This document shows positions 1 through 64,000 of a stretch of DNA of 64,000 bases, piece by piece. Under the pieces are notes generated by a model that was not told the origin of the DNA, ran no database searches, and saw only the letters and a list, made by a program, of their open reading frames with translations. This DNA is from Zootoca vivipara (lineage: Eukaryota). Position 1 is the first letter of the stretch; each line of letters starts with the position of its first letter. Made by a program: the position numbers and the translations under genes. The DNA lies in NCBI RefSeq assembly GCF_963506605.1, contig NC_083277.1, forward strand, positions 93,248,001 to 93,312,000, written 5' to 3'.

Positions 1-826
1 CAGGGATGGAGAATTCTGTGGCCTGCCTTTGTTGTGTTCTCCATGGGCCATGCTTCCTGAGCTGATGGGAGTTGGGAGTCCCAACAACCTCTAGGAAGCT
101 GAGGTAATTTTAATCTGCAATTATATCTTTTGTATGTGATTTTCACCCCTTGATTCTACCTTTTATCTTTCGGAAACCCCTTTGAACTGTTTTGCTTTGT
201 TTGTTTGTTTTACAACCAAGCAGTGTATAAATAAAAACTAATAAATAAAGGACCACACATTTCTCATCCGGGTCGTCGGTGTCGCTGAATGTGGTTTGAA
301 CTGCAGCTCCCCCCCCCCCATCCTCTTAGCACAGCCAGAATGTAGGTTTTCTTCAATGCTGCGCGCGTGTTTTAAAAGTGCAAAGGGCTAGTTTGCTAAA
401 TATTGTGCCCGGAGGCGAAGAGGAGCGTTGAAAACAGGCTCTCACTTCAAAGGCAAAAGAAAGAAAGAAAAAGAAAGATTGATTCTACAACCTGAAAAAA
501 GAGACAAGGCATGTACTTTTTGGCAAACCAAGAAAATCTTTAATTAAAATAAATAAACACACACACACAGAAACTGTGGGAGGAGAAAGAGAGAGGATCC
601 TTTCTTAAGCTGCTCACTTGCAGCGTCCTCTGCGAGACAGGCGAGGCCCCCAGCCGGCCCGCAGCAGGCAGCCACCCCTCTTTCCCGCCCCAGACTTCTG
701 CAACGACGCCTTAAAAAGCTCCCGGGCGCTTGTGCAGCTTCTCGCTTCTCTCCCTCTCCCCTCCTGTGCGGGTGCTCGACGCCTACCACGCCGTACGTGC
801 TCGCTCCCGCGGTCTGCAGGGCTCTC

Positions 827-958
827 NNNNNNNNNNNNNNNNNNNNNNNNNNNNNNNNNNNNNNNNNNNNNNNNNNNNNNNNNNNNNNNNNNNNNNNNNN
901 NNNNNNNNNNNNNNNNNNNNNNNNNNNNNNNNNNNNNNNNNNNNNNNNNNNNNNNNNN
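827..958. other. assembly gap (N run) in XYLT2 5' UTR/promoter
   Basis: run of n. Confidence 0.99.
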
Positions 959-962
959 GAAG

Positions 963-33904
<32,942 letters not shown>

Positions 33905-36775
33905 CAGGGGCCGCCGGCAGCACATTGCTGGGATCAAGGAAGCATCCCCTCGTGGCAGGGTGTGGGGTTGGGCACACAGGCCCCCTCCTCTCCGCAGGGC
34001 AAACGCTTGAGACTTCATCATCCTGTGAAAATGTACCATCCTCACGTGAACAGGATCTTCTCCAGCAGAGCAGGAAACTCTTATTGGCTGTCGGCAGCGC
34101 AAAGGTGGTGTGAAGGCCCACCTGTTCTCAGGATTGGCTGGAGAGACGATGAAGCGGATAGGGGAGGGGCTACATGTATTTACATTGGAAGCTCTCTCTA
34201 GTCTGGCAGGTGAGCTCTCAGCTTCCTGGCTGCAGCGCACCTGAGCCGGTGTGCCCTCCTCATCTATGGGTGATGCTCTGCAAGTTCAGGACTCTTTGTT
34301 CCCAAATGGTTGCTGGCAGAGGATTCTGGGAAATGGCCAGATGGGGGTAGATGGGGGAATGCAGGGAACCAGGCCATCACTTTAACCGGGTCTGTGTCCT
34401 CTGAGCAGCTGTGCCTGGCTTGGCAGACCTGTTTCTCATCTCCCAAACCCATCCTTTTAGTTCTTATTTTTTTACAAATGTGTTATGTATATATGAGACG
34501 AAAGTGCAATAGCGACGACGGTCATCCTGCCCCTCTGCCTCTAGAGGTGGGGTGGGGAGCATTTCAGTGTTCCCATTGTCTCCTCCTTACACTGTAACAT
34601 GATTTTGTCCTCCTTGCTGATTCTGGTAGGGGTGGAGAAGAGGGTGAAACACTTGCTTCCCTCCTAGCAGTGCTGGGAGCTTAGATCTTGCTGCTGACGT
34701 TGGAGAGAGCTTCTCTCTTTTTATTATTTTTATTTTGCAGCTCAGAGCTGCCTACCCTCCTGGTTGGAAGCAAGGAAGGGATTTGGCCCCTCTGGCAGCT
34801 GTGCCAAGGCTCCCCCTTAATGGAGCCGCCCACTGTGCCAAACCTCCACCACCTGCCAGTACCCCTTGTACAGTGCCTCATTCTCAAGCCTCGCCATCTA
34901 CCTTCCCTATTCCCCTTCTCCCTTTGGCTTGAAATCTGGCTATGTTTTGTGTCTTGGTGGCACATTGCAGAGCTAGCTAAATGGCCCTACCTGTCCCATC
35001 CAACGGGCCTTATTAAGCCAGGTTGTCTTGACATCTGATGCAAGGCAGGAAAACCCTTCATTTGTTTTCCGAATGAATTTTCTTGTCTCTGGATATTTAG
35101 TACCACTGCCAGAATGGATAGCCAACTCTGAGCTACTTCCTCCCCACAGTGTGTCAACTGTTTAATGTGGATTCCCCCCCCCTTTCATTTTTTTTAACAT
35201 TGTCAAATCGGGCAGCATCGTTTGTGACCTTACACACACACACACACACACACACTACACCTACTTTGAATGGATAATTTAGCCCTCTGAAGCTGTATAC
35301 TGCCCAGCCAAAAGCAGTGTTCCCATGAACAGGGAGTGATCTTAATTCTGTACTGAATGTTGTCCGATGTCCAATCTTATTTCTTATCCTGATCAGATCT
35401 TTCAACAGTATCCCAGTTCCTGAGTAAACCACCCCCAGTTGAACTGGGGACACCAGTGTCTGGGACCCCTTAATGGTTGCTGTTGAAATAGAAGTGTTAA
35501 GACAAAATAGTCTGCTTTGGGGAGTATCTCTCTCTCTCTCACACACACACACCGTCTCTCTCTTCTGTTTTGTTTTAAGTGTGCCATATCAGAAAGAACA
35601 CACAGACGACTTGACATGATGAGGAGCTGTTGATGCTGCCTCTGGAAAACCTCTTTAGGAGGTGGTCGAAACAGACTTGAGGTTCAGAGTTTTGATATAG
35701 TCTCAGTAAGATGTTTGGAAAGTTCTGATCTCAGGGGTTATTTGGTCTGAGCCTTTCAAGGCAGTTAGTTCCCTGCATTTCTTCAAAACGTTCTGCTTCT
35801 TTCTTTTTTTAATCTTTGATTGGAAGTGCAGATCACAAATGACCTCTGTTGTTGGGTTGTTTTTTGTTTTTTAAAAAAGTTCTTTGATTTCAAGAGCTGT
35901 GCTGGTGCTAAAAAGAATCTTTGAAAATGGAAGATTTTGTGAGTGGGGTTTGCCAGACCCATAGCGCACTGATTCTTCTTTGGCCTGAGCTCCTAGTAGG
36001 GCTCGTTGCCCACCCCTACCCCCAGGGCACAACCCTCTCTGTTTCCAGCGATACAGTGTGATGCAGAGGAGGTCGTACCTTTGTCTGGAAAAGGGACTCA
36101 AAAAGTGTGTTGTGCGTTCTGAGCCAAGGGGGCGAACTAGGCAGGGCTTGAATTGAAACTTGTTCCAAAGAATGAGTGCTGAAAGTTTTGTGTTGGAAGC
36201 ATTATGTTAAAAGTTGTCTTAAATATGCAACACAAATATATCTATATCTCTACGGTGTGAAGAGTGTGAATTCTTGCAGCTGGCTGCCTTTTGTTTCGTT
36301 TCAAACTGGACGGATTGATTAATAGAATTTATACCCCCATCACTCATCACAAGTGATCTTGGAGCCAGGCACTTCTCCAGGTGCATTTGAGAAACGTAAC
36401 ATTGGTTCCTTGGGTGGCCTGGTGTGTACCAAAAGAATCTGCTGGCACCAGACTGAGATGTTTAGAGAAGAGAGGCAAGAGAGGCCACTGGCCAAAATCA
36501 GCTGCCATAGTGCTTCAGCATCTTGCATCAGCTGGTGGTGCAGGAAACCCAGTGGCTGCCTCCAGCTTGATCCCTTTGAACTCCAGGCAAACACTGGGGC
36601 TGAGAATTGAGTTGGGGGGATGCAGTCTGTGCAAGATTTCCTCCACTTTCTCCTGCTGCCTATAACCTCTCCCTAGCTGGAGTATTTGACTGCTCTTGTT
36701 GCCAATTCTTCACACAGGGCTTTATATGCCCAATATCATATTGACAACCATAAATAAACAAATTCTAGCCCTAAC
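33905..36775 (+). other. XYLT2: XYLT2 3' UTR (putative)
   Basis: No recognisable transposons after the stop codon; first clear AATAAA at 36753-36758. Confidence 0.6.
36753..36758 (+). terminator. XYLT2: putative polyadenylation signal of XYLT2
   Basis: AATAAA. Confidence 0.55.
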
Positions 36776-38181
36776 GTTTATATGAGGGGAGAAAGTGCAT
36801 GCAAGAGATTTGCAAATTTTATTCATAACCACACCACTAATTCTGTGGGGTCTTTGGTGCGCTACATCATCACGGTGTTGCCAGGTACTGTACGAAGAAG
36901 TGAATGAATTAATCTTTGCAAAGCGTTCAGAGGCCCCTTTGCACAAAAATTGGTGTAGCACTGTCAGGCGTGATTAACCTTGCCATATTTCCCTTTATTA
37001 CCAACCTGTGCACTGCTGTACTCCGGGGTGCGAAGTGAGGCTGCCTACGCTTGGATATTATAATCATCTTTTAATGAGTCTAATGAGAGCTGATCGAGTA
37101 AATGTGGCACTTTGCCAAGCCATTCAGCAAAGAGATTTTGCAACAGCACCAAGGAGACTACTTTTTATTGGTAAATAGGGGGACGGGGTGGGGAGTGTTA
37201 AACAAAACCAGCTTCTTGCTTTGGGGCCATATTTTTCTAGCTGCTGTGCATGCAAAAATACACAGCTCTTGGGTTCTTTAGCTAGCTGCCGCACAAGCTC
37301 TGGCTATATAACCACATTGGTTTCATTCTTTGGGGCTAATGTAGCAACAATCCTCTCAACCAGGGTTGGTCAGCTGATGTTTGCGGTGAGCAAAAGACCC
37401 ACAGCTTGATTTTTGATGAGCTATCGCCACTTGATGCCATTTTGGTTCTTAACGTGCTCTGCAAGGCTCTCACTGCAAGGAAAGACAATGCCTTGTCCTT
37501 CAAATGGAAGATTGGCATCTGTATCTTAGTTAAACATGAGTGAGGGGACAGCATCCTTCACTCTGTCTGAGGGCGGCAGGCTAGATTAAGTGGCACAGGG
37601 CAGTTCTGTCATCGAGCATCTGCTGCCTGAGATAACTCCCTTACCCTGCCTAATAGAGCCGGCCCTGAACCCCTTACACACACACACAAGCTGTGACCTC
37701 TGATATCTGCCAAGTGCCAAGAAGTCAGAATCTAAGATACCTTCTTTGCAAATGCTAGCATCCTTCAGTGTTCGAGGATGAGCACTCTAAAATCTGTAGA
37801 AGACAATGGTTTGTATCACAGGAGAATTGATGGTATTGCGTATGATTATCAGCAATAGGATTCATTGAACTTCATAAAGGTGTAGTCTACTTCTGATTCA
37901 AGTAACGTATGTTGTTGGTCTTTATTTCAGTTTTGGGAGTGGCACAAATAGAACAATTACAAATGATTGCCATAGCTGACGTGTGCACCAGCTGTGTTGT
38001 GATCTCTGCACCATGCCCTCAGTATGCTAGCAAGAGTTGCTTTCTAAGGCCAGGTTCTAGAAAAACGGTCATTCTACCTTGTCCAATAATGGTTAGGTCT
38101 AAAAGAATTTCCCCAGTATGCTGGGCTGGACTGCCCTTTTCTCATCTGTACAAGCAAGTTGAAGTTTCTTGCACTGTAGAA

Positions 38182-38321
38182 CAGTGTTTCTGAAATTTGG
38201 GTCTCTACCTCATTTTTTTTGGACTAGAACTCCCATCATTCCTAGCTAGCAGGACCAGTGGTTAGGGATGATGGGAATTGTAGTCCAAAAGCAGCTGGAG
38301 ACCCAAGTTGGGGAAACACGG
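38182..38321. mobile_element. hAT-type MITE
   Basis: TIR cagtgtttc/gaaacacgg; 8-bp TSD ctgtagaa. Confidence 0.8.
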
Positions 38322-39399
38322 CTGTAGAAGGTCCTTGGAAGGAATCTTCTTCTGTAAAGCAAACAAACATTTGCAGGGGGGTGGGCGCTGTCACTCCATA
38401 AGCAGTTGAACCAGCAGAGGGAGCTTCCTGTAGAGTCACTGTTGCAGCAGCCTTTTTACATTTGGCAAAGCAGCACTGTGAGGGAGATGTCAAGTGAAAG
38501 GTTATTATAGTGCGATACTTGAACACAAGGGTAGGCACTTAGCATGATGAATGAGCCTTCTGCATTTCCAGAACCTATGAAGTGTAAAGACCCAGTGCGT
38601 ACTCACCTGCCAAACTCTCAGATAGTGGGAGGTCTTCAATTGTAACTCAATCCCCCACATTGCAGAAGAGGAATTCTGCTGTGGCCAAAGTTGCAAATGA
38701 CTTATTAACTAGAGTTAGTTAACTAGTACGGACTGTTTGTTCCTACTGTCAGTGCTGCTCCCTAACTTCAGACACTGAATGATAGAATTAATATGCTATG
38801 GAGTGTTTTGAATTGATACCTTTTGTATCAACCCTGTAAAGAGGTTTATTAATACAAGCAATGTAAAGAGAGGAGGGGTTTAAAGGGGTTTAAAGCAGGG
38901 ATGGGGAATTTAATAAAAAAGCATATTTATTAAATTTTCAATTTTTACAAATTCTTTTAAAATACAATCCAAAGGCATCTGTCATATCTGGTAACAGACT
39001 TCCCACCCACCCCTTTCACGGTGTTTTGGATATGTTAAAACGTTTGCAGGATCTGAAGTATAGCAACAGATGAGAATTTGTAGTTTAATAATGCAGAGTT
39101 AATGTATATAATAGATGGAATATAACTAACATAGCAGAATTCACTCTCATCCACAATCTGGTGGTGCTGATTTAGGAATGGCCTCTGTTCCCGTCACCCA
39201 TAAACATGCACGGAAAGAATATGGAAAAGTCAAGACTTTTTTTTTTTTAACGCTATTATGTTGGTCAGGCTGTCGCTTCGTTACCTGGGTCTGCAGAGCT
39301 GAATAAGAGGTATACTCCGGCCTCTGCCCCCACTCAGGTACGCTTTCGGGTCAAGTTGGAAGCTGCCTCCCCCAAGAGCGTTATAACCAATCTGACGCC

Positions 39400-40900
39400 A
39401 TCCATCCATCGCCCGGTCGTGGGCTTAGAAAATTTCAGGCGCTTCACAAGTAAGCAACAATTACTGTGCATACTATGAGATCTTTAGAAAACACTTTAAC
39501 TCAGACTCTCTTCTTAATCGTCGATTTAAATAAAATTATTCTTGCCTGAGTAGCTTTGTTTCTAGGGACGCCAATAGCTCGGGGTAGGGGGATATCAGGG
39601 GAAACCATTACGATGCGCAATAAAAATGCATTGACAATGGAACGCCGGAGGAAGCGAGGAAGAGCGTTCCTTTCGCCCCCCCCGTTCCTCCCCACGTGCA
39701 CAGTTACCATGACAACCGCCGACACAATGTTGCATCCAGAGAAGGTAGCTCTTTCCACTTTCCACCAATCGGGACCCAGAGCGTTGCCTCGGTGACCAAT
39801 CAGAAGCGGAACCCGGGAGATAGGCGCAGGAAGGCGGTAGAGAGTGCAAAGATCTCCCCGCGAGGCTGGAGGGGAGCCGTGTGGATCGCAGAACCCGAGC
39901 GAGGGGGGTTGCTGCTGCTGCTGCTTTTGTTGCTTCGGTTTGATTTTGGAGGAGAAAGCCCATTGCACTTCTAGGCCCCACCTCGGATGGACTTTGCAGG
40001 CGCACGTGCAGCTCGGCTGGGCCCGGGATGCCGATGCCGGAGGAGGGAAGCGGCCAGGCCCAAGGAAAGCTCCGCAACCTTTCCGGAGGCTCCGATTGAG
40101 GGGAAGCAACTGGATTTTTAACCCGGCGCTTTTGAATTATCTCGAGGTGGAGCCTATGGAGAGTGCAGAGCCGACGGCGGCTCTCGTTCGGCGCGGGGAG
40201 CATCTCCGAAGCCAGGCATTTGCCGAAGAAGGAGCCGAGCCAAGCTCTCCCCCTGGCGCGCTCACCTTTGGAACAGCTTATCTGCCCTAACGGAGACCGA
40301 GGACGGAAAGTACAAAAAAATTACTCCAGAACCAACCAGCCCGGCGCTGGAAGGAAGAGGAGAGAGCTCGGAGCCGCTTCCCTCCGGGTGCCGAAGATCT
40401 TGCTGCCCCGAGAATGCGATGCTAACGCCGGGAGCGATGCAAAGAAGAGGGAAGCAGATCGCCCAGACGCCATAAGTTAGGAACGCACGAAGCCAGTCAT
40501 TGGCCGGACCTATCCCGGGATAGAACCCGAGGAAAAGCCAGAAGGAACCGGACTGGGCTGCGTCGTGGCGGGGGGGGGTGTCCTCCAAAGCTAACGGAAC
40601 TGGAGGGCTAGTGAATTCGCCGGCGGGGACTGGATTCGGGCGGATTCTTTTCCTCCATGTGGAGCCACCAAGCTGGAAGGGATCTCGCAGTGGACCGGAG
40701 TTGAGCCAGCCGAGCGAGGCGCTGCCACACCCGCCCACCGCCCCTGTTCCCATGGATAGCAGCGTCGTGGCGATTATCATAGCCACCAGTGAGTACTTGC
40801 ATGACTCTCTCTCGCTCTTAAACCGGGATGGATGCGCCGGGTGGTGGGGGGTCCTCTCTCCCCAAATGAGACTGCCTCCCCCTGGCTTGGTTATGTCCCT
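39400..40900. promoter_or_regulatory. CpG-island promoter of the novel PY-motif membrane protein gene (possibly bidirectional)
   Basis: dense CpG; E-box CACGTG 39693-39698; X-box GTTACCATGACAAC 39703-39716; X-box-like GTTGCCTCGGTGAC 39783-39796; CCAAT at 39765 and 39796. Confidence 0.75.
40752..40788 (+). CDS. novel gene coding exon 1 (MDSSVVAIIIAT)
   Basis: cccATGG; in-frame stop upstream at 40521; donor A|GTGAGT, phase 1. Confidence 0.78.
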
Positions 40901-43900
40901 GGCGTTATACTTCGATGTACTCACACACATAATGTGGTTTTTGGTTTGGCACCTAGACACTGTTTATGGCCCCTTCACGGAAACTGGTATGTAGATTCAA
41001 GTGTTTGGGACCTGGTTGTTTATATTACAGGCAGGTACTGGACAAAGTCTTAGCCTTGGCTCGCATTGATGACAGCTGCAGGTTTGTGCAAGTCACAGCT
41101 TTTGTGGCAGATAGGGGGTGAGCTTAGTGATTTCCTGCTATGAATGCTGACTTAGGTCATGTTCTTAGGGGTGCTAACTTAGCTTTTGGCTTGGCATCCC
41201 TCTGCATTGTGGATTCATCGCCCGTGTTGACCTCCTGCCCTTCTTGCGGGTTACTGGAGGAGAGTTGGCATGGCTTCAGGGATTGGAAGGGCTAGTTCAG
41301 TGCATCAAGAGCCCTTTCGACACTCCCACAGAGCTGTAAAGAGCATGTAGGGATAATAATGTTCAAATCAGGACGGTGGAATCCTGTTTATGTATTTGAA
41401 TTTCCTGTGATCCCTTTTCTTTGGTATGTTTGAGTAGAAGTTCAGCAGAGAATGATGCGAGCAGAATGGTACAGCTTATCAGAGGAACTTAAACTGGTAC
41501 AGAAATATAGAAGCTTTGGAGAGCCACCAGACTGCTTCTGCCTAACAAAGGTTTCTGTCAAGTCAAAAACTTGCATGCAGTACTTCAGGCACGTCCAACA
41601 GGTAGATTGTGATCTACTGGTAGATCACTGGACACCTGTGGTAGATCACTGGTAGATCACTGGCTCCCCCCCCCAAAGAAGCTCAAGAACTTTGGCTCCC
41701 CTAAAAAATGCTCAACATTTTAGCCCTTCACCTCCCAAAAAGAGGGCTTTCCTCCCACCTCAGAAAAGCTCAACAACTCTGACCTGAACCCCTAAAAATG
41801 GGCCTTCCCCCTTCCTAAAAAAATCTCAACAACTTTGACCTGAACCCCTAAAAACGGGGTTTTCCTCCTCCCTAAAAAAAGCTTAACAACTTTGACCTGA
41901 ACCCCCCAAAAGGGGGTAGATCACTGCCAGTTTTTAACTCTGTGAGTAGATCACAGTCTCTTCGGAGTTGGCCACCCCTGCAGTACTTCTTTCTATACTA
42001 AGCAACTGATCTAATGAAAGGTATCACTTTTCCTGTTTTGGCTTTCGGTTGGATAATAATATTGTAAGAGGTTTCCTACAAGAATTACAGCTCCAAGCTC
42101 TTTTGTGAGCAAAATACTGGTTGGAATTTGAAGAGACATCTGGGGATCACCTGCTAGAGAGACATGATTGATTATTGTCAATCACCTGCTCCCCATTTCG
42201 ATATTGTTGTGCCTGTTTTTTTGGATGTGAGAGTGATACATATTTGTTGAACAAGCTTTGGAGTTTCATAGTGTGACCTCTTCCCCCCTCTGAGGCCTGA
42301 AGGCTTGTGTCTTCCACCCACATAGTAAACTCCCCATTGTAGATCATTATCAAGGCTCTCCAAAGACGCCTGCAGAGAAGGATATCCTTCATATTATTCA
42401 GGCAGAAAGTACAGCAACCTATCTGGAAGCATTACAAAAAATATTAGTCAATACGCCTTCTCCCATTTTCCACCCAAAGACGCCCAGTTAGCAACAGTAA
42501 AATCAAAATACAAAATCAAGTATTGAAAACAGAGCATCAATTAAATAAATGATGAAGCAAACAAAAATGACATATACAATTAGCCCAGTTCGACTATAAA
42601 AACGACTACCAGAACAGGCATGTTTTCAAAAGGCAGCAAATGATAATTAAAAATGGCTCCAAGGGCCAGGCTGCTCTCCCAGGGCAGAGAGTTGTGCAGC
42701 CCGAGCGAAAACTCCTGTATTCCTGTCCAACATGCCTCAGGTACAGGTGAGATACAAAGAACATGAAGTACTGTCTAGAATTTTAAAAAGAGCCTTTCTC
42801 ATCCAAAGCAAAGGTTAGACCAGCAATTCGCTTTATGGAATTGTTGGGAGTCGGAGTGATGAAATAAATTGGCTGTGTTGTCTGTATATCAGCAAGAGAG
42901 AGAGCAAGATTTGTTCATTTTTCAGTGGAAGCTCCGTTCATTGCATCCCTGTTACTTTCCCTTGTTTGGAAAAATCTGGTGTTCCAAATGGAAATAAGAA
43001 AAGGCTTTTTTAAAACCAGGGATGGGAATCTAATGGGCTTCTAGTTGTTGTTAGGTGACAAGTTCCACTGACTTAAATAAACATAAGTCCAGCAAATTCA
43101 GCACAGATGAGAAGCTCCCGCCTCTGCTCAGTTCTGCTGACTCTACATCAGGCACCCCCAAACTGTGGCCCTCCAGATGTTTTGGCCTACAACTCCCATG
43201 ATCCCTAGCTAACAGGACCAGTGGTCAGGGAAGATGGGAATTGTAGTCCAAAACATCTGGAGGGCCGAAGTTTGGGGATGCCTGCTCTACATGGTAGAAT
43301 AAGGACAGTCTCTCAGCTGCTGACAAGATTGTTCTATCAAGATCTAATCTAGTTCTAAATCTGTCTGCTGCGTGCATGATCCCTGATCCAGCATGCATAA
43401 ACCAGAATGTGTTAAAAGCCCCCCAAAATTAATTTATGTTGGAAGTGGCCAGGGCTTTCTGAGCAATGGCCCTCAAATTTGCAGATCAAATTCTTCTGCA
43501 TTAGCTTCTGAACATCCTTGTTCCGATAAAGCAGGTGGAAACACATCAGAATGATGTTTAAACTTGATTTCTCTTGCATAATCACCTATGGTCAGCAGAG
43601 CTACTTGGAAGTAAGTTGTTAGTGTGTGAGGGATGCAAACTGGAACTCCTTGGACTTTTCAAGGTGTTTTGTTGTTGTTGTTGCAAAAACGAGTGGATTA
43701 CCGCCTTAAGTGAAATAAGGATATATTACCATCTGGCTGTCATTGGAAAGCAGAAATATGAGGAATGTGAAAATTAAAAGATTAAGGTCGCAATCCCAAA
43801 CCTGTTTTTACTCCAATCCTATTAAAACCAATAGGGCTAATCTGAAGTCAGTATGTGGCGGAATTGCAGGATCCTGTGGTTGGGGGCATTTTATTATCTG

Positions 43901-46900
43901 AAGCCAAATTCCAAAACACCTTGGAAATTGGACACATCCAAGCCATGTGGGTCATGTCAGAAGAAACCAACTTCTCTGAGTCAGTTTTGCATTTTGTGCC
44001 CCAATAGTTTCTGTTGGCTGGACTAAAAATGTGCCTCAAATAACAGAATCCATAAGGAATCCTTTTGAATTCTCGCCCCCCCCCCCCCCAAAAAGTTGTT
44101 TTTGGTTTTCAGCACTTAAAACTGCTCTCCTGGATCAGTTTTATTGCAGCATCTTTACTATGACACTGGCTGCAGTAAAATAATACCCAAATAATAGAAA
44201 TTCATTTGAAATGTTTGTGATTTTCTTTTGTCCCAGGCAGTGGTGGTGGTGGTGGGGAACTGTGCCAGGGCTGAGTGGGACTGGAAGTGAGACGTGGCTG
44301 AAATTTGGGAACGGTGCTTAATACTATGTAGGCGACACAGTATCCCAGAAGGACTGTGTTGAAGGTCTGCATCTGTATTTATTTCATTTTTTAGTGGTGG
44401 GTGTTGAAAATGGGGCAGTGAGACAGGTTTAGTGCTTGAGAAACTAGCAACAGGCCAGCTGCATAGAACTCTCGGGAAAGCCAACAACATTTTACAGTTT
44501 ACCTCAAATCACCCAGATTAGATTGTGCTACAATGGTGCCACTATAGCAGAGAGTTTATACCCAAGTGAGCCGTATACCCAAGGGAACACCATATCTGCT
44601 ATTGCTGGGTGCCTAGTAAGGGGTAAAGGTAAGATCTAAACCAGGCATCCCCAAACTGCGGCCCTCCAGATGGTTTGGCCTACAACTCCCATGATCCCTA
44701 GCTAACAGGACCAGTGGTCAGGGAAGATGGAAATTGTAGCCCAAAACATGTGGAGGGCCGAAGTTTGGGGATGCCGGATCTAAACCACTGACTCTGAGCC
44801 TCTTGATCTTGCTGATCAGAAGGTTGGTGGTTCGAATCCCCACTACGGTGTGAGCTCCCGCTGCTCTGCCCCAGCTCCTGCCAACCTAGCAGTTTGAAAG
44901 CACGCCAGTGCAAGTAGATAGGTAGGTACCACTGCGGCGAGAAAGTAAATGGCGTTTCCCTGCACCTTGGTTTCCATCACGGTGTTCCGTTGAGCCAGAA
45001 GTGGTTTAGTCATGCTGGCCACATGACCCAGAAAGTTGTCTGTGGACAAACGCCAGCTCCCTCGGCCTGAAAGCGAGATGTGCGCCACAACCTCATAGTC
45101 GCCTTGGACTGGACTTAACCATCCAGGGGCCCTATACCTTTCCCTTAAGGGGCAATTTGGACCAGGGTGTGGAATCTCAGGTTCTGCTTGCCGGCTTCCC
45201 ATGGGCAGCTGGTTGCCTGTTGTGATAACGGGACACTGGATTTATTTACTTTTCTACTTGCTTAGTACCAAATCTGTGCATGGCCCTTTACAGAGAAAAA
45301 GTTTGACAGGCCTATCCCCGATGGGGCTTACGAGCTAAGGCTAGATTGCCATGACCTATGAGGAGAAACCTTGGTCATGTTTCATGTGATAGATACCCTG
45401 CTTAAGAGACATATAGACAACTGTCACCCTTTTAAAATTAGCTATATTTCTATTCTTCCTGAATAGAAAGCTTTCACATTCCTAAATGTGCAGAGATTTG
45501 GCTGAACAAGGGTATCACTCTCAAACTACTGGAGCTCTGTGATGCTCTTTAAAAAAAAAAATCCCAACAACAACTTGCCCACCAACATAGATTGATTCCA
45601 GCCATGTAAACGTGACAAGTTACTAGTCCACAAGCATGCTTCACAGCCTACCTTTCCCACAGATACTTGTGGCATATTGATGGCTTTATTTGATTAAAAA
45701 TAGCAGTTTCTCTTTTCAGTTCACAGAAACTGGAGACCATTTTTACTTGCCATAGGTGGCTGTGTACAAGTTTGGTCAAATAAAAGAATTCCTTGACCAC
45801 CTTTGCATTTCTTAGTGGTGCTGGAATGCCACCAAATCTTAGACCATAAACCTCATTGTTGTGTCTGCTGTGAGGCAGATCACAGCCAGATTCAGTTCAC
45901 TATACAGTCATACCTCGGTTTAAGTACACCTCGGTTATAGTACTTTCAGTTTAAGTAGTCCGCGGACCCGTCTGGAACGGATTAATCCACTTTCCATTAT
46001 TTTCAGTGGGAAAGTTCGCTTCAGTTTATGAACGCTTCAGGTTAAGTACGGACTTACAGAACCAATTACACTCATACTTCGGGTTAAGTATGCTTCAGGT
46101 TAAGTACAGACTTCCGGAACCAAGTGTGTACTTAAACTGTATCTGCATTGGTGTGTTTTGCTTGTTTTTTTTAAGAACTGGGCACCCGTTTATGTCTGCC
46201 AAGGGCTGGAATCTCGGTTATGAGAGAAAGGTTGAGACAATTAGGAAGGCTTGAAAAGTGTGCTTTGGGCAGCTCCTGTTGCCAGTCTTCTCCAGGAGCA
46301 TTTGGGTACCTGTTTCTGTCACTCCTAATTCCATTGTGCCCATGTAGATTCCCAGAGTCACTGCTCCTAGCTAGGGGTGAACCCGGTTAGGATGCCACAG
46401 AGCGCTTAATCGGTGGCTCTCTCCTGTCCCCGTTGCCTTTAGCCTTGCGGAGTGTACATTTCCTGCAGACTTCAGCCAGGATGTGAAGCCTGAGACCTAG
46501 TCCCAGGCTGTGTGGAACACCCTCACCTGTGTTTCCCCTTTTCTCTTCCTCGACAGCAGTTTCTTCCTCCATCTTCATCGTGGCCATTTTGGTGCTGCTG
46601 CTGCTTTTGTACCACCGGGACCCTCTGTGCTGCCAGTTCCTGTGCTCTTGCCGTTTCTTCCAGAGCCCCAGTCAGTATGTGAGTATCTCCACCTCCTTCT
46701 TCCCTGCTGTTTCAATAGGCCTCTCTGAACAACCCGCCTTGCATCCAAATGCACCCACCTACCTGCCCGCCCACCACATTTCTTTCTGCTCCAGCTGGGA
46801 TGGAAGGAACCAAGGCACCCGCCCAGCTCAGCCTTCCGTAGGGCCCCTTTACACGTTTGTACAGAATGGCCTCGGGGTTTAGGCATTATGATGATGATTA

Positions 46901-47224
46901 TTATAATAATTTGTTGCTTACTCCTGGCTGGAGAGCAGCTCAAGGCCTATTTGCAGTTCTCTCCTGCTGCGTTATAGTGTTTGCTCACCAAGACACTCCC
47001 TGGCTCCCCGCTTCCTTCCCACTCTCGTCCACCAACAAAGGCCTTTCACCTGAGCGTGTCGCCAATTGGCAGCTTTTGAGCATGGCTTGTGCTGTCAGGG
47101 GGCACGTTATTGAATTTTGAGAGCACGAGAAGGCAGTACCAGGAGTGACGCAGGTCGCCAGGGCGATGGTGATCTCCCCCTGCGCCTAAGAGAACTGCAC
47201 TCCTCCTTAACTCTCTGGCACACT

Positions 47225-47284
<60 letters not shown>

Positions 47285-50200
47285 GGCAACGCTGGAGCAC
47301 AGCAGGGAGTGCTACTGTAAGGCACGGGTAAAATACAGACAATGCCGCTCTTGGTTGCTGGTATCCTGGCAACCAGCATTATACTTTGCACAGCTCACGA
47401 TTGGAGACAGCCAGAGAGAGAGNNNNNNNNNNNNNNNNNNNNNNNNNNNNNNNNNNNNNNNNNNNNNNNNNNNNNNNNNNNNNNNNNNNNNNNNNNNNNN
47501 NNNNNNNNNNNNNNNNNNNNNNNNNNNNNNNNNNNNNNNNNNNNNNNNNNCTCTCTCTTATGCGCACACACACACACAAGCTTTTTTGATGACTGCTTTT
47601 TGAGGAGCACCTGTGGCATTTCTCTCCCCACCCCACCGTGCATTAGACAAAGGCCAAAACTTGGGCACCCTTTTAATACTTCCCCCCTTGCAGGTTCAAC
47701 CTATCTAGTCCAGCACCCTGTTTCTCACCACGACCAGCCAGAGAGAGGCCTCTTGAGAAGCCCCCAAGCAGAGCATGAGAGCAACAGCCCTCTGTCCCCC
47801 CAAACATGTTCCTTAGCAACTGGTATTCAGAGCTTCCCTTCAGCAAGGAACAAATCCCTTTATTGCTTTACATGATTTGTACTCCCGCATATTCACATCT
47901 GAAATGGCTCATGGTTAAAAAGTGCAGTTTGGCCACCAGAAGCAGTGAAGATGGCTCACTTAACTCTCCTGGAAAGGAGCCATCAGGGGTGACTTTCAGG
48001 TAATTCCTGGCAGATAGCAGGAATTCCTTTACGGCAGGGGTCTCCAAACTAAGGCCCGGGGGCCGGATGCGGCCCAATCGCCTTCTAAATCCGGCCTGCG
48101 GACGGTCCAGGAATCACCATGTTTTTACATGAGTAGAATGTGTCCTTTTATTTAAAATGCATCTCTGGGTTATTTGTGGGGCCTGCCTGGTGTTTTTACA
48201 TGAGTAGAATGTGTCCTTTTATTTAAAATGCATCTCTGGATTACTTGGGCATAGAATTTTTTTCATATATTTTTTTTCAAAATATGGTTCCCCCCCCCCC
48301 CCCCGGCTGAAAAAGTTTGCTGACCCCTGCTTTACGGGATGGATATTGGTGTAGATATAGCCACGTGGCAAAAGCAAGAGAAATCCCACGATGCTTGTAG
48401 TCCAAAACCCAACATTGATTGGAGCATTGCACCAAAGTAGCAAAGACTGAGGATTGCTTTGAAGTAACAGAAATGTGCCATGTCCCTAATGCAGCCAAGA
48501 GGGCTGTGACAAGGCTTTTGTGTATCACGTTCATGTTCAGGGACAATTGAAATGCTTCCCTAATAAAAGCTCTTGTTTCGGGGTCCAGGCATACCTACCA
48601 AGTTCCTGTGGGAGAAATAAGGGACCGGACCGGACGTAGCAGACCGGACGTAGCGCTGCCGCCATTTTGGAACTGGGCGGAGCATGCTCAGAAGCGACTT
48701 TTGATGCTGCTTTGCCCAGTTCCAAAATGGTCGCCGTGCCAGAAGTCGCATTGCAGCCATTTTGGAACTGGGCAGAGCTGCATCAAAAGTCGCTTCTGAG
48801 CATGCTCCGCCCAGTTCCAAAATGGCCTCCGCGCCAGAATAAACCGGGGAAAACAAAAAAATCCGTTTTTTCAGCTGAGAACAGCTAGAAAAACGGGTGT
48901 TTCCCGGGGAATATGGGAGACTTGGCAGCTATGGGTCCAGGTGAAGGAGGGTTGTCGCATCATGAAATCAGGCCAGAACTTAGGAACACTCAACTCAAGT
49001 CATGTCAAGACGACATGTTTGATGGGTGTGTGGCCGCTCCTGATTTTTGCTGGAGGAATTGTAGCTTTCCAGTTGCGGTATCCCCTCCTGTTGGGTACTT
49101 TCATTTTGTTTTCTCGAGACTGCCACGCCACTACCCTTGTGGGCTTGTGGCACAGGAGGACACCGTTTTGAGTTGATGGAGCGCAGGTGCAAGAGCCTCT
49201 TTAAAGTTTGCGTGTGTGTGGGAAAGTGATCATTTCTGGCCTCCAGCCATGCAGCCTCCACTATCTCAGATTACCGTGTATAGCATGCATGCATGCGGAT
49301 TATCATACGGTGGCAACCTACTGTCAAAACACTGCCCTGCCCAGTTCGCCGCCCTACCCAGTGTGGTGTTGTCGTTAAGAGCGATAGATTCATAATCTGG
49401 GGAACCGGGTTCGCATCTCCGCTCCTCCACATGCAGCTGCTGGGTGACCTTGGGCTAGTCACACTTCTTTGAAGCCTTTAGAAGGCATCTCAAGGCAGCC
49501 CTGTTTAGGGAAGCTTTTAATGTTCAATTGATTTCTGTATTTTGATATTTTGTTGGAAGCCGCCCAGAGTGGCTGGGGGAACCCGTCCAGATGGGCGGGG
49601 TATAAATAATAAATTATTATTATTATTTATTATCTCAGCCTCACTCACCTCACAGAGTGTTTGTTGTGGTGGAGGAAGGGAAAGGAAAATGTTAGCCGCT
49701 TTGAGACTCTTTAGGGTAGTGAGAAAGTGGGATATCAAATCGAAACTCTTCTTCTTCTTCTCTTCTACCACAAAGCCTTCTGCAAGTGTGTCGGTGGTCC
49801 CATGCAAGCAATGCACCCTTGGGTCTGTGAGTGGCAGCGAAGGGATTGCCTAAGTGCTGTGCAGCAGCGCATGTGGATCTGCTGGGGAGAGCTCAGGGCC
49901 ATGTGCCAGATTGGCAAGCCCTACCGAGGCAACACCCGAGCCTTGTTTGCTTGCGGCTCACCTTTCGGATCCCAGGTTTGGATTTCAGAGAGCTTTGGGA
50001 GCCGGTGCTACGTTTTGCTTGCTCCACCTGTGGAGGCTTAGCGTGAACAATGGACGTAGTTTCTCAGAGGCTCCGATGCAAGAAACCAGAAGGGAAGGGA
50101 GAAGAAGGTGAAATGCAAAACGGAGGCTTTGACTCTTGGAGACTCACATCCCGCTTTCCACAAGAATATGATACGTTGCACTGGCCGACACGTATAAATT

Positions 50201-53200
50201 GCAGTTTGCTGACCCATCACATCCCGCTTTCCTTGCCCAAAGATGTTAATTTTCCCCAGAGGAAAGGGGTTACATCTGGAGGCAGTCTGGGCTCATTTAA
50301 GTGCTACACCAAACATTTGCAAATCATTGAATTTCCCCTAGGCTCTCAATAAGGCCAATATTGCTGTAGTATAATCACTCCTTTGAAGTGAGCCCATGGT
50401 GTTGTGTGATTCCATTCAACCTGTTCCTTCTCTCTTTGGGTATCTCTGCTCCCTTCTTGCTGTTACCTGTGATGGATCTCTTCGTGGCTCTGCCTTCTGT
50501 GCCCTTTTGCAGGTGTTTGCTTAGTAGCAACTCTCTTGAGTCCAAAGGTAGAGGGAGCAATGTTAAGGAAGTAATAAGAGATATTATTTGACAGTGAAGT
50601 TAAGCAGAGAAGAATATGTTTATATAACCTATAAATAAGATTGGAAACAAAATGTAGAAAGTACTAAAGATGATATACATTATAACGCAGTTGGGAAGTA
50701 CTGGAGGAAGTCAACAATGTAAGAACATATGATAGATAATTAGAGTCTTTTTCTTTTTTCTCTCCCCCCCTCTTTTTTATTGTTGTTGTTTTGGTTTTCT
50801 ATACTCTTTTTTGTATGCTTGTATTGTACAGTGGTACCTCTACTTAGAATGGGACCCAGGTGGCGCTGTGGTTAAACCACTGAGCCTAGGGCTTGCTGAC
50901 CAGAAGGTCGGCGGTTCGAATCCCTGTGACGGGGTGAGCTCGCGTTGCTTGGTCCCAGCTCCTGCCAACCTAGCAGTTCGAAAGCACATCAAAATGCAAG
51001 TAGATAAATAGGAACCGCTACAGCGGGAAGGTAAACGGCGTTTCCATGTGCTGCTCTGGTTTGCCAGAAGCGGCTTTGTCATGCTGGCCACATGACCTGG
51101 AAGCTGTACGCCGGCTCCCTCGGCCAGTAATGCGAGATGAGCGCGCAACCCCAGAGTCGGTCACGACTGGACCTAATGGTCAGGGGTACCTTTACCTTTA
51201 CCTCTACTTATGAATTTAATGCGTTTCGAACGCACATTCGTAAGTCAAAAAAATTTGTAAGTCGAATCCCATTGGAATGCATTGGGAGAAAAAATTCGTA
51301 AGTCGAAGCGACCCTATCTAAAAATTCGTAAGTAGAAAAAATCCTATCTAAACCGCATCCAAGATGGCGGACGGAGCTCCATTCGTAAGTAGAAACATTC
51401 ATAAGTAGAGTTATTCGTAAGTAGAGGTACAACACTGTATTCATTTTCAGGTTTGTGTTTTTGGTGTTTTTTTCCTTTTTGTATTTTTAAGCTTATAAAA
51501 TAAAAATATTCCATAAAAAAACAAAGAAAAACAAAGGTAGAGGGAGCAAGAGCTGAGATTGTACACTGTACTGCAAAGTCCTTCAGCTGCGCACGCCGGG
51601 TGTTGCTGGACCATACAACTCCCATGGTCCCCCATTGGCTAAGCTGGCTGGGGCTGATGGGAAACTGTAGTCTTAACAACACCTTTGAAGAGCACTGCCG
51701 TATCCCCTTCCTGTGAGAGGAGGACTTCCTCTTGTTCTCAAAACACTCCTCTCTAGGAGAAGCAGTGTGTAGAGCTCAGGCATAGAGTGGGAAGTCTGGG
51801 AAAGACCAGCGCTAGGAATTTCTGTAGATGATTCACTCTTATCTACAACCAAGTGGCTTTTATCAGGGCTTCAGGCCTAATGTCAGAATCCCATATACCA
51901 CAGGCTGGGGTGCTTTACTGCCGCCACCTAGGTGAATCATTATGTACACAGACAACATCCTATGCGAGTGGGAAGGATGTTTCAGCTGCTGCAGTTAAAT
52001 ATCCCAAATAACCACGCATCAAAACAAACAAACAGACACTGTGCTGGATTACATATCTGAGGCTAGCAGCAGACAGGAGGTAGATTGGGATCTGCTGGGG
52101 TAGTTTGCAGTCTGTTGACAATGGTTTCCGACGCTCAAATATTTACAGGCAGCAACAACGAAAAAGGCTTGCCTACTGCCACTCGCTTTCCCTTTAAAAT
52201 TAGGCTGAGGAAACAAAGGAAAAGCTTGGGAGGAAATGAAAGGTTTTTGTGTTTGTGAAGGGGACAGCAAGTTCAGTTCCTGCCCTGAAAACAAGTTGGC
52301 TGTGCCTCACTCAGGTGCACGGTGTTCTTTTAAGTTTCTTCCCCCATCAGCCACAACTTTGCACTTGGGGTTTTTTCCTCAGGTTTCTAGTAAAGAAGAT
52401 GGTAGATCCCTCAAGCCAGGAGCTCCTCCCTCATTCCTTCCTGAGAGGATGGAAGCCACCTCTGGTGTCCTCTGGCTGGTTGCCCAGTCATAACTTTCTG
52501 TTGTTCTCGGAGGTCTCTTCACGGACTAGGATTGATATGATTTTGCCGTATACCAAAAGTGGGTTTAGCTAGGAAAGTGTAGCTTGCCGGAAAGCTCTTG
52601 GCTCCAGAAAACTGTGCCCTGAAGAGTGATTCAACGACAGCAGGCTGTCGGAGAAAAAAACAGCTTGTGAGCGATTGTTTTCGGAGATGAAACTTTTCAG
52701 TCAGCGCTCTTGTCACATGAACACGAAGAGGCTTCGGCTAATTGAGATTTGCAGGCATTCCGCTTCTACGAAACACGTGAGGTTCGGAAAGGCACCTCAG
52801 AAAGATTTTTAAAATAAAAAATTAAATAAACACTGGTCTCTGGACAGCGTGGTTTGATGTAAAGGCCCTTCTGCTGCCCTGACTCCTAGGAGGACGCACG
52901 GCCATCTTGTTTATGCCCCCGAGCCAGTGATTTACCTTGAGGCACAAGCTTTGGCCTACGAGTGAGGAGCCTGTGAGCCTCCAGGTGTTGTTCCTTTCGA
53001 TCTGCTCAACAGAACACATTGCCAGCTTGCTGAACGCGCACCCTGGAGTTGCCCGAGAGGAAAGCTCGGCTTGCATTTTAATTTTCCTTCCTTTCTTTCA
53101 CTCCTCGTAGGATTGCCCCCCTCCCTACTTCAGCAACAACCAGCGTCTGGTGGGACCACCGTCGGGGACGCCGCATCTGGAAAGCGCAGCTGAAAACCCT

Positions 53201-55393
53201 GCTGTCCAGGTGAGGGGGAGACTTTCCTTCCTGAAGTTTGGGCGAATCACCTGTAAAGAGGAGCGTGACCTGCGCAGGAGAAGGGGGCTTGCTTCAGGAG
53301 GCCAGCCAAACACCAGGGTGGGAGCTGGAACCGCTGATGATGGATCCCCGGGGGTTTTTCCCTTCTAGGCAAGAGGTTGGGTCAATGAAGAGGTGGAAGC
53401 AGGGAGAAAAGGCACCAGATCCATGGGCCTGGTGGTTGTGGAAACCACTGGGCAAGGGGCACGAGGCTTCCGCAGGCCCAGCATTTTCACAGTGTGGCTT
53501 TTATGGCTTTGCACGCAGGCGAATAACACATTTCGACACCCAAAGAAGGAAGCATGGAGGGTATTGTGCCATATGCAAGAACTGGCATCGGTTTGCTTTC
53601 ATCCGAAGGCCACTTCTTCTCCCATTATAGGCGAGCAGCGGATTTTGTCGTCAAGCCAATTCCTAGAACGTAAAGTGGGAAGGCAACAACGGACGAGCCC
53701 CCGAGCTGGGTGTATCATCCGGGTGCATTTGTTAATGGTGTCCCTCTGTGCGTCTAGGGAGATGAGCTGTTCTGTGTCGGACCCCCCAGCAGCTACCAGC
53801 TCCCACCGTGGGAGCAGCCGCGGCTGCCGAGCTACGAGAGCGTGCGGAAGAAGGATCGCCAGCGGGAGATCCACCAGATGATTGCCGAAAGGTTCGGCTT
53901 GTGGGCGGAGATCTCACCAGAGGTAAGCAATCTTCAGCAAATAAATAAATAAAAATAAAACAACACCCAATAACCCTCCACCCTACCACTATCTTAGGGT
54001 ATAGAATATTCTGCTGGCAGGTCTCTAATTATAGAACTTGCCCAGAGGTTCCTCCTCCTCCTCCTTGTGATACCTTGAGACCGGCTCTATCTTTCCAATG
54101 GCTTTTTTATCTTGGAAGGAACACAGTGTTCCAGGAGGCTCCAGCACTAAGCCACTTGTTTACATTCCTTCTGGCTAATGATTCATCCTCTATCTTTTGG
54201 AAAGAAGTGCTTCTGTCTTCCACAAGGAGCCAAAACAGACACGGTGGCAGCCAGGGATAAAGCCTCTTAAGACAGTGCAAAGTGCCTTGCCATGCATGCC
54301 CCTGGCACTGTAGGAGCTGTTTTGTTGCTGCCTGCCAGGGTCAGAGGAGGGTTCTCACACCAGAGGGCCCTCTGCCCAGGATCCCCTTTGGGCTGGAGCT
54401 AGGAATGTAGGAAACCGTGGGCCCAGAGACCCCAATGTGGTCCTCCAAACTTCTGACTGGCCTCCAGGACTCTGCCCAGGCCATGCAGGTCCTTGCTTTG
54501 CACCTTTTTGAGTGTTTTTGCCTGGGTGGAATGTGTCCTTCAACTCTGATAATGCCTCTTTCTTGCCTGGATGGAGGATAGACAGGTGCGCAGAAACTTG
54601 CCTACTGTACAAGAGCAAGATTTAACATCTACTGCTCTGCCCCTTTTTGCCTCTGGCTTCATCTGCCGCTCCTGCCATGTGGCCCTTGGAAGATGGCCCA
54701 GAAAGAAATGATACCTTTGGGTGTAAAAAGGTTCACTGCGTCTCTGCTGTAGCCAGGCAGTGATTCCCCCCCCCCCAAGAGACTTGAAGCTGGCATAATG
54801 GAGGAAGCATCAGTGCTTGTACACACATCCTTTTTTTCCTCTCCACTCGCACGTTTTGTGTGTATAGTGCTTCCAAAGTCTGCAGAACTCATTTGACCAT
54901 AGATTTTTATAGTGTACATGCCCCTCCCCTCTCCATTTCTGTCCTCCCAAGGTAGGATAGGCTGAGACACTGTGACTGGCCCAGGGTCACCCCGTGAGTT
55001 TCACGGCTGAGTGGGGATTTGAACCTGGGTTTCCCAGGTCCCAGGACAGCACTCTGACCAATATACCACGCTGGCTCTCTAGATGAGGATGGGACAAATG
55101 AAACCAATGCTTACAACACAGGAAACCTCTATGAAAAACAAGGCCAGTTCTTTTTTAACAAAAAAACAAAAAACCCACCTACTTCCACAGCTTAAAACAT
55201 TCTGAAGCCCATTTCAAACAGGTTTAAATTTACAGTGAATAGGGTAGTTTGAAAAGGCAAAAAATAAAAAATAATTGCTTGTTGGATGCTGGTGTTCCAC
55301 TCAAATGGCAGCTATACTTGGTGTGTGTGAATTAGCACTGGCTCCTCTAAGGATGAATAACAGTAATAATAGTAAATAATAGTAATAATAATA

Positions 55394-55424
<31 letters not shown>

Positions 55425-58175
55425 TAGCTTTATTATTTATACCCCGGCCATCTGGCTGGGTTGACCCAGCTACTCTGGGCAGCTTCTAACACGTATAAGG
55501 TAAAGGGACCCCTGACCATTAGGTCCAGTTGTGACCAACTCTGGGGTTGCGGCGCTCATCTCGCATTATTGGCCGAGGGAGCCGGCGTACAGCTTCCAGG
55601 TCATGTGGCCAGCATGACAAAGCCACTTCTGGCGAACCAGAGCAGCACATGGAAACGCTGTTTACCTTTCCGCTTGGAGCGGTACCTATTTATCTACTTG
55701 CACTTTGACGTGCTTTTGAACTGCTAGGTTGTCAGGAGCTGGGACTGAGCAACAGAAGCTCACCCCGTTGCGGGGATTCGAACCCACAGCGCCACCCGCG
55801 TCCCTCAAACACACATAAAAACTTAATAAAACATCAAAATGTTAAAAACTGCCTGATACAGGGCTGCCTTCGGATGTCTCCTAAAAGTTGTGTAGTTCTT
55901 TAGCTCCTTGACATCTGAGGGAAGGGTGTTCCACAGGGAGGGTGCCACTGCCGAGAAGGCCCTCTTCCTGGTTCCCTGTAACCTCACTTTACGCATTGAG
56001 GGGACCGGCAGAAGGCCCTCGGTGCCAGACCTCAGTGTCCAAGCTGAATGATGGGGAGGTGGCGATGCTCCTTCAGGTATACAGGGCCGAGGCAGTTTAC
56101 AAACTCAGCTGGGTTGTAAATGTCATTGAACTGGGTGGGGAATTTATTTCTGAGTGATTGATTTCTGAGTAGCCATGTTGAAGACTCGAGCCTTGCTCTT
56201 GATTCTTCTAATGGACTTGAGCCTTACAAGTACTCTATCAAAGGAGCAATAATGGTAGTCAGCACTCTCGCAACCACTTACCATTTATATTCCCTACTTA
56301 AAGTGCTTTCAGCAGATAGGTGAGCCTTCATAACAACCCGCAGTCTAGATAAGGAGAGGCCCAGAGCGGATAAGCAGGAGCACGTGTTGCAATGCATGTT
56401 ACAAGCTGAACCTTCCTGGCTTTGGATCTTTGTACTTGGATCGCACACCTGCCCTCGGACAGTATTCGTGATTTCTCCTTCTCCCTTTTTTCCCTGCCTG
56501 ACTTTGAGATTTGTTTTCCCTGGGCTCTGAACCCTGAGAGATGGGTAGGCAAGGAAGGTTTCTGAGTTTCTTTGGGATGCTCACCACCCGGGTAGTTTGA
56601 CAAGGTAGAGAAGGAAATAAACAATTGTCTGACTTTCAGAAGGCACACGGGCAGCATATAAATAAGTTGTTGTTGTTGCTGCTGGCTCTGAGTCCCTGTG
56701 TTAGGACAGGAAAATGGCTTCCTTAAATAAAGGCATAGAAAGGAATTTCCACCCTACAGGTCAGGTAGCCTAGACCAGGCATCCCCAAACTGCGGCCCTC
56801 CAGATGTTTTGGCCTACAACTCCCATGATCCCTAGCTAACAGGACCAGTGGTCGGGGAAGATGGAAATTGTAGTCCAAAACATCTGGAGGGCCAAAGTTT
56901 GGGGATGCCTGGCCTGGACATCTTTAGGCCATCAAATCACACCTGGCTCAGACTAGGGTAGGGCAGCCAATGCATATTTTGTGTTGTGTGTATTCTGTTG
57001 GACAGACAGACAACCCACAAAGTTGCCATATTTATATATTCAGGGGGAAACACAGACATAACAAGGTGCAAGGCCAGTGAGAGACTGCGTGCATCCTTTG
57101 TCTTTAATTTCATTGCTGGCATTATTGTACTATATTTAACTTTTGACCTACAGATACCTCTAGTCTCAGTGTAAGGGTAGGTGCAAGGTTGCCAGAATCT
57201 ACTGGCACATTTGTAATCCAGGCCACTGTTTTAACATGTGGCGCCTTCATTATATACACCTTTAGGCACCAAGCAAAAATGTTCCTTTTTAACCAGGCTT
57301 TTGGTTGATCCAATTTACATCCTATGCCCTTTTAAAATGTAGGGTTTTTTGGGGAGGGGGAACTATTGGGTTGTTGTTTCCATTTTTATTACATATTTTG
57401 CGGTTTTATATCTTGAATTTATTGTGTGAACCGTCCTGAGACCCCCCTGGGTATAGGGCGGTATATAAATTCAACAACAACTATATGGGTCTCTCCTTAG
57501 GTGAATCCCACCTTTCTCTTACTTATTTAGGCTGCAATCCTTTGTCCACTTGCCTCTGAGTAAGCCTCAGTTAAACCACTAGGACTTACTCGTGGGTAGA
57601 CCTGTCTAGGAATGCACCATTAACCGGTCAATCTGTGGCCTTCCAAACTGGGGTGACGGTGTGGGGGTGCACATATGTTATTGTTTTCGTTCGTTACGTT
57701 ACGCATTTTTGTGCTTTTTATTTTGTCAACTGCCGTGTGATTCTCAGCCGAAGGGCGAACCGGCTCAGCTTCTGCCTCGGGAGCACACCTATGGGCCGTG
57801 AATTGTGCGATGCAGTTGCATAAGGGGCGAGGCTCGTGGGAACCAAGCTGATGGGCGCATGGACATTGGGCAGGGTAGGTGTGGTGAAGCTGGCTGGTGG
57901 GTGAAGCTGGCACAATAACTGAGCCTTGGCACACATTCAGGGGGAAAACATTTGCATAGGCCAAGGCGGGCAGACCCGTTCTCGGTTCTCTCGGGAGGCG
58001 GTATAACAAGCTTCTTCTTCTTTTTTAGTTACCACCACCTTACGAGCAAGCCCTGAGGTACCCTGCAACCTTACCAGGAAATGGAGCCGGGTCGGAGTTG
58101 TCGGCCGGACAGAGCTTGCCGGACATGCTGCAAGCTTCGCCGACTTACCATGCTCAGAGGAACACTTCGGTGTAG
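40752..58175 (+). CDS. uncharacterised single-pass membrane protein with three PY motifs and a PDZ-binding C-terminus (5 coding exons, 189 aa)
   Basis: phase-compatible exons with strong splice sites give MDSSVVAIIIATTVSSSIFIVAILVLLLLLYHRDPLCCQFLCSCRFFQSPSQYDCPPPYFSNNQRLVGPPSGTPHLESAAENPAVQGDELFCVGPPSSYQLPPWEQPRLPSYESVRKKDRQREIHQMIAERFGLWAEISPELPPPYEQALRYPATLPGNGAGSELSAGQSLPDMLQASPTYHAQRNTSV*. Confidence 0.85.
41586..41980. mobile_element. hAT-type element with internal ~58-bp tandem repeats
   Basis: perfect 8-bp TSD cagtactt; repeated ctcaacaactttgacctgaacccc units; repeated gtagatcac subterminal motifs. Confidence 0.8.
43149..43284. mobile_element. 136-bp hAT-type MITE
   Basis: same family as 6049; TSD ctctacat. 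Confidence 0.88.
44642..44777. mobile_element. 136-bp hAT-type MITE inserted in the head of a Sauria SINE
   Basis: TSD atctaaac. Confidence 0.88.
44778..45145 (+). mobile_element. Sauria SINE
   Basis: B box ggttcgaatcc, core gtcatgctggccacatgac, tail accttt. Confidence 0.85.
45905..46139. mobile_element. Tc1/mariner-like MITE
   Basis: TA-cagtcatacctcgg start; internal repeats of ggttaagtac. Confidence 0.6.
46557..46678 (+). CDS. novel gene coding exon 2 (TM helix + Cys cluster)
   Basis: long pyrimidine tract then CAG|CAG acceptor; phase 1 matches exon 1; VSSSIFIVAILVLLLLLYHRDPLCCQFLCSCRFFQSPSQY; donor TAT|GTGAGT. Confidence 0.85.
47225..47283. repeat. (TTTC)n microsatellite
   Basis: direct reading. 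Confidence 0.95.
47423..47550. other. assembly gap (N run) flanked by (GA)n and (CT)n
   Basis: run of n. Confidence 0.99.
48035..48329. mobile_element. hAT-type element with internal ~55-bp direct repeat
   Basis: caggggtctccaaact...gtttgctgacccctg; perfect TSD ctttacgg. Confidence 0.82.
48591..48932. mobile_element. probable non-autonomous DNA transposon with nested inverted repeats
   Basis: imperfect TIR atacctaccaagt/acttggcagctat; palindromic core 48661-48826. Confidence 0.55.
49358..49760 (+). mobile_element. tRNA-derived SINE (same family as 14588) interrupted by a LINE 3' fragment (~49478-49630)
   Basis: SINE halves flank a segment homologous to 23955-24100. Confidence 0.65.
50829..51437. 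mobile_element. Tigger-like MITE (as 25360-25570) interrupted by a Sauria SINE
   Basis: TIR cagtggtacctctactta...taagtagaggtacaacactg; cctctactta duplicated on both sides of the SINE. Confidence 0.8.
50851..51202 (+). mobile_element. Sauria SINE (full length)
   Basis: gggacccaggtggcgctgtggttaaaccac...cctttacctttacct. Confidence 0.9.
53111..53209 (+). CDS. novel gene coding exon 3 (PPPY)
   Basis: ttttccttcctttctttcactcctcgtag|GAT; DCPPPYFSNNQRLVGPPSGTPHLESAAENPAVQ; donor CAG|GTGAGG. Confidence 0.85.
53758..53922 (+). CDS. novel gene coding exon 4 (LPSY + predicted helix)
   Basis: ctag|GGA; GDELFCVGPPSSYQLPPWEQPRLPSYESVRKKDRQREIHQMIAERFGLWAEISPE; donor GAG|GTAAGC; CpG-retaining coding-like composition. 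Confidence 0.88.
55355..55425. repeat. (AAT)n microsatellite (LINE tail)
   Basis: direct reading. Confidence 0.9.
55496..55805 (-). mobile_element. Sauria SINE nested in a minus-strand LINE (L2-like) 3' fragment (~55355-56085)
   Basis: SINE similarity; host sequence resembles the reverse complement of 23955-24100. Confidence 0.8.
56776..56911. mobile_element. 136-bp hAT-type MITE
   Basis: TSD gcctagac/gcctggac. Confidence 0.86.
58029..58175 (+). CDS. novel gene coding exon 5 (PPPY + PDZ ligand)
   Basis: cttcttcttcttttttag|TTA; LPPPYEQALRY...HAQRNTSV; tandem stops TAG TAG. Confidence 0.85.
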   Translation, partial: LPPPYEQALRYPATLPGNGAGSELSAGQSLPDMLQASPTYHAQRNTSV

Positions 58176-59299
58176 TAGGCTGCAGGTCGGGTCCCCCACC
58201 CCCCACCCCACCTCGTGTCTGGGACAATGCCAGAGTTTGGGGTGTGGGTTTCACTTGCACAGCAGCAGCCTGCCAAACCTTTCCAGGTGCAAAAGGAACT
58301 GGGGGGAACTCTCCAGAGCCGACACAAAGCCAGCCAAGTCTTTTTTGTGTTCCCCTTTCCCTTCCTTACTAGTATTACAGTATTGAGAGGGAATGCTGGG
58401 AGATTGCCAGCTCTTTCTGGAACTGAGCCTGAGGACAGCTGGACGGTGCTGTGTACACCACTTGGGGGAAGCTGTGGCCTCTCTCTTTTGAAGTATCCAA
58501 GACCGCCGGAGGAGCTTCCAAGAGTCTCGCTCTTAGGGACTCCTCTCACACAGGGCAGAAGGCCGGAATCAGTTACCCTCAGGGCTGCCTAGGAATTGAA
58601 AAAGCCACATAGAAAAAACCCTATGGAGATTTCAGTCTGCAGGGTCAAACATTGGACCAAGCCAGCAAGAGGCTCCCCTTGTCATTTTTCAAGAGGCAGG
58701 CCAAGACTTCCTACTCAAAAGGGCATCCTTGGAGGGAAGCACCAGCAGCCATTACACTAAAAAACAACAACAGCAGTGGGAGCTGCCAAACTTGCAAAGT
58801 ATTAAGCCTGAACAAGAGAACGTTTATTTTAGTCTCTGGTTGTCTGACTTAAGGAGTGATGCTTATCAGGGATTGCAGCTTCAAGTGACAGAATGAATGT
58901 ATTTTGCCTCCAGCTGTTTCTACTGATTCTCGGACAAATTCCAACAGGGATTTCTCTCTCTCTCTTCTCTTTCAAATGCTGCAGGGCAGTTTTGAAAGTC
59001 CAAATAGGACAGCAGAAGGCAGAATCTGGAGCTTCTGCAGGGAATTCCCTCCCCTCTCAGGAGTCTGAAGCAGCCCGAGGTTTTAGGGGCCAAGCCATAT
59101 AACCAAGAAAGGGTTTCAGGCAGAGACAAGAGGGATCTCCCCCAGGAGGGGAGGAAGGTGGTGATAACTGATAGCTATCACTCCAGTCATTGTTTACTCT
59201 ACTTGATTGCTCTGTCAGTTCGACTCTTTGATTTTTGTTATTTGGGTGGTTGCTTTTTTTTGTATTTGACAAAGACGCTTTTAAAATGTTCCTAATGCC

Positions 59300-59305
59300 A
59301 TTAAA
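59300..59305 (+). terminator. putative polyadenylation signal of the novel gene
   Basis: ATTAAA after a U-rich stretch, ~1.1 kb downstream of the stop, followed by GU-rich sequence. Confidence 0.4.
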
Positions 59306-60151
59306 ACTGAAACAATCCGATCAGAAAAATATATATGTTTTGGGGGCCTCCTTTCACAGTCCAACTTTGTGAGTGTATTCAAATGCTTGGGGGGGGGGGC
59401 GTTTAGCCAAATTCCTTTGTGTGGAATTGAGGTGGTCTTTTGTTTCATACAGGTTCCAACCTATAATTATGGCGAGTGCAGACACGTAACACTAAGGCTG
59501 AATACACATTATTTTATTCTAGAATCCATGGAGACTGAGTTATTTTTCCTCCCCTACGAACTCCCCACACTAGCTAGCCCCGTTGCATATTTTTTTGCGC
59601 CTGAAAAGTGCTACTTGACAAACTAGTTTGAATTCCAGGAAAAAAGCTCACTGCAGATCAATTCTGCATTATTACCATTAGAAAACGGGTGTAGGCACAG
59701 GGGAACTTCCCTCCCTTTCCACACACCCCAAATCTCCTTGGGCATTCCCTCCCCCCTCCCCGCCCAAGCCTCTGTTGCAGATATCAGCAGTGCAGAAGGT
59801 GCACAGAGGCAGGGGAAGTTGTGTTGTGTTGCCAAAGACCTCCCATGCAAGCAGCGATTTTGGTGGATTCAACTTTGTGTCTACTGCATTCATTCATGCA
59901 TGCATTGCATCATCCAGTTTCACTTTCCTTACTAGGTTTTTGTTCCCCCCCCCCAAATGCTGGTGTTTCCTGTGTAGACGGCTGCATGGTTTCAGATGGT
60001 GGCATTTCCCCTCCCACCTGAAAATCAAAATGGAGGGAGCTGCTACAACCCAGATTTTTAAAAAAGAATGGATTAAATCCCCCAAAAAAGAAATGTGCCG
60101 GAGGCAAAAGCAAACTGAGGGACACAACCAGACACACAGGGCAGACTAGAG

Positions 60152-60287
60152 CAGTGTTTCCCAACCTTGTGCCTCCAGCTGTTTTCAGACTACAATTCCC
60201 ATCATTCCTGACCACTGGTCTTGCTAGCTAGGGATGATGGGAATTGTAGTCTCAAAACATCTGGAGGCACAAGGTTGGGAAACACTG
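60152..60287. mobile_element. 136-bp hAT-type MITE (variant TIR)
   Basis: TIR cagtgtttcccaaccttgtgcctccag/ctggaggcacaaggttgggaaacactg; TSD gactagag. Confidence 0.88.
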
Positions 60288-60469
60288 GACTAGAGCATGA
60301 AAGGGCAGCTTGCGGCACTCCTGGCTAGGAGCACAATAGCCCAGGGTTCTCCCTAAAGCATTGCATCAGTTCTGCCCTCTTGACTGTGCTAACAGCTGCT
60401 TCCCAGCTCAGTAGGCCAGAGTTTTTAAAAAAACAAACCACAGCAAGGCCACTGGTCCTGCATATTTAT

Positions 60470-60845
60470 AGTAAAGGTAAAGGATCCCTAGATGGTTGTC
60501 CAGTCAAAGCAGACTATGGGGTGCAGCGCTCATCTCGCTTTCAGGTCAAGGGAGCCAGAGTTTGTCCACATACAGCTTTCCGGGTCATGTGGCCAGCATG
60601 ACTAAACCGCTTCTGGCGCAACGGGACACTGTGATGGAAGCCAGAGCGCAGGGAAATGCTGTTTACCTTCCCGCCGGAGTGGTACCCATTTATCTACTTG
60701 CACTGGCGTGCTTTCGAACTGCTAGGTTGGCAGGTGCTGGGACAGAGCAACAGGAGCTCACCCCGTTGCAGGGATTCAAACTGCCAACCTCTTGATCGGC
60801 AAGCCCTAGGCTCTGTGGTTTAGACCCCAGCGCCACCCGCTCCCG
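60470..60845 (-). mobile_element. Sauria SINE
   Basis: similar to the other copies. Confidence 0.86.
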
Positions 60846-61441
60846 CTATATTTATGGTAGCCAATGCTGGAAGGACAAGGCTACAGATGCAGGGCTTGAT
60901 ATGTGTCAAAGCCAGCCAGCACCACTGCAGAAGCATTTCAAAGTAATGAACCCCGGAAACAGAAATCGACTCTGACTCAGCAACAGACCCTACAAAAACA
61001 TTCAATGTCTGATTGCTTTGTGTAAGCTGAGCGGAGCGGCTACAGCGTAACCCTTGGTGCTTATGGGCCCCAATGTATGCTACTGCATCAGGGACCAGGA
61101 GTATTTTGGGGAGATGCTGCAGCTACTTTGCCCGGTGGGTCTGCACATGGTCCACTGTTGCCCATCTGCATCCATCCTACCAATAACTTTGCTATGCGGG
61201 TGGAGGAGAACAGCCACCAGGGTGGTGGTAGGGGCATTGGGGGAGGTTGCAGCAGAGGGCTCGTTGCCCATGGCCCCCATCAAACCACTCCTGTGTTGAA
61301 ATATTAGGAGAAATGATTGCATGTGCATTTATAGACGTTCAGGCTGCTGTGTGAAATCTTCTGAGAATTGCCTGAGTAACACTTTCGTGTTCAGAACCTG
61401 ACTCTAATCCAGCCCATCAAAATTCTCCCATTACATTAGAG

Positions 61442-61576
61442 CAGGCACCCCCAAACTCTGCCCTCCAGATGTTTTGGGACTACAACTCCCATCATCCCTA
61501 CTAACAGGACCAGTGGTCAGGGATGATGGGAATTGTAGTCCCAAAACATCTGGAGGGCCAAGTTTGGGGATGCCTG
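61442..61576. mobile_element. hAT-type MITE
   Basis: same family as 6049; degenerate TSD. Confidence 0.82.
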
Positions 61577-61655
61577 CGTTACGAGCTAATCGGATGAAAA
61601 CATCAGCTTGAATTAGCTCTCCTGGTAAGATGATAAGAGAGGACAGAACTGCCCT

Positions 61656-61661
61656 TTTATT
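61656..61661 (-). terminator. MRPL27: putative polyadenylation signal of MRPL27
   Basis: TTTATT on + (AATAAA on -), ~200 nt after the stop. Confidence 0.65.
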
Positions 61662-61860
61662 TTAGAAAAAGAAATTTAAACAACATCCTCTTTGTTGAGA
61701 ATGCATTCCAGGTGCCTAGAATATATTGAGCAGCCAACCCGCAGGTGACCGAGCAGGTGAAGTCCATTCAGAACTACACCAGCGTTTTCAGACCTGTTTA
61801 TGTCCGGGCTCAGATAAAGCTGGCCAGTTCCTTGCTGTCGTCCAGGAGACCTCAAAAGTC

Positions 61861-62067
61861 TCAGACCATCTCGACCAACTTGAAGCTCCCCACCTCTTTA
61901 GTGGGAATGACGTTGATGAAAGTTTTGTACAGCACAGCTCCTTTGGGTAACTGGCAGATCACCTCTGTGCTTTCCTTGCTGCGGGGAGGCGGCACGTAGA
62001 CTTCCTTCGTGTACCGCACAATCCCATCTTCAAGCGCGTAGAGCGACTTGTTGCGGCCTATTCCCAC
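61861..62067 (-). CDS. MRPL27: mitochondrial ribosomal protein L27 (bL27m), last exon; upstream exons lie beyond the window
   Basis: [68 protein letters not shown]; acceptor ttaatag|GTG; synteny with XYLT2. Confidence 0.95.
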
Positions 62068-62182
62068 CTATTAACAGGCGGAAACAAGGAAAATTAAAAG
62101 AGGAGAAAAGTTTTAAGACTCTGGAGCACAGTAGTGATGCCCAATGTTACATGTCAGCACCTTGGTGTGTTTTGGTACAAGG

Positions 62183-62397
62183 TAGGGATGCCAGACTCAA
62201 TAGAGGACAGGACTTCTGTGCCTTTAATTGCCCTGCTCTCTTTTGAGTCTGGAAACCTTAAAGAGAAACCAGCAGAGCCTTTGCTTGGAAATTAAACAAA
62301 GGGTCTGCTGGTTTCTCTTTAAGGTTTCCAGACTCAAAAGAGAGCAGGGCAATTAAAGGCACAGAAGTCCTGTCCTCTATTGAGTCTGGCAACCCTA
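62183..62397. mobile_element. 215-bp near-perfect palindromic MITE (hAT-like TAGGG.TGCCA ends)
   Basis: arms of ~100 bp are almost exact reverse complements. Confidence 0.85.
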
Positions 62398-62743
62398 TAC
62401 ACAGGCAACTAAACTCATGGCTCTGCTCATGTGAGGAAGGCTGTTTGCATAGCCACTGGATGTCTGATCACAGGGCTGCCATGAAGTCGGAAGCCATGGC
62501 ATATGACAATAATGCTTCATCACCATATAAGACTATTATTCAACTGCTGGTTCGCTACTTCCATTCACTTTTCCCTTTGGATCTTTCACCCCACTTGGCT
62601 TGCGCCTATGAAAATACGGACGGGCAAAAAGTAGATCGCTGGACGATCTGCAGTAATCATTTATGGCTCTCAATTGCTGAACGGCAGCAAGACCAAAAGG
62701 CTTCATCCGCTTCCCATTAGTAATACTTCTGATTATTCGATTT

Positions 62744-63017
62744 CATAGAATCATAGAGTTGGAAGAGACCACAAGGGCCATCCAGTCCAACCCCCTGCCA
62801 AGCAGGAAACACCATCAAAGCATTCCTGACAGATGGCTGTCAAGCCTCCGCTTAAAGACCTCCAAAGAAGGAGACTCCACCACACTCCTTGGCAGCAAAT
62901 TCCATTGCCGAACAGCTCTTACTGTCAGGAAGTTCTTCCTAATGTTTAGGTGGAATCTTCTTTCTTGTAGCTTGAATCCATTGCTCCGTGTCCGCTTATC
63001 TGGAGCAGCAGAAAACT
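62744..63017 (-). mobile_element. CR1 LINE 3' end
   Basis: catagaatcatagagttggaagagacc...tccagtccaaccccctgcc...gctcttactgtcaggaagttcttcctaatgtt. Confidence 0.85.
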
Positions 63018-64000
63018 AAGCAGAAAACTTAGGCCTTCGCCCTAAGATCCCAGGGCAGGTCACAACAACTTTAAAAACCACATCAAAAACTGTTTAAAAC
63101 TAACCTCGCTGGGCTATTGAATTTGGCCGGAAGTTCTCTGATTCAGATTTGTATTTTTATATGCAGGTCATCGCAGTGTATGTTCCACCTGGGAGGCAGT
63201 AGGTTATTAGCTCTGCTGCAAAACCACAATTTTACACCTGACCCCCCTCCCTCAACTTTCAGCCATGATTTTGCACCTGGCTCTGATGGGTGGATATCAG
63301 GGTGCTGAGTAGAAATGGGAACAGACACAGTCGTCAAGGATGGGGGAAGCTGTATCCCTCCAGATGTTGTTGGGACGCCCATCAGCCCCAGCCTGCATTG
63401 CCAGTCATCAGGAATAATGGGAGTTGATGGGCCACAGGTTCCCCCTCTCTGACATCTGCCCATGCACCTGCTGTAAAGCACTAGATATGGCGCTTGGCCA
63501 AACCTCACCTGCTCGTAAGTGATTTCAACACACCTACAGTAAGTTCAGGCCACCTGAAACTTATCTCAAATGGGTTTGGCTTCTTTGGGATTTGGGATTA
63601 TGTGTTACACTATTCTGCCCAGGTATTTCCTGGCACGGTTCAGGAGCTCTGCGAATAGACCTTTCTTTTAAAAAGGGGGGGGGGGAAATGTTTGAAATAT
63701 TGCAAGTTGTGCTGTGCAGCAAGCAGAACTCCCCTGTCTTATCACACTGTGAGCTGTGAAGTGCTCTCCCGCTTTCCTGCCGCTTGACTACAGTGTAATT
63801 TGCCCATTTATTTTTAGATCCATGACTGAGCAATGTTTTTTCAATGTACCCGAGACATTCAGGTGCGCGAAGCTTAACTATATTGTTCATTGAATCTGAA
63901 TGTCACTTAAAACAGGGTTGCGAAAGCTTTGCTTTCAGAGGCGAGGGCTGTTTCAACTAAGAAGGCTCTCCAATATCTTGTTAGAATAAGCAACTCCCCT

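Follow-up and report, generated by a model that had tools for sequence, protein, structure and literature searches.

A transcribed five-exon gene between xylosyltransferase and L27 genes in Zootoca vivipara belongs to an unnamed bony-vertebrate family with the layout of a PY-motif membrane adaptor

Five short exons in the genome of the lizard Zootoca vivipara, lying between a xylosyltransferase gene and a mitochondrial ribosomal protein gene, raise the question of whether they form a protein-coding gene and, if so, to which family the product belongs and what it might do. The window, which is the whole stretch of 64,000 nt that was analysed (contig NC_083277.1, positions 93,248,001 to 93,312,000, forward strand), had received an initial annotation from its letters alone, in which an unrecognised gene was proposed whose product would be a membrane adaptor with a cysteine cluster, PY motifs and a PDZ ligand. 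The locus is a transcribed five-exon protein-coding gene, the Zootoca vivipara orthologue of an unnamed bony-vertebrate family. The features on which this account relies are listed below in window coordinates, together with the identity of each exon translation to P0103, the orthologue from Hemicordylus capensis.

30063-30539, plus strand: upstream neighbour, the last part of a xylosyltransferase gene (Pfam Xylo_C, E 1.7e-24)
39250-41000, no strand: CpG island, likely promoter and exon 1 (GC 0.49-0.61; CpG observed/expected 0.7-0.94, versus 0.1-0.3 in both flanks)
40752-40788, plus strand: coding part of exon 1; start codon, N-terminal stub and start of the transmembrane segment; ends in phase 1, donor CCA/GTGAGT; 10/12 residues identical
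46557-46678, plus strand: exon 2; transmembrane helix and juxtamembrane Cys cluster; 39/40 residues identical
47423-47550, no strand: assembly gap (run of N)
53111-53209, plus strand: exon 3; first PPPY and a variable linker; covered by RNA; 28/33 residues identical
53758-53922, plus strand: exon 4; invariant family core, with LPSY and then a predicted helix; 51/55 residues identical
58029-58175, plus strand: coding part of exon 5; second PPPY, tail ending in -NTSV, stop (147 nt including the stop); 42/48 residues identical
past 58300, plus strand: 3′ UTR; a contig of run X1 continues 143 nt beyond 58300
61861-62067, minus strand: downstream convergent neighbour, an exon of the mitochondrial ribosomal protein L27 gene (Pfam Ribosomal_L27, E 0.0013)

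Translated one by one, the five exons (37, 122, 99, 165 and 147 nt) are all stop-free and have compatible phases, yielding 189 codons and a stop; the exon translations were used singly and never joined, and the fold described below was computed on the orthologue P0103 and an alignment of relatives (A1). The donors of introns 1-4 read GTGAGT, GTGAGT, GTGAGG and GTAAGC, and all four acceptors consist of a pyrimidine tract ending in AG. These translations and GT-AG borders, along with the spliced RNA, bear out the five-exon, 189-residue model that had been proposed, and every element of its motif list is found: a hydrophobic segment, CC..C.C, PPPY, LPSY overlapping YESV, PPPY and a terminal -TSV, with one PY motif in each of the last three exons. 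Its placement between XYLT2 and MRPL27 likewise holds, as Pfam identifies the xylosyltransferase upstream and the L27 exon downstream within the window; the L27 score falls below the curated cut-off because only an exon fragment is present. A pigeon relative mis-named 'xylosyltransferase 2 isoform C' is the sole hint of the neighbourhood elsewhere.

Position 40752 holds the first in-frame ATG, and the frame upstream of it is open and carries no further ATG. Most other squamate models have their start methionine 17 codons earlier (MTQPSE...), where the Zootoca vivipara assembly reads TTG (40701-40703). Translation here therefore starts at the conserved internal methionine of MDS (40752) or at a non-AUG codon; the MDS methionine is the start also in the hare and in one transcript-derived protein (P0111, 189 aa). 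A short out-of-frame upstream reading frame (40657-40704, from an ATG at 40657 to a TGA) would belong to the 5′ leader if transcription begins further upstream in the CpG island.

Three raw-read RNA-seq runs that carry the same species label (X19-X21) were mapped on 53000-58300, with about 6% of each run read; a further small run, X1, was kept as contigs, and its 'RNA' nature is only a guess. Exons 3, 4 and 5 are covered 5-50x in X20 and X21, with a depth of 18-29 on exon 4, whereas X19 gives almost no cover of them, so that expression differs among the samples. Between 53000 and 58300 the introns are without read cover except at repeats. Moreover, the first mates of all exon reads lie on the minus strand, the usual sign of plus-strand RNA in stranded libraries, which agrees with the GT..AG orientation of the splice sites. 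The predicted joint between exons 4 and 5 (53922/58029, GT..AG) appears exactly where expected: X21 shows it in 46 reads, and X20 in 24 reads plus an X1 contig with T>C at 58029, a synonymous difference from the assembly.

The predicted joint between exons 3 and 4 (53209/53758) stands in its strand, frame and 548-nt skip, but not in the position chosen by the aligner, which placed it at 53202/53751 with non-canonical TG..TG borders, 7 nt to the left; 548 nt are skipped either way. The seven letters at the two borders (tgtccag versus cgtctag) agree in 5/7, which makes the placement ambiguous with the frame unchanged, and which we offer as the reason for the leftward choice. A Q-G pair spans this border in all orthologues and fits the canonical placement. 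A stop codon at this joint was also considered and rejected: it would need the intron-side 'tag' in the mRNA, the orthologues all read Q-G, and canonical GT-AG splicing gives no stop. The exon 1/2 joint is placed by orthologue continuity only and is a predicted border to that extent.

The assembly gap lies wholly in intron 2 (46679-53110) and touches no exon, with 744 nt separating it from the exon 2 donor and 5.5 kb from the exon 3 acceptor; given this distance from the splice sites, the reading frame is independent of the gap length. A coding exon hidden in the gap is unlikely, because the orthologues are continuous across the exon 2/3 border (...SPSQY/DCPPPY...) and because, in the X1 contig (831 nt), the four letters upstream of exon 3 agree with the end of exon 2 at all but one position, and 148 nt more lie beyond them. 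A GAAA/GGAA-type microsatellite (47150-47320) leads up to the gap, and a second run of N occupies 827-958. Copies of a squamate SINE-like repeat are found in intron 4 (55478-55831 and 56717-57070) and elsewhere (about 44700-45200, 50840-51150 and 60496-60800). They show very deep RNA cover on both strands, with hundreds of reads and loose ends of unrelated sequence, and these reads consequently derive from many genomic copies and not from the locus. A search of 40000-59500 against Rfam gave no match, and the SINE-like repeats have none there.

Several features of the exon borders point to isoforms. The acceptor of exon 2 is a tandem cag/cag (NAGNAG, 46554-46559), and use of the alternative acceptor at 46560 would give an 'ATI SSS' form; both 'ATTVSSS' and 'ATISSS' occur among predicted squamate isoforms, a pair that the tandem acceptor explains, so that the alternative is conserved, with a protein length of 188-189 aa. 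Further, the equivalent of exon 3, which is 99 nt long and in frame here, is skipped in predicted gecko and blackbird isoforms (P0127 and P0126), with loss of the first PPPY. The exon 4 donor is followed at once by a low-complexity stretch (53923-53970), rich in A and holding several AATAAA, that the RNA read mapping passed over, and four relatives (P0001, P0005, P0125 and P0160) have predicted read-through tails past exon 4, which lack both the final PPxY and the C-terminus. Intron retention or early polyadenylation after exon 4 could yield a short isoform.

The relatives show how widely the gene is distributed. With exon 4 alone (55 aa) as the query, phmmer against 1.84 billion representatives returned 67 clusters (best E 1.5e-29, 48 below 1e-10). 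The full-length relatives measure about 190-260 aa, and they go by no other names than 'uncharacterized protein LOC...', 'hypothetical protein' or si:ch73-364h19.1; examples are Hemicordylus capensis LOC128341604, Sceloporus undulatus LOC121920741, Alligator LOC106737524, Microcaecilia LOC115473407 and Vombatus LOC114049304. They come from fish (bichirs, bowfin, eels, salmonids, many other teleosts and the coelacanth), amphibians (three caecilians) and sauropsids (turtles, crocodilians including the alligator, many birds and at least 10 squamates), the squamate members including Hemicordylus, Sceloporus, Varanus, Pogona, Phrynocephalus, Lerista, Heteronotia, Sphaerodactylus, Liasis and Candoia. 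Mammalian relatives with an intact core are found in echidna, wombat, bilby, Tasmanian devil, hare, ring-tailed lemur and marmoset. The gene is thus less novel than the initial annotation had it: automated pipelines predict it in dozens of vertebrates, the suggestion that it was retained in sauropsids and lost in mammals fails on the echidna, marsupial, hare, lemur and marmoset sequences, and a sauropsid-only distribution is ruled out by the fish, amphibian and mammalian relatives. The family has been kept for more than 400 million years in bony vertebrates.

The exons of Zootoca vivipara fit this family closely. Their translations agree with squamate members at 83-90%, with a total of 170/188 residues identical to P0103, and the exon 1 translation shares 10-11/12 residues with squamate orthologues. 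Compared with the unnamed family as a whole, the gene has the same exon content, length, transmembrane helix, CC, LPSY-helix core, PPxYE and tetrapod -NT[AST]V ending; nothing essential differs from the squamate LOC models, the upstream methionine being replaced by TTG in the Zootoca vivipara assembly. The five exons are thus almost certainly a real gene and a member of the si:ch73-364h19.1 / LOC family. In a fragment from a Pygathrix langur (P0022), two core positions that are elsewhere invariant have changed and there are no transmembrane exons, which hints at relaxed constraint or decay in catarrhine (Old World) primates. Together, P0022 and a Logan fragment (P0026) have the core substitutions E>K, R>Q and K>N, and their transmembrane exons are missing.

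Differences between the RNA and the assembly bear on whether the frame is under selection. Seven of nine listed exonic differences are synonymous (six at third positions and one at a Leu first position), the other two being H>R at 53175 and A>P at 58152; the nine are the best-supported differences only and make a small sample. With an expected synonymous share of 0.23-0.29, this corresponds to P = 0.001-0.004 for 7/9, and in each of the other two frames only 1/9 would be synonymous. This excess counts against the reading that no functional protein is made, the exons being a frame open by chance, a transcript without coding function or a pseudogene in decay, for which one could cite the near-zero expression in X19, the loss here of the upstream start codon of other squamates and the catarrhine monkey fragment altered at otherwise invariant sites. 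Against the same reading stand the splicing seen as predicted, 90% identity to a member of another lizard family over all five exons, a core invariant for more than 400 million years, and a conserved internal methionine that serves as the start in several lineages. It is effectively refuted, and we consider it highly improbable.

The conserved residues are concentrated in a small part of the protein. Across 24 members from bichir to lizard (A1), there are 22 invariant columns, all of them in LPSYESVRKKD.Q..IH..I..RFG and PP.YE; exon 4 matches the former, the family core, letter for letter. The near-invariant family module is LPSYESVRKKDRQ..IH..I..RFG, with PPxYE downstream, and the rest of the family layout, with one N-terminal transmembrane helix followed by CC and then a PPxYE after the core, is supplied by exons 2 and 5. 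Over 175 full-length relatives, LPSY is present in nearly 100%, a juxtamembrane CC after the transmembrane helix in 171, a PPxY no more than 45 residues after the core in 162, and an [LP]PxY between the transmembrane helix and the core in 147; this upstream PY motif has been lost in some relatives, for example in the hare (PPPC) and in several teleosts. The frequencies of LPSY, CC and the downstream PPxY indicate constraint on these motifs, in support of the initial annotation. The four-cysteine cluster proposed there is present in Zootoca vivipara and its CC pair is general, but the third and fourth cysteines are tetrapod-specific and absent in fish. Similarly, the C-terminal -TSV has the form of a PDZ ligand but is not a family-wide feature: a class I PDZ ending ([ST]x[VIL]) occurs in 46 of the 175 relatives, as tetrapod NT[AST]V forms, while many teleosts end in -LPV.

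AlphaFold2, run on A1 with P0103 as its first row, predicts a transmembrane helix at residues 20-50 and a second helix from Y129, the tyrosine of LPSY, to F148 of the RF pair (pLDDT 70-78), with the remainder disordered (mean pLDDT 57.8). In particular, LPSY is joined directly to an amphipathic helix of about 20 residues, YESVRKKDRQREIHQMIAERF. The single predicted N-terminal transmembrane helix supports the proposal that the protein crosses the membrane once, after a very short N-terminal stub. The N-terminus would be outside and the tail cytosolic, an inferred orientation with which the N-glycosylation sequons (NTS, NSG, NST and NAT) in the stubs of caecilian and several fish relatives are in keeping.

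No known family accounts for this sequence in the searches made. Pfam scans of the four longer exon pieces, six relatives and the 24 aligned relatives, at E up to 10, gave no family match and only sub-threshold transmembrane-type noise (Cadherin_C_2, EphA2_TM and Syndecan). There was no match in exons or relatives to Comm (PF15957), WBP-1 (PF11669; WBP1 / VOPP1) or TMEM52, nor was there one to PMEPA1_helical (PF27646) or BEAN1_helical (PF28336) in the Pfam copy searched, which may not hold either of these recent models. A profile search of solved structures produced only a chance match to a transmembrane peptide (E 3.2). In a profile search for distant paralogues, the best 120 of 389 matches were all family members, and BEAN1 and PRR7 are absent among the phmmer and profile matches listed. 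Protein language-model look-alikes of the whole protein were BEAN1 (0.94), PMEPA1 (0.92), TMEM52B (0.91), PRR7 (0.89) and Commissureless (0.88), which are a lead only; the core alone scored 0.83, which is chance level, and had no look-alike family. The protein resembles the PY-motif class of single-pass membrane proteins, but none of these searches placed it in a named family.

Comparison with members of that class is instructive in both directions. Drosophila Commissureless and its proposed vertebrate counterpart PRRG4 are small single-pass proteins with LPSY and PPxY in the tail, which recruit Nedd4-type ligases and drive endosomal sorting. The lizard protein is likewise small and single-pass with LPSY and PPxY in its tail; unlike Commissureless, it has no Pfam Comm match and carries after LPSY a helix without a detectable counterpart, and unlike the PRRG proteins it has no Gla domain. 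PMEPA1 and LDLRAD4 are single-pass, NEDD4-binding membrane proteins with PY motifs, and they share this architecture with the lizard protein, but their PPNR Smad-interaction motif is absent from all five exons, and no sequence similarity was detected in the phmmer and Pfam searches. BEAN1 and PRR7 span the membrane once in a type III-like manner and combine PY motifs with a short N-terminal stub, and PRR7 adds a juxtamembrane Cys cluster and a -TAV end. In layout, the short stub, single pass and PY motifs of the lizard protein resemble both, and its Cys cluster and PDZ-type end resemble PRR7. The NDFIP1/2 proteins differ more, since they have three transmembrane helices after their PY motifs, whereas here a single helix lies N-terminal to the motifs.

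PPxY and LPxY bind class I WW domains, and LPSY is the sorting motif of Drosophila Commissureless. By this analogy, the protein would reside in the plasma membrane or the membrane of endosomes, N-terminus outside, its LPSY and PPxY would dock WW-domain proteins, most likely HECT ligases of the NEDD4 family, and its invariant helix would hold a further partner or cargo. In this way it would serve ubiquitin-dependent sorting as a small adaptor or decoy, comparable to Commissureless/PRRG4, PMEPA1, BEAN1 and PRR7. S-acylation of the CC cluster is possible, as is binding of PDZ domains by the tetrapod C-terminus. The motifs make it plausible that the protein is a membrane adaptor for WW-domain proteins, and a real family gene with such a role is the best explanation overall, one that we hold to be reasonably probable. 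We would give even chances to WW-domain docking being the main activity; that its WW partners are specifically HECT ligases is a more tentative suggestion.

The invariance of the core reaches far beyond what a WW ligand needs, so that function may reside in the helix, with the PY motifs in a secondary part. On this alternative, the PY motifs and the YxxV would be only turnover and endocytosis signals of the protein itself, and the helix would do the job; the protein might, for instance, be a small subunit that regulates a membrane channel, receptor or enzyme. Conservation indeed peaks in the helix and the basic cap at its N-terminal end (I, H, I, R, F and G are invariant) and not in the flanking prolines; the helix is also the only confidently folded cytosolic element, in a core without a look-alike family. 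However, LPSY before the helix and PP.YE after it are equally invariant, which would be unusual for a mere degron, and we regard this alternative as unlikely.

A second alternative keeps the gene and the protein but changes the partners to Hippo-pathway or scaffold proteins (YAP/TAZ, MAGI, WWOX and KIBRA), which would be tethered or sequestered at the membrane. PPxY motifs do not discriminate among the WW domains of HECT ligases, YAP/TAZ, MAGI, WWOX and KIBRA, and MAGI-type scaffolds, which combine PDZ and WW domains, would fit the tetrapod -NT[AST]V ending. LPxY motifs, by contrast, are best known for NEDD4-family ligases. The zebrafish clone gene si:ch73-364h19 is listed, with no function given, as the in-situ probe cb911 in a study of dorsal-forerunner-cell genes controlled by Vgll4l and Yap/Taz (PMC6759317), which is the only paper found to name it. 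Control of transcription by a factor is, however, no evidence of binding to it, and the 'si:ch73-364h19' of that paper may or may not be the '.1' gene; Hippo or scaffold partners are, on balance, improbable. In the literature searched, no functional papers on the family were found, and likewise none on its binding, localisation or acylation.

Returning to the membrane adaptor for WW-domain proteins, a broader proposal can be made, which we put forward as possible but doubtful. The family may represent an undescribed class of vertebrate membrane adaptors in which LPSY and the amphipathic helix would form a composite docking site for a WW domain and a second partner. The site would govern how a particular cargo is sorted or how stable it is, possibly in Yap/Taz-regulated programmes such as the zebrafish left-right organiser, and the family appears to be decaying in catarrhines. 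Such a decay would explain why the family has never been studied.

The gene itself is already predicted in many genomes and is ordinary as an annotation result, and the interest rests on the family and not on the Zootoca vivipara locus. What makes it worth keeping is conservation for more than 400 million years, with 22 invariant positions, in a family for which no Pfam model, gene name or functional paper was found. Overall, PY-motif single-pass proteins such as Commissureless, PMEPA1 and the NDFIPs are strong regulators of receptor trafficking and signalling, which makes another conserved member a reasonable target for functional study.
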